A stretch of 64,000 nucleotides of DNA from Carpediemonas membranifera BICM (taxonomy: Eukaryota > Protista > Fornicata), in the NCBI GenBank assembly GCA_019828565.1, contig JAHDYR010000047.1, positions 5,541 through 69,540 on the forward strand, read 5' to 3'. Position 1 is the first letter of the stretch; each line of letters begins with the position of its first letter. Of this stretch, positions 1 through 64,000 are shown piece after piece. Both the position numbers and the translations under genes were made by a program. The notes beneath the pieces were generated by a model. The model was not told the origin of the DNA. It was given only the letters and a program-made list of their open reading frames with translations, and ran no database searches.

Positions 1-816
1 GACATCACCCAGCAATTCACCCTCCCCTACCACCCTCAGTCGAATGGGCTGGTAGAGCGTCGTAACGCGGAGGTCATGAAGCATCTTCGCTGTTTGATCC
101 TCCAATTCGACAAGTTCTCCCGTTGGAGCGACCTCCTTCCGGTAGTTCAGCTGCTGCTGAACACAACCACCTGCAGCGCCACTGGGGTCACACCCCACGC
201 CATGCTGTATGGAGACCAACTCGACCCCAGCTCCACAGTCGCTAGAATCCTCCGACCGAGCGACAATGACTCGCCCCTTGCCTCAGCCTCAGCCTACATC
301 ACTTTACTTCGAGCCCACCTCTCCAAGTTGACCTCTAGGGCGGCCGAGAAGCAGCGCGAGACTGTAGACAAGCGCCTCGCCAAGGCCAACGCCGACCGCC
401 AGCCGACTAGCTTCAAGGAAGGCGACCTCGTCCTGCTCAACCGGACGAAGACCCCAAAGCTGCATGGCTTCGCCGGCCCGTTCAAGATTCTCGCCATCAA
501 GGACAACAACACCCTTCAGCTGGTCGACCTTTTCGAGAGCGCCCCCTTCATGGCTCACGTAGACCAGGTCCTTCCTTTCAACACCAAGTCGGGGCTCAGC
601 CGCCTGAAGAACCTCGCCGCCTCCGACGAGCAGACGTACGTCGTGCAAGGCATCGAGAAGCACCGTCGCCGCAACGGCACACTGCAGCTCCTCGTCTGCT
701 GGGAGGGCGACTACGATCCCACATGGGAACCCGCTGACGGGCTCCGCCACGTCACTGCGGCACGTGACTACCTCAAGTCCCACAAGCTCAAGCTTAAGGG
801 GGGTAGGATGTCATAA
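1..816 (+). CDS. Gypsy integrase C-terminus with chromodomain (5'-partial)
   Basis: ORF 76..816 extends open to the window start; integrase core, GPF and chromodomain motifs. Confidence 0.9.
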   Translation, partial: DITQQFTLPYHPQSNGLVERRNAEVMKHLRCLILQFDKFSRWSDLLPVVQLLLNTTTCSATGVTPHAMLYGDQLDPSSTVARILRPSDNDSPLASASAYITLLRAHLSKLTSRAAEKQRETVDKRLAKANADRQPTSFKEGDLVLLNRTKTPKLHGFAGPFKILAIKDNNTLQLVDLFESAPFMAHVDQVLPFNTKSGLSRLKNLAASDEQTYVVQGIEKHRRRNGTLQLLVCWEGDYDPTWEPADGLRHVTAARDYLKSHKLKLKGGRMS

Positions 817-869
817 GGCATCCACGTCCGCAGTTTATGTAAATGTTCCAATCTCTTCGCCCCGGCACA
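809..869 (+). repeat. Putative 61-bp 3' LTR of Gypsy C
   Basis: TGT...ACA ends, follows the PPT, contains TGTAAA. The partner LTR is outside the window, so the length is unverified. Confidence 0.55.
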
Positions 870-1499
870 GGATGGCGCTCCCAAGCGCCGCCACGCGGCC
901 ACTGAGTGGCGGAGAGAACCCGCTCGACGGGTTGTGGGGAGTGGTGGTTCGGTTGATTGATGGTCTTGCACAATTAGTTTTTTCTGGGGCGCTTATCGCT
1001 CTTGGGGGCGACTCTGGCACTGGAGCGGGCCTCTGCGATGAGGACGGTGAGGCTCTCGGAATCACGGATCCTGGAACGTCGGGCTCTGACGTAGTCCTTG
1101 ACTGCGTCGGCGTAGTGAAAGCCATTGATGTCCTTAATGAGGAGAAGCTCATGACGGAGCATTAGCTGAAGCTTGATCGTCTCGGTTGTCCAGCTCGGGT
1201 GGAGGACGATGTCCCTGTAGAGCATCTGCAGCCATTCGGACTCGTTACGCATGGCTAGTGAGTCCGGGTGGCGCCACTCCAGCGACATTAAATCTCGAAG
1301 CGTCAATAACTCGCCTGTTAGTTCGTTGATGCGCTTCTGCGGATCTGGGATCTTCTCTGCTTCAGGCGTGCGGTCCCCGGTGTTGTTCTCGGTTTCTTCA
1401 GCCATCTGGCCGTAATTGATTCGATCCCGATTCGTTCGGCTCGAATAAATCGAATCAGGCAGATCCATCGCCCATGCTCCATTATCTCACGCCGGAGCT
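870..1499 (-). mobile_element. 5' part of a DIRS/PAT-like YR retrotransposon, interrupted by Gypsy C
   Basis: ORF1 is similar to 55030..55557 (MRNESEWLQML vs LKAEAKWLRRV; LQLMLRHELLLIKD vs VELQARRTLLDLKD). Pol start AGSLRHSVAAWRRLGAPS resembles WPVWARLGAS. Begins AGCTCCGGCG, like the A repeat AGCTGGCG. Confidence 0.75.
974..1405 (-). CDS. Gag-like ORF1 of YR retrotransposon (MAEET...)
   Basis: Similarity to ORF1 of the complete element at 55030. Confidence 0.7.
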   Translation of the reverse strand: MAEETENNTGDRTPEAEKIPDPQKRINELTGELLTLRDLMSLEWRHPDSLAMRNESEWLQMLYRDIVLHPSWTTETIKLQLMLRHELLLIKDINGFHYADAVKDYVRARRSRIRDSESLTVLIAEARSSARVAPKSDKRPRKN

Positions 1500-1510
1500 G
1501 ACGTCTCCAT

Positions 1511-1583
1511 TCGATCATAGTATAGGTGGTTAGTATATCGCGCTGTCACCGCGGAGACCCGGGTTCAAGTCCCGGTGATCGAG
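1511..1583 (+). tRNA. tRNA-Asp(GTC)
   Basis: Acceptor stem TCGATCA/TGATCGA, discriminator G, anticodon arm TCGCG-CTGTCAC-CGCGG, T-loop TTCAAGT, downstream TTTT. Confidence 0.95.
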
Positions 1584-2056
1584 CTTTTGCAGACATTTGT
1601 CTGCGACCTTAAACTGCGCGTATCCTTAACCTGCTAGTTTCTCAAAATGAGGAGTACTCTGCGAGTGAGAGGCGCATAGATGCGTTGACGCGACTCCGGC
1701 GCGGGGAGCGTGGACGCAAAATTCGTTTGATCGATTTTGGCGCGGTGTCGCAAGTCAGGGACAGAAGCTTGAACAGCGCAAACCTTCGTGCGAGCCAGCA
1801 CTGCCCGGTTCGGACCCAAGCCGGGCGAACATTAGAGGCACGTTTGAGATCAAACCACCAGTAAATGTTCTACCCCCATTGGTTGTACCTGCAAGCAGGG
1901 TTAGAAGTGATGCCGTTGGCATCCCCATTAACCGAGGTCTTGAGTCGCCCAGGTGCATTTCAGACCATTCATGTCCTCCACACGGCAGTCAGCTACAGCC
2001 TGCTCAGTCCAAATTCACATTGCATCACCATAGCTTGGCCATCTATCCGGAAGTAT

Positions 2057-3064
2057 TTACATGCGTGGGCGGAGGACGTTAGGGCACTCCTCATTGCTTG
2101 TGACCTGCGCAAGGTTGGTCAGTGTGGTCTCAGAGATGGCCACGAGAGCCTCTCTCGTCAAGAAGGCCTGGTGACCGGTGAACAAGACGTTGTGGCATGC
2201 CGACAGCCGTCTGAACACGTCATCCGGGATGACCTCGTTCGACTTGTCCTGGAAGAAGAGCTCGCTCTCTTCTTCGTATACGTCGAGGCCGAGTGCGCCG
2301 ATGGTGCCATCCTTCAGCGCCTCGATGGCGTCAACCGAGTTCAGCAACGCGCCTCGACTGGTGTTGATGACCATGACGCCCTTCTTCATCTTGGCGAACG
2401 CCTCGGCGTTGAGAAGATGGTAGTTAGCCTCAAACAGGGGGCAATGAAGAGTAATGACGTCGGACTGTCTGAACAACGTGTCGAGGTCGACGTACTCGGC
2501 GCCAAGCTCCTCAGCGGCCGGGTTGACGTAGGGATCGTGCACTAGAAGCTTCATACCAAACCCGCGAAGGATCCTCGCGGCGGCAATGCCGATTCTGCCG
2601 GTGCCGACGATGCCGACAGTCTTGCCAAAGAGGTTGAAGCCGACTAGTCCGTCCAGGTTGAAGTTGGCGTCCCGAGTACGCTGGTACGCCTTGTGTGTCT
2701 TCCTGTTGAGGGTAAGCATGAGGGCTACCGTGTGCTCGGCGACGGCCTCGGGGCTGTAGCTCGGGACGTGGACGACAGTCATGCCTAGCTCGTGGGCAAC
2801 GGACAGGTCGACGTTGTTGTAACCTGCACAGCGAAGGGCGACGATGGAGGTGCCATGGGCGTGGAGTTCGCGGAGGATCGGGGCGGAAAGGTCGTCGTTG
2901 ACGAAGACGCAAACGGCCTGATAGCCGTATGCAAGAGGGATAGTCTTGGAGTTGAGGGCAACATCGAAGTAATCGATGTCGAAGTTGAAACGGTCTTCTT
3001 TCTTGTTGCTGTGATCGAAGGACTCGCGATCAAACGTCTTTGTGCCAAAGAAAGCAATCTTCAT
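2057..3064 (-). CDS. ldhA: NAD-dependent D-lactate dehydrogenase, bacterial type
   Basis: ALRCAGYNNVDL, VPSYSPEAVAEH, GIVGTGRIG, INTSRGAL, RRLSACHNVLFTGHQAFLT. Start taken at MKIAFF. Confidence 0.93.
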   Translation of the reverse strand: MKIAFFGTKTFDRESFDHSNKKEDRFNFDIDYFDVALNSKTIPLAYGYQAVCVFVNDDLSAPILRELHAHGTSIVALRCAGYNNVDLSVAHELGMTVVHVPSYSPEAVAEHTVALMLTLNRKTHKAYQRTRDANFNLDGLVGFNLFGKTVGIVGTGRIGIAAARILRGFGMKLLVHDPYVNPAAEELGAEYVDLDTLFRQSDVITLHCPLFEANYHLLNAEAFAKMKKGVMVINTSRGALLNSVDAIEALKDGTIGALGLDVYEEESELFFQDKSNEVIPDDVFRRLSACHNVLFTGHQAFLTREALVAISETTLTNLAQVTSNEECPNVLRPRM

Positions 3065-3250
3065 AGAGGTTAGGTGTTCTTGCCTGTTATGCTCACTGGA
3101 GGGCACATGGAGGCAGTGCCCTGCAAGGCATCGATGTCGATCGAATCGCCAAACGAGGTCCCATGTTAAATGTTTAACGAGGTCCCATTTGAAGTATCAT
3201 AGAGTGCACAGTGCAAGCACTGCGTCTCTCCACTTCAATTAGCTTGCCCG

Positions 3251-3420
3251 GAGGCGAAGACTCACCATTGTGTCACGCAGGATAAGAATGCTTGAGTCCA
3301 AAACACACAGTGATCCAAGCAGCATCAGGATCGCAGTGTGGTTCATCATACTCTATCAATCGTGCGCTGCATATCACGCGCGCTGCAGCGCGTGCTTGCT
3401 CAACTTTGCAAGTTAATGAT
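3251..3420 (-). ncRNA. Putative omega-RNA (scaffold plus guide) of Fanzor copy 1
   Basis: Lies 3' of the ORF, has several hairpins and the conserved terminus. Inferred by analogy with TnpB/Fanzor loci. Confidence 0.45.
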
Positions 3421-5200
3421 AGCGAGGAAGAGCACCTCTCTGGGAGTCGTAGTGGAAAGGAGATTGCTCTATCTGATCTGAAGTTGCATCGAAGGTGCAC
3501 CAAAGGATGTTCTCGCTGGCGCTCTTATCTCGGTGAGAGAGATTGAGAAGTATGTCTCTCTGCTGCGGGATGCCGACGTAGCCGTTCAACGCGCCATGGA
3601 GCTCCCTCGCACGCGGGATTCTGGCAGAGCATGGTGCGGTGTGTGTGCACCACACGTCGGAAGTGTGCTTTGCAGTATGGGCACACGATGGAAGTGCGGA
3701 ATTCCGAGACCATCGTGACAGTCACGACGTTGTGCCGGAGCATTATGCCAGGAAGTGCTCGAGCAAAGTGGCGGTACGGTGCACAGGAGGGAGTGCCGGC
3801 GGAACCGAACAGTGCAGCCCCATACGCGACTTCGAGATGAATGGGCTCCGGGGGGCGCCCGCCGAGATCATCCAGGAGTTGATGTCCAGCCCGGGCGAAG
3901 TGCTTCAGGCGCAGACAGTGATTGGCAAAACTCGCACGGCGGAAACACTTTCTCATCCCCTCGTTGATGATCTGAACGATGTTCTCATGGACAAACCTAA
4001 TCGACTGTTTGAGAGCCTCTAGACTTGTCGTTTTGAACGATGCTGCGCTCATATTCACGCGGAAAGAGGGGGTGGCAGTGTAGCCACACTTAGCGAGAAC
4101 GCCAGATACACTCTGCCCGTCTGGGCGGCGGATCGTGTAGCCGCCCAGCGACCGAGCACCAGGGTCGAAGCCCATGAGAGCTTGAATGTGCGGGGCAGGA
4201 GTAGCTTCGGCGTCATCCTGACCGAGCCGAGCCCGCTTGTTATTGCTACCCTTTTTGTACGTGGGCCGGTCAGCCACCCGACCGCCACTGTATTTCTCGC
4301 GACCCACCCAAACCGCCACAGCAACAGAGAGCACTCTGCGGAGCTTGGTGATGTCGCCGTGATCACGCTCGTATTCAGCCACCTGCTCGTCGGTCAAGTT
4401 CTTATTTGCCGGCCAATTCACGTGCACACGGAGGCGCCTCTTCATCGCTGGGGTGAGCGCTGTTACTCCGCGCTCGAGGGTCATGAACCCAGGCCTGACC
4501 GGTGCCATCGGCACGAACGGGACGAGCTTCGGCTCTGGCAGGGCATGACTGAGCTCGAGGTTCACGGCACGAGTGAGTGTGACCAGCTTGGTCACTGCAG
4601 CACTCATGCGCGTGACGCACGACAGCACGCCGACGAGGGCATCGGCCACAGTATCAGTATGACCCACCCGTTGCTCCTCGGGCAATGCATGCATGCGATG
4701 ATGATACCTGCCATGATCGGCGGCTATGGCGTCAACCTCAGTGTCGAGCTCGCCTAGGGTGTCGAGAAAATCCTGTCGAACACCCTCATCATGGAGGAGC
4801 GGACGCACCCGTTCTAATCCAGCACGAAGACGGGTCAGGTACTCGGGTGACGCGTGCGAGAGCCAGACCCGGGTGGCTGTGGAGTACTCGCCCAACCAGC
4901 TCTGAAATGGCGCTGCAATTCCAACGTAGGCTTCCCTGAAGTCCTCGACGAGTGGGGTTATGTCAGGGTCCCTCCACATCGCCAGGTCGCCAATCCACCT
5001 GCACCGATCCGCTGCCTTTGCTTTGGACTCTCTTCCCTTGGCAATGCTGACCATCTGCTTGAGGACCTCCTCGTCGAACAGGTTGACCGTCCTCGGTGGG
5101 GTCAACGCGTGCGCAGCACTGCACTTGCGTCAGAGAGACGATAAGCGTGGCCTGACGCCAGACTTGGCTCCTCAACGCTTCCTGTTGGGGCATTGTTCTC
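3271..5200 (-). mobile_element. Fanzor1 element copy 1
   Basis: Fanzor ORF plus about 140 nt of hairpin-rich 3' region ending TTATCCTGCGTGACA, which resembles the copy 2 end TTATACTGCGCAACA. Left boundary uncertain. Confidence 0.7.
3413..5193 (-). CDS. Fanzor1 RNA-guided endonuclease (two apparent frameshifts, near 5100 and between about 3600 and 3530)
   Basis: RuvC-I MGFDPGARS; VAYGAALF; RuvC-II VSEFRTS next to zinc finger CPYC..CQNPAC; RuvC-III HRDKSASENI in the overlapping frame 3413..3655. Confidence 0.85.
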
Positions 5201-5229
5201 AGTTAAAGTTCCCGACCAGAGTCAACAAT

Positions 5230-5868
5230 ATGAATGGCCGGTTTGGCCACAGCGATGCCTTGAAGCTCTCAATAACAAGCTTCACACTCGATATTCTCCA
5301 GTTATTCTTCGGTTTGTTTCTTATTTACGTCTCATCGGCCTCACTTCCGTCGCTTTGTGTCCTCGGCCTTCTCTTCCTCCTCTTCCTTTCCCAAATAGCC
5401 TTGCAGTACAAGATAGTATCGTATCCTCTTCATCTTATCGACATATCCCGGCAATCCAGGCATTTAGTCTCATCCCAACTTGATTCTAACAGACACCCAA
5501 CATGCCCTCGATGCCACCTTCCCAGGCCCCCAAACACCCACCATTGCAGCAGGACTGACGTATGCATACCAGGGTTCGACCACTACTGCGTCGTACTCCG
5601 CGTGCCCATTGCCCGCCGGACCGCGCTCCCCTTTGCTCTGCTGCATCTAGCCTGGGGCTTGATGGCCCTTGGTGCCGCTACAGTGTGTGTTTTGGCGTTG
5701 GATAGGGTAGACGGTGGTCTTGAATTTGTTATCTTTGCTCTTGCAGTAATGCTTACCGGCTTTGGGGCCGGCCTGCTCCTAGTTGCAGCATTGCACCTCT
5801 CTGCTGTATACAGTAACAGGCCCCTGTTGTTTGGGAAGCTGCTGGTCCCTAGTAAACCCGTAGTATAG
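5230..5868 (+). CDS. DHHC-type palmitoyltransferase (DHYC variant)
   Basis: CPRCHLPRPPNTHHCSRTDVCIPGFDHYC plus transmembrane helices. Confidence 0.85.
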   Translation: MNGRFGHSDALKLSITSFTLDILQLFFGLFLIYVSSASLPSLCVLGLLFLLFLSQIALQYKIVSYPLHLIDISRQSRHLVSSQLDSNRHPTCPRCHLPRPPNTHHCSRTDVCIPGFDHYCVVLRVPIARRTALPFALLHLAWGLMALGAATVCVLALDRVDGGLEFVIFALAVMLTGFGAGLLLVAALHLSAVYSNRPLLFGKLLVPSKPVV

Positions 5869-6080
5869 TGTGTCCAAGGCAATGGCCCGATGTACGTCGG
5901 GCTCGCTCTCTTCATCATGGGAGGACGATTGCCCTCGATGCTCCTAAGGCAGGAGACGATGTGCGAGCCTGGATGACGGCCGAATACGATCCAGACGAGG
6001 TGTGGAACTGCTATACATGAAGGAAATGTATACCATAATTGCGTTCCCAATTCCACCAACCCAGCTAGTAATCTCGTTGG

Positions 6081-7996
6081 ATGATGAACGAAACGGAAGG
6101 TAATGAGCAAGACGAGCAGATATGGAATCTACTGTGTCCTGGCCCCGTCAATATGACCGAAGTTTCGCTCAATGAGATGAGCAAGGCGATGATTGGACAC
6201 AGAGAGGAGGAGATGCACAAGGTTTGTAATCCAACACCGTCCAACGTCTAACACAGATTATCAATGACACTCGCAAGCTTATTCTCCAGCGCGCTTTCCC
6301 AGACGGCGTCCACCCCGATTACGATGCTGTAATCCTCACTGCTTCGGGTTCAGGCGCCGTAGAGACGATGGTAGGCTCCTTTGTCCGCAGCCAGGAGCCG
6401 TGCGAGAACTGTATCCTCCTCGTTTCCAACGGTTCCTTCGGTGAGCGCTGGATTGATATGGTTCAGTGCCACTGCTCGAACCACGTGCCATACCGCACCG
6501 GCTGGGGCATTCCGATCGACCAGGACGATGTGTTCGAGACCGCAGTCAAGCTGGGCGTCAAGGGTGTCTTCCTCGTGCACCATGAGACTTCCGTTGGCGT
6601 CATTAACTGCTTCGATCGCCTCGCGGAGCGTCTCGACAGCGCTGGTATCGCCTTGCTCGTTGACTCTGTCTCTGCCTTCGGTATTGAGGACGTGCCCATG
6701 AAGCACATCTCCCTCCTCGCCGTCTCGGCTAACAAGGCACTCTGCGGTCCCCCCGGCCTCGCGTTTGTAATCGGCCGTAAGAGCGTCTTCGAGGCCTGCC
6801 ATACGGGCGCTTCATTCTACCTCCACCTCCAGAAACACTACCGCTTCATGCAGACGCTTGAGACCCCCTTTACACCAGCCATTCCGCTTATTAGAGGCGT
6901 GCACGTCGCCCTCGGCGTCTTCCAAAAGGACCCCGATACTTTTGTCCAAAACGTTCAGCACCGCATGAAACGCGTCCTCCGCATCATGAACGGCCTGGGC
7001 ATCCGCCCCATCAGCGTCCTACCCGAGCGCCACCAGTCCCGCTGGCTGATCACCGCTTGGTATCCGAGATCGGTCCTAGCAGACCCTGACGCCTTCCACG
7101 AATCTCTTAGATCCTCTGGATTTATCGTATATCGGGGTAAGGGGTATCTCTCAGGTGTCGCGTTCCAGACGGCCGTGATTGGCGAGATTACGGACGATAT
7201 CTTGGATAGGTTCCAGACGGCACTGAGTAAGGCTTGCAACACCGGCCGCTGGGGAGGTCCTAACGCCATCCCCGCACTCATCCTCCTTGCAGGCGACGGC
7301 GATCGCCTAGAGCAGGCCAAGCTCGGCCATCCGATCGCCCACAAGTCCCTCATCGATCTCGGCCACGGCCAGACGATCATCAGCCGCATGCTCTCGCAGC
7401 TCCAGCGGCTCAGAGTGGAGGGCTACGTATCCGAGATCCATATAGTGGTCGGCCATGCTAAGGACGCTATTGTAGCGGCCGCCAGGGACGTTGAGCCTGA
7501 GGTGATTGTCCACGATAACGAGGACTACCTATCACACAAGACGTCCGGGTCTGCCCGAGTCGCGTTGGAAGAAATGACTGCCAACCAGCGTGTGGTAGTC
7601 CTCGACGGCGACGTCGTTATGGATGAGGACGTCATCAGGCGCGTCGTCACGTTCCCCAAGACCAACCTTGCGGTAAGCAGGCCCGCGGTGGTGGGAACTG
7701 AGCTCCCCGAGGCCGATGCTGTCAAGGTAGACTATGACCGTCTGACCTGTCAACTCAAGGCGATCGGCAAGGACGTCTCTGGTGTGGGAGAGGCGATCGG
7801 GGTCTACCAGGTGAAGACCAAGGAGGCCGTCGACACCCTGCGCCGGATAGGGGATCAGAGGTGGTTCGATGACATGCTGTGGGAGTGCAAAGAAGATGTC
7901 TGCCATGTGCTTGATGTGACAGGTCTGCCGGCCGCTGGCGTTGATGTGCTGGCTGACATTGCCGTAGCTCGGGCCATCGTGGACAAGGAGTTTTAA
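6081..7996 (+). CDS. 2-aminoethylphosphonate (PhnW-like class V) aminotransferase fused to a C-terminal nucleotidyltransferase (PntC/LicC-like); exons 6081-6221 and 6257-7996
   Basis: LLCPGPV, SGSGAVE, VHHETSVG, VDSVSAFG, SANKALCGPPG; C-terminal LILLAGDGDRL..HKSLI..LDGDVV. Removing the intron restores the frame. Confidence 0.85.
6222..6256 (+). other. 35-nt spliceosomal intron
   Basis: GTTTGT...CTAACACAG, with the branch point adjacent to the 3' splice site; phase 0, joins two conserved coding blocks. Confidence 0.85.
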
Positions 7997-8055
7997 ATGA
8001 GTGTTTTATACGGCGATGGAGAATGAGATCGAGAGGATAACGAGAAGGTCAACAG

Positions 8056-8354
8056 GATCGAGATTGCTATCCTGCACGATTGAAGACAAGACAACGATGG
8101 GAAACTCTGGAAATACCGGTGGTTCCGGCATTCCTACTGGAACGCCGCAATATTGTTATGTGGATCCTGCAGGCGAAAATGAAGAGACCCCTGATGAAGG
8201 CTCACTCTAAATCTGAAAGATGATGAATGAATGAGGATTCAGTGTGTAGGAAGTAAAGTAGACCTTTGTAATTCATCACTATTCGCGTCTTTCTCCTGAA
8301 AGCTCCAAGATCGTTGCATCTGTGCTGAAGGTACTGAACCAAAATGGCCAGTGC
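8056..8354 (+). repeat. Dispersed repeat X (inverted copy at 32631-32920)
   Basis: Near-identical over about 230 bp; both copies encode MGNSGNTGGSGIPTGTP...ENEETPDEGSL*. Confidence 0.9.
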
Positions 8355-8595
8355 CCTCACCTGGTCTTGTCTCGATGAATCAGCCTCGCCAAAGTCGAGC
8401 CAATCAGCAATGCACCGGGGTCCGATACTCACGTCTCACACCTGCACACTCTCACACACTCGCACTGCATCTCGCCACTGATCACCGCGCCCGGCAATCT
8501 GTTCAAGTCGAGGAGGGTTAGAAGGAGGGGTCAGTCGCCCCCTTGGAGGCGTTGTAGACCCGGCAGTTACCCTCAGCGAGAAAACGCTACACGAC

Positions 8596-8638
8596 TGTTG
8601 CGCAGTATAAACACATTGTTTGACCCTTCAATAGCACA
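8596..8638 (-). repeat. Orphan Fanzor 3'-terminal motif
   Basis: 43 bp identical to 32922-32964; the last 25 bp are identical to 34511-34535. Confidence 0.85.
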
Positions 8639-8741
8639 GATGTGGCAAGGCAAAAATGCACCCCGGGAAATGCCTTGAATCTTGATGTCAGGAGAGGACT
8701 GGGAGCGACGATGCAATGCCATGCTTCTTAATGATCCAACG

Positions 8742-8822
8742 TGTAGCTCTTCTAGGATCCTCAATGAACGAATGAACTGCTTTAACCTGCGGGGCAGACC
8801 CAACTATAAATATCACATTACA
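8742..8822 (-). repeat. 3' LTR of Gypsy A (81 bp)
   Basis: Identical to 19011-19091. Confidence 0.95.
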
Positions 8823-10599
8823 CCGCCTTCCCGTGGCTGACCCGCAGTCAAGTAGGCATCTAGCGCCTCCAGCCGAGCCACCACGTAGTAGGGCTCCCAC
8901 GAGCTGGACCCGTCTGCCCACTCGACCCAGTACTCACGGCCCTGGACCTCGGAGTCCCGATGGTCCGTAATCCGGAGCACCATCAGCTCTGCAGCATCTC
9001 TCCCATTCAACTCCACTAACTGCTGTTCCGACAGTCGATCTGCTCGGAATGACTTCAGGCGGTCATTGTGAACGTCAATCTGCAAACTTGTGTCCTCCAG
9101 GCTCTGCAACTTGCATCCATGCTCCATTACCCCCAGAACCTTGTACGGTCCCTTCCATGTCGGCAATAGCTTCGCTGTTCGCACTCCTGGTAGTACCATG
9201 ACTAGTTGTCCCACTGTCCAGGACGGCACTGTCCAACCCTGCATGCGCCGCTCACGTTGGGCCAACAAACGCTGCTGTACCTCATTGGCTTGCTTCCGAA
9301 CGTCCCGTATGAATAGTTGCTGCTCCTGATCCGCCTCCTCTACGTCCAGTTGGATCTTCGCCTCCACCGCCCTTGGCATAGTGCCATGCGGCTCTGGGCC
9401 GAACATGCCTTGCATAATAGCTGCGGCTGTCGTCCCTGTGGCGCTACAGAACTCAGTATTCAGGTGTCGCTGGACTATGGGGATATACTTGTGCCACTGC
9501 TCAGGCTCGCCCCAATCCAACACCATACCCCGCAACCGTGATAATACCCTGCGATTCGCCCGCTCACACCCTCCGTTCCCAGGGGGATGGTACGGGAATG
9601 TCGTCGTCTGGCCAGAGCCGAAACGTTGCAGGATCTCCTTGATAGTCTCGTTGAGGAACTCCGTCCCTTGATCGGAATGCAGAGTCTTCATGGGTCCGTG
9701 ACGCGCAATCCACCATGTTACAGCCTCTGCTGCTGACTCCGCTGTCTTGTCCTTGGTCGGGAAGATCTCCAGCCACCGGGAGAATAGGTCCACCATTACG
9801 AACACGTACTTGTGACCCTCCTCGCTCTCCGGCGTCACCTTCATAGTATCGATTGCTACCTTCTGCATCGGGCCGTCAACCATCTCTGTGCCCATCTTCA
9901 ACTTCACAGTATCGACCGAGGCAAGCTTCTGACAGGTACAGGTCGAGACAAACATCTGCACCTGGTCCCACATTCCCTTCCAGTGGTACCCCTTGTGCTT
10001 AAGCGTGTGGTACGTCGACAGACGCCCCAGGTGTTCGCCCTCGCCCTGGTGTGCCCATGTGATCAGTTGCACCTTGTCATCCTCCGTCAGCTCGCCCCGC
10101 TCATCTCTCGGCGCCGCTCGGCGTCGGCCTGTGCCTCGCGAGAGTGATCCTCTCTGGGTTCCTCGACTTCGACTTCTTCCTCCGCGCTATCCTGCACTGG
10201 TGAGTCTTCGTCGTCGCTCGCTATCTGGTAAAACTCATCGTCCATCAGTCGCTGCGGTGGTCTACGGGTCCTAGCGGGCCTATCGCTCCTTACTTGCTGT
10301 ACAAATGCCCGTGACAGCGCATCCGCCACTACATTCTTCTCTCCAGCAACGTGAACCACGTTGAAACTGAATTCCTGCAGCAGTAGCTTCCAGCGTTGCA
10401 CCTTCTGACTCGCGGCCTTCCGCTCCATATATAGCAAGTTCCGATGGTCCGTCTCTAGGCGGAAAGGATAGCCCTGTAGGTACATTCTCCAGCGCCGCAC
10501 GCACTCAACGATAGCACAGCACTCTTTCTCACCCACAGTCCATCGTGTCTCTGCCCCTCTGAACGCCCGGCTATAGACAGCGACTGGTTCCTCGCCCTT
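8813..10599 (-). CDS. Gypsy A pol 3' part: RNase H, integrase, chromodomain (frameshift near 10090)
   Basis: EKEC..LETDHRNL..NVVADALSR; H..H..C..C zinc finger; VAIDT, HSDQGTEF, YHPPGNGGCERAN; GPY; chromodomain EYWVEW..SWEP. Confidence 0.9.
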
Positions 10600-10721
10600 T
10601 GTTGTGGGTCCTACCCAAAGTTACACAGATTTACGTTATATTTAATAGTCAAGGAGTTTCTCCTCGACACCCTTGTGTCGAGTCTTCTCCTCAGTAAAAG
10701 TTCAACACCCATTGAACCACA
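10600..10721 (+). repeat. 5' LTR of Gypsy B (122 bp)
   Basis: Identical to 16426-16547. Confidence 0.95.
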
Positions 10722-10742
10722 GTACTAGTACTACCAAAACAT

Positions 10743-13700
10743 ATGGGTACGGAAACTTACAGAAGCCTGAAGAAGAATCCGCCTCTCCTGAAGAAGTCCT
10801 CCATGGACGCTCTTTTGGACTTTGCGGATAACCTCCACGATCATCGCGCCTTAGGCGGCCGCGATGATGTTATTGACCTCATCGAGCCTAGCATAGCAGA
10901 GCTAGCAGGCCTTAACGACGACGAAGAGGTTGAAGACACTCCTCTCCTGCTCTCCGCGAAGCTCCGTAAGAAACGTCGTGTCGCAGCCCAAGATGAACGA
11001 GTCCTCAAGCGCCTCGGTGCTGCCCTTCGACCTTCTCGCCCGAGCATGCGTCTACAGCTCTTCCGAGTCCCCGCCAAGTCCTTCGAGCCTGATGAGGTTG
11101 CTCGAGTGAACCGCCGATTCAATCTGCTCTTGAAGCTCGTTCAACCCGAAGATCCCGAGGACGTCTTGAAGGAGACGTACAGCCGCTGCTTCAAGTTCCC
11201 CAACAACAGTCGCATCATGTATCGAGTCAGAGAATCAACGGAGCGCAAGGATCTCAAGGACGCAATGGCTGATGTCCTCGTCATGTCACGCGACCTCAAG
11301 GAGTCCAAGGAGATGATCGCTTCCTTCGGCGCTGCGGGGGTCTCCGACTCACAGCGTACCAACACCACGCCCTCCCATACACGGCACACGGGGAGCGGTC
11401 CGAAGAACCCTCATCGACGCGAGCCTGACCGCACGAACGTAGCCCCCTCAAAAGGCAAGCCGATCGACAAGCCCAAGCACGAGAAGAAGCCATTCGTGTG
11501 CTTCAACTGCGGTAAGGTCGGTCACTCCGCTCGCCGATGCCCTGCTCCGAAGACAACCTGTTCCAAGTGCCAGAAGCCGGGCCACCGAGCTGAATTCTGC
11601 CGTTCTGAGGTAAATTCAGCTCGTTGTGTGTTTTCTCTCGGTTCCCGTCAGAGTGTCCTCCCCTCCGTCAAGGCTAGCATTCTTAAGCAAGTCGTGTCCG
11701 TCCTGTTCGACTCGGGCGCTGACTGCGCAACCATTGACCCCAAGCTCTGCCACGGCAAGGCAGTGAAGTGGATCTCACACGAGAAGACACTTATCGAGAC
11801 AGTGGGCGGCGTCAGAGAGGCCGATGGTCAGGTATCCTTCCGCCTCGTCTTAGCGCCCTCGCCATTCACTCCGCGCGGATGCTCTATCACTATTAAGGCC
11901 TACGTCCTGTCGACCGCTTTCGATGTATGCCTGGGTTACCCTCAGATGGTGGAGATCGGCCTTCTCCCTTCGTTGTCTGAGCCTACCAGCGAGCTCGCAG
12001 CCAGCGACGAACCACCTACATTCGAGAAGTACGTCGCGCAAGCCAGAGCCATGTCCTCTTCCTTTTCTCAGAGGCAGGCCGACATCCTCAAGCGTTACGC
12101 CCGGACATTCGTGGACCGTACCGAGCCAAGCCGGCTCGAACCGTATGATTTGGTCCTCAAGGGCGACAGAGTCGTACACATTCGGCCGTACTATGTTCCC
12201 CCCGCCGAAAGTCCCGATCATTCAAGAGCACATTAATACGCTCCTGGCAAAGCGCTACATCGAGGCATGCCAGTCTCAATACGCGAGCCCTACCATCATA
12301 GTTCCAAAGAAGGGGGGAAAGACGCGTTTTGTCGTCGACTTCCGCGAGATCAATCAACTAACGGAACCATTCGACTACCCCATCCCTCGCATAGACGAAG
12401 TTCTCACTCAACTGTCCGGAAAGTCTGTGTTCGCTACCCTAGACTTGTCAGCAGGATACCATCAGATCCCTCTTTCTGAACGGTGCCGTCACCTAACCGC
12501 CTTCCGTACTGTTTTTGGTCAATACCAATATACACGGATGCCCTTCGGCTTACGTAACGCCGGAGCGTACTTCCAGAGGGCGATGGAAGACGGGTTCAAG
12601 GGTCTGGTGGGCTCCGCCTGTGTCATATACATTGATGACATCATCGTCATGGGTGCGGATGAGGACGAGTACCTGGGAAACCTCGAAAAAGTCATGCAAC
12701 GCGTTGACAAGCTTAACCTTCAGCTCGGCCGAGATAAGTGCCAGTTCGGTCGGCAAGAGGTCGAGTTCCTCGGGTGGATCATATCCCAAGGCAGCGTGAA
12801 GATCTCACCCCAGCGGACCGAAGATATCGCGAACCTCAAGCTGTCTTCATCCACGAAGGGCATGCAGGGTCTCAACGGATTCCTCAACTATTTCCGCGAT
12901 TACATACCCAACTTCGCGGTCCGAGCTAAGCCTCTGCTAGACGCCATGTCCGGTCGGCAGACCCCCTCGAGACGTTCTTCAGAAGTCGCTGGACGATCTG
13001 AAACAAGCTTTATGTTCGGCCGACGCTCTAGCCATGTTCGACGCGACTAAGCCTCACACTGTCATGACTGACGCATCCGATGTCGGGTACGGAGCAGTCT
13101 TACTCCAAGAGGGCCGACCAGTTTGCTATATGTCGCGTGCGTTCAACGACGTCCAGTCACGCTGGTGTACCGGTGAGAAAGAAGCCTACGCTATCGTCGC
13201 AGCGTTACAACGATGGCGCAAGTTCCTGTGCTGGGAGAGCTTTACTATTCTCACGGATCACCGGAACCTACTCTATATGTACCGGTTCACCAACGCCAAG
13301 GTCCGCCGGTGGGCTGATTCGATCGCCGATTTAGATTTCACCCTACAGCACATCGCCGGTCTGGACAACGGTGGAGCCGACGGTCTCTCGAGAGTATTCT
13401 CCATGCAACAGGCGTCGAGGGATCAGGTATCCCGCGCTCATCTCACAGCAGGAGCTCATCTGTCTCGCCGGATGACAACCGAGCAACTTAGGGCCGACGG
13501 TTTGTCTGTCTCCCCGTCAAGTCGTAGACGACGTGATTACCGCGTGTCCAGAGTGCCAAGTCTTGGCCCGCCCTCCTGTTGATACGCCCGACGGCCTGCA
13601 TACAGCTGTAGACCTCCCGTTCCGGCGTGTGGCCATTGACACCATGGGTCCGCTACCGACGGTCAACGGCCTGTCCTACGTGACAGTAATGATCGACATG

Positions 13701-14682
13701 TGCTCCCGCTGGACAGAGCTAGTCCCGGTCAACAGCACCTCAGCCAAAGACGCAGCCAACGCATTGGTCAACACCTGGATTCTACGATACGGATGCCCCG
13801 AAGTCGTCCAATCGGATGGGGGCTCAGAGTTCAAAAACGCTCTGTTCAAACGCCTCTCCGAAGAGATGGGGTTCGACGTCCACATAACGACAGCATACCA
13901 TCCCCAGAGCAACGGTGTCGTCGAACGCGCGAACAAGGAGGTCGAACGCATCCTCAGAGCCAGGAAGCTGGAGTTAAGGAATAACGATTGGGTAGCACAC
14001 CTACCAGTCGCCCAATTCTTGGTCAACTCAATGCCCAGGATCCCGACCCGGTTGACTCCGGCCGAGATCATGTTTGGCGCCAATTTATCAATACCGTCAT
14101 CGATCTATATCACGGATGCCGCCTCGGCTGGTCCGCCACAGTCGAAGCTAGCCGCAGCCGATGCCGCCATCCAACTCGCCAAAGCAAGGATTAGAGCCAT
14201 GCGCGAAGACGCTCTCGCAAAGGCAACCTCATCGAGAAGCGAGATATTGAGCCGTTTCGTGCTGGTCAAATACTACCCAAGACCACCGAGCAAGCTAGCC
14301 CCCGGGCTGGCGCGGCCCCATGAGGCGTGTCGCAGCCGTCAAACGTGATGGTGTTGTCGTCGCATATGAGGTCCAAGACCTCAGTCAGTCAGCGGACGGT
14401 CCAACTATCAAGGTAGACGCGGCACGTGTGCGAAGATTTGACCCAGGCAAGCTCTCGGAGCAACAGATCTATGACCTCGCAGCCGCTTCCGTCGATGAGT
14501 GGCATGTCGAGCGCATCTCACGCTCTAGAGGCTCGGGCCCCAAGTCAAGGCGCGAGTACCTCGTACACTGGGTCGGATTCGAGGATTCAGAGGCTTCATT
14601 CGAACCTTATTCGCACGTCAAAGATTTGGAAGCCCTCGATACATATTTGAAGTCTGACCAAGCCAAGCGTGACGGTCTGTAA
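10743..14682 (+). CDS. Gypsy B gag-pol (several frameshifts)
   Basis: Two CCHC knuckles, protease LFDSGA, RT YIDDII, RNase H TDAS..TDHRNL, integrase IDT/QSDGGSEF/YHPQSNGVVERAN, chromodomain EYLVHWVG..SFEP. Confidence 0.92.
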
Positions 14683-14724
14683 AACTTCTCAACATCGAAG
14701 CTGTATCCTCGAGGAACAAACGAT

Positions 14725-15561
14725 TTATTCAGAGCTAGATTCCTCGTCTTCCGTCTCCTCCGTGTCCGTCAGCTCGACCAACCAAGTCGGGTCAGCGTGG
14801 CGCTCAAGGGCGTTCTCAGCCAAGTACTCTCGCACACACCGGACAAGGCAGAGATCAGCGTTGAGGGACACGATGCTGAGTCCCGAGTATCCGTCATACT
14901 GCAGGATCAACACAAAAGACCCGGGACCACAAGTCGTCTTCAGATACTCGTGACGGACTACGCACGTGACAGTGTAGTAGCGGTCCGGATCAGAGACCTG
15001 AAGCGGCTCCCAGTGAGCCTCATCGCCAATGGCGGGCAGGTAGCCGTCGTGGCACAAGCGGCTGACCAGGGTTGCCCAGAAGTCGTTGGGAGCCGGGATG
15101 CGCCGGCTGATGCCGTAGACAGCGACACGGAAGTAGTCCGGTGCGAGGACGAGGACCAACAGGCGGTTAAGATATCCGCGCGCTGTAGTGTCCGACTTGA
15201 CCCCGCCGGCAGTCCGCACAGCCGCCACGAGAGCTGCAGAGTAGTGACCATTACCGGGTGAAGACCCACCCAGCGTGATGTCGCGGCCCCGGATCGCGGC
15301 CGACACGATGTCGCCATCGGTCAAGCGCTTCTTGCCGAGCTTGAGGTGGGCCCTCACACCGGCAAGCGCGACCTGGCAGTGAGCCACGAGAGCCAAGACC
15401 TGCTGGGTCAGCTTCACGTCCTGCACTACGGCTGCGTCGTTCAGACGACCTTGCTCAATAGCGTCAAAGATTCGCTGGAGCGGCAGCTCGATGGAGTTGG
15501 TGTAACCTTCCAGGCGTCGGGCAACCTCGGCCTTGATGTCGTGGGGCATCAGAGTCGTCAT
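14725..15561 (-). CDS. Extra antisense ORF of unknown function inside Gypsy B
   Basis: About 278 codons from ATG, lies between pol and the 3' LTR, acidic tail, no recognised motif. Confidence 0.65.
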   Translation of the reverse strand: MTTLMPHDIKAEVARRLEGYTNSIELPLQRIFDAIEQGRLNDAAVVQDVKLTQQVLALVAHCQVALAGVRAHLKLGKKRLTDGDIVSAAIRGRDITLGGSSPGNGHYSAALVAAVRTAGGVKSDTTARGYLNRLLVLVLAPDYFRVAVYGISRRIPAPNDFWATLVSRLCHDGYLPAIGDEAHWEPLQVSDPDRYYTVTCVVRHEYLKTTCGPGSFVLILQYDGYSGLSIVSLNADLCLVRCVREYLAENALERHADPTWLVELTDTEETEDEESSSE

Positions 15562-16425
15562 CGTCAGGGTGCGAGTGATGCGTTCTGAGGCTTGCACGCG
15601 GTGACTATATAACCTCACGGTTGATGTTTGTTACTTACAGATTGTCGGTGACCATGCGCTTGCGTCCACGATACTTCTGAGCGCGAAGGGAACGACAAAC
15701 GGACGTATGGGCAACAATAAGTGGCCTAGCCAGATCGTCATCACCAAGTTCGGTGATTTTTGGCACGAATTTCCTTCAGAACGGCCTCTACGGCTGTGTT
15801 GTCCGACATCAAATGAGTTGACGGCGACATATCCTGCACATTTCTCGGAAACGGTCGAAGGAACAACTAACAAGGTCATCTTAGTCTTCAAGCATGCATT
15901 TATTGTCGGTAATAAGGCATTAGGAGCTTCCTAGTGCTCCTTCCGGTCAGTTTGATGTTGTTATTCAAGTACAGTTGGACGCAGAAAATTAGAAGCCTCA
16001 GAACTCCTCAACGGAGCCGAATTGGAGCTTCTAAGTACGTTTTTCGGCGTCTGTGTGATTATGAGCGATAAGGGCTCAGCATTGGCAGTGTTTGCTAGAG
16101 CAATCGTTCTTGGCCTTCGAATTACATGGAATGGCATATAACACGTATAAGGTTTGTGAAGACGGCCTAGGAAGGCCGTGGAGGGGCAGTGGTAAGCCTC
16201 TCCGTCACGTTTCACCATTTTTGAAACAGAGCTCACATAGCGGTACCGCAGTTAGATCATGATACCATCATTTTGATTTCGTTCAGCTAGATGCGAAAGC
16301 ACTCAGGCCATGGGGTTGCCAGCCCTATGAGTCACCGTTGGCGGTCGGGTGGCACCGTCCAGGCCTTTGGTGAAATGCTGACGTCAAGTCTCTCTGTCAT
16401 GCCTATACCAGGCATGGAGGGGCAG

Positions 16426-16547
16426 TGTTGTGGGTCCTACCCAAAGTTACACAGATTTACGTTATATTTAATAGTCAAGGAGTTTCTCCTCGACACCCTT
16501 GTGTCGAGTCTTCTCCTCAGTAAAAGTTCAACACCCATTGAACCACA
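16426..16547 (+). repeat. 3' LTR of Gypsy B
   Basis: Preceded by the PPT; identical to the 5' LTR. Confidence 0.95.
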
Positions 16548-19003
16548 CCTTGTCCGTCTCCATGCATAGAATCCCTCCCAGACCGATGTCCGACGCGTCT
16601 GTTCTGACTATCAACGGCTTCTTATAGTCGATGTGTGTCAGCTTCAGGTGGTCCGCGATCGCTCTCTTCACATCGCTGAACGCGGCTTGCCTCTCGTCTG
16701 TCCAGGCCGTCTGTCGGTCCTTGAGTGCGTCATTCAGTGGGGCCAAATGCATCGCTAGGTCGGGGGTGAACCCCCTGAACCAGTTCGCCAAGCCAATAAA
16801 CCTCCGCAGCTGCTTCTGGGTGGTCGGCCGCTCGAACTCTTGCACTGCCCGAACCTTGTCGTCACTGATCCTGACACCGTCCTGGTCGACAATGTGTCCG
16901 AGGAACTCCACGCTCGACTGGGCAAACCTGCACTTCTCCAGGTTCGCGCGCAGCCCGTGCTTCTTGAGTCGGTCAAGCACAGTCCTGATTCGATCTCTCA
17001 TCTCTTCCCGTGAGTTCGCCATTATCAGGATGTCGTCAATATATACCAACACACCGGGAATTCCCTTGAGTACGTCGTCCATCGCCGTCTGAAAGAACGC
17101 AGGAGCATTCTTCAACCCGAACGGCAGTCTCTCGAACTCGAACAGGCCGAACGGCGTGATGAACGCCGTCTTCGCGCGGTCTTGCTCCCCGAACTGCGAA
17201 CTGATTATATCCCGATGTGAGGTCCAGTGTCGAGAACAGCTTTGCCCCCGCCAATTGGGCTAGTAGTCTCTTCACGTCCTTCACGGGCGCGGCCAGGGTC
17301 TTCGTTGCCGCATTCAGCCGGCGGTAGTCGACGCATAGTCGCCACGTGCCATTCTTCTTCTTAACCAATACGATAGGTGACGCGTAGCCGGACGTCGACC
17401 TCCGCACTATACCCTGCCTGAGCCACTCTTCCACCTGCTTCTGCGCCACCTCTTCCATCACGGGAGATAGCTGTCTCGCGGGTTCTCGAATCTCTTGTTC
17501 CGTCATTAGGTCGATCGGGTAAGGCGGCGCCTTTGCCGGCTCTGGCCCTAGCGGCCCGAACACCTCGCCGAACTCAGTCAGCATTGAGCTAAGCTGAGGG
17601 TCCTTCTCGGCCAGACTGTGCCGGAGTTCCGCATGTGCCTGCTGCACCCGGAACATCTCCTCCACTAGCTCGGCCTCTACTTCGCCCTCGTCCGCGTCGT
17701 CCGTGTCCTCTGCTAACAGGCCCAAGTCCTTGACCGTTTGGAACGGAATCAGCGTGTCTGTCACTCCGGCACACCCATACACGGTCACCCGTGCCTGCAC
17801 ATACGTGCCGAGCCCTCGGGCCTTCGATCGCCCGATCCATACCTCGCACGCATTGTCTGGTCTTCGTCCGTCTCCTGTGAAAGTCTGGATCACCAGGTCG
17901 TCCGGAGGGGTGACCTCTCGTGCCCCTGCGTGCACCCGTGCGGCGACCCAGGCTGGGCTCGCCACAGCAACGTTCGCCCGCGTGTCGGGGCCGACGCGCA
18001 TCCGCACCGCCGGCTTCTTCGGATTCACGCGAACATCCATAACCAACTCCCACGTGTGTGCGTACTTCTCAGCCTTTACAGACTGCACCTTCCACCGCGG
18101 GTGACCTTCGGGGATAGGGCCCCGGGTCAGTCGGCCGTACTGCTTCTTGTCCTTGTCGTACTCCCGGTACCAGCCGTGGAGCAGCTCCGCATCCTTAGCC
18201 TGGCAGCGGCCAACCTTGTGACCCACTCCGCCACAAGCATAACACTTGAACCTGGCCTCCCGTACACTCGCGCCTTGAGACGATGTCTGAGCCTCCTTCC
18301 GCTCAACCGGCTCATCTTGCCGGGTCTTGGCCTTCTTTCCCGGTCGGGTGACCAGGCCAGTGCGAAGCGCCTTCGCGATGCACTCATCGTAGTCCTCGGC
18401 GAGTTCCGCTGCCCGGGCCTGAACCTTCTCGAGGGTATCGTCGCTGACACCCTCCCTCTTCAGGTCCTCTGCGAGTGCTGTGTTCTGGATCAGCTTGCGG
18501 TACGTGCGGATAGTCTCCTTCGGCTTGGGCGTCGCCGACTCGGTCACGTACTCGAGGAACTGATTCACACGAGCGTTGACCAGCGAGACGCGTTCCTTAA
18601 GAGAGTCTCCCTTGTACGAGACCTCCACCTGCGCCATCTTGGTAAGCGTGTCCGCCGCGTCCACGGGCGACACGATGTTGGTCAGAGCGGTACGTAACTG
18701 GTCCTCCGTATCGACCGGGCCGCTCCTTCCCTTCAGCTCTGCCTCAACAGGCGCCACGAGTTGGGTCATCTTCCTGGTCCCACCAGCAGACTTGTACTCT
18801 GTGAAACGCTTGAGGAACCACCGCACACTGGCCTCCTTGAGGTCCCGCAGTGTTGGCGCCTCTTGGACGCTGGCCTCGAGCTGCACGTTACCACTTTTGG
18901 CTTCAAGAGCCGCAGTGAGCTTCTCGATCATCTGCGCCTGTCGTTCCGATAGGGCCATGAGCTTCTCTAGGGTTCCGCTTGATTCATTGTTGTTGTTAGC
19001 CAT
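16548..19003 (-). CDS. Gypsy A gag-PR-RT (frameshift near 17190)
   Basis: CYACGGVGHKVGRC knuckle, ASPIVLVKKKNGTWRLCVDYRRLN, YIDDILI, VRTDASD. Confidence 0.9.
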
Positions 19004-19010
19004 TGATCAA

Positions 19011-19091
19011 TGTAGCTCTTCTAGGATCCTCAATGAACGAATGAACTGCTTTAACCTGCGGGGCAGACCCAACTATAAATATCACATTACA
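19011..19091 (-). repeat. 5' LTR of Gypsy A
   Basis: Identical to 8742-8822. Confidence 0.95.
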
Positions 19092-19180
19092 AACGAAACA
19101 CCTTAACCTTGGCACGGGCACGGTCGGCCCCACCACACCGTGGACGTTCGATTCCATACAGGAAAAATCCGATTTAAAAG

Positions 19181-19678
19181 CTAGTGCTCCTCAAAAATCA
19201 ATAAACTAAGTTGCCCATCCAGTGAGCTTCCCTCTAATGCGGTCAGCATCGCCCGGTACCTATACACACTGGGCCGGGGCTCGACCGGCTTGTACCGGCG
19301 GGGCGGCTCTGAAACATAAACTTTGGCGGGTTTGCTGTAACGGGGGGCGGGGTCGACTGGTCTGGCCGTCGGCTGTAGACCCCCGTCACTCATACGACTC
19401 CTATTCGAGTACAGCGACTGTGTCTCCGCCCCGGATGACCCCGTCGACTCTGATATGGTCGGTAGGGGGCCGAGTTTGGGCACCAGCATAGGTATGGCGG
19501 CACGGGGTGCGTTGAGCGCCGCTCGGGCGTGTACCTGGGCAGGCTGGGGTGCGACACTCGGCTCAAAAAGGCGGGGATCATCACAGTTGGCCTCGGGCAG
19601 GTCAACGACATAGTTGAGCCCCTTCTTCTTGAACCGGATAGTGCCCAGCATAGTCCTGTTCTGTGTGGGGCTGGACAC
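19181..19678 (-). CDS. Hypothetical Pro/Ser-rich protein
   Basis: ORF only. Confidence 0.45.
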   Translation of the reverse strand: MSSPTQNRTMLGTIRFKKKGLNYVVDLPEANCDDPRLFEPSVAPQPAQVHARAALNAPRAAIPMLVPKLGPLPTISESTGSSGAETQSLYSNRSRMSDGGLQPTARPVDPAPRYSKPAKVYVSEPPRRYKPVEPRPSVYRYRAMLTALEGSSLDGQLSLLIFEEH

Positions 19679-19726
19679 AAGCTCAGGCAGTGCACAACGA
19701 CTGGTGTCTTAAACTGCACCATTAAG

Positions 19727-20158
19727 ATGACGAATCCACAAGCACTCATGGACGCGGAGGATTGTATGCAGATTTTACCTGCAGAGATTGAATACTACGT
19801 TGAGTCCAAGCAGGAGTCCATTGCTCTGATGGAGACGGTCATAGCACAGCTAAAGGACCGGATATCCCTACAGGAGCAAGAAATTGAAGGCCTGGCCAAG
19901 GAGCGTGCTAATTTAGTGGATGAGAAAGCTCATATTGACAAGGAAATGAAAGCATTCATCCACAGCCAATCTCGCGAGGCCCACAGGAAGTATGAGGCTG
20001 AGATCAACCACATTGAAGCCGAATACGCAGCAACAGTATCGAGCAACAAGCTGCTCAGCTCGCGGAACATGACCAAGGTCGCCGACAAGGCCTCCCGTAT
20101 CCAGCAGACGACGGAGCGGGCCCGTCTGGTCGCGCAGGCCGTTGGGTGTGAGGCGTGA
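19727..20158 (+). CDS. Hypothetical coiled-coil protein
   Basis: Heptad-rich E/K/L sequence from MTNPQ. Confidence 0.6.
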   Translation: MTNPQALMDAEDCMQILPAEIEYYVESKQESIALMETVIAQLKDRISLQEQEIEGLAKERANLVDEKAHIDKEMKAFIHSQSREAHRKYEAEINHIEAEYAATVSSNKLLSSRNMTKVADKASRIQQTTERARLVAQAVGCEA

Positions 20159-20234
20159 GTGCCGAGTCAGCTGTACTATGATATGATTACTATATGATGA
20201 CTGAAGCGCTCGTGCTTATGACCATTTATTAAAA

Positions 20235-21626
20235 TTACCCCCGAATCCTGACTCTCTTTTTTGGAGCCCTCTTCTCTGACCGACGCAAGACACCACCTGC
20301 GGTCTCATCAGGAAGCTGTAGCCTCTTGAACACGCCGTCGGCCCCGTTGGTCAGCCGCTGCACAGAGAATGGTCTCGCTCGTATCGCCTCGACGGCTGAC
20401 TCAACAAGTGAGGCGGCTTGGTCGGAGGGTTCTTGGAAATGCTCGGTCGACGGAAGAACGGTCTCTGCAGTCGCGATTCCAAACAGGACAAGAGAGCCGT
20501 CGTTTTCGCTCGGGAGGAGTATCCCATGCTGGGGTGTGACCGAGATCGTCGGGGGAACACCAGGGCGACTGACTCCGGTAAATGCAACAGGGTCAACCCC
20601 GAGAAGAGTGGGTAGTGTTGAGTGAAATGAAACAATCAAAGCCTGCTCTCGCTGGGCAAGAGACCTGGCCAATGCTGCGATTGAATTGGTCGCCTCAACT
20701 TCAGCAGGCGGAGGTCCAACGAGCAACGGGCTGTGAGGCATGCCACTGAGCATACCGAGGGGCACAGTGCCCATGGGTACCCGCTCCTGCACGTCAAGGG
20801 TCACACAGCTCGTCTCGGGCACGGTAAAAGTGCGGGTTGACTCAACACCCGCCCGGCCGACCCTGAAACCCGGGGCGCACTCCCTCAGAAGCTGCAGAGA
20901 CTCGGGGCAGCACGGTCCGCGAGTCTGTGGGAACACTGGGTGGCCGTGGCAGGGGCAGACGTCGGCAGGGATGACTGGGGCGAAGGGGGTGACTGTACGG
21001 ATAAGGGTGCATGGGATTGAGGTCGACCCCAGAGTGATGGCCGCCTGTAGGGCGGGGGGCGGGCATAGAGTCAGTTTGACGACGCGGGAGACGTCCACTG
21101 GGTTTCTGGGGTGGAGTCTAATTTCGATGTTCAGGGCGTCAGCCACAGCGGTGCGCAGGCCGCTCAGGTTGGGTGGGGAGCTTGGCGGGGAGAATATGTG
21201 GACGAATAGGGATGAGCCGGCCTCTTCGACGGCGGCCAGGGCGCGGAGTGCTTGGGGGGAACATGCAGGGGCGTTCAGCGTGAAGAGGTGGACCTCAGTC
21301 ATCTGGTGCTGACGCATGAGGGCTGATAGGGAGCCTGCCACCTCGTCAATGGAGACAGGTGCGGTTGAGTTTGGCTCGTCCACCATCTTGGCAAGACCAG
21401 TGAGGAAGAAGGAAAGGTTGAACGGCGTAAAGTCAATAACAGGTGTGATATGCGGCGTTGCGATGCCAACGGAGACGTTCAGAGGATATGAAAGGCTGCA
21501 GATCGAATACAGAGAGCGATAGACGGCGTTTCGGAACATACTGAACCACGCGGATCTAAGATCAGCATCATCGGCGTAGTACGTGTCTAGGATAAGAACT
21601 ACGTTACGTGCGCTCATATTGGACAT
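20235..21626 (-). CDS. M1AP-like (meiosis 1 arrest protein-like)
   Basis: vWA-like N-terminus, CPCHG motif, and LDV..GMP..AALARSLAQREQALIV..ILLPS..SLVLFGIATAETVLP, which resembles the M1AP C-terminal domain (from memory). Confidence 0.55.
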   Translation of the reverse strand: MSNMSARNVVLILDTYYADDADLRSAWFSMFRNAVYRSLYSICSLSYPLNVSVGIATPHITPVIDFTPFNLSFFLTGLAKMVDEPNSTAPVSIDEVAGSLSALMRQHQMTEVHLFTLNAPACSPQALRALAAVEEAGSSLFVHIFSPPSSPPNLSGLRTAVADALNIEIRLHPRNPVDVSRVVKLTLCPPPALQAAITLGSTSIPCTLIRTVTPFAPVIPADVCPCHGHPVFPQTRGPCCPESLQLLRECAPGFRVGRAGVESTRTFTVPETSCVTLDVQERVPMGTVPLGMLSGMPHSPLLVGPPPAEVEATNSIAALARSLAQREQALIVSFHSTLPTLLGVDPVAFTGVSRPGVPPTISVTPQHGILLPSENDGSLVLFGIATAETVLPSTEHFQEPSDQAASLVESAVEAIRARPFSVQRLTNGADGVFKRLQLPDETAGGVLRRSEKRAPKKRVRIRG

Positions 21627-21908
21627 ATTATAGCTCAGTTTCAAGCGTCCTTCACCCCCTCATTTGCCGGACATCGAATTACGGTTGCCCTCTCATGTAT
21701 AACGTAAATCGGAGATCTCTAAGACCCTCGTTCGCCCAGGACACTAGCTCTCGTAGCCTTACCTGGGTGCTGCTGGACGGATCAGAGCAGTCAGAATGAC
21801 TGAACGAAACCACCCCATCACCACCAAGAACTCCCCACTCCTCCACTATTCGAGAAGCAGCATTCTTAACCGCATATTTACGATGCCAGGTACACCCCGG
21901 CGTCTATC

Positions 21909-23429
21909 TTATCTGGAACCAGCGTAGCTCTCGCGATACTTGCGGAGCTGGGGCCTGCCGCCGTAACCTCTGTTGTTACCACCGTAACCTCTGTTGCCGC
22001 CGTATCTGTTGCCATAGCCGCCTCTGCCACCGCCCCTGCCGTACGAGGGTCTGTTGGCTTCTTTCTCGGCAAAGTCCGAATGGAAAGGGTGGTCAACGTT
22101 GGCGTCAATCTTCTTACGGATATACTTCTCAACCTGACGAAGGGAATCGCCGTCGTCTGCAGAAACGAAGGAGAAGGCGTCGCCCTCCTTGCCTGCTCTG
22201 GCGGTACGGCCGATACGGTGTACGTAGCTCTCGGCGTCACCGGCCTGAGGGAGGTCGTAGTTGATGACGAGGCCGACGTTGTTGATGTCGAGGCCTCTGG
22301 CTGCTACATCCGTGGCCACTAGCACGCGGACTCGATTAGCCTTGAACATGCGGATAGCCTGGTCGCGCTGGGCTTGGCTCTTGTCTCCGTGGATCGAGAC
22401 GGCGGGGAAGTCGCGGTCGACGAGCTCAGAGACGCGCTCGGCCCCAGCCTTGGTCTTGCAGAAGACGATGACCTTGTCCTCTGTGGATTCCTTAAGAACA
22501 TGCAAGAGGAGGTCGTTGCGACGGTTCTTCTCGACGTACATCAGTTTCTGGTTGATGCGGTCGACAGTGGGCTTCTCGGGCTCGATTGTGACACGAACAG
22601 GATCAGTGACAAAGCGGTTGGCGAGGTTGAGAATGTTGCCAGAGAGCGTGGCAGAGAAGAAAAGGTTCCAGCGCTCCTGGGGGAGGAGCTTGGTGATGCG
22701 CTCGATGTCAGGGATGAAGCCCATATCGAGCATGCGGTCAGCCTCGTCGAGGACGAAGGCGTCCACGTTATCGAGGGTGAAACGTTCCTCATCAAGGAGG
22801 TCGATGAGACGGCCGGGGGTGGCCACGCAGACGTCCACACCCTGGCGGAAGGCGGAGGTCTGGGGGCCCTTGCTCACACCACCGTAGACGCAGACGTGCC
22901 AGATGCCGCAGTACTTGCCGTACTTCTCAATCTGGTCGCCGATCTGGGTGCACAGCTCGCGTGTGGGGGCCAGGATCAGGACGCGAGGGCGGTAGCGCTC
23001 CACAGGGCGTCTGTTGGAGACGAGGTGATGCAGAATAGGAAGGGTGAACGCGGCAGTTTTGCCTGTTCCAGTTTGGGCTGAGCCGAAGAAATCCTTCCTC
23101 TCAAGGAGAGGAGGGATGGACTGGGCTTGGATAGGAGTGGGGGTCTCGTAGCCAGCCTCGAAGATGGCCTGCTGAATCTCGGGGGCAAGCTTGGCAAACT
23201 CGTTGCCTGATTCAGCGAACTTGGCCTCACACACAACCTGCGGGGCCTCGATGCGTTCTTCGTAATGATCGCGGTGATTGTTGCCCCGGAAGTTGCCTCT
23301 ATCGCGGCCATAAGAACGCCGGTCATTCCCGCCCCGGCCTCCGCGGTTATCGCGATAGTTGTTGTTCCTGCGGTAATCGTTACCACGATAGCCTTGATCT
23401 CTCGGTCTATGGTCCTCGTACTCTCTCAT
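21909..23429 (-). CDS. DEAD-box RNA helicase, RhlE-like, with RG-rich tails
   Basis: AQTGTGKT, PTREL, DEADRMLDMGF, SAT, YVHRIGRTARAG. Confidence 0.9.
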   Translation of the reverse strand: MREYEDHRPRDQGYRGNDYRRNNNYRDNRGGRGGNDRRSYGRDRGNFRGNNHRDHYEERIEAPQVVCEAKFAESGNEFAKLAPEIQQAIFEAGYETPTPIQAQSIPPLLERKDFFGSAQTGTGKTAAFTLPILHHLVSNRRPVERYRPRVLILAPTRELCTQIGDQIEKYGKYCGIWHVCVYGGVSKGPQTSAFRQGVDVCVATPGRLIDLLDEERFTLDNVDAFVLDEADRMLDMGFIPDIERITKLLPQERWNLFFSATLSGNILNLANRFVTDPVRVTIEPEKPTVDRINQKLMYVEKNRRNDLLLHVLKESTEDKVIVFCKTKAGAERVSELVDRDFPAVSIHGDKSQAQRDQAIRMFKANRVRVLVATDVAARGLDINNVGLVINYDLPQAGDAESYVHRIGRTARAGKEGDAFSFVSADDGDSLRQVEKYIRKKIDANVDHPFHSDFAEKEANRPSYGRGGGRGGYGNRYGGNRGYGGNNRGYGGRPQLRKYRESYAGSR

Positions 23430-23629
23430 ATCGCTAGGAAACAAAACGTCGACTCACACTACCAACCTGCAAGAAAAAAAAACGAGTGTGAAAAACCGCA
23501 GTATACGATGACCGGTCAGGACGAAAGGACGTGACTGTCCAGCAGGACTCCATACTTTCGTAAAAATCATAATTTCCTTAAACTGCTCGAAAAGCGCTTT
23601 GGATTGAAGGTTGAGAACAGCAGCAGTGT

Positions 23630-26600
23630 ATGGCCACGTCTCAATCCGAAAAGTCCAACTCCCTTATTGGAGATATAACGGCAATTACTGCCTCTAATAT
23701 CGCCGAAGGCACGCAGCTGTACGTCTGTGTCCGCTCTGTCCAGGAGCACAAGCTCTTGGTGAGCCTTCCATTCAGTTTGAGCGCTGTTGTTCGCAAGGAG
23801 ACTCTTTCGGGCTTCCTTGAAGAAGGCGAGCAGCTTTCAGACAAGTTCTGTCAAGGCGACATCTTCCCCGCCGTCGTGAAGTCCACCAAGCCGCTTGAAG
23901 TGTCCATCCGTGACGCCGACCTCAAGGAGTCTCGTATCAACGGCATCCCCATCGTTGGATCCACTGTCCGCGGCGTAATCACAAACTCCAGCAGCATTGG
24001 CCACATCGTCATGATCACCGGCGAAAACTCATGCGGCGCCGTCCTCCACGCTGCCCACGCGGCCCACACCAAGTACAACAGCAACGAGCAGAAGTTCCGT
24101 GTAATTGCCGTGATGCACGGCCAGGTATACGTCTCGGATCACCCCCATCTCCTCAAGGGCGTCGTCCCCACCCTCGCGCTCAGACCTGGCCACATATTCA
24201 TCGGCAGCGAGGAAGACGAGTCCGTCGACATTGCTGCGGCCCATGTGATGGAGGGCACGGTCACTGTGACGGACTACGTGAGCCGCAGAGGCCTGTTTGT
24301 GTCCATTTCTCTCGGAGACAGCACTATCCGCGGCCTCGTGCCCCGTAACATGCTCGCCAACGCCCACGCTGCCGGTACCACCATCACTTGCCGTGTAGTC
24401 CGCATCCACGCCATTGACGGTAGCGTGGAGCTCACCACTCTCCCCGACCACCTTAGCGCTCCTCTGTTCAAGCTCAATGACGCCATCCCCGGCCTCAAAG
24501 TCAGTGGCGTCCCCACCCGGGCTGATGAAAAGAACCGGTTCGTCGAGGTCAAGCTAGCCGACAACATCACCGGCCGTATTCTCTCAGTACACCTCCCCAA
24601 GGCCCCCAAGGTCTTCGTCCGCGAGGCCCGGGGCAGGGCAAGACCCATGCGCATCCTCCACTCAGACATGGCCACTGGCGCCATCCTTCTGACAGCCCTG
24701 CCCGACCTCCTTGCCGCCGAGACAGTATGGGCCAAGGCCGAGGACGCAGACACAGAGACTGTGGCCACCGCATGGGTCCAGCGCATTGACGCCAAGGTCG
24801 GCGCGATCATCCGCTTCTTTGGTCAGCTCTCTGGTCATGTCCCTCGGGACTGGATGGGCGAGGCCGACCTCGCTCCCGGTGACGTTATCGACGTCGTTAA
24901 GGTCAGCGCTGATAAGAAGGGCAGGCTGCTGTGCCGTTTGGCTGACTCTTCCGCGGGCGACCTCAGCGTGGTTGAGCCCCTCGATGCTGACACTTTCGAG
25001 GATATCATGGCCGCCGCTTACGAGAATTGGGACGATTCTGAGCCCGTCCACGCCGCCTGTGGGGAGCAGGGAACCTTCCACGCTCTCACCCTCGTCGCGG
25101 GTGGGGTTCTCGGGTACGTCAAAGGCGTCCACGAGGTCGATGCGCCTGATGCCGAGGGAGAAGAGCAGGACGAAGCCATGGACAGTGAGGCCGAGGAGTC
25201 TGAGACCGACTCTGATTCCGACTCCGACTCCAGTGGCGATGAGGACGATGATGATGAGGCCGCCCCCATTGTCGCCCCCGCCTTCCTTCCCGCCGGCCAC
25301 CTCGCAGACACTCTCTCCGAGTGCCAGCAGCTGTTCGAGAACCTCGACGTAACTGGCCTCACTCTTCCCGTGACGACGGTTCGGCCCATCTCCGGGGCCA
25401 GGATCCCGGTAACTCTGGTCAGCGCCAAGGCCGGGATGACGACCGCGAGTTCCACTGCTGAGGTCGGTGCCAAGTTCTCGGGCTTCGTCTCTCGCTACGA
25501 TGCTTATCACATTGTCGTTGAGGGCATCAACGGGGCAACTGGACTCATCTCGATGAACCAGCTCGGAAACAGGGCCCGCGCCACCAAGGCCTTCCCCATC
25601 AACTCCATCGTCATCGCTACAGTCGTGTCAGTCGACGACAAGAAGACTAGACTCACCATTGAGACCCCCCCGCCCCAGCTCGGCGAGGTTGTGCCTTGCA
25701 GGGTCACCCGAGTCTACTCTGGCTGGCTAATGGTTAAGGTTGGGCGGACTACCGGCAGATGCCACATCACTGACGTATCAGATATCGCTACCGACCATCC
25801 CACGAAAGATCTGATCGGATCTGTGCGGCAGGGTAAGGTAATCGCCCAGGCAGAGGGCCAGAACCCGCTCAGAGTAAGCTTCAGAGACAGCGACACGGGC
25901 CTCAAGACCCACGCTCACGAGCAGGGCGCCAAGTTCCCCAAGCCCACGAAGCAGCCAGCCAAGGGTGATAAGGTCTACGGTTACGTCGTCGCAGTCAACT
26001 CCAAGGGCAAGGGGGCCGGCGTTTACGTGAGCATCGCCCCCGACGTCACCGGCAAGGTCATGCTGAAGAACATCGCTGACTGCTACATCAAGGACGCCGC
26101 TGCCGTGGTTAAGGAGGGCAAGATGGTCCAGGTCTTGGTCAAGGGAGTCAACCCGAGAGGTCTGGACCTTTCGATGAAGACCAGCGATGGCGTGGCTAAT
26201 AAGCTGCCTGCCATGAAATCCAAGCAGGGCCAGCCCCAGCCTGAGCCAATCGCCCAGTCGGAGAACGAGTCTGAATCCGAGAGCGAAGAAGAAGAAGAGC
26301 CCAACTCCGAGTCCGACGATGAGGAGGAGATCCCAACCATGGAGCTCGTCGACGAGGCTGAGTCAGAAGAGGACGAGCCCGAATCCAAGCCCGCCCCCGC
26401 ATCCATCGAAGGCGCCCCCACCACTGAGGACGAGTGGCAGCGCACCCTCCACGCTGAGGCGTCATCCCCCTTCCGGTGGATCCAGTACGTCGCATGGACT
26501 GGCGAGAACAAGGGCCTGCCCGCCGCTTTCGAGGTGGCTAAAACTGCGATCTCCCGCCTGACTGATATGAAGTCAAGGCAGACGCTGTGGACGGCTGGGT

Positions 26601-27247
26601 GGAACCTGGTGTCCGAGATGGACGGTCCCAGCCCTGCTGGAGCTAGCATGACCGCTTGGCTGGCCGAGGGCGAGAAGTACTCTCCCGTCGCCGTGTTCGC
26701 GCACATCCTGTCCAATTTGATTGGGTCGGCCGCGTTTGATGAGTATGTGCAGCACATGAGGGCCGTCAAGAGCCTTAGAAGACTCAATCACGAGATCGCT
26801 ATCCAGAAGCTCGTGTACAGACACAACCTCAAGACTGACGGCCCGACTCCGTTGACAGTCGACGACTTGACCGCTTCCCACACAAAGTGGTCACGCGATA
26901 CAGCATGCAGGTTCATCAAGGACTGCGCTGTGATCGACTTTGAGTCAAAACACGCCGAGGCTGGCCGTGCCAAGATCGAGCATCTCATGAACCACCAGCC
27001 TGGCCGTCTTGGCGAGACTGCCATGGCTGCTGCCGAGCTCGAGCGGGCGTATGGTGGCAAGGGCGGCCTCCTCAGCGCATATGCGCTTCTCCAGCGTGCG
27101 TTTGAGGCGTCTGCCGGCACTGGGGCTCGGGATCGTGCCCTCTGGCAGGCCTGGCATGACGTCGCGGTGGAGCTGAACGATCCTGAGCGCGTTACGGCTG
27201 TTATTAAGAAGAAGCTACAGGATGGAGAGGAGAGCGACGAGGAATAA
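23630..27247 (+). CDS. RRP5: rRNA biogenesis protein Rrp5
   Basis: Multiple S1-like repeats, acidic linker, C-terminal HAT/TPR region (SS..WIQY). Confidence 0.8.
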   Translation: MATSQSEKSNSLIGDITAITASNIAEGTQLYVCVRSVQEHKLLVSLPFSLSAVVRKETLSGFLEEGEQLSDKFCQGDIFPAVVKSTKPLEVSIRDADLKESRINGIPIVGSTVRGVITNSSSIGHIVMITGENSCGAVLHAAHAAHTKYNSNEQKFRVIAVMHGQVYVSDHPHLLKGVVPTLALRPGHIFIGSEEDESVDIAAAHVMEGTVTVTDYVSRRGLFVSISLGDSTIRGLVPRNMLANAHAAGTTITCRVVRIHAIDGSVELTTLPDHLSAPLFKLNDAIPGLKVSGVPTRADEKNRFVEVKLADNITGRILSVHLPKAPKVFVREARGRARPMRILHSDMATGAILLTALPDLLAAETVWAKAEDADTETVATAWVQRIDAKVGAIIRFFGQLSGHVPRDWMGEADLAPGDVIDVVKVSADKKGRLLCRLADSSAGDLSVVEPLDADTFEDIMAAAYENWDDSEPVHAACGEQGTFHALTLVAGGVLGYVKGVHEVDAPDAEGEEQDEAMDSEAEESETDSDSDSDSSGDEDDDDEAAPIVAPAFLPAGHLADTLSECQQLFENLDVTGLTLPVTTVRPISGARIPVTLVSAKAGMTTASSTAEVGAKFSGFVSRYDAYHIVVEGINGATGLISMNQLGNRARATKAFPINSIVIATVVSVDDKKTRLTIETPPPQLGEVVPCRVTRVYSGWLMVKVGRTTGRCHITDVSDIATDHPTKDLIGSVRQGKVIAQAEGQNPLRVSFRDSDTGLKTHAHEQGAKFPKPTKQPAKGDKVYGYVVAVNSKGKGAGVYVSIAPDVTGKVMLKNIADCYIKDAAAVVKEGKMVQVLVKGVNPRGLDLSMKTSDGVANKLPAMKSKQGQPQPEPIAQSENESESESEEEEEPNSESDDEEEIPTMELVDEAESEEDEPESKPAPASIEGAPTTEDEWQRTLHAEASSPFRWIQYVAWTGENKGLPAAFEVAKTAISRLTDMKSRQTLWTAGWNLVSEMDGPSPAGASMTAWLAEGEKYSPVAVFAHILSNLIGSAAFDEYVQHMRAVKSLRRLNHEIAIQKLVYRHNLKTDGPTPLTVDDLTASHTKWSRDTACRFIKDCAVIDFESKHAEAGRAKIEHLMNHQPGRLGETAMAAAELERAYGGKGGLLSAYALLQRAFEASAGTGARDRALWQAWHDVAVELNDPERVTAVIKKKLQDGEESDEE

Positions 27248-27326
27248 ACAACGGATTATAGTCAGCACGGAGATTTTTTTATTTATTTTTGAATCTGAAG
27301 AAGACTGGACTCATCACGTTTCACCT

Positions 27327-28556
27327 TTATTGTTTAATCCTGGAAACGATGAGGGGCATCACTCTGTCGCCCGGGAAGCGCCCCATATCACCCTTCGCAC
27401 ACTCCTTTTCTGTGTACGCCGTGACTGCATCAGCTGATGCGACCGGGTCACAGTATACAAAGGGAACGCTCTCGAAAGAATGGTCCTTCTTAATGCATGG
27501 CGTGGAGTGATCCCCAGAGAGCACCAGGACGACATCATTCCTCTCGAGAAGCGGGGCGATGGCTGCGTCAACCCGTTCAATCTGCCTGACCTTCTCGTGA
27601 GAGTCGCCTTCATGTGATGCATCATCGATACCCTTGAAATGGACAAATACAAAATCATACTCGTCTAGTGCGTCAAGAACAGCGGCGACCTTCACTTTGA
27701 AATCTGAGTCCATGCCGCCAGTCGCCTCCTTGGGAAGCTTGGGCAGGTCGAAGCCGACAGACTCGGCAACACCTCTGATGATAGCGGTTGGGGCGATCAC
27801 TGCGCCCTTGATGCCGTATTTCTCGGCCACGGGCGGCGTTGGGGCGAGAGAGCCTGGGCCTCGGAACAGTACGAGGTTCGCCGGGTTCTTTCCCCGGGCA
27901 CGCCGCTCGACGTTGATGGGGTGGGTCTCTAGCTTACGTGTCACCTCCTTAGTCAGCGTGTTGAGAGCATCAGCCGTCTTTCTGGCCTCAGCGGTCGAGT
28001 CAAGCGGCTCAGACACACACAGCGGCCTGTCGTCAACCAGCGGGTCGGTCCCAGTTATCTTGTCACTCAACCCGGGTCCTACAATAGCCACAGCACACCT
28101 GTGCTCTGTGGTGTACATTACCTTGATGGAAAGATCGGGGAAACCGGGAATGACAGTTCCATCAAGGAGCCCGGCGAGGATAGGGCCCTCGTGCTCGAAT
28201 GACCGGTCGGCACGGCGCTTAGTGACCGTAGTGCCCTCGATGGTGGCAAAGTTTGACTTGAAAGCGACGTCTTGTGGGGTGATTCTCATGCCTGCTCCAA
28301 GCGTCTCATAGCAACCACGGCCAACGTAATACTGTTCAGGAGGATACCCAAAGAGGTTCAGATGCGCAGTATCACTCCCGCAAGCTTTCCCGGGCGCTAC
28401 AGGATCAACCATGCCGCACACTCCTCTGGCAGCTATGGCATCGAGGTTCGGCGTCTTTGCGATCTCCAAAGGGGTCCTTCCCTTCCATTCCGAGGGCTCT
28501 TGGAGCGGGCAATCGCCAACTCCGTCCAACAGCAGATAAACTACCTTCATTCCCAT
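27327..28556 (-). CDS. apgM: Cofactor-independent phosphoglycerate mutase, archaeal type
   Basis: LLDGVGD, TPLE.A.TPNLD, GSDTAHL, DDASHEGD, GDHSTP. Confidence 0.92.
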   Translation of the reverse strand: MGMKVVYLLLDGVGDCPLQEPSEWKGRTPLEIAKTPNLDAIAARGVCGMVDPVAPGKACGSDTAHLNLFGYPPEQYYVGRGCYETLGAGMRITPQDVAFKSNFATIEGTTVTKRRADRSFEHEGPILAGLLDGTVIPGFPDLSIKVMYTTEHRCAVAIVGPGLSDKITGTDPLVDDRPLCVSEPLDSTAEARKTADALNTLTKEVTRKLETHPINVERRARGKNPANLVLFRGPGSLAPTPPVAEKYGIKGAVIAPTAIIRGVAESVGFDLPKLPKEATGGMDSDFKVKVAAVLDALDEYDFVFVHFKGIDDASHEGDSHEKVRQIERVDAAIAPLLERNDVVLVLSGDHSTPCIKKDHSFESVPFVYCDPVASADAVTAYTEKECAKGDMGRFPGDRVMPLIVSRIKQ

Positions 28557-28626
28557 TCGTCTTTCGTTTTGTCGTTCTTCCTACGACAAGCAATAGACAC
28601 GAAGCTTTACCTATACACACACGCGC

Positions 28627-29355
28627 TCAGTCCGACAGCTCGCTATGGTACCCCTGGTCCCCCCGAACTGAGCCGGGCATCGGTTCCCAAGTCGCTGCCA
28701 GTTGGATGGAGGGTGCCCACTCAGCGCTGTCGATGCCTCTAAACGGTGCCGACGGGATCGCTGCAGCAGTAGGGAGCTCAAGGTCAGTGTGAGTGTTCCT
28801 CAGCCGATCGATTGTTACCAGCTGTGTGTACAACTGATGAGCAATGGCGACTGCGAAGCGGGAGTCCAGCCCTAGGTCCGAGGCCAGTGTGGTGGCGAAG
28901 GGAACGGGGTGGTTGTTCGGATCGTTGGTGTCCCACAGAACCTTGTCCGTTAGATGGAAGCCATCCATCCAAATATCAAGGCCGAGGGCGTGGTAGCGCT
29001 CGCCAGCGGCAGAGTCGAAGCGGTAGGGGATGAACGCTTCGATCTGGGCGTTAAGCTGCTCCAGGAGCGCGGAGTCGAAGGACGACGGGAGATCGTGGTC
29101 GTCACAGAGTCGGGTGATGAACTCCTGGGGCGTCAAATTGGACTCACTGGCTTTCCAGAAGAAGAAGTCCTTGAACTGAGTATCGCCGAGCTCCACATTG
29201 AGGTGTACCGGGATCAAATCATTGTCCAGCTCCAAGCGAGGGCCTTTGGGCGGCGGCGCCTTTTCTGTAGATATCGGTATTTGTGGCTGTACTTCAGCTT
29301 CTATGATGGGCGCAACAGGGATTGGAGGCGCTTCCACTGACAGCATTGGTTGCAT
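28627..29355 (-). CDS. SNF5: SNF5/INI1-family chromatin remodelling subunit
   Basis: Two SNF5 repeats (LIPVHLNVE..KDFFFW..TPQEF..LCDD; LTDKVLWD..P..FA..LASDLGL). Confidence 0.85.
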   Translation of the reverse strand: MQPMLSVEAPPIPVAPIIEAEVQPQIPISTEKAPPPKGPRLELDNDLIPVHLNVELGDTQFKDFFFWKASESNLTPQEFITRLCDDHDLPSSFDSALLEQLNAQIEAFIPYRFDSAAGERYHALGLDIWMDGFHLTDKVLWDTNDPNNHPVPFATTLASDLGLDSRFAVAIAHQLYTQLVTIDRLRNTHTDLELPTAAAIPSAPFRGIDSAEWAPSIQLAATWEPMPGSVRGDQGYHSELSD

Positions 29356-29636
29356 TGCCGAGTCATAAAGTCGGGTCGAAGGGAGCAGGCCGCGAGGACA
29401 GCCTGGTAGCTACAGGCTAGCGCGAGAGGTGATGATACTAGCCGGGCGTTTTCTAAAACTGTGATCCGATTGCATTTTGACCCGACATGCTGGCAGAGAA
29501 CAGCGGCCCATAATCTGAGCAAGCGAGACCCACCATAGCCGTCGTTATGCCATCTAAGACACATTTGGGATGTAACATGGTCTGGCGTCTGGACAACTTC
29601 GCCCGAGTTGCCTTCCAAAACTCGAAGAAACGAACA

Positions 29637-31757
29637 ATGAAGGTCTGGATTAGTAATTTGGATACCCTTGCTGGCAGAGCGCTTACCCGCTCGTTTTTCT
29701 TCATCGGGGCCGAAGTTGCTGGCACAATTCTTAACGAAGATGACCGTTCACTGATCGACGAACGCGTGCAGGAAATTTACGAGCCTTCTGACGACGATGA
29801 CTTCCTTGCAAGAGTTATTGATTGCTCTGTGATCATCTCCTCGCTCCACGACCCTGAAAGAGCCGTCTCCCTTGCAGAACACATCGCAGAGTTTGCCCCA
29901 GACAAAATACTCATCACTCTGTCGACAATCATGACGTGGGCCAACACACAGCCCTACGAGCAGCCAGTGAAGGACGCGCTCGACGAGGAGGAAGAGGAGG
30001 AACCCGAGGAAGAAGACGAGGAGGAAGAAGGCACGCCCAAGGAAGAAAAGAAGCCCGTTCTCGGCATATCTGAGGATCACTACCTCGACAGGAAGCCCCA
30101 CCCCGCGTACACTGCGCACCTCTCAGCCGAGCGCCGCATAGCCCGCAAGTACAGGGACGGTCTCCCCGGATTCATCGTCGCATCGGGCATACTCTACGGC
30201 GCTGGCGAGGACTCTCTCCACAGCATGTTCAAAGCAGCCTGGGAGGGCGGCGTGGTGTCAGTTGCCACCCCCTCTGACCGCATCCTGCCACTTATTCATT
30301 CCACTGACTTTGCCAACACCGTGGTTGCAGCCACTCGGGACCCCCCCGAAGGCCACTACATCCTTGCTACCGACACGAAGCTGTACACTGCCAGGGCTGT
30401 GGCTGATGCAATCGTCGACCGTCTGGGCGTGGGCTCGGCTGTCGAGGAGGTTCCCATGGACGCCGCCCTCGTCGCCGGGATGCCGCTCCCCCTCTCAGTT
30501 GACATCAACGTCTTCCCCGGCTTCGTCAACGAGCTCAACATCCCCCGAGTCGCACCCGAGGGCTTCGTTCCCGCGATTAACACCGCAGCGGACGAATACC
30601 TCCACTGCCGCGGCCTGGAGCCCCTGTGTGTTTACATCACTGGCCAGCCCGGCATCGGAAAGACCACCACAGCTGAGATGGTTGCTACTGAGTATGGCCT
30701 GACGCACCTTAACCTGCCCACCATCCTTGCACAGGTGTCCGAGAGAGCAGACAAGGTGGGGGTTCAAACCAAGGCCCTGCTCGACCAGAAGAAGCGCATA
30801 CCCGCGGAGCAGCTGGCAGTGATTGTGCGTCACTACATGGTCCATACGCCCGCCGTCGTCGAGCGGGGTTACGTGCTCGACGGCTACCCGAAGACTGCTG
30901 CTGAGGCCAAGGCACTGTTTACTGTGCCCCATAACACTGTTAGCCTGGACGCTGGCGAGCAAAGGGCATGGGAGGAAGAACAGGAGGCCCTTCGCGAGGA
31001 GGAGGTGGAGGAAGAAGAAGAAGAAGACGAGGACGAAGACAAGGAGCCGAGCGACCTCAACGGCGCTGCTATGGCTGTCTCCGCACGCACGAAGAAGTGC
31101 GTAGCCCTTCCTACCATCGCCATCAAGCTCATTGCTGCCCCTGATGTCGCCAAGAACCGCGTGATGAGCATCCCCAAGAAGGACACTGTCGGTACTCACC
31201 ACAACGAAAAGGATCACGGTCGCAGAACGACGCTTTATGCCGACAACTGCGGGCCCTCAGACGGGACGGAGGCTAAAGGCCCCCTGGCCGCTGTAGCTGA
31301 GCTCGGTAGCCGGTTTGTGTGCATTGACGCCTCGAACGAGGACCCCGAGGTTGTCGCTAAGGCGATGGTGGACGCTATCGGTGTCGCGCATGTTTACCAG
31401 CCGACCAGGGCCGAGCTCGAGGCGAAGGAGCGGGAGGAGGAGGCCAAGCGGCAGGCAGCACGGGAAGCTGACGAAAAGGCCGCTGCTGAAGAGCAAGCGC
31501 GGTTCGAGCAAGAGATTGAAGAGGCTCGCCGCAGCAACGCCGTCCGTCGGGACAAGATTATCGAGGCCGAGCAGGCCGAGCTCGAAGCTTGTGCAACCCC
31601 ACTCATTCAATATCTCGACAACACCGTGATGAACATTGTCACAGAGGGCTTGAAGCAGGTAGCGGCCGAGCGGCCCGAGAACCCCATCCGCGCACTCGGT
31701 GAGTATCTGTTCCGACACGTACCCACGGGAAACGGGTACCCCGACGAGGAGATGTAA
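29637..31757 (+). CDS. AK7: Adenylate kinase 7 (flagellar) with Dpy-30 motif
   Basis: NAD-binding-like N-terminus (STIMTWA, GILYGAGE), P-loop GQPGIGKT, GYVLDGYPKT, C-terminal YL..V...TEGL....RPENPI. Confidence 0.88.
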   Translation: MKVWISNLDTLAGRALTRSFFFIGAEVAGTILNEDDRSLIDERVQEIYEPSDDDDFLARVIDCSVIISSLHDPERAVSLAEHIAEFAPDKILITLSTIMTWANTQPYEQPVKDALDEEEEEEPEEEDEEEEGTPKEEKKPVLGISEDHYLDRKPHPAYTAHLSAERRIARKYRDGLPGFIVASGILYGAGEDSLHSMFKAAWEGGVVSVATPSDRILPLIHSTDFANTVVAATRDPPEGHYILATDTKLYTARAVADAIVDRLGVGSAVEEVPMDAALVAGMPLPLSVDINVFPGFVNELNIPRVAPEGFVPAINTAADEYLHCRGLEPLCVYITGQPGIGKTTTAEMVATEYGLTHLNLPTILAQVSERADKVGVQTKALLDQKKRIPAEQLAVIVRHYMVHTPAVVERGYVLDGYPKTAAEAKALFTVPHNTVSLDAGEQRAWEEEQEALREEEVEEEEEEDEDEDKEPSDLNGAAMAVSARTKKCVALPTIAIKLIAAPDVAKNRVMSIPKKDTVGTHHNEKDHGRRTTLYADNCGPSDGTEAKGPLAAVAELGSRFVCIDASNEDPEVVAKAMVDAIGVAHVYQPTRAELEAKEREEEAKRQAAREADEKAAAEEQARFEQEIEEARRSNAVRRDKIIEAEQAELEACATPLIQYLDNTVMNIVTEGLKQVAAERPENPIRALGEYLFRHVPTGNGYPDEEM

Positions 31758-32544
31758 AGCTAGGATCATGGGGTGATGGCACTGCTATGGTGGAGCTTGA
31801 TGATGACCCGGTGGGAGTCATGCTGTGTGGCATCTGACGATGTCATCATTGAGCCAGATGCGACAAAACTGAAGCTTTCAAGAGGTGAAAAGACATGGAT
31901 AATGAAGAATTGCAAGGCACCACTTTACTGTCTGCGTCATCCTCATTCATCATTTGGCTCTCTATTCAGCAGGTTCCTCGGGTGGCATCACAATAGAAAC
32001 ATCATTTTTCTTACCACCGCCAACACCAGTGCCTCCGTTAGCGTTTCCCATTGCTTCTTGTTTAAACGTGGATTGAAAGTGAGTTTCTTGCAAGAAAAAA
32101 AAATTGAGGTCACATCTGATCAGAAAAATCTCATGGTAACGATCTACCAGCTACCTTCCCAGCCAGACTACTAGTTCTTGGTCCCTGCTTCTGAAGGTAC
32201 GTTAGAGTGGTCCGATCGTCTGACCCGATCTTATCATTCTTGGCTGTGCCGCGCTGCATGTTTTGCTCCCTCAACTCGGATGGCGTGAGGGTTGTATCAT
32301 ATATATATGTATATAGGCGTGCTTCAGGCCGGCCATCTTACCCGATGATGCAATGGCAGTCAGAGGCTCCACCTGCTGTCTCAGAGGGTAGGGGGTATCG
32401 GCATCAGAAACAAGTGGTTCGCGGAGATTAATTGGGATGAGATGCTGTGGTGTAGTGCAGCAGCTTAACAAATGTCTAGGTCTCTCCCGTGTGTGGACGG
32501 CGAGGCTCATTAACGAGAGAAATGGATTGGTGATTGCCCATCTG

Positions 32545-32600
32545 CCACAGGAAACGGGGATCCTGATGAGGAGATGTAAAGCCAGGGTCATGAGGTGATG
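32545..32600 (+). pseudogene. Diverged duplicate of the AK7 3' end
   Basis: 48/56 identical to 31723-31778 (PTGNG[Y/D]PDEEM*). Confidence 0.75.
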
Positions 32601-32630
32601 ACTTCATGGAGCCGCTGTGAGCTGGTCATA

Positions 32631-32920
32631 GCACTGGCCTTCTTGGTTCTGTATCTTGAGAATAGTAATGCAACGATCTTGGAGCTTTCAGGAGAAAGGC
32701 GCGAATAGTGATGAATTACAAAGGTCTACTTTACTTCCTACGCACTGAATCCTCATTCATTCATCATCTTTCAGATTTAGAGTGAGCCTTCATCAGGGGT
32801 CTCTTCATTTTCGCTATGATCCAGTATAGAACCCGGCGTTCCAGTAGGAATGCCGGAACCACCGGTATTTCCAGAGTTTCCCATCGTTTTCTTCGATTGT
32901 GCAGGATAGCAATCTCGATC
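32631..32920 (-). repeat. Dispersed repeat X, second copy
   Basis: Reverse complement of 8056-8354. Confidence 0.9.
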
Positions 32921-32921
32921 T

Positions 32922-32964
32922 TGTGCTATTGAAGGGTCAAACAATGTGTTTATACTGCGCAACA
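32922..32964 (+). repeat. Orphan Fanzor 3'-terminal motif
   Basis: Identical to 8596-8638 (minus strand). Confidence 0.85.
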
Positions 32965-33169
32965 CTGCCCTGTCTCCCTCCTACTCACGTCTTAAGTCGG
33001 TAGGGAGATCGTATTCTCCAGGGCTTCCACAAAGCGTCTTCTTCGTGGACGTCAGCACAGCTGCAAACATCACAATCGCTCACACGTCATCTCATTGTCT
33101 TCTATTCCACATTAAATTCACTTCTACACTTGTATAGGCTGGTAATGGTGTTCATCGTCGGCTCTATAT

Positions 33170-34455
33170 GTGTGCGTCTGGGCAATTGCAGACGGAGTGG
33201 AGACGTTGAGTGGCCTCATCAGCCACTTCAACGGGGAGTACTCGATGTCGCTCCGCCAGCCTCGCCTCGTGCCGATCGTGCCCATGGCCCCCGTCCGACC
33301 GGGCTTCATGGCCTACGGTGAAACGATGGGCCAACTGAACGAGAACTTCTGCCATCGTGTGGGAATTAATCCCACACTCCCACACGCCACCAAACCGTTG
33401 ACAGAAGAGCAGGAGGAACAATACCAGAACAACCCAAGGTCAATGGGCCGTCTGCTCAGCCTGAGTACTGATGGGGTCTGTGTGGCGGTGACGGTTAAGC
33501 GAGGCGGCCGCTATCGGCCACAACATGATGCGAGCATGCCTGTTCGAAAGCGAGCGAAATGGCGGGAGAAAGAGCGCCCCCGACTCGGGACCAATAATGC
33601 CGAGGCTCCGCCCGCGCCGGATCCTGATGCCCACCTCATGGGGTTCGACCCGGGCGCGAGGTCCATCGGAGGGTATTACATCAGGCACCCCGATGGCACC
33701 ACCAGCTCCGGCGTCCTTCCAAAGTGCGGATACACTAAGACGCCAAGTTTCGGCTTTGATATGACGGCCGCGTCGTTCAAGAGCACAAGACTAGTGAGTA
33801 TCAACAACTCTATTAGGTTTGTGCTGGACAACGCGAACGACATTTTCGAGGCTGGAATGCGTAAGTCTTTCCGCCGAGTGCGCTTTGCGAACCACATCCT
33901 TCGCCAGAAGCACTTCGCCCTCTGCGGCCAACAGTTGGCTCGGGAGTTCGGTTGGCGTGGCCACCATCCCATCGCCCCCCCCATTCGCCTGAAAGTCTTC
34001 TACGGGAGCTCGGGATTCACCGCGCCTGCTGGTATGTTCATTCCTTGCGCGCCATATCGAAAGTTTGCGAGAGAGATAGTTCCCCTTCTCAAGAGGTATA
34101 GCATTGTCGTCGATCTTAACATGGTTAACGAGGATCGCACCACCGTCGTCTGCCCTCACTGCCACGCCCCCTACAAGCGAGTTCGTCCGCGTGATGACCA
34201 GCACGTTCACCCACATCGTGTGATGCTCTGCGAAAATCCACAGTGCCGTGGTGCTCAGTGGCGCGCAACAGTTCCTGATGCTCTGAATGTTGATCATCGG
34301 GACAAGAGTGCTGCAGAGACATCCTGTGGCGTTCTCTTGCCACGGAAGATGAGCTCAGTGGCTCTCCGTTCAGTCGCACATCGATCCCGCGCCTTCCAAC
34401 ATCATTCCAGTATCATCAATTGGCTAACCGCCAACATTCGTCTACGGACGGATGA
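33170..34455 (+). pseudogene. Fanzor1 copy 2 (5'-truncated, 1-nt deletion near 34319)
   Basis: LVPIVPMAPVRPGFM, STDGVCV, MGFDPGARS, VFYGSSGF, VNEDRTTVVCPHC, CENPQC, HRDKSAAE. Adding one base gives ENILW..SPF as in copy 1, with a stop at 34455. Confidence 0.85.
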
Positions 34456-34555
34456 TGTTGTACAGTTTGGCACTTTGATCGTTCCTTTTAGGCCCTGTCT
34501 GGGAGGTTCGAACAATGTGTTTATACTGCGCAACAGATCTGGGACCGTTGGCTGG
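34400..34555 (+). ncRNA. Putative omega-RNA of Fanzor copy 2
   Basis: Stem CATTCGTC-TACG-GACGGATG (cUACGg tetraloop, 34435-34454); TGTTGTACAGT/ACTGCGCAACA pairing; conserved end at 34535. Confidence 0.5.
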
Positions 34556-34716
34556 GACAACTACCTTCAGCGAGGGCAACCGCCACGTCAAAGATGAGGA
34601 GCTTGGCACTCCAGGCGGTAGTGCTGTCGCCGTATCGCGCGCCATGGACAAATACTCTGACTGGCTGTCTGCCAGCCAACACTAAACGAGCTCTTTAAAT
34701 CCGCTAACTAATCCGC

Positions 34717-36009
34717 TCACTTGAATGCCGGCACGTCCAGCGTAGACTTCTGCGCATCGCCCTGCCGCTGTTGCATGTACGCCGTGATCTCGTTGTTGTA
34801 CATTGGAGTGACAAACGAGGCCGCTCTCTCCATCACAGGCAACATGGTGGTGGTGACAGGTGCCTCATTGGTGGCGGAGACCGAGAGAAGCCGGTCGTAC
34901 TGGACGTGGAAGTGGGAGATGTTCTCGGGGGCGAAGAGGTTGTACGGAGGGAACTCGGTGAGCGAAAGCATGCCGGAGACGGAAATGCCGGGTGCCACCA
35001 TGCGAGTCAGGTTGAAGCAGGCGATCTGCGCAGTTTTGCGCTTGAAACGACGGAGGACCTTATGCATGACCTTCTCTTTCACTCCAGTTGCCTTGTGGTG
35101 TTGCCTCAGACGCTGCACAGTGACCATGCCGGCGTCGAGCAGTTTAGCCTCCAACGCCTCACAGACTTCCTGGCCGAGGTGCATGGGGATGTCGGGCCGG
35201 TTGGCAGTCAGCAGGAGGAGGGAGAAGCCGAGCAGGTTGGGCAGGCTGAAGAGGAATCGGCCTCTAGGATCGTCGTCCAGGCGCTGAAGGTTTGCGTGGA
35301 TAGAGAGCTCGTCATTCCAAGCAAGTCTGAGGTCGAGGACCTTGAGGTACGTCTTGACTAGCTCTACGCGGCTGTCCTGGTTCCTTCCGACGGCCCTGCC
35401 CATCCGGTCCATTGGGAGTTGGACGTCAGACTTGCCACGGTTCGCACGGTCGGTTTCTACAATCTGCATGTAGGCCACAGCGTTCTTGAGGTATATCTCG
35501 CGGTGGATGTTGCAGAAAAGAGAGTATCCGAGAAGGGCGGCGGCGACGGACCTACCGACGTCAGACCGAGAGAAACCGACGCCAAATTTGCTAGTGGTCA
35601 TGTCGTCGGTGAGGGAGAGAAGCTTAAGCATGTTTGGATTGAGATTATCGTTGCCAACGGACGAGTCGACGGAGGGTAGGAAAGAGTGTTGCATTGAAAC
35701 ATCGTCGTCTTGTTCGTCCGCCTCCATTGGATAATCCTCTTCCATTGCATCATCTTCGTACTGAGGAACAGGTACATGTTCATCTAAATCGGCACCTGCG
35801 CTTGCACTTGGTAGAATCGAAAGATCGACGGGGTTGAGAGCATCCTGCTCCATGTCCTCATCCTCCTCCATCGCATTCTCACTCTTCCATGTTCCCGAAG
35901 CATATTCTGGCGGTACTATGATGCAATCGCTCGGATCGGGGTCCATAGGCGCCGTCGTCTTTTGGTCGCGACTCTGAACAGTCGAGGCGACGACAGCCGA
36001 AGATTCCAC
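34717..36009 (-). CDS. Hypothetical protein with acidic N-terminus
   Basis: Long ORF; start codon uncertain. Confidence 0.65.
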   Translation of the reverse strand: MESSAVVASTVQSRDQKTTAPMDPDPSDCIIVPPEYASGTWKSENAMEEDEDMEQDALNPVDLSILPSASAGADLDEHVPVPQYEDDAMEEDYPMEADEQDDDVSMQHSFLPSVDSSVGNDNLNPNMLKLLSLTDDMTTSKFGVGFSRSDVGRSVAAALLGYSLFCNIHREIYLKNAVAYMQIVETDRANRGKSDVQLPMDRMGRAVGRNQDSRVELVKTYLKVLDLRLAWNDELSIHANLQRLDDDPRGRFLFSLPNLLGFSLLLLTANRPDIPMHLGQEVCEALEAKLLDAGMVTVQRLRQHHKATGVKEKVMHKVLRRFKRKTAQIACFNLTRMVAPGISVSGMLSLTEFPPYNLFAPENISHFHVQYDRLLSVSATNEAPVTTTMLPVMERAASFVTPMYNNEITAYMQQRQGDAQKSTLDVPAFK

Positions 36010-36227
36010 AAAACTGAAGATAGCGGAACGCTCATGAGGAATTTAGAGGGTAGCTAGACACCCGCGCATCTTTTCAAAAATTTTTGGATCGAAATTCCAT
36101 CAGGATGCGGATGATAATGAGCCCATCATTCGAGTTTAATTATTTATGGGAGATAACGGCTAGTAAAAATAAGGAATATGTACACAGGTAACTGGCGTAC
36201 CGCACGCCTAGGCGTTTTGGGCGGAAA

Positions 36228-36941
36228 CTACAGCCTACGGCGCTGGATCATCGCCTCCGCCATCGTGCGACTTCTACTAATCAAATGATCCTTCTTACAC
36301 GCAGCCTCGAGACTAGTTCTCATCGGGCTATCCAAGGCGAACCTTTTGGACGGGCTTGAGTCCATCCCCAGGAATGAACCGAGCCCCATGAGTGGCGTCG
36401 GCTGGGAAGCAGGCCGGGGGTGTGTAGGCAGACTTGCGGGCGCTGAGGAGGTAGTACAGGGCTGAGAGAAGGTTGGGAGCTCGGATGGGCCCCAGCCGCA
36501 GTCAGGGAGGCCTGAGGCAGCGATGGCTTGGCGAGTGTGGAGCTCGAAGAGTGCTTCACGGGCAGCTTCAGCGGCCTTATGGGAAGAGCAGTAGCTACTA
36601 GTGGGTATGGGCTTCATACTTGGCGGAGAAACCGACTTGGCCCGCTTCAGAGGGGGTCTTGTCTTGTCTCTCATACTCTTGTCAGCACCATGCTTGGGGG
36701 CACGCCGCAGCATACCATCGATCCTGAGCTGCTTCCTAACTACCTGCTTTGGGGTGTAATCGGCAGCTATCTCGCTCATGAGATCTGTGGAGCTCGGTCC
36801 AGAAGTCCGTGCTTCTTTTGCCGCCTTCTGGGCTCTGAGAACGCGAACCTTCCGCTCTAGGTTGCTTATTTTCTGTTCTCCTAAGGTTTGGTTCGGTGCG
36901 TTCTCGTCCTGAGCGATCGGTTTGGACTTGAGGACTTCCAT
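36228..36941 (-). CDS. Hypothetical basic, Ser/Pro-rich protein
   Basis: ORF from MEVLK. Confidence 0.6.
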   Translation of the reverse strand: MEVLKSKPIAQDENAPNQTLGEQKISNLERKVRVLRAQKAAKEARTSGPSSTDLMSEIAADYTPKQVVRKQLRIDGMLRRAPKHGADKSMRDKTRPPLKRAKSVSPPSMKPIPTSSYCSSHKAAEAAREALFELHTRQAIAASGLPDCGWGPSELPTFSQPCTTSSAPASLPTHPRPASQPTPLMGLGSFLGMDSSPSKRFALDSPMRTSLEAACKKDHLISRSRTMAEAMIQRRRL

Positions 36942-37241
36942 CGTGTGCCAAAAACCACCGAAATTCTTGAAGCGGCTCAGCAAAATTGCTGACGATATTT
37001 CCCAAATCCAGTCTGTTATCGGCCTCATACAGCCATCGTCCACGAGATCTCCCCTCTCTCAGTGGTCAGCGACCCTTTAGGTCGAACCACCCCCACGCGC
37101 TGCCGACCCTGGATCGTTACGCCAACGACATGCCCGCAGGCCCCCACACAATCCTCTGTTATACTCGCGGATATGCCAGGCAATCATGCATGACTCGCTG
37201 GCGACTCGCACCCTTGTGTTTTGGACGGCGCGCGAACGAAG

Positions 37242-39974
37242 ATGCCTATCAAGGACGGCAAGGACGTTCCGTTAGCACCAAAGCCAGTGAACTTGAAGGT
37301 AGGAGAGAATGTTTACATCATGCCAGAGACCAACGAGGTCTTCAGGACGTATTCCGAGTACATTGCTCGGCGAGACATGTATTTCGACACCGTTTTCATG
37401 TGCAAATACACTAGGAAGAACGGAATGACGTACCCCGAGGCCTACGAGTCGGAGCGGAACTTTGCCAGGAAGGTATCATCCATGCCGAAGCCCGTTTTGA
37501 GAGAAATCTGCAAGAAGGCCCATCTATCCACGCTGAGCACGCAGGACCTCGTCACAGACATCACGACGCACCTCTCCACGTGCCTATACGAGCACCAGCT
37601 GGCCTACGTCTTCGTCCCTGGCGAGAAGGGCCCCGTTGCACTGCCATGCACGGTCACCACTCCCGGCTTGACCCGCAAGGCTTCCAAGACAGTCAAGCTG
37701 ACCCCTGAAACAGACCCCAACAAGCGCGCTCGGGTCGAAACTCTGGCTAAGAAGCGCCTCTCCAAGACTAAGACTCAACCGACAGTCGAGCCGGCCCCGA
37801 CGGTCGAGTTCGAGGTGACTAGAGACAAGGTGTTCATTGACGAGCACGCAGCAGAGACTAAGGAGCACATCAGAGGCGTGCTGCGTCTTGTTACCCGCAA
37901 GACTGATGCCAAGACCGCTGGCGTCGTTGTCCCGCGCTATCGACGCCTATTCGACCTCCCTGAGCCACCCAAGGTCCTCCCAGCCATCGTTACTAAGCCC
38001 CGCAAGGCACGCCAGCAGACTCTCGAGGCTGCCCTGTTCGGCGCTCAGGCCAAGCTCGCTCGCAGCGGCGACGGCAGCAAGACGAGCGCTCCGAAGACCG
38101 ACAGCACCTATCCCATGCCTGACGAGCTGCTCGAAGACAAGGACAAGACCCTGGACCGCACCCAGTGGGTCAAAGACATGGTCTCACCAGACCTGAAGCT
38201 CAGCGGGGCAGACGTTAGCGCGCTGATGACGGTTGCCGACTTTGTAGCGAACTTTGGCAGCAGGATCAGGTTCAGAGCGTCAGAGTTGGATGATCTCGTC
38301 AAAACTCTCACATTCACCCCCTCGACCGGCCAGCTGTTCAACGACCAGGTGAGCCCAGACCTCTACGGCATCGTCACGGGCGTCACCAGCCTCATGCTCA
38401 ACGAGGGCGAGTTCTTTGACGACCCCGACTCGGATGTGGAGTCGACCATGCCTCACAAGCGGGTCAAGGTCGAGAGGGACAACAAGGACGACGAGGAGGA
38501 GGAGGAGGATGGTGATGATGAAGAAGAAGAGGACGACGATGAGGTCGATGAGACGGACTCTGACGCCCCTGCTGCCCGGCCGCCGCCCAGGAAGAGCACC
38601 CGCCTCGCATCTCTTACACGGTTCGCTAACGAGCACATTGCCGAGCTTTATGCCCCCCGTGCCCGCCGTTCCGCAGCGCAGGCCGCCTCCCTTAAGATGC
38701 AGGGAACGATTGCCGACGATGACGGCGGAGACGAGTACCAATTCAGCGACCAGTCTGAGGAGAGTGCATCTGACACACTCTTGGAGGACGAGCTGGCCCC
38801 CTACCTGCGGAGATCAACACGGCTCAAGACGGCGAAGCAAGTGGAGAGCGAGAGCGAAGAGGAAGAGGAAGAGGAGGACGAAGAAGTCAAGCCCAAGGCG
38901 GAGAAGCACCGCCCACGACCACTGGCGGGTACGCTGAAGTTTAGACAAGAGTTCGGGTCGAGCGATATTGATTGGATCACAACCTGGTGGGAGTATCTCT
39001 CGGAGATTGAGCAATCTCAGGGTCTGCTCGATGATGATCTCCAGTGGCTCAAGGAAACAATCATATTCATGACCGCTTGCCAGAAACGGAAGTCCCGTGA
39101 CCGTGATAACAACCCGATGTTCATTGCCACACGTCTCGTTGACTTGCCGATGTCTGACCGACTCAAGCTGATTAAGGTGCTTGTCAATGAGATGAGTCTG
39201 ACTGAGAATGTCAGGACAATGCTCAAGGACGTCCAGGACGACGTTGAGCGTCTCAAGAAGGCTCTACACAGTGTCAAGCTCTCCAAACGGAAGCGCGTTA
39301 AGGAGCTGACCGCCGGCGAGGATTCACAGAGCGCGCGTGAGAAGACCGCGCTACTCTCCCAACTTGAGGATATTGACAAGCAGATGGGCAGTCTCCAAGC
39401 CCGCATTGACGCGGGCCAGGGAAGCGAGTCGATGGTGACCCGCCTGGGGCGTCTTGAGACCAAGAAGCTCAGGGTTAATGAAGATCTGCAGAACGTCATC
39501 TCCAAGGCCGCTAAGCGCGCTGAGAAGGTCGAGGCCGAGCTTGAGCGAGAGGAAGAGAGTCTCGCTGCCCAACTCAAACGTGCTGTGAGTCGCAGCACAT
39601 CACACTTGGGCCAGGACCGCAGGTTCGGGTCATACTGGCTCTCGCCCCTCGTGCCCGGCGCCCTCCTCACCATGAACGCCGAGCTTGAATGGGGTGTGGT
39701 GGATGTGGCCGACCTTTTGGCGTACTGCGACGAGCGGGGGCGTCGTGAGCTCAGCTTGAAGCGGCATGTCGAGAAGCATAGGGAAAGCATCGAGCTCTCT
39801 TCGCCGGCTGGTGTGGCTGGTGAGTTTGGGTTGAAGCTGAGGGTGCGGCGGCCTGATGCTCGTACGCTCGCCCCTCCCGCAGAGAAGCCCCAGGAAGAAG
39901 AGGGGAGTGACATTGAGAACGAGAAGGGCGCCGGAGAGAAGGAGGAGAGCCAGGGTGATGTTGATATGGAGTAA
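37242..39974 (+). CDS. ACF1/BAZ1A/Itc1-like ISWI subunit (WAC, DDT, WHIM/WSD)
   Basis: VYIMPETNEVFRTYSEY..FMCKYTRKNGMTYPEAYESE (WAC); LMTVADFVANFG (DDT); LGQDRRFGSYW, DERGRRELSL. Confidence 0.85.
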   Translation: MPIKDGKDVPLAPKPVNLKVGENVYIMPETNEVFRTYSEYIARRDMYFDTVFMCKYTRKNGMTYPEAYESERNFARKVSSMPKPVLREICKKAHLSTLSTQDLVTDITTHLSTCLYEHQLAYVFVPGEKGPVALPCTVTTPGLTRKASKTVKLTPETDPNKRARVETLAKKRLSKTKTQPTVEPAPTVEFEVTRDKVFIDEHAAETKEHIRGVLRLVTRKTDAKTAGVVVPRYRRLFDLPEPPKVLPAIVTKPRKARQQTLEAALFGAQAKLARSGDGSKTSAPKTDSTYPMPDELLEDKDKTLDRTQWVKDMVSPDLKLSGADVSALMTVADFVANFGSRIRFRASELDDLVKTLTFTPSTGQLFNDQVSPDLYGIVTGVTSLMLNEGEFFDDPDSDVESTMPHKRVKVERDNKDDEEEEEDGDDEEEEDDDEVDETDSDAPAARPPPRKSTRLASLTRFANEHIAELYAPRARRSAAQAASLKMQGTIADDDGGDEYQFSDQSEESASDTLLEDELAPYLRRSTRLKTAKQVESESEEEEEEEDEEVKPKAEKHRPRPLAGTLKFRQEFGSSDIDWITTWWEYLSEIEQSQGLLDDDLQWLKETIIFMTACQKRKSRDRDNNPMFIATRLVDLPMSDRLKLIKVLVNEMSLTENVRTMLKDVQDDVERLKKALHSVKLSKRKRVKELTAGEDSQSAREKTALLSQLEDIDKQMGSLQARIDAGQGSESMVTRLGRLETKKLRVNEDLQNVISKAAKRAEKVEAELEREEESLAAQLKRAVSRSTSHLGQDRRFGSYWLSPLVPGALLTMNAELEWGVVDVADLLAYCDERGRRELSLKRHVEKHRESIELSSPAGVAGEFGLKLRVRRPDARTLAPPAEKPQEEEGSDIENEKGAGEKEESQGDVDME

Positions 39975-40300
39975 AGCACGGTTTAACCAAGTTTGTTTGG
40001 GGGGTGTCCTACTGCAGCCGAGTTGCTTGGCAGAAAACGACACCTGTGTCACCGCGGTAACAACTGGTCTGTGCCCTTTGAGGCCACCGCATGCGGCGTA
40101 GTAAGGCCAAATGACCGTACAATTCTCTCATTCCGCTACTCAACCGGCTTATGGCGTATTATCGTAAGCGTGCAGTCGAATGGGAATCGTGGATGATTCC
40201 CGATCATGAAAGGCCGATGGCTCGAAACGTGCATGAAATCATCCCTAGTCGGCCATGATCGCCCATGAGGGAGCTCGGTTTAACCGATTTTTTAAATGAA

Positions 40301-42298
40301 TCACCGCTTCTTTTCCTTCTTGGCGCGCTTCAAACTCTTATAGTCGTCCATCAGATCGTCCAGGTCCTCCTTACTCATCGTCTGACCCCGCTGAACCTTC
40401 CTATCCTCTCGCTTCGTCTTCACCGCCTTCAACCGCTCCGCCTCGGCCTTCTTCTTCGCAGCTTCCTGCTCTGCCCTCCTTTGCTTGGCCTCAGTCACCT
40501 TCTCGAGCCTCGCCTTCTCCTTGCCAGGGTCCAGATACGGGATCTCCCCCACGTTCATGCTCTCTTTGACGAACCAGACGTAGGTCGTCTTATACTCGTC
40601 TAATCTGTGGGGGAGTGCGATCATGCCCATGCCTGTGGCCACACCGCCAATGTCTAGCTTGTTCTTCTCGAAGATATAGCCCAGGAAATGGTGGGTGTAG
40701 CCTGATAAATACATTTTGAACGCTTCAGATTGGATATCGTAAAAATCTCGATCAGACCTCGCGATACTCCGAATCGCCTCCATCACAGGGTGGTTCCTGG
40801 CCTGCGAGTGCTTCTCCTTGAGAGCCGTCTCCTTAGCGACGAGAACATCAACCTTAGCCTGCACTGCCGCGGCCTCCTTCTCCTTGACTCGAACCCCCTT
40901 GTCCTTTTGTCTCTTGACAGTCTTAGCTTCCTTGATGGCCTTTCCGACAGTCTTCGCAAGCCTGTGCTTCAAGTCATAGTCATCCTCGGTCAGCGGCACT
41001 TCAGGTGTGAGTATAGTGCCCTTGGTGTCGACCGGCCACCACTCATCGGCCTGTTCTAGAGGCTGCAGGGTTACGTGCTCTGTTTGTGTCAGATACGCGA
41101 GGTATGCATCGGCTGTGGCGGGGTCAACGAGGGTGATGTTCTCACCAGCCCGGCCAGCTCTTCCAGACCTGCCGACGCGGTGGATGAACGTCTCCTTCTG
41201 TGTGGGCGGGTCGAATTGGATAACGGTGGTGACGTCGGTGAAGTCAATGCCACGAGCAACTACATCTGACGCTACTAGAACCTTTGCACCGCTTCCTGAC
41301 TGAGAAAAAGACTCAATCACAGCATGACGCTCGCCCTGCTTGAACTTACCGTGGATAAATTGGAGAGTCGGGTCTGGTCTACCGCTGCCCTTGGCCGAGT
41401 AGAACTGGGCAATCGAGGGGTGGGTGAGGCATTGCTCGAGGTACCGAATCATCTTACGCTGGTTCACAAAGACAATCGCCTTGTCGCCACGCACAGCGGC
41501 TCTTCTGATAAGGCCGAGCAGACGTACAACCTTGTATCGGTGGTCTACGACGATGTATTTGTTCTCCAGGGCCGATGGAAGAGGTCCATCCTCGCGTGTC
41601 AGTCGAATCGTCGCGCGTGTGCGGCCCTCTGATCCCAGGACAAGATCGACCACGTCTGGGGGCGGTGCAGTAGCGCTAAACATGCCTGTGACTCTCTGCT
41701 TCGGCAGCAGACCGACGATTTCCCTGACTTGCTGTGACATGTCCATGGCCATCGCCTTGTGTGACTGTACGCCTCCATATGTTAGCAGACGGTCGCACTC
41801 ATCCAGGATAAGGTACTGGAACCCTTTGAGTGCAATGGGGAGGGTGTGTTCCATCTTGAGGCGGGACATCAGGTCTGAGTGGAGGCGGCCGGGCGTGCCC
41901 ACGATTACAGCGGGGGCAGACGGATCCTTAGCCCAGCGGTCTATGGCTTTGTCCTGGGAGTGGTCTGCTCCGAGCACCAGGAGGGGCGTGGCGGAAAGGT
42001 CGGGGTGGTAGGCAAGGAGGCTTACGAGAACACTGTGGACTTGAATGGCAAGGTCTCTGGTGGGTAGGACAATGAGAGATAGAAGCCCTGTTAGCGTCTT
42101 TTGCTTGTGCAGAAGCTCAATGAGCGGGATAAGGAAGGATAGCGTCTTTCCGCTGCCGGTCTCCGATTCCACAGAAACGCTTGTGCTGTTGACGACGTAG
42201 GGAATCACAACATTCTGCACTGGTGTTGGGATAGCAAATTCTTGGTCAGCAAGGAACCGCTGAGTTCCTTCATGGAGTTCTGGCCACTCGAGCTTCAT
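40301..42298 (-). CDS. DEAD-box helicase DDX55/Spb4-like
   Basis: SETGSGKT, DECDRLL, LLPKQRVTGMFSAT, HRVGRSGRAG, C-terminal AF..Y...Y..H...YIF..LD. Confidence 0.8.
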   Translation of the reverse strand: MKLEWPELHEGTQRFLADQEFAIPTPVQNVVIPYVVNSTSVSVESETGSGKTLSFLIPLIELLHKQKTLTGLLSLIVLPTRDLAIQVHSVLVSLLAYHPDLSATPLLVLGADHSQDKAIDRWAKDPSAPAVIVGTPGRLHSDLMSRLKMEHTLPIALKGFQYLILDECDRLLTYGGVQSHKAMAMDMSQQVREIVGLLPKQRVTGMFSATAPPPDVVDLVLGSEGRTRATIRLTREDGPLPSALENKYIVVDHRYKVVRLLGLIRRAAVRGDKAIVFVNQRKMIRYLEQCLTHPSIAQFYSAKGSGRPDPTLQFIHGKFKQGERHAVIESFSQSGSGAKVLVASDVVARGIDFTDVTTVIQFDPPTQKETFIHRVGRSGRAGRAGENITLVDPATADAYLAYLTQTEHVTLQPLEQADEWWPVDTKGTILTPEVPLTEDDYDLKHRLAKTVGKAIKEAKTVKRQKDKGVRVKEKEAAAVQAKVDVLVAKETALKEKHSQARNHPVMEAIRSIARSDRDFYDIQSEAFKMYLSGYTHHFLGYIFEKNKLDIGGVATGMGMIALPHRLDEYKTTYVWFVKESMNVGEIPYLDPGKEKARLEKVTEAKQRRAEQEAAKKKAEAERLKAVKTKREDRKVQRGQTMSKEDLDDLMDDYKSLKRAKKEKKR

Positions 42299-42447
42299 CG
42301 GTGCAGATTATGGCACAAGCTTTTTTACGTCGAAAAGACAGTCTGGCCGGGAAAGGTGGGCAGTATGGAACGCCCCGGGATTCGTCTCGCCTTTCTGAGC
42401 ATTTCGCGGATTAAGGACTTTTCGTTATTCGGGAATTGAACATAACG

Positions 42448-43218
42448 ATGGCAAGCAGGCCGCCGCCGCCGAAGAAGCCGCTCACTTCATACTTTATATA
42501 CGTTGGCGAGAACCGCGCTACCGTGAAGAGCGAGTTCCCCGCGCTTAAGCACACGGAAATCCAGTCCAAGCTCACAGAGAAGTGGAACGCCTTGACGGAT
42601 GAGGAGAAGACGCCATATGTTGAGAAGCAGAAGGAGCTTAAAGCAGAATACGAGCGTGCGATCGCCGAATACACCACCCAGTATCCCAATTGGCGCGAAG
42701 AAGAAAAAGCCATCAGGCTCGCCGCCAAGGAGGCTAAGGCGGTCAAGGCCGCGAAGAAGGCGACTGGAGCCATACAGAAGCGGGGCAAGAAGGGCAAGAC
42801 TTCCAAGAAGCAGGTGGAGCAGATCTCTGGGTTCGTCGGGTTCACTCTCTTCCAATTTGCGATGAGACGGAAAATCATGGACGAAACTGGCATCGAGCTG
42901 CTCGCCAATGAGGGTAATGCGAAGATTAGTCGTCTCTGGAACGAGCTATCGACCGAGGAAAAGACGAAGTGGCAGGAAAAGAGCCGTCTCGTGAACAAGG
43001 CCCAGGAGGAGGAGGCCGCACGGGAGGCCAAGGCTAAGAGCGACGCCGAGGCCGCGGCAGAGGGCGAGCAGGAGGAGGAAGCGAACCCTGCGGGAGAAGA
43101 GGACGTTCCTATGGCAGGTACTGACGAGACCCTCAACGAAGAGGAGGAGGAAGAGGATATGGAGCTCGGGTCGCCCACAGGGGAGTTCGCGAAGGAGGAT
43201 GATGACGAGGCCGAGTAA
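42448..43218 (+). CDS. HMG-box protein with acidic tail
   Basis: PKKPLTSYFIY..KWNALTDEEKTPY plus a second, degenerate box. Confidence 0.88.
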   Translation: MASRPPPPKKPLTSYFIYVGENRATVKSEFPALKHTEIQSKLTEKWNALTDEEKTPYVEKQKELKAEYERAIAEYTTQYPNWREEEKAIRLAAKEAKAVKAAKKATGAIQKRGKKGKTSKKQVEQISGFVGFTLFQFAMRRKIMDETGIELLANEGNAKISRLWNELSTEEKTKWQEKSRLVNKAQEEEAAREAKAKSDAEAAAEGEQEEEANPAGEEDVPMAGTDETLNEEEEEEDMELGSPTGEFAKEDDDEAE

Positions 43219-43430
43219 AGTAGCAGTGTAACAGCATGTATTCTTGCGATTCGCCTGTCATCCAACCTGGCTGGTTTAACGGTGTGGAGCTTCGATTAGA
43301 AGTACGGATATGCGGCATAAATCGACCTCATGTCTACCTGAGCCGGGTTGGGTGGCTGATTAAGTCAGACTGGGCGAAAAGATAACGCGATTTGTTTCAG
43401 TTGAGAATTCTTCGTTGTTCCCTCAAAACG

Positions 43431-46400
43431 ATGGTTGCGGATGCTACCTTGCATTCGCTCGATTCTATAGCCATCATGCTTGGCGGTGCCTTTGGATTCG
43501 TGCCGAACCTTCTCTTCCTTCTCCTACTGTTCGTGAAGACGAAAGAACAGCAGCTCAGCTTCCCAATGACCATTGTTCGATCAACATTCATGCTGAACAC
43601 GTTCATATGTACCCTTTACTTTCTCACCTTTGTTAATTTCCTCCCCTTTCTCTCCTCTCTTGCCCCGTTCTTAGCGTATTGCTACGAAGTCGTCCTCCTC
43701 GCTCGCTTCCAGCTCCAAATCGTGCTCCTCGTCACCATATGGATCATGGCCATCCAGATCAGGTCCGATTACTCACGCCTCATGATACACAGGCATGTCC
43801 TTCGATCATCCTTGCTCATTGGTGCTCTCATCACGTGTGCGGTATCCCTCGTGCCCTTCATCCACAAGGCGTACGGCGGCGGAAGCTACCCGTTTAACTG
43901 GCTTAGCGGCACTCTGTCTGTCCAGGTCGCCTTCGGCATCGCCCCCACCGTCGCGTTCTTCGTTGTGGCATCTCTTCTCGTATTCTCGGTCGACAGGTCT
44001 GTATCGGCAACACAGGAGGACGCCAGACGACGCTACGGTATGCAGGTATCAGCGAAAGACCGGCACCTTCTAGAGCTTGTATCCCTCCACAAGCACGTCC
44101 GCCGCCACTTCTTCAGCAGCATCGTCAGCATGTCGCCCCTGGTCTTCATTCACGTATGCGTTCTCCTCCGCAACACCCACACCAGTCTACGAGGGGTACT
44201 TTGGGCACTCCAGTTTACTGGTACACTGCTATTGAGCTGTAACAGCTTCATGTCTGTCTTATCATACATCACTGCCCCCGAAGTCATCTCTAGGATAGAG
44301 GTTGTGGCCCGTTGGTTCGGCAAGGACGGCACCAGGGCCGAGATTTACGTCCACGGGGCGACCACCGTTTATGAGAAGTTTACCCGCACCCCGAGGATAG
44401 TAACTCTCCTACTAGCAGCATTCATGCTCCCGATATGGTCGACAGCAGCGTGTGTCATGGTGATCTTCGCTCTCTTCCCCGTGCTTGTGCTCCAAGATAC
44501 GTCGAAGACCCTCGGGAGGAACTTTACACTGGTCTTAGTTTGGGCCCACTCATTGTATCTCGTGTGGACGGTCATATACGTTTTCCTCACCGACTATGGG
44601 ATGCGTGCTGCGATACCGTATGGCATAGCCATCTCCCTCGTCGTTGTCGTAGCCATATTCGTAGCAACGGTGGCCACTGCTGTTGCAACGAAAGACCCTG
44701 TCCGTGTCACCATCCGCTCGCCCTCCTTTACAGCTAGGCTCACCTTCTGGAACCTGTTCACGGTTGTCCAGCTCGTGCTCGAGGTGCTCCAACTAACAGC
44801 TTTCCCCGTACTTGCTTCCGATGTCTGGGCGGAGTGGCTCCACGTGTTCTTTCGTATAGTCATGCTGCAGTTCCAATACCAGATATCCTTCATCATTGGC
44901 ATGGCCATCGTCTCTCTTTGGCTCTTCCTTGTCTCCCTGCCCCGCACTATAGAGCTTCTTACCAGCAGACGACGGTACAGCGGTTGGCTCAGACGAAACC
45001 CCATTATCCACGTCGTCCTGGAGATGCTGAGCAATCCACTCTATTATATTGTCATGCGCGTCATCTTCTCCTCCTGGAAGTGCAGCGGTGGTCACCTGGA
45101 TTCTGATACATCCATCGCCTGTCTATCTGACACTCACACCAAGTATCTGTCACTATCTCTCTTTGCGTTTGCTGTGTATTTCCCGACAACGACGCTCTCG
45201 CCCACAGGTACTGACCCAGATCGATTTAACAAATCTCTCGATCTTAGAACGATGCCCTTGTTCTCAATGGCCAAAAACATCACAGTTGCTGTAATCTCCG
45301 CGGCAAACGCGGTCAGCAGCGAGCTCTGCATGTGGGCTTCGTGCGGTGGAAGTTTAGTCCTCTTAGCGCTCAATATTTGGCTACAACCGTCCAATATTTT
45401 CTCCACGAATCTATTCAGGTCCATCATTTACTTGTTAGGCGCCATATCATCAGTAATTACCCTTCTCTCCCACTACACATCGATACTCCTGCCAGACGTG
45501 AAGACACCAATCTCTCTCGTCCTCCAGATTCTTCTCCCGGCCATTTACGTGACCCTGCCCGTTGTAGCCATCTTGGTCCACGCGTTTACTGAACCTAGGC
45601 GTCGTATTGCTCCGCCAAGCATGGATGCGGTCACTTTTGAGAAGGAGCGCGAGGCCCGAGAAGCCATGAATGAGCTCTCCAAGTTCGCCAACACGAAATC
45701 TGACACAACTCTGCGGACTAGGTCAAACAGCGACCTTGAGTCCGCTAGACCGGTCAATGTGGCGTTCCAGAGTGCACGAAGGACTTTACGAGACCCTGAG
45801 GTCATTGCTTCAGCCATAGTGAAGCCGATGGTGAGGAACCGTGTATACATTGAGAGGCTGTACAGGCATATTGTCGTTGAGACGCCCTTTCAGCTACAGG
45901 CGATGGCTGCGTTGACCCGTACCGCTGACGTGAGGAAAGATTCGAGCGGCCTGCTTGCCCACAAGGTAGCCCTGACAAGCGTGGTTGAGCTCCTCCCCGC
46001 GATTGTCGAGAACCGCACGTGGGAGATGGCACTCGCCTCTTCAGAGCTTCTCGATAAGCTTGCTACCCATGATATTCTTCATCTCATTGTCGTCAAGCAG
46101 GGCGCTATACGAGCGATAGGCGCCTTCCTTTCCCACGGAGGGCCCATCCATATCAGGATCCACGCCACCACAGCGCTCGGACGGCTGATCTCCAAGGACA
46201 TCGACGTGCTCCTACACGCCCACCGAGAGGAGCTCCCCAAGCTCGTCATCCAGAACATAGACACCGAAGCCATCAAGAAGGGGGCAGACATACCTGGTAT
46301 CATGGAGGTTCCAAGCAGCGCAGCTTTGCCCAAGGCTGACTCGCCCGCCTCACCGCAGGCATCGACACCGCAAACCAGGTCCGCGGGGACGATCAAGGGC

Positions 46401-47534
46401 ACCATGAGCGGTAAGGCCACGCCGAGGTCACTGGAGGTGCCCATGACAATTCCAGAGCTCGAGCCAAGTACGATCATGTCCCAATCAACTGATGACAGTG
46501 CAGTTTATGACACTGAATACGATGACGGGTATGACAGCTACGACGAGTTTGAGTCCTCCTCCTCCATTGATCCGACACGTGGTTCGATGCCCACGCTCAA
46601 CATTCCCGTCGTCACTGTTCGTTCAGTTACCACCGAACGCCGCGACTCGCTCAACACGGCCCCCAAGCTCACTCCAAGGTTCAACACAGCGCGTCTGCCT
46701 ACGCTGAACAACATCCCCAGCTCGGCCTCGCTCTCTGGCTCATCTGGCTCTGATTATGATGAGACGCTCGACACGGCCGAGACTACGCTTGCCTTTGAAC
46801 TGGCCGTGCGCTCAGTCCACTGCCTTGGCGAGTTGGCCAAGCACGGCGATGATCTCGACTGGAACAGTGCTGGGTCTGAAAGCCCGCTGTGGTCCCTCAT
46901 CGACGACAACTGCATCGTTGACGTTGTATTGGAGTACGCAGCCGCTACATGCCGCGCTCTTCGCGAGGCATCCGTGTTTCTTCTTGCTCAGCTCCTCTCC
47001 TGCGTTTCCGGCCGCGAGATCGTGCTCCAAGAGGGCGATACCCTCGTTGCTTCCCTGTTGAGCGCAGCTTCTGTCATTGACAAGAAAGACTATGATTTCT
47101 TCCCCATCCAACGATCTTTCTGCATGTGTCTGTCTGGCGCTGCAACTGCTGATAACTCTCTCGGCGTGGCCCTTGCTACAGCACGTAGTGACCGCATTTC
47201 TTACCTCGTTGTCTTGTTCTGCGCCTCCCCCGCCGTCACCGTCCAGCTCGCAGCTGTCGCAGCGGTCACATCTCTGGCCAAGTGCTCAGATCGCGTTGTT
47301 TCGTCCCTCGTCTCTGTTGGCGCTCTCGACACACTTTCGATGCTTCTATCTGGGGAAAACGGACGCGTGCGGGAGTTGGCGTCGGATGCCCTCATCGCCA
47401 TTCATTCCCACGGCAGTGTCGCCGTGCGCCGCTCGATGGCTGCCCGAGGCGTGGTGGATCGGCTACGAGAGGAGCATATTCTCGACGGTAGCCTCTTTAC
47501 CACAAGCTTCGAGGATGACTGTGATTTACGTTGA
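43431..47534 (+). CDS. Large multipass membrane protein (7TM-like N-terminus, further TM block, ARM-like repeats)
   Basis: Hydrophobicity pattern; ARM-like helical repeats in the C-terminal third. Confidence 0.7.
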   Translation: MVADATLHSLDSIAIMLGGAFGFVPNLLFLLLLFVKTKEQQLSFPMTIVRSTFMLNTFICTLYFLTFVNFLPFLSSLAPFLAYCYEVVLLARFQLQIVLLVTIWIMAIQIRSDYSRLMIHRHVLRSSLLIGALITCAVSLVPFIHKAYGGGSYPFNWLSGTLSVQVAFGIAPTVAFFVVASLLVFSVDRSVSATQEDARRRYGMQVSAKDRHLLELVSLHKHVRRHFFSSIVSMSPLVFIHVCVLLRNTHTSLRGVLWALQFTGTLLLSCNSFMSVLSYITAPEVISRIEVVARWFGKDGTRAEIYVHGATTVYEKFTRTPRIVTLLLAAFMLPIWSTAACVMVIFALFPVLVLQDTSKTLGRNFTLVLVWAHSLYLVWTVIYVFLTDYGMRAAIPYGIAISLVVVVAIFVATVATAVATKDPVRVTIRSPSFTARLTFWNLFTVVQLVLEVLQLTAFPVLASDVWAEWLHVFFRIVMLQFQYQISFIIGMAIVSLWLFLVSLPRTIELLTSRRRYSGWLRRNPIIHVVLEMLSNPLYYIVMRVIFSSWKCSGGHLDSDTSIACLSDTHTKYLSLSLFAFAVYFPTTTLSPTGTDPDRFNKSLDLRTMPLFSMAKNITVAVISAANAVSSELCMWASCGGSLVLLALNIWLQPSNIFSTNLFRSIIYLLGAISSVITLLSHYTSILLPDVKTPISLVLQILLPAIYVTLPVVAILVHAFTEPRRRIAPPSMDAVTFEKEREAREAMNELSKFANTKSDTTLRTRSNSDLESARPVNVAFQSARRTLRDPEVIASAIVKPMVRNRVYIERLYRHIVVETPFQLQAMAALTRTADVRKDSSGLLAHKVALTSVVELLPAIVENRTWEMALASSELLDKLATHDILHLIVVKQGAIRAIGAFLSHGGPIHIRIHATTALGRLISKDIDVLLHAHREELPKLVIQNIDTEAIKKGADIPGIMEVPSSAALPKADSPASPQASTPQTRSAGTIKGTMSGKATPRSLEVPMTIPELEPSTIMSQSTDDSAVYDTEYDDGYDSYDEFESSSSIDPTRGSMPTLNIPVVTVRSVTTERRDSLNTAPKLTPRFNTARLPTLNNIPSSASLSGSSGSDYDETLDTAETTLAFELAVRSVHCLGELAKHGDDLDWNSAGSESPLWSLIDDNCIVDVVLEYAAATCRALREASVFLLAQLLSCVSGREIVLQEGDTLVASLLSAASVIDKKDYDFFPIQRSFCMCLSGAATADNSLGVALATARSDRISYLVVLFCASPAVTVQLAAVAAVTSLAKCSDRVVSSLVSVGALDTLSMLLSGENGRVRELASDALIAIHSHGSVAVRRSMAARGVVDRLREEHILDGSLFTTSFEDDCDLR

Positions 47535-47609
47535 ATATATCGATACCATGTATATCTCTCGCGATAAACATCTTATTGGAGTGATTTCTTTATCCGCGAA
47601 GTCTGATGT

Positions 47610-48341
47610 CTACTTGGCCACGCCCTCTGCGACATAGAGTACCGTCAGCCCACCCAGCACCGCCTTCAGACAGTGGGCGACCGCGTTTTCCTCCTCAAAC
47701 TTGCAGGGACAACGCACCTTGTGTGTTTTCCCCGGCTCTGGTCTGAGTATCGCTTTTGTCGTTACGGAAAGCGTGGGCATCGATGGGCATAGGGGCGAAG
47801 GGTCAATATCAGTTGCTGTGCGTACCATGCCCTCCTCAATGGTAAGACAAGGCACTGTGGCAGTAGATAGGGCGGTGTGGATGGAGTGAAGAGCGGTGGC
47901 AAGGAGGCTGCCGTCGTTTGAAAGGACAGTGAGGTCGAGCTTCAAACGAACGAGGAGACAAGTGTCATCTACGGTCCTAGTGAGTTCAATTCCGCCTTCA
48001 GTAGCCATAGTACGCGCTGTGCCGCGGATACGGGTCAGCATGAGGGCGTTTTGGGCAGCAATAGGGTGAAGCTGGGAGGAAGAAAGAATAAGCTCGCCCT
48101 CCTCGTCGATCTCAGAGATTCCAACTTCATAATGCACTACTGTGGAGACAACAGTTCCTCCAATACGTACTACAGCACTCCCAATGCCGCCTAACGAGTT
48201 AGTGGAGGAAATCTGCACTTCATGCTCTTCTGTGAGACTCTTGCGGCCATCTGGCCTGCAATAATCACTGTATTTTCCATCCAGGAGCTGCTTAAGATAC
48301 TCCTGGGGGTCCACAACCTTCAGCACCTCCGCCTCGAGCAT
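47610..48341 (-). CDS. Exosome RNase PH-like subunit (Rrp43/Rrp42 type)
   Basis: RPDGR, GSAVVRIGGT, LDLTVLSNDGSL. Confidence 0.75.
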   Translation of the reverse strand: MLEAEVLKVVDPQEYLKQLLDGKYSDYCRPDGRKSLTEEHEVQISSTNSLGGIGSAVVRIGGTVVSTVVHYEVGISEIDEEGELILSSSQLHPIAAQNALMLTRIRGTARTMATEGGIELTRTVDDTCLLVRLKLDLTVLSNDGSLLATALHSIHTALSTATVPCLTIEEGMVRTATDIDPSPLCPSMPTLSVTTKAILRPEPGKTHKVRCPCKFEEENAVAHCLKAVLGGLTVLYVAEGVAK

Positions 48342-48515
48342 TGAGTGCAGAATAAGAACTGTCTCGCATTGAGTGGCGTAAAGCGGCATACAAAGTCATA
48401 CGATGATACAGATCAGATTTCCTTCATTTTCACGTCCAGCCGGCATGCGTAACCTCAAAGATTTCGATGACGCAGTATAACCCAAATTTCTCGGCACAAG
48501 AAGCGGACGCGAGCA

Positions 48516-51500
48516 ATGGACGCAGAAAATGCAGCAATGCTGCACTACGTTGCTGGCTGTAAGCCATCAAGTTTATTTGCCCTGAACGATGCCGTTGGTG
48601 TCGTCACCAACAGCGCAATTACCATACACAAGCTCCTAACTAACCATGGAGGTCAGAACAACAAGAGCAACGATAAGAACATCGTGTGTCACCGAGTATT
48701 GTCCTATGTCGTCAACGACACAGAGACGAGCTCGATCTTTGTTGGCCACGAGGACGCTGACGGCTCCTGCCGCATTACCCAACACCACACAGGCATTCAC
48801 ATCCGCGAGGGTGTCCACATAGACACTGGAATGCGTCGTCCGATCCACCTATCCTTGACGTCGTCTCCTGACGGCCAGATCATCTACCTCCTCGCTCTCT
48901 TCGACGTCGACGGCCTCGTCTCCAGCTGCGAGACAGTAGTGCTCTACACCATCGCCCCCGACGAGGAGACTGGCATGCCTACTGTCATGGAGGTCGCCCA
49001 CCTCGACCTCCCCGAAGCTCCACTCAGCCTGGACGTGCTCAACCCGGACCCGAGTGCCCCGCTGTCCAAGTTCGCGGGCATCCACATCTGCCCAGTCGAC
49101 CCTAACTGGGGAGTTATCGTCAGCTCCACCGAGCTTCTCGTTCTCCAGAAGCGGCGTCTGGCAGACATCGAGGACACGTTCGAAGTCCACTCAATCATTG
49201 CCACTGAGGGCGAGACTTTCACTGGTGTCGGAGCTTACGTAGCAAACGGGTACGGCTTCGTTGCTGCCACGTCCACCGGCCTGGCGTACGCCACAGCAGG
49301 CATGGGACCCCGTCGACGCTCCGGTGAGTCCCGCCAGACCAAGTCGAGCGCTACTAAGTCGCGCAAGAGCTCGAGAAAGGCCACAAAGCACGCAGTGGCT
49401 AAGCAGGAGACGGCAGTGGCGGAGTTCAAGCCGACGCTCACGGTAATCGAGACTACTGAGGGCACAGCGCCCGTAGACATTGTGTGCCCTGGTAACGTGC
49501 TCGTTGTCTACCCCAACCGAGTCGTCCAGTACGCCATCCACGCCGCTCACGACACAGCAGAGCTCACTGGGGCGTCTCGTTTCTCCAGCATCGACGTCAC
49601 GGCGCTCGCTGACTCACCCGATTGTGTGCTCGAGGCTATCACTGCCCCGGCCACTCTGTCACCCATCGATAGACGCCATATCGTATCTGTATATTGCCCC
49701 AAGACCAACATGGTCGCCTTTGCATCCGTTGATGCTGACAACGTCCAGGCCGAGGTAGCTGACCGCATCCAGGCCCGCATTCCAGTGGGAATCCCAGTAG
49801 ATTCTGACATCATCAGATTCCCTGACGGGGCGACCGGCACGCGACACCCCGAGCTCCACGTCACTGTCTGGCAAACGGGTCTCCTCTCAGCCTTTGACAC
49901 TGTCTCTGGCCACTATTCCCTCATCGAACCCCTCGTCGACTCGACCGACACACCCATCCGTCCCACGTGTATGGCTGTGTGTCCTGCCGTCAACGGTGTC
50001 GCTATAGGCGACGACACCGGCATTGTCCGTATCTACCACTTCCGGACAGCCGAGCCCGATGAGCCAGGGACTAGGGTCAACCTGGCCTTTGCCCAGCGAA
50101 TGTTCGACGGCCCGGTCGCTTCCTTGTCCTGCTCTGTAGACGGCTTCTTCCTCGCGGCTACGACGAAATCTAGTCCGCATGTGGCGTTCATCAAGTTCAT
50201 CGCGGACCCCAAGGAGCCCCCTAGCCTGCAGTACGCCCGCTTCGTCGGCCTGGCCCAGTTCAGTGTCGCTGATGAGCCCGCGTCCACCCCCTCCCTTCAA
50301 TGGGCGATGGGCAAGCGGCGTGTGGGCGATCGTGCCTTCGAATGGCGCCGCTTCCTCTACGTAGGTGTGACCAACACGACCATATGGCGACTACAGGTCC
50401 AAGACGACCTGCACGCGGGGTCTGACGGGTTTACTATCAGTGTCACCGAGATCACCAGGACCGAACTCCGCACGGGGGCGCCGTTCACTGCCTTTGCAGT
50501 CGCCCCCAAGTGCACCACGTCTCCTGGAGACAACGGGGCCAAGGTGGTCGACCCCGATGAAGTTTACGTGTTACATGCCGACTCTCTTGCTGTATATAAC
50601 TTCGCCACGGTTCATACTGGGACCAGTCTGTTTGAGACCCGCAATGCCCCAACCGAGGCCGTCCGTACCGAGCCCTTGCCTGCCCCACCGTCGACACTGT
50701 GCGTGCTTCCCCGCATCGAGGGCACTATCATCGCCATTGGTCTGTCCTCAGGCGCTGTCGCCCTTGTTGTCGGCAACCAGCACGCTGTCGAAATCTCCGG
50801 GTCCCACTGCGCCACTTGCGGCGCCGTGCAGGCTGTAGCTATCAACACCGCGAGGGAGAACGAACATTCGTCCCTCAACTACCTCATAAGCACCGGCGCC
50901 GACGGTGTCATCCTCGTCCGTACCATGGACGAGCTCCTCCTGAGATTTGATTCAATCAACAGCACCCACTGCGCCTCCTCCATGGCCGCCTCATTCCACG
51001 TGATGCACGACGACAACCAGCTTGGTCAGCTCGCGGTCGACGCCCAACCCGCTCCTGAATTTATTCAGGAGTCGGCTGAGTTGATCTCGCCAGCAAAGGA
51101 GTTTGAGCTTGGACGGATGAGCGCTACTCGTGAGGCCCATGAGAGAATGGCTAATGAGCTGAGGCAGGAGGTTGGTGAGATCCGTGTGGCTGTTGAGGCC
51201 CTGATTGAAGAGAACACCGCTCGCGAGGAGATGGATCGGGTCGACCTGGACAAGTTTACTATCGACGTTGAACTGGCCAAGAGCATCGAGCACGACAACG
51301 CCAAGGCCGTCGCAACAACCCACGACGAGTGCGAAGCCTGGGTGAATGTCCGCGCGGCTATCACCTCTGCCATCCACGCTGACACGGTCGGCACCCACGT
51401 TCCTGTCGACCACGCCACCGAGGTTACTGGCCTAGCCGCCCCCGTAGCTGTCGAATCATTTACCCTTCCCAAGTGGGACAAGACCCGGGAGGCACAGGTA

Positions 51501-53825
51501 ACTGCCATACGGCACCTCAGAGCCATAGAGCTCGCCACACAGCAGCAGGTGCGGCTTGAGTCGAGTGTAGTTGACACAGAGGAGAAGGAGGCCGCTGACG
51601 ACGAGGACCAGGGTGCTGTGGAGCTCCCCGAGGTTGAGGAGTGTCTTTATGAACCCCTCGAGCTGTTCACCACCTCTCGCAGGGTCGCGCAGACCCGCAT
51701 GCTCGAGGCGTGCATAAGGAAGCAGCAACTCGCCTTCAACAGTCGGTTTGTCGAAACTCTGCACGATAAGCGCGCGACTATTGACAAACTCAACTCCAAG
51801 GAGAGTCGAATCGCCCAGATCGTGGTCGAGATCCACGAGCTTCAGTCCAAGCTGCAAGTGCCCAAGACGCCCTTCAGACTCCCTTCGGCCACGTTCAACG
51901 AGACTGGCACCGTCAAGGTTGACAAGTTCGCCGTCGACCCGTCCGAAGTTACTGTCGAACGCGTGTTCTCGGAGGCTGAGAAGGCCGAGCTCGCTGCTAA
52001 GGAGGCTGCCGAGCAGGCTCGCCTAGCTGCAATGGCGGCTGACAAGGCTGCGATCAGAGCGCTCGGAGATATGATGGGAGGCTCCCTCGAGGTTCAAGAA
52101 GCAGACGAACTCGACGCTCTCGAACGCCCTGATGCATTCGACGTGGCAGAGGCCGACAGGACGGACGAGCAGGTTGCTGCGATCAAGGCGTATAACACGC
52201 AGGTTAAGAAGATCGCGGAGGAGCGTAGTAAGAGAGTCAAGGGTCTCGAGGGGGAGATGAAGCGGAGCAAGGAGCAGGTTGTGGAGCTCGCTGACGCGTT
52301 CGACGCCAAGCTTGCCGCGCTCGCTATCGATAAGGCAAACACCACCCGCGCCTGCGCCATCCTTCAGCTTCAGGTAATCGAGCTCGCAGGCCTCTATCTC
52401 CAAGAGGTCGCCGTCACCCAGCTCGAAGCCCAGCTTGAGCTCGACATCGCCGACACCACCAAGGCTCTAGAGACCGCCCAGACGCTCCAGGACACCCTGT
52501 CTGGCCGAGTGGAAGAGGAAAAGGCCAGAGCAGCCGAGATCGCCCAGAACTCGAGAGGCCCTGCCAAGAGAAAGCCCCGAATCATCGGTGAGTACCAGGA
52601 CATCGTCGCAGCCATGACGCCCGAGCTCTCTGCCGCGGTGATTAACGCGCTCTCGGACATGGTCGGCCGCCGCCCCAGCCCTGAAGCACTCTACGCTCAG
52701 CTGGCCGGCCCCAGCGGCGACTCTGGACACACGCAGCCGCTCGACACGAGGCCCAGAGCCGTTGTTCATGAGACGGACTCGTGGGACAGCCCCAGGTTTG
52801 CAGACAAGTTCGCACCCACGCCTGCTGACATCAAGCTGCTCAATGAGCTGAAGCCGACCGAGCAGGGTGCCGCGGACGGCTTCGACAACGGTGCGGTCGA
52901 GGACGCCATCACGGCAATGTGGCGCAACGCACTTGGCCTGAGAGCAGAGATCGCACTCGCTGACGCCCGCAACCACCAGCAGAAGCTTGTCCACGCAGAT
53001 GTAGTCGATGCTTCCTCTCGCGTGGCTGCCCGCGTCGGTGAAATCTCGACTCGGCGCGAGTCACTCGAGCAAAGAAAAGTCGACCTCGCAGCCCAACATC
53101 GGTCAGCCATCTTCGACAACCTCATTGTGGTCGAGCTCCAGCAGGGGCAAGTCGAGGTGCCCCGGAATCCCGTGGCAACTGACTACTCTTCGGCCGTGAT
53201 GCTAAGTAAGAGCACGATCGACGGGTACAACTCAACGATCGCCAAGCTCGCTCAGGAGCACTGCGACGCACTCATTCGTGTCAGGGACACTAGGAGCGCG
53301 TGTAACAACATTGTATGGGAGAAGCAGTACAGACAACTCGAAATTGACGACGTTCAGGCCCAGACGAGCGACCTGCAGCTCTTCAGAGTTCGGCGAGAGA
53401 TGCGTGAGCTCCTCCACGCGAAGGATGCGGAGTCGATCCACCGCAAGCAGGTCGAGATTCTGACCAAGCAGCTCTCACACATGAAATCTGACCACGCCAA
53501 GTCGCTCAAATCTATGCAGGCTAACGTAGCGTCGTACCAGAGAAAGACCAGCCGCTTTGACAAGACGACCCGGGAGATGGAGATGACGATTGATGCCCTC
53601 ACCAAGAAGATGGAACAATGGAACCGGTTGTACGCCGTGCTGCACAGGGCGAAGACTGACGCGGCTCCCAAGGGACCGACCGCTGCCGCTCGCAGGAAGA
53701 AGCAGGAGGACGCCATCAAGGCACAGAAGGCTGCGGCTAACGTGCTTACTGCTGAGGTAGAGCGGTTGAGACGGAAGACATTCCCGTCGTTCGCGGCCGT
53801 GGGACATAGAGCTGACACATACTGA
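48516..53825 (+). CDS. CFAP43: Cilia- and flagella-associated protein 43 (WD40 plus coiled coil)
   Basis: Beta-propeller-like N-terminus, RALGDMMGGSLE, LQQGQVEV..DY, C-terminal ERLRRKTFPSF. Confidence 0.82.
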   Translation: MDAENAAMLHYVAGCKPSSLFALNDAVGVVTNSAITIHKLLTNHGGQNNKSNDKNIVCHRVLSYVVNDTETSSIFVGHEDADGSCRITQHHTGIHIREGVHIDTGMRRPIHLSLTSSPDGQIIYLLALFDVDGLVSSCETVVLYTIAPDEETGMPTVMEVAHLDLPEAPLSLDVLNPDPSAPLSKFAGIHICPVDPNWGVIVSSTELLVLQKRRLADIEDTFEVHSIIATEGETFTGVGAYVANGYGFVAATSTGLAYATAGMGPRRRSGESRQTKSSATKSRKSSRKATKHAVAKQETAVAEFKPTLTVIETTEGTAPVDIVCPGNVLVVYPNRVVQYAIHAAHDTAELTGASRFSSIDVTALADSPDCVLEAITAPATLSPIDRRHIVSVYCPKTNMVAFASVDADNVQAEVADRIQARIPVGIPVDSDIIRFPDGATGTRHPELHVTVWQTGLLSAFDTVSGHYSLIEPLVDSTDTPIRPTCMAVCPAVNGVAIGDDTGIVRIYHFRTAEPDEPGTRVNLAFAQRMFDGPVASLSCSVDGFFLAATTKSSPHVAFIKFIADPKEPPSLQYARFVGLAQFSVADEPASTPSLQWAMGKRRVGDRAFEWRRFLYVGVTNTTIWRLQVQDDLHAGSDGFTISVTEITRTELRTGAPFTAFAVAPKCTTSPGDNGAKVVDPDEVYVLHADSLAVYNFATVHTGTSLFETRNAPTEAVRTEPLPAPPSTLCVLPRIEGTIIAIGLSSGAVALVVGNQHAVEISGSHCATCGAVQAVAINTARENEHSSLNYLISTGADGVILVRTMDELLLRFDSINSTHCASSMAASFHVMHDDNQLGQLAVDAQPAPEFIQESAELISPAKEFELGRMSATREAHERMANELRQEVGEIRVAVEALIEENTAREEMDRVDLDKFTIDVELAKSIEHDNAKAVATTHDECEAWVNVRAAITSAIHADTVGTHVPVDHATEVTGLAAPVAVESFTLPKWDKTREAQVTAIRHLRAIELATQQQVRLESSVVDTEEKEAADDEDQGAVELPEVEECLYEPLELFTTSRRVAQTRMLEACIRKQQLAFNSRFVETLHDKRATIDKLNSKESRIAQIVVEIHELQSKLQVPKTPFRLPSATFNETGTVKVDKFAVDPSEVTVERVFSEAEKAELAAKEAAEQARLAAMAADKAAIRALGDMMGGSLEVQEADELDALERPDAFDVAEADRTDEQVAAIKAYNTQVKKIAEERSKRVKGLEGEMKRSKEQVVELADAFDAKLAALAIDKANTTRACAILQLQVIELAGLYLQEVAVTQLEAQLELDIADTTKALETAQTLQDTLSGRVEEEKARAAEIAQNSRGPAKRKPRIIGEYQDIVAAMTPELSAAVINALSDMVGRRPSPEALYAQLAGPSGDSGHTQPLDTRPRAVVHETDSWDSPRFADKFAPTPADIKLLNELKPTEQGAADGFDNGAVEDAITAMWRNALGLRAEIALADARNHQQKLVHADVVDASSRVAARVGEISTRRESLEQRKVDLAAQHRSAIFDNLIVVELQQGQVEVPRNPVATDYSSAVMLSKSTIDGYNSTIAKLAQEHCDALIRVRDTRSACNNIVWEKQYRQLEIDDVQAQTSDLQLFRVRREMRELLHAKDAESIHRKQVEILTKQLSHMKSDHAKSLKSMQANVASYQRKTSRFDKTTREMEMTIDALTKKMEQWNRLYAVLHRAKTDAAPKGPTAAARRKKQEDAIKAQKAAANVLTAEVERLRRKTFPSFAAVGHRADTY

Positions 53826-54042
53826 TTGATTGATAAACTTTGTACAGGAATATTAAGAAAGGCGTGTTAATAATCGCGTGAGCCTCACTGAGTCCTCTTA
53901 CTTGACGAAGGCAGCGCCATGGGACAGAACGAGTATTTTGACTCCGTCGTTGTCCCCACGGACTGATCCTGGATCAAGTAGGTAATTGTATAACTTGTAT
54001 TACTCTGCCGTGGCCCTTGTTTATTATTATTATTTGCACATG

Positions 54043-54415
54043 AGCTCACGGCACCCTAGAGTGCCGAGGCGCGGGCGAGACCCCAGCGGGACCGGGTCGC
54101 CGTGCTAAGAGGTTGAATCTGGTGGGAGTTTCGGATACGAATCGAGGTGATTCGATCCGGGAGAATCGATGGCGCAATCGACTGAAAATGGAGTCAGACC
54201 AAGAGAAATGGCGGAAGAGACCGCCGGACAGATAAGATGTGCACTTTAGGTCACACTTCGAAACGCATCGGCAGGTGTCGGAGCCGTTCCGGACCTGACC
54301 GGATCGCGAGACGAGGATTTACCCAGGTCTGTCATAAGAGCTCGGGGAAGCCACCCGAAGTAAATACTCGCCCCCCCATTTTGGTTGGATTTAAGAGGGC
54401 TCTCTGTTATAGAGC
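54043..54415 (+). mobile_element. Solo A-spacer-B remnant 1 of a YR retrotransposon
   Basis: Begins AGC, carries an abortive gag start MAEET (54208; same as the 1405 ORF), ends TAAAT-C-run-TTGG...TTATAGAGC. Confidence 0.55.
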
Positions 54416-54906
54416 CACACTTTGTGGAGAGCAGCACTCGACCAGGGCACCCGGGGTGCTGAGGGTCGGAGGGTCCCGCGGGGAGCGCGGGCCGGAGACT
54501 ATTGATCGTTGGATTGATTCGACCAGATGTGCAGGATATGGCAGAATTCGAAAGATGCCCGAAGAAGACACGGGCACGCCCAAGGCAGAGGGTCCCGAAC
54601 GACCTGCCTGGCGTACTGGCACCACATCAGGTGTCTGAGATTTATCACCTCGGGTGATGGGTTTTGGCGCAATGTGCAGGATAAGGACAATGCCAGAAGA
54701 GTTGTCGCTAGCAGCGACGGCGCCAGGACCGACGCTGGTCAAGGCCAGTGTACCTGCTCGTCAGGTAAGGCGAGCCAGTTCGACTTACCCAGAGAATGCC
54801 AGGTGGCGGTAAGTCCCGAATATTTACATAGCAAACCAGGGGTTTCTTGTAAATATTCTTCCTCCGTTGGAAAGACGTCGTATGTCATAAGGCTTGGTTA
54901 TCAAGC
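54413..54906 (+). mobile_element. Solo A-spacer-B remnant 2 of a YR retrotransposon
   Basis: Abortive MPEEDT start (54555); 54864-54906 aligns ungapped 29/43 to repeat B and ends in AGC. Confidence 0.65.
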
Positions 54907-55029
54907 TGGCGTTACATCGCGCTGACAGGTTACCTCGGGTAACGGGCCGTGAGCGGAGGGCAATGAGATCGCCTCGCTCCGGCATGGTGATGCGCCGACC
55001 AGGCGAGCCGCGCAGTTTATGCGGGCAGA

Positions 55030-55557
55030 ATGGTAGAAAATTCGGAACATCCAGATCCGACGGCAACGAGGCTCAATAACCTAGAAGCCTCAATCGCTAC
55101 CATCTCGCAACAGCTTGCAAAGCTTAATCCGCCTCCTCCGCCGCCCGAGACCGAGCCGCCGAAGGAATCTCAAATTGATTTCTTCCCTGAACAAGATGAA
55201 GCGGATATTGACCAAACACTGGCAGAGATGGATGCATACGGCGAGCTTCCGACAAAGAGACCACTTAAGGCGGAAGCAAAGTGGCTTCGCCGCGTGATGG
55301 TGATCGTCAACGCCCTCGACGACGAGCCGCTCAAAGCAAGACTCCTGGTGGAACTCCAAGCACGCCGTACCCTTCTGGACCTCAAGGACGACAACTGGTC
55401 GGACGCAACCTGCGAACTGTTTCTCGACTTGTTCAACACGTCCCAGACCAAAACCCCCCGTGCCATCTCCTACTGCGCAGCCAAAGCCAGAGCCAAGGGT
55501 AAGAGAAAGGACCAGCCCCAGAACAAAGGGGGGTTTCACAAGAAGCACAAGAAGTAG
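55030..55557 (+). CDS. Gag-like ORF1
   Basis: First ORF, starts within repeat A, basic C-terminus. Confidence 0.75.
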   Translation: MVENSEHPDPTATRLNNLEASIATISQQLAKLNPPPPPPETEPPKESQIDFFPEQDEADIDQTLAEMDAYGELPTKRPLKAEAKWLRRVMVIVNALDDEPLKARLLVELQARRTLLDLKDDNWSDATCELFLDLFNTSQTKTPRAISYCAAKARAKGKRKDQPQNKGGFHKKHKK

Positions 55558-55586
55558 CCCTTGCCACAGATGTTCAGTTCCCGTCA

Positions 55587-57606
55587 ATGAACAAAAAGTG
55601 GCCGGTGTGGGCAAGACTCGGTGCCTCCCCCGAGGTAGTAAGCTGGCTGCGGGATGGCGTCCCTATCCACCTCACCTCTGCGCCCCCTCCACCAGAACCG
55701 CAAAGGCGAGTGGACCCCCGCCTACTCCCGAAGATCGAAGAGCTAGTCGCCAAGGGCGTCCTCTCCCCGTGCCCGATAGACGAACTGCGTCACAGCGCAC
55801 CCCTGTTCGCGGTGTCGAAGGGCAAAGACGATGTCCGCCCCGTGCACGACCTCCGAGCCCTGAACGAGTTGACAGCAGAGCTGAGGGTGTTTCGTCTGTT
55901 CGGCATCAGACGGGCGGTCCGCAATCTGCACAAGAACGACTACATGATCAAGATAGACCTAGCATCGGGATACCACCAACTTGGCGTCGCCTCGCGAGAC
56001 TCCCCCCTCCTAGGCGTGGTCCTACCGGACGGCCGCGCATTCAGGTACAACACACTCGGCTTCGGATGGACAGCGGCGCCGTACGTGTTCCAGAGCACGA
56101 CCATACAGCTTGCAAAGATCATCGCACACAGGTTCGGGGTGACCATCGCGGTCTATCTCGACGACTTCTTAGTGTCCCATGCCTCCCCATCGTACCTAGC
56201 TTCGGTCACCCCGCAGATCATCGACCTCATGCTATCGCTGGGGGCGATACCGGGCCTCAACAAGTGCGTCCTCACGCCGACCCAGCAGGTAGACTACCTA
56301 GGTGTCCACATAGACACCGCAAGCGAGTCCCTAAGAATCTCAAAAGACAAGGCCGAGGCCTACACGGCCACGATCTCCAAGGCCCTCCGGGTCGGGTCCA
56401 TCACAGCTTCAGACTGGCAGAAGCTCCTAGGCCGTCTGTCATTCTTCGCAGGGACCACACAGTTCGCCCGCCTCGCACTCAGACCACTGCAGGCCACCCC
56501 TACGACGGAGACCGTCCACCTCTCCAGCCAAATCCGCAGGCAGCTGGCGGCGTGGCAAGTCCTCCTCCGCGATCGCCCACCCAAGAGGTTCGCCGAAGCA
56601 AGAGCGGACTGGGAAATACGCGATACGCTCCAGATTTCTGTCACCTCAGACGCATCAACGTCCGGCTGGGGAGCATGCCTGTTCAATGGGGAGAAGGGAG
56701 CGGCATCACAGGGTGCCTTCCCCCCTCATCTCAAGGGGGGAACACATTGGCGTCAAGGAGCTCTTCGCGATCGCTCAGGCGATCAATCTCGTGCCCCAGC
56801 AGGAGTCACGCTCCTCTCTCACAGTCTTTGCCGACAACTCAGCTGCCATCAGCTGGGTAAACAGACGGGGATCGCCGAACCTCCCCCCAGCCGCACACCA
56901 GATCCTACAGGACATCTACAACACGGCAGAAACCAAGCGCCTCGACGTCCACTGCTTCCATATTGCCGGACACCTGAATGTCCAGGCGGACAGGCTCTCC
57001 AGGTTCGCCAAGCTCGACTGGTCGTCACCCCGAGAAGTCTTGGAAACCATCATGCGCAAGTGGGGGCCGGTCGAGATCGACGTCACAGCACGCCCCGACA
57101 AGGTTCTGGCCTTACCAGGCTTTGCAGAAATAGCCTGGTCAATCCACGACAACGGCTTCCAGATGGACTGGAGGGGAGTCAGGATTTATATAGCTCCTCC
57201 TATAGCCCTTCTTGGAGTGACGTGTCGTCGCCTCCAGACAATACGCGCCTCGACCCAGACTGGGAACCCTCGACACTGGAGATCAGCGGCGATAGTCCTG
57301 TGCCCGGACCTCAACTCGCCCGAGGTCCGAGCCATCAAACGTTTGACACCCCTCAAGTTGTACCTCAGAGTCCAGGCGAAACACCTCCTGCAGTCCGAGC
57401 TAGCCTGGACAGCGACAGACAAGGGCAAGATCCGCTTCGTGGCGCTTATCCTGAAAACCCGTTCCAAGCCCTCCTCGCTGACGACCGACTATCACATTTC
57501 AGAAACGAATCGTCGCGCCGCACAGCAGCGGGCTGGGTCGCCAAATTCCTCCAATCCCGCAACGCGAGCCACTCACACGCGCAACAGCTCAAAGAGTTCC
57601 TTCTGA
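55587..57606 (+). CDS. RT-RNase H-adenine methyltransferase-like ORF (frameshift at the G run near 56736)
   Basis: DLRALN, KIDLASGYHQ, GFGW..APYVF, YLDDFL, SDASTSGWG, KELFAI, ADN, NVQADRLSR; MT-like WGPVEIDV..DW..YIAPP. Confidence 0.9.
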
Positions 57607-58364
57607 CCGAGGGTACCACGTCGGGCCCACAGTCGATACACAGGAAAGGCTACTGGATTTGCGAGGCCGCCCCACTCGTGTCTGACTGGCGCCCCCCGAT
57701 CGCTGCCAAGCAGATAATCGCCGCCGCCCGGAACGTCGCCTCTGTAGAAGGCCTGACCGGGGGTGCGAAGCCTGTCACGTCCGCGAGAGTCCGCAGGGTC
57801 ATAGACAGACGTCGGAAGTCACCCCAAGCCTTCCAGGCCGCCCTCTTTTCTGCTCTCTGCTTTATCACCGTGAGTAGAGGCGCAGAGATCTTTGGACTCA
57901 GACGAAGAGACGTCGAGTTCGACGCTGATGGCAATGCCCTCCTTCTGTTCGCGAGAACTAAGACTGCCACAGGCGTCCGCAAGCTGGTACCAAACCAATC
58001 GTGGGCCCGCTTTAACCCAGCAAGGGCCCTGAAGGCATGGGTCCCCACGGCAACGCGCCGCGACGACGACCTCATCTGGCGGGCGATCACCTCAACCGGT
58101 GGTATTTCACTATCGAAGCCGCTACCGGCGTCAACCCTCCGCCACTGGATCCACCAGGCGTACGGCACCGACATTTCGTGGCACTCATTCCGCAAGGGCG
58201 CCACCACGGAGTTGGCGGTAGCCCACACGAGTACCGAAGTCCTCCTGTCCATGGGGACGTGGGCCTCCACGAAAAGCATGCTGAGATATATGGGCAACGG
58301 GGTCCGCACACACCCGGGGGTCCAGGGACACCTGGCCTCCATCCTTCTCCAACCACCACTTTAA
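57440..58364 (+). CDS. Tyrosine recombinase
   Basis: SRGAEI (R), KT (K), HSFRKG (HxxR), GTW, MLRY (Y). Start uncertain; overlaps pol. Confidence 0.9.
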
Positions 58365-58924
58365 ATCTCTGACGGGAGCTAGTGGCTGGGAGAGCTAGGT
58401 AGGGTGGGGCTGACACGCGTTACAACGGCAGATGTAAGCCACAACAGACATTCTTTGACGCGGTCTCTCGAGGAGACGGTCGGTTTGGGCTCGCAAGCGT
58501 GCCTGCAAGCCATTCCACTATGCTCGTTGCCGGTGGGATATCCCCGTTGGGTAGAGCAAGTATGTCTAGAGGCTAGGACAGCTAGCTGGCGTTACATCGC
58601 GCTGACAGGTTACCTCGGGTAACGGGCCGTGAGCGGAGGGCAATGAGATCGCCTCGCTCCGGCATGGTGATGCGCCGACCAGGCGAGCCGCGCAGTTTAT
58701 GCGGGCAGAATGGTAGAAAATTCGGAACATCCAGATCCGACGGCACGATACTGGTCAAGACCGGTATATCCGCCCAGTAGGTAAGCTGGCCGGAGTCCCC
58801 TGATCGTTTACACTAGCTCTCTTCTTTAATAAACGATCGCCCCCCCCCCGTTGGGTAGAGCAAGTATGTCTAGAGGCTAGGACAGCTAGCGCGGCTATCA
58901 GGCTCACAAAAATTGTATAAAATG

Positions 58925-58997
58925 TGGACGAGCTGGGATTTGAACCCAGGGCCTCGTGCATGCTAAGCACGCGCTCTACCAACTGAGCTACACGCCC
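58925..58997 (-). tRNA. tRNA-Ala(AGC)
   Basis: GGGCGTGTAGCTCAGTTGGTAGAGCGCGTGCTTAGCATGCACGAGGCCCTGGGTTCAAATCCCAGCTCGTCCA followed by TTTT. Confidence 0.95.
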
Positions 58998-58998
58998 T

Positions 58999-61900
58999 TT
59001 AATCATCAGAAAGAACGTTCTTACCGCGCGCAGAGGGTCAGCAGGGTGGGGGTCCCTAGTAGAGCTCGTGGGTTATGTAGTCGGAGTCGTAAGCCTCGGC
59101 GGGGTCGCTTTCGGGAAATCGAAATTTTGCACATGTGCAAAAATCTCGGATGTCTCGACTGGCTCGACTACGACGCCTCTCTCACACGCGAAGGGCACAC
59201 CACAGTTAGAGCTGTGCCACGCGGCACTGCTCGCGGTAGTCACGGATGACCGCCGCGTTCCCAGCCCACACAGCCAAGACGACCCGACTGCGCAGGTCCC
59301 GACGGACCTCCGCGCTCAGACCGAGCCTCTCGCACAGACGCCACACCCAGCACGACTTGCGGTCCTCGGGGTCAGCTCTCGTGTTGCCAACGAGGTCACA
59401 GCTGGCCGCGATGAGCTCGCAGTCGAACCTCGAGTACTGAGCGGCCTTGTCACGGATCCCATCCTTGATCGACTGTGAGACGACCACATCGACGATCATA
59501 TCGCCGTGGAGGGGCGTTCCATCAGCTGACGTTGCCGCTAGCATGAGCAGATCGGCCTTCACCTCCGTCGGGCCCGTCCCGTTGGGCATGTAGGCCATAC
59601 TGGTGTGATCCAGCGGAACCTCGCGCCGTTTGGGGACGAACTGCTCCGAGCAAACGTCGTAGATGGCGTCTCTGACGCCGTTATGACGCTCGATCCGGGC
59701 ACCGCCCTTGAGGCGAACACAAGAGAGTCCATGAGACCAATCCGCAACAGATCTGCCGCACAGGGGGCATGGTTTGGCTTTTTCTATCACGTAGGGGTCA
59801 AGAGACAGGTGTAGGCGGAGAATTGCAGTTGCCAAATCGGAACCCGAAAGAACGGGATCGAACGGCGTCAATGTGGACACTGCACGCACATAAGGCTCAG
59901 AAATAAACGATCTCTTCGCCGTAAGCTCCTTCTGCTTGAACTCCCGCACTTTCGTCGTCAGTTCAAACTGCGGAGTCGAAGTCTTCCACTTCTTCAGGGC
60001 ATCCACGTCCTGCGGACCACCAGCAGCACCAACCGCCTGAAATGCCTCATTGGGCACGTTCAGTGAGATGTTTTGGTCAAAGAGCTGCTTCACGGCACCG
60101 AGATATGCCGCCGGCCACACGATGGACGGAATTCCCCATCCAAGACCTCCCTGCGTGATGCTAAGGCCCGCTCTTTCGAGCGTACCAATCACTGCATCGG
60201 CACCAACGAGGTTGGAGAGCAATGGAACGAGCGTCTCCTCCTCAAAGCGACGCCCAACGCCGACGAGGTCGGGCACACATTGCGGTAGAGGTGCGACAGT
60301 TTGGGCAGCAGGCACGCACGCGTCATGTTGTTAGCGACGATGATAGACGTGGGCCCTACGTCTGCCACCATGTCGCTCACGCGTCCAGACTGCTCGCTGA
60401 CGCCTTCGAACTGCCTGCAGACCTGCTCCTTGACGTACGCAGCCGGCCCCACCGGCGTGCCCAGGACCTTGAAAGCCTCGCCGCGCGGCGCAAGCGAGGA
60501 TTCACTGGCCACTAGGCCCAGCCCGGCGATGACAGTCTTCTTCTCGTTGACCTTCAACCCGACTCTGGCGAAATTGGACGTCGCGGTCATGATGACCGTG
60601 TTCGTCTCACTCTCTGTAGCGTCCTTGGGCATCAGGCAGTAGACATCATCCTGATAGGCATAAAATGCGTAGTTTGGAAACTCGGTCCGAAGATCGTCCA
60701 AAAGGGGCTTCATGCCGCAACTGAACAGCAGCGGGCTCGTAGGATCTCCCCTTGCGGAATTCCTTCGAGTGATCTGAGGACCATCCCGGTTGCTGAGAAC
60801 AGCATTGGATCAAGCAACATCAGTTCGAGGTACTCGGAAAGCGACGGGCAGTATGCAGCTGTCGCATCGCGAAGGTGAGATCTACTCATGCATCCATATG
60901 CGTTGGTAAGATCCAAAGCGATCACCTGACCGCCGCCACGATGATGCTCCCTCACAAGATTGGTTAGCTCCTCGAGCCCGCACTTCTCGCCGAGGCCATA
61001 CTGACCCGGCAACGCCTTGTCGTCCCGCAGCCGGGCAGCAGCCTGACGAACTGCCACCTTCGCTGCGAGACGACGAAGGCTGTCGCCTATTGAGACGGGG
61101 CGCGGCTTGCCATCCTTCTTCGGGATCGGCACAAGGATGCAGTGGGAAAATGGCTCCAGGCAGGCGACGCCCTCGAGCATATCCTCGAGCAGGGGCACAA
61201 GAGCCGCGGCGAGTTCATTCCACCCGATGGCCCGGCCCATCGCCTTCAGATGAAGGTAAGATAGGCCTGAAGGACCCGGTGCGGACTCGGCGTTGAGGCT
61301 CTTAAGTGCCTTCTTCACCGCAGGGACAGTCATTTGGCAGTGGTTCAGTGTGGACGCGGGACCCGACACTGCTGCCAGCCGACTACCAGACGGCTGCACC
61401 TGGCTCTCACAGAGCCTGGCCTCCACCCACGCGCGATCCCCAGCGAACTCTCCGGCGGAGAGAGCTTGCGTGGCGCGAGAATAGAAGCCTCGTTGTCCCA
61501 ACCTGAGTGCGCGCGCACTGGCTTTCAGCCGGGGCTGCTCGGTGGTCCGCTCCGGAGGAGCATAGACCCTGCGCGAAGGTCAAGATGCGGCGGACAACGT
61601 CGGGCTTCCCGTGGGCCGGGGCTGCGGCGTACTCATTGAGCAGCGCGACAAAGCTCTTCGCCCATGCCAGTCTGGCCCTCTTCGCGGGGAGCAACTTCCC
61701 CACAAACATGGCGCTGTGAGCTGGCAAGAACGGCTCGGGGACACTGCGCTGGCGTGCGGCCCCATCAGGTACCCAGGTCACCCGGGGCGCCGGCTGCGGG
61801 ACTGACCCGAAGCAGGCCTGGGCGATCTTGGCAACCACCGGGGGCAGCTTGGTGAAGATCCTACCGCCGTTGGGCAGGACTGGCAGTGTCGACCTGACGG

Positions 61901-62995
61901 TCTCGGGGACAAAGCCCCTCAATGCCTCACAGAGCTGCCGGAGCCGACTCTGGCTGAATCGACCCGTGGCCGACCCACGGTTGGACTCGTCCATAAGGGC
62001 CCGGACGAGGGCTGGGTCGCACAGGGTGGCCGTCACCTGCTCTGGAGTGGTCCAGTGGTCGGCGCGCATGGCGTCGGGGACCCACTCGTCAAAGGTGGCC
62101 CTGATGACAGCAGCAGGGCTGCTGTCCGAGCTCGAGCTCGGTTGCGTGGGTGCCGAGGTATCCTGACTAGAGGCCTCGCCCCCGGTGCCGTAAGGTGACT
62201 CAACACCTACAACTCTGTCGACCAGGGCAACGGCACCACCCGCCTCAGATGTCTGGCCGCCTGCACGTGGTGGCTCCGGAGAGCGCACAATCACTGCGGC
62301 TGGCCTCGTCTGAGACGGGCTGGGCGAGGCATTCTCCGGCCCGGCCAACTCGGCGGGAACGGACGGCGGGGAGTCCGGCACGGCCAACGATGCCTCCTGG
62401 GGCACACTAACCGGTTCGGCCTGAGTTCCGCTGGCATCAGTCGGACTATCCGACGGCAGGAGGCCCATTGTGTTGATTGGGCACCCCATGGAAAGCAACT
62501 CGTCGATCAAATCGTCTCTTTTACTCTCATGAAGAACGCTCTGTGTGCCAGAGGAGTCCAGCAGCACTCGCGTGTCGAGCTTGAGAATAAGGAGACGAAG
62601 AGATGTCGGAGAAAGCTTCATCTGTTCAACGTGAAGGCAGATGCGCTCCAGACCAGCGGATATCCGGTCAATGGAGTCCTTTTTGTCGAACAGGACAGGA
62701 TGAGCGTTGAATAGCGGCGACAGGAAGTACACGATTTCGTTCGCGACGGCGACGTTGAAACGCTTGCTCTTAGCGCTGGCATCAGCAGTAAATAGCATCG
62801 AGATAACGTTCTTCGAGCACAATGCTCGTTTGAAACGCTGTCTTGTCGACGCATGTTCCCGCATTAGCGACGGCGGCACATATCGAAGCAAAGTCGCACG
62901 GAGGAACGCGAAAATCGCGTCTGACGGCTCTTGAAGGGTGCTTACAACGCCTCCGGAAGCTAAAGCGTCCTGGATTGCGCTTTTGGCAAACTTCA
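58999..62995 (-). mobile_element. CRE-like non-LTR retrotransposon (RT plus RLE) inserted in the tRNA-Ala 5' end
   Basis: 15-bp TSD 58984-58998 = 62996-63010; SAPGPSGL, RPVSIGDSLRRL, LDLTNAYG, GIPQG, YQDD; CPLC..H..C, RHNGV, KADLL..IVDV. Confidence 0.9.
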
Positions 62996-62996
62996 T
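59206..62996 (-). CDS. Single RT-RLE polyprotein split by three frameshifts
   Basis: Colinear motifs across ORFs 61407..62996, 60710..61501, 60189..60713 and 59206..60315. Confidence 0.85.
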
Positions 62997-63265
62997 GAGC
63001 TACACGCCCTGCATATCATCGATATGTAAGCTATCACGCCTCGGGCGTGGCTCACGCCCTGACACTGCTGGGTCAGGGTGTGTCAGAACAGGATTCCGGA
63101 GACACGAGAAAGATGGACAAAATATTTAGAAAATCTCGAAAGATATGATTGTGGATACGGTCTTGATCCGTCCCGATCGCGAGCAGATCGTATCCCTCCA
63201 GCAGAAACCGTGAGGATGGCCAGTCCGCCATCGAATTCAGCTAAGTCGAAAGACTATGTTCGGGG

Positions 63266-63535
63266 ATGGATAAAAGGCCAACGGCCTGTCCCAGTAAACT
63301 GGTACAGCGCCCCCATCAGCTCAGAAGGAGCGGCCTCAGCTTCCTGTCCGCCAAACTCAAAGGTGCATTCATGGATCTCCGCCGGGCGCGAGTGGGAGCT
63401 CCACGCCCAACACAGAGACACTATAAGAGGATAATGAACAGAGATTTAACAGAGAAAGCAGGGAAACCCACAGAGAACACCGAGAAGCCGCGACCACTTT
63501 TGGTTTTTGGCATGTTCACGGTGAAGGAGGAGTGA
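63266..63535 (+). pseudogene. Possible tyrosine-recombinase C-terminal fragment
   Basis: PHQLRRSGLSFL followed about 30 aa later by TQRHY. Confidence 0.4.
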
Positions 63536-64000
63536 TCAAGCAGAGGCACAGAGACCAAAGATAGCCCTCATGTAGGCACTACCTGGAGTGAAGTCAGTCC
63601 TAAAATCCCGAGACCACCCAGCGAGAAAATCAGCGTGCATTTTTGGACAGTGCGCCATTTCGCCGTAACGCAGTTTACGGCCGAACCAGAGAAAAAGAAG
63701 AAAACTGAGACCCCTACACAGTTGCAGGAGCCGCACAAGGCCACGCTGACCGATTTTCAGGACGATACATTAGCCAACTTTTTTTCATGCAGGCGAAAAT
63801 GGCAACGAAGAATCGCAGCAAAAGTATCAGAGAATTACAGAGAAACAAACAGTGACCGCAGATAACGAACATATTTATAGTAAAGCAATATGCAATCCGG
63901 ACGAATCGGTTTGGATCAATCGATCGGATTCGTCAGGATCGATCGGAATCAGGACAATCTTTTCGATCACGGATCAGGATCCTCAATCCGGATCTCCATA

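Follow-up and report, generated by a model that had tools for sequence, protein, structure and literature searches.

Targeting of tRNA genes is known for retrotransposons that use an endonuclease and target-primed reverse transcription and for those that use a DDE integrase; the tyrosine recombinase (YR) retrotransposons would represent a further, independent route. Insertion on the flank of tRNA genes is seen as a safe-haven strategy of compact genomes (PMC5006619). In the literature searched, tRNA targeting was not described for any YR retrotransposon, including the PAT-like and Ngaro groups. To our knowledge, the integration of a YR retrotransposon has never been reconstituted.

We examined a 64,000-nucleotide stretch of Carpediemonas membranifera BICM DNA, referred to here as the window. 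Positions 54034-58890 probably record five successive YR retrotransposon insertions, each from a different family, piled up in order of age on the 3′ side of a tRNA-Ala gene. The full-length member, EL, shares with PAT-like and Ngaro elements (DIRS order) a gag, an RT, and a tyrosine recombinase in place of a DDE integrase, as well as the A-pol-B-A-B order and the absence of a target-site duplication, and the solo AB units found here resemble those reported in Cafeteria (PMC8547959; PMC3783388; PMC3266345). Ngaro elements lack a methyltransferase domain, and their ORFs usually do not overlap (PMC3266345), whereas modal copies of EL display a 1.5-kb RT/YR overlap and a weak Dam-like stretch, which are PAT/DIRS1 traits. 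The repeats and overlapping ORFs of EL fit a PAT-like element, with the Dam-like match lying below the Pfam threshold. DIRS1-like elements differ in having terminal repeats that are inverted, together with an internal complementary region; the termini of EL are direct, and no long inverted repeat joins its ends.

Architecture of the Locus

The features of the stack are collected in Table 1. The original prediction had placed a B-like end and one further unit upstream of EL. The B-like end is real, with 54864-54906 (in unit Q) matching the B repeat of EL at 29 of 43 ungapped positions, the best plus-strand position in the 64-kb window; the ~870 nt before EL comprise four independently repeated pieces from four other YR families (R, S, P, and Q), in agreement with repeated head-to-tail integration of different families. 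Genomic matches to the stack break at 54237, 54428-30, 54603/54614, and 54906. The stack starts at ~54034 rather than at the predicted 54043, and 53826-54040 is single-copy in the genome, placing this distal flank outside the stack.

Table 1. Features of the stack and of the adjacent tRNA gene (window positions)
Feature	Positions	Strand	Remarks
Unit R: family R A repeat with gag start (ATG ~54170)	54034-54237	+	outermost stack member
Unit S: 3′ terminal unit, A2 minus first ~46 nt, spacer, B2	54237-54429	+	family S
Unit P: A repeat (155 nt, gag ATG 54540) and first 20 nt of spacer	54429-54603	+	family P
13-nt linker CTGCCTGGCGTAC, P to Q	54604-54616	+	outside all repeat matches
Unit Q: complete 290-nt A-spacer-B, EL-related	54617-54906	+	repeat copies, EL collinearity
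EL: full-length YR retrotransposon	54907-58890	+	Pfam domains, split direct repeats
EL A1	54907-55065	+	159 nt, identical to A2
EL gag	55030-55557	+	
EL RT...YR reading frames	55587-58364	+	
EL B1	58542-58586	+	45 nt, identical to B2
EL A2	58587-58745	+	directly after B1
EL spacer	58746-58845	+	AATAAA at 58829-58834
EL B2	58846-58890	+	
3′ trailer of tRNA-Ala, including T-runs of the Pol III terminator	58891-58923	-	EL abuts far end
tRNA-Ala(AGC), intact, convergent with stack	58924-58997	-	ARAGORN; Rfam RF00005

The tRNA-Ala gene matches Rfam RF00005 with 67.4 bits (C48:64465-64537), and its trailer carries T-runs at positions 2-5 and 12-16 past the tRNA, read on the minus strand. B2 of EL is separated from the tRNA 3′ end by 33 nt, essentially the 34 bp that had been predicted. 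A tail of TAAA, a C-run, and TTGG had been ascribed to every unit; such a tail occurs at 58827-58855 in EL, at 54849-54871 in Q, and at 54361-54389 in S, while P has lost its B and all but the first 20 nt of its spacer. A gag start is clear in R, P, and EL but degenerate in Q and S.

An alternative is that the stack was built at another site, or that element clusters exchanged or duplicated segments by ectopic recombination; this would be in keeping with the recurrence of composite junctions, such as the same truncated S|EL junction in loci L006 and L012, and with the tandem duplication of a Q-20 nt-Y unit on C18. However, the R|S, P|Q, and Q|EL junctions of the window are spanned by no other match in the genome and the distal flank is single-copy, making this origin very unlikely for the present stack.

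The Full-Length Element

EL displays split direct repeats in the order A1-gag-RT/YR-B1A2-spacer-B2, with 100% identity both between A1 and A2 and between B1 and B2, and it ends exactly at TGGCG...GCTAGC. Pfam searches retrieved RVT_1 (3e-20) and Phage_integrase (2.5e-5; 24.6 bits against a cut-off of 27.1, covering 163 of 172 profile positions); neither a DDE integrase nor a protease was found, and no further Pfam domain was accepted. The Dam-like match after the RT is weak (E=0.006-0.02; 14.9-16.8 bits against a Pfam threshold of 28.1), and a PDB sequence search with this putative methyltransferase (MT) region gave no match. The gag could be assigned neither to a Pfam family nor to an Atlas neighbour.

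Besides tandems, short forms, and fragments, the genome contains at least 11 full copies of EL with 99.4-100% identity. The 672-aa RT ORF and the 765-aa YR ORF of modal copies (L006, L010) overlap by ~1.5 kb. The element in the window had been described as intact, but its RT ORF is disrupted by a run of six G residues (G6) at 56733-56738; 27 of the 28 other copies carry G5 at this place. This G6 may be a homopolymer assembly error.

Families of the Upstream Units

Unit R has five other copies with 97-98% identity. R solos, present in L041, L042, and L044, consist of the A repeat followed by GATAAATGTCCAA, a C-run, and TTGGG...AAAATC; the window unit does not have this 57-nt spacer and B tail. 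The R copy in L060 continues into a 155-aa gag ORF, and no full-length autonomous R element was found in the sequences examined. Family S comprises at least 25 copies at 96-98%, its unit having the tail GTAAATACTCG-C7-ATTTTGGTTGG. In L046, L049-L052, L054, L055, and L058, the S unit is preceded by B1 and a YR-encoding pol, and the family S pol (YR) is 38% identical to that of EL.

Of the family P copies, ten match positions 1-175, and in another ten the match is limited to 1-155. The two forms occur as pairs with a spacing of 3.5 kb, the 155 form preceding the 175 form (C6:1275331/1271774 and C6:257361/260899), which identifies them as A1 and A2 of full P elements; in L040, a pol with 50% identity to that of EL comes after the A1 copy. 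Unit Q starts with TGGCACCACATC, ends with ...GGTTATCAAGC, and is collinear with A2-spacer-B2 of EL (176 identities, z=5.6 relative to shuffles). Its other copies comprise three at 100%, two at 94%, and two 3′-truncated at 99%, with different flanks each time. Four copies of Q are thus ~100% identical, and none of all 33 scored candidates proved to be a full-length Q parent.

The expectation that the upstream units would prove to be termini of full elements elsewhere is therefore borne out for S and P, which have pol-bearing relatives, but not, among the sequences examined, for R and Q. Solo A-spacer-B units, also predicted, do exist, as Q and as the R solos in L041, L042, and L044. The R and P pieces in the window are not simple A1/A2 solos and require further deletions; the R|S and P|Q junctions fit neither simple insertion nor A1/A2 collapse. 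Splitting of R and P by a later insertion was rejected as an origin of these A-only pieces, the missing tails being absent on the tRNA side.

Association with tRNA Genes

In 13 independent cases, EL has its 3′ end 20-56 nt past the 3′ end of a convergent tRNA gene (Ala-AGC twice, Ile, Leu, Thr, Met, Arg-TCT, Arg-CCT, Asp twice, Gly, Val, and Ala-TGC), with 12 different tRNA species involved. Twelve of the 13 trailers have a T-run of at least four that begins 1-8 nt after the tRNA, and EL ends past this Pol III T-run. Given that the 24.2 Mb contain no more than 497 tRNA candidates, random strand-specific placement in the 37-nt zone is expected at ~4e-4 per element. Family S displays the same geometry at 10 further tRNA genes (gaps of 8-74 nt, convergent), and, judged by coordinates, a YR-element terminus lies no more than ~80 nt downstream of at least 20 among the 63 tRNA genes with the best scores. 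EL thus fits the functional class of tRNA-gene-targeting retrotransposons by narrow distance, independence of tRNA species, and orientation (13/13 ends), and family S behaves likewise. The main determinant of insertion is the tRNA gene, by position rather than sequence; a single sequence-defined attachment site, as originally proposed, finds no support in the unrelated trailers of 12 different tRNA species that were hit at 20-56 nt.

Selection offers another route to this distribution: insertion could be untargeted, with only harmless copies in tRNA trailers surviving in a compact genome. The genome is gene-dense, a coding gene ending only 208 nt away from the stack, and the flanks of tRNA genes are recognised as safe havens (PMC5006619). 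However, copies that are 99.4-100% identical have had little time for purging, and selection alone would not be expected to produce a 37-nt zone with strict orientation in 13 of 13 cases. Furthermore, no EL copies were seen 5′ of tRNA genes at comparable distance or in other intergenic DNA outside stacks. We regard an origin by selection alone as extremely improbable.

Insertion Junctions

The sequences examined covered 60 loci, a sample rather than a full genome census. As predicted, AGC occurs at both ends of EL and at its B1/A2 junction (54904-54906, 58584-58586, and 58888-58890). It had been taken for a crossover core, and a sequence-defined site with such a core, regenerated at each insertion and only incidentally near a tRNA gene, has a precedent in the DIRS1 model, in which a 3-bp circle junction recombines with an identical genomic triplet (PMC3266345). 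Frequent exact reuse of B ends (see below) would also be consistent with it. However, AGC constitutes the last three bases of B in both EL and Q; at the 3′ end it always follows GCT and hence belongs to B. The triplet before A1 is AGC only where the B of the upstream neighbour (EL itself or Q) ends in AGC, with GGC, ATC, TAG, TAT, TTA, AAT, GCG, CGC, GCC, CTC, ACT, AAG, and CTT in other copies. First-time sites are unrelated tRNA trailers.

Four targets could be reconstructed, all with clean insertion: TTAT^AGAG, TAAT^GAAA, GGC^CCG, and CGC^TAG, with neither a duplication nor a shared AGC at the crossover. Clean insertions lie inside B of S (L009), inside B of family W (L013/L008), in L003 (uninterrupted site in L004), and in L015 (uninterrupted site in L016 and L005). 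EL therefore inserts without target duplication or loss and without the need for a shared trinucleotide. On the basis of the junction survey, AGC, and also TGG, were rejected as a common crossover triplet, and a regenerated AGC-core site as the basis of targeting is accordingly very unlikely.

Some 5′ junctions lie inside older B ends (L006/L012, L007), yet the rest of the interrupted B is missing from the opposite flank, so some events involve deletions or rearrangements as well. Short A-internal-B forms fit recombination between B1 and B2; permuted integration at B1|A2 was rejected for them, as they are not preceded by EL's own A-spacer-B.

Stacking, Reuse of B Ends, and Polarity

An older YR unit lies directly upstream of all 11 tRNA-adjacent EL copies with an available 5′ junction. 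The resident B end was reused exactly in the window (Q), in L011 and L019 (R), and in three EL-EL tandems, and near-exactly in L014 (+1 nt) and L018 (+3 nt); the remaining newcomers are offset by -32 to +28 nt. In total, ~6-9 of ~17 stacked EL junctions fall at 0 to +3, a soft count given that the B ends of family Z and of the L016 and L030 types are not independently defined.

These figures bear on whether the tRNA/Pol III complex alone acts as a distance ruler, with abutment to B ends as a by-product of hits at the same position. First-time insertions cluster 31-43 nt from the tRNA end, and same-base repeats are thus expected at some rate; many newcomers lie inside or beyond the old B end, and quite different B ends (R, S, Z) are abutted too. 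Conversely, insertions into one and the same tRNA-Thr-type trailer lie at 31, 35, and 51 nt (L015, L005, and L016), and in paralogous tRNA-Gly trailers EL inserted at 42 nt and S at 38 nt. This spread predicts coincidence well below 10%, against the observed fraction at 0 to +3, and EL-EL tandems are joined exactly at B|A. A pure ruler is possible but doubtful. Exact reuse commoner than the spread predicts preserves a weaker form of the regenerated attachment site in the original prediction: a regenerated half-site at the resident B end is plausible but unproven.

The polarity of the stacks is as foreseen, with the youngest member tRNA-proximal. Median private substitutions amount to 0.27/kb in 13 tRNA-adjacent EL copies and 3.4/kb in six buried copies (one-sided Mann-Whitney P=0.008), buried copies being those with another element on the 3′ side as judged by reading 3′ flanks. 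The window displays a matching identity gradient, from 97-98% to kin for the outer units R and S to 100% for the inner P, Q, and EL.

Proposed Mechanism and Significance

The elements land in one orientation, the element 3′ end facing the tRNA 3′ end just past the Pol III terminator, whatever the tRNA species. Several families use this landing zone, and a newcomer is consequently placed either exactly at the previous B end, or slightly beyond it, or a few tens of bases within it, displacing older members away from the tRNA. In the proposed mechanism, following the published split-direct-repeat model, a cDNA circle would be closed via the internal B1A2 junction, and the element's recombinase would presumably cut at B|A. 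A tether to the Pol III machinery, at TFIIIC or the terminator region, may hold the integration complex at the tRNA gene, and the resident B end could serve as a recombinase half-site, which would explain the frequent exact reuse of the boundary between an old B end and its flank. Recombination between A1 and A2 would yield solos and that between B1 and B2 short forms, with further deletions across unit junctions generating the truncated R, S, and P. We put forward only tentatively the combined two-tier scheme, in which a Pol III-linked tether to the trailer is followed by use of the resident B of any family as a portable half-site. Were it correct, each insertion would remake the entry site, stacks would be a eukaryotic, retroelement-based analogue of integron arrays, and minimal 290-nt A-spacer-B units like Q would be cassettes moved in trans.

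The genome provides dozens of young, exactly bounded YR junctions, with neither duplication nor a shared triplet of the DIRS1 type, rendering the mechanism of YR integration directly testable. The ordered stacks also constitute a built-in relative clock of successive transposon invasions, and an orientation-specific recombinase landing by Pol III genes could be a possible tool for safe-harbour integration.

Comparison with Known Systems

Dictyostelium TRE3/TRE5 and DGLT-A and yeast Ty1/Ty3 likewise insert in a position- and orientation-specific manner beside any tRNA species and leave the gene intact (PMC5006619). Those elements integrate either by target-primed reverse transcription, for which they use an apurinic endonuclease, or by means of a DDE integrase, and they generate target duplications, whereas the elements described here encode a tyrosine recombinase, produce no duplication, and use a zone 20-56 nt past the tRNA 3′ end. 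Dictyostelium DIRS-1 is also a YR retrotransposon that favours resident copies as targets and forms clusters (PMC5006619; PMC3266345); here, the repeats are direct and split, the stacks are ordered head to tail at dispersed tRNA genes, and insertion does not depend on a common 3-bp target.

Bacterial integrons and tRNA-targeting integrative elements share with these stacks a tyrosine recombinase, a newest unit by the entry point, and tRNA landing sites. The integron-like array that had been predicted is apt insofar as the newest unit lies at the entry point; it differs in that each autonomous unit carries its own YR and that many unrelated tRNA trailers are used. There is no fixed platform integrase or attI, and full units, bearing their own recombinase, move through RNA. 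Unlike bacterial tRNA-targeting elements, those of C. membranifera share no sequence identity with the tRNA 3′ end.

Insertion Downstream of tRNA Genes

The window derives from contig C48 of a eukaryotic assembly (24.2 Mb, 69 contigs), where EL, a full-length tyrosine recombinase (YR) retrotransposon, ends 33 nt from the 3′ end of tRNA-Ala(AGC) (features in the table). Read on the tRNA strand, this gap contains T4 and T5 runs, a Pol III terminator. Every EL 3′ end was surveyed across 60 genomic loci, and 13 independent ends were located 20–56 nt from a tRNA 3′ end, with the tRNA on the opposite strand. The neighboring genes represent 12 different tRNA species, and a T-run begins 1–8 nt past the tRNA at 12 of the 13 sites. 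Given a genomic total of no more than 497 tRNA candidates, such placement is expected by chance at ∼4 × 10⁻⁴ per element. The same geometry recurs for a second YR family, S, at ten more tRNA genes, and the tail of another family lies ∼75 nt from three more; coordinates place such elements at 20 or more of the 63 best-scoring tRNA genes. Trailers of one tRNA-Thr type, identical in sequence, were entered at 31, 35, and 51 nt, and paralogous tRNA-Gly trailers were entered by EL at 42 nt and by S at 38 nt. The site is set by position, not sequence. Such targeting would be afforded by an integration complex tethered to the Pol III machinery at the tRNA gene.

Other arrangements were also observed. 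An unrelated RT-bearing element on the minus strand (59200–63000, weak RVT_1 in ORF 60189–60713) adjoins tRNA-Ala(AGC) on its 5′ side, and the gene therefore has retroelements on both sides. A B-like tail (GTAAATGTTCTACCCCCATTGG...) at ∼1855–1915 lies 270–330 nt downstream of tRNA-Asp (1511–1584), on the same strand as that gene, whose trailer contains no element. In contrast to the dispersed tRNA-linked copies, dense EL fragments and partial copies occupy ∼736–799 kb of contig C1.

Features of the EL stack and adjoining tRNA gene (A1/A2 and B1/B2, split direct repeats)
Feature	Position	Strand	Basis or description
R	54034–54237	+	A repeat of family R
S	54237–54429	+	96–98% identity to at least 25 copies
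P	54429–54603	+	A2-type copy: 155 nt of A and 20 nt of spacer
Linker	between P and Q		13 nt
Q	54617–54906	+	complete 290-nt A-spacer-B unit
EL retrotransposon	54907–58890	+	repeats and Pfam domains
EL A1	54907–55065	+	direct repeat of A2
EL gag ORF	55030–55557	+	175 aa
EL long reading frames	55587–58364	+	Pfam RVT_1 (3e-20), Phage_integrase (2.5e-5)
EL B1	58542–58586	+	abuts A2
EL A2	58587–58745	+	directly after B1
EL spacer	between A2 and B2	+	100 nt; AATAAA at 58829–58834
EL B2	58846–58890	+	3′ end of EL
A-repeat hairpins	EL 54929–54943 and 58609–58623; Q 54644–54658; P ∼54447–54461; R ∼54055–54070		
tRNA-Ala(AGC)	58924–58997	−	tRNA gene call

Structure and Classification of EL

EL is arranged as A-pol-B-A-B, the defining layout of Ngaro and PAT-type elements (PMC3783388, PMC3266345, PMC8547959). 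Its gag has no Pfam match. Modal copies elsewhere encode gag, a 672-aa RT ORF, and a 765-aa YR ORF, the latter two overlapping by ∼1.5 kb in different frames (L006:2024–4800, corresponding to the long reading frames of the window copy), and a weak Dam-like stretch follows RT (Pfam E = 0.006–0.02). Because of this stretch and the extensive RT/YR overlap, the classification leans toward PAT-like rather than Ngaro. In the window copy, the G-run at 56733–56738 has six residues, whereas 27 of 28 other copies have five; the additional G fuses the frames and breaks the RT ORF. This may be a homopolymer assembly error, the alternative being a genuine frameshift of this copy. Nearby C-runs also differ in length among EL copies.

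Upstream Units and Their Decay

Searching the organism's own genome resolved 54034–54906 into four pieces of other YR families (R, S, P, and Q), each repeated independently of the others; beyond 54034, away from the tRNA, the sequence occurs once in the genome. No other locus in the genome contains the unit–unit junctions of this stack, so it formed in place. Solos (A-spacer-B) of family R elsewhere carry an extra 57-nt tail, and one R copy continues into a 155-aa gag ORF. A check proposed originally was whether the remnants are termini of full elements located elsewhere. This is borne out for S and P, whose full elements contain pol: copies matching the window S, whose A is missing its initial ∼46 nt, form the 3′ terminus (B1-A2-spacer-B2) of elements with a YR 38% identical to that of EL, and family P has A1/A2 pairs 3.5 kb apart with a pol 50% identical to that of EL. 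It does not extend to Q, which is collinear with EL A2-spacer-B2 (z = 5.6) and has three further copies at 100% identity in different contexts, but for which the genome search found no full-length parent.

Collapse to solo units by A1/A2 recombination, also proposed earlier, accounts for only part of the stack. The A-spacer-B solos fit such products, and six short EL forms (A-internal-B, L014–L019) fit products of B1/B2 recombination, but A-only R and P and the 5′-truncated S need further deletions across unit junctions. The missing parts of R, P, and S are absent from the tRNA side. Elsewhere, on contig C18 (300771–308036, L033/L034), a 3975-bp unit consisting of Q, 20 nt, and A-gag-pol-B of a further family, Y, is duplicated in tandem. 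The B repeat of Y runs exactly into the A repeat of Q. This arrangement suggests that the two families were copied together as a single composite unit.

Compensatory changes preserve, across eight families, a hairpin (6 bp, 3-nt loop) lying ∼23 nt from the start of the A repeat. Both sides have changed in three of the six pairs, G–U pairs are present, and 91.7% of cells are paired; none of 500 shuffles reached the covariation score. This pattern points to a putative role in single-stranded RNA or cDNA.

Junctions and Stacking Order

As originally described, AGC is found at both EL ends (54904–54906, 58888–58890) and at the internal B/A junction (58584–58586), and the 43 nt preceding A1 match B at exactly 29 positions, a score equaled nowhere else on the window plus strand. 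The proposed role of AGC as a crossover core did not survive comparison of copies. Every EL copy starts with TGGCG and ends with GCTAGC; since the triplet preceding TGGCG differs greatly among copies while B always ends in AGC, AGC is part of the element, and in the window the upstream AGC just marks the corresponding end of Q's homologous B. Four target sites were rebuilt by comparison with uninterrupted paralogues: TTAT^AGAG in the B repeat of S (L009), TAAT^GAAA in that of a further family, W (L013/L008), GGC^CCG (L003 vs L004), and CGC^TAG (L015 vs L016 and L005). In all four, insertion was clean: nothing was duplicated or lost, and no AGC is shared. A strict reading of the 3-bp identity model of integration proposed for DIRS1 (PMC3266345) is contradicted by these sites. 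A perfect 10-bp palindrome, CAGCTAGC/TG (58579–58588; slash, junction), encloses the EL B1/A2 junction, where the circle is presumed to close, and may be a recombinase crossover site.

All tRNA-adjacent EL copies with a readable 5′ junction have an older YR unit immediately upstream. Offsets of A1 from the resident B end range from −32 to +28 nt and are heaped at 0 to +3 nt (the window copy on Q, L011 and L019 on R, three EL–EL tandems, L014, and L018). Because this heap exceeds prediction from the position spread, the resident B end may serve as a recombinase half-site, a reading that is suggestive only, as not every B end was defined independently.

The youngest member was predicted to be tRNA-proximal, and two lines of evidence agree. 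Private substitutions, counted per kb with no consensus built, had a median of 0.27/kb in 13 tRNA-adjacent EL copies and 3.4/kb in six copies with another element 3′ (one-sided Mann–Whitney P = 0.008). Within the window, identity to kin rises from 97–98% for R and S to 100% for P, Q, and EL.

Comparison with Published Elements

Literature searches joining the two subjects turned up no report of tRNA-gene targeting by YR retrotransposons. Targeting of tRNA genes is known for non-LTR and LTR elements, and the main survey of the subject lists the YR element DIRS-1 under centromeric rather than tRNA-targeted elements and describes it as inserting into itself (PMC5006619). Ngaro elements of Cafeteria are known to leave solo AB units and to differ by type in the sites they prefer (PMC8547959). 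The present analysis adds YR families positioned 20–56 nt downstream of tRNA genes, a survey of their junctions, and a test of stack polarity.
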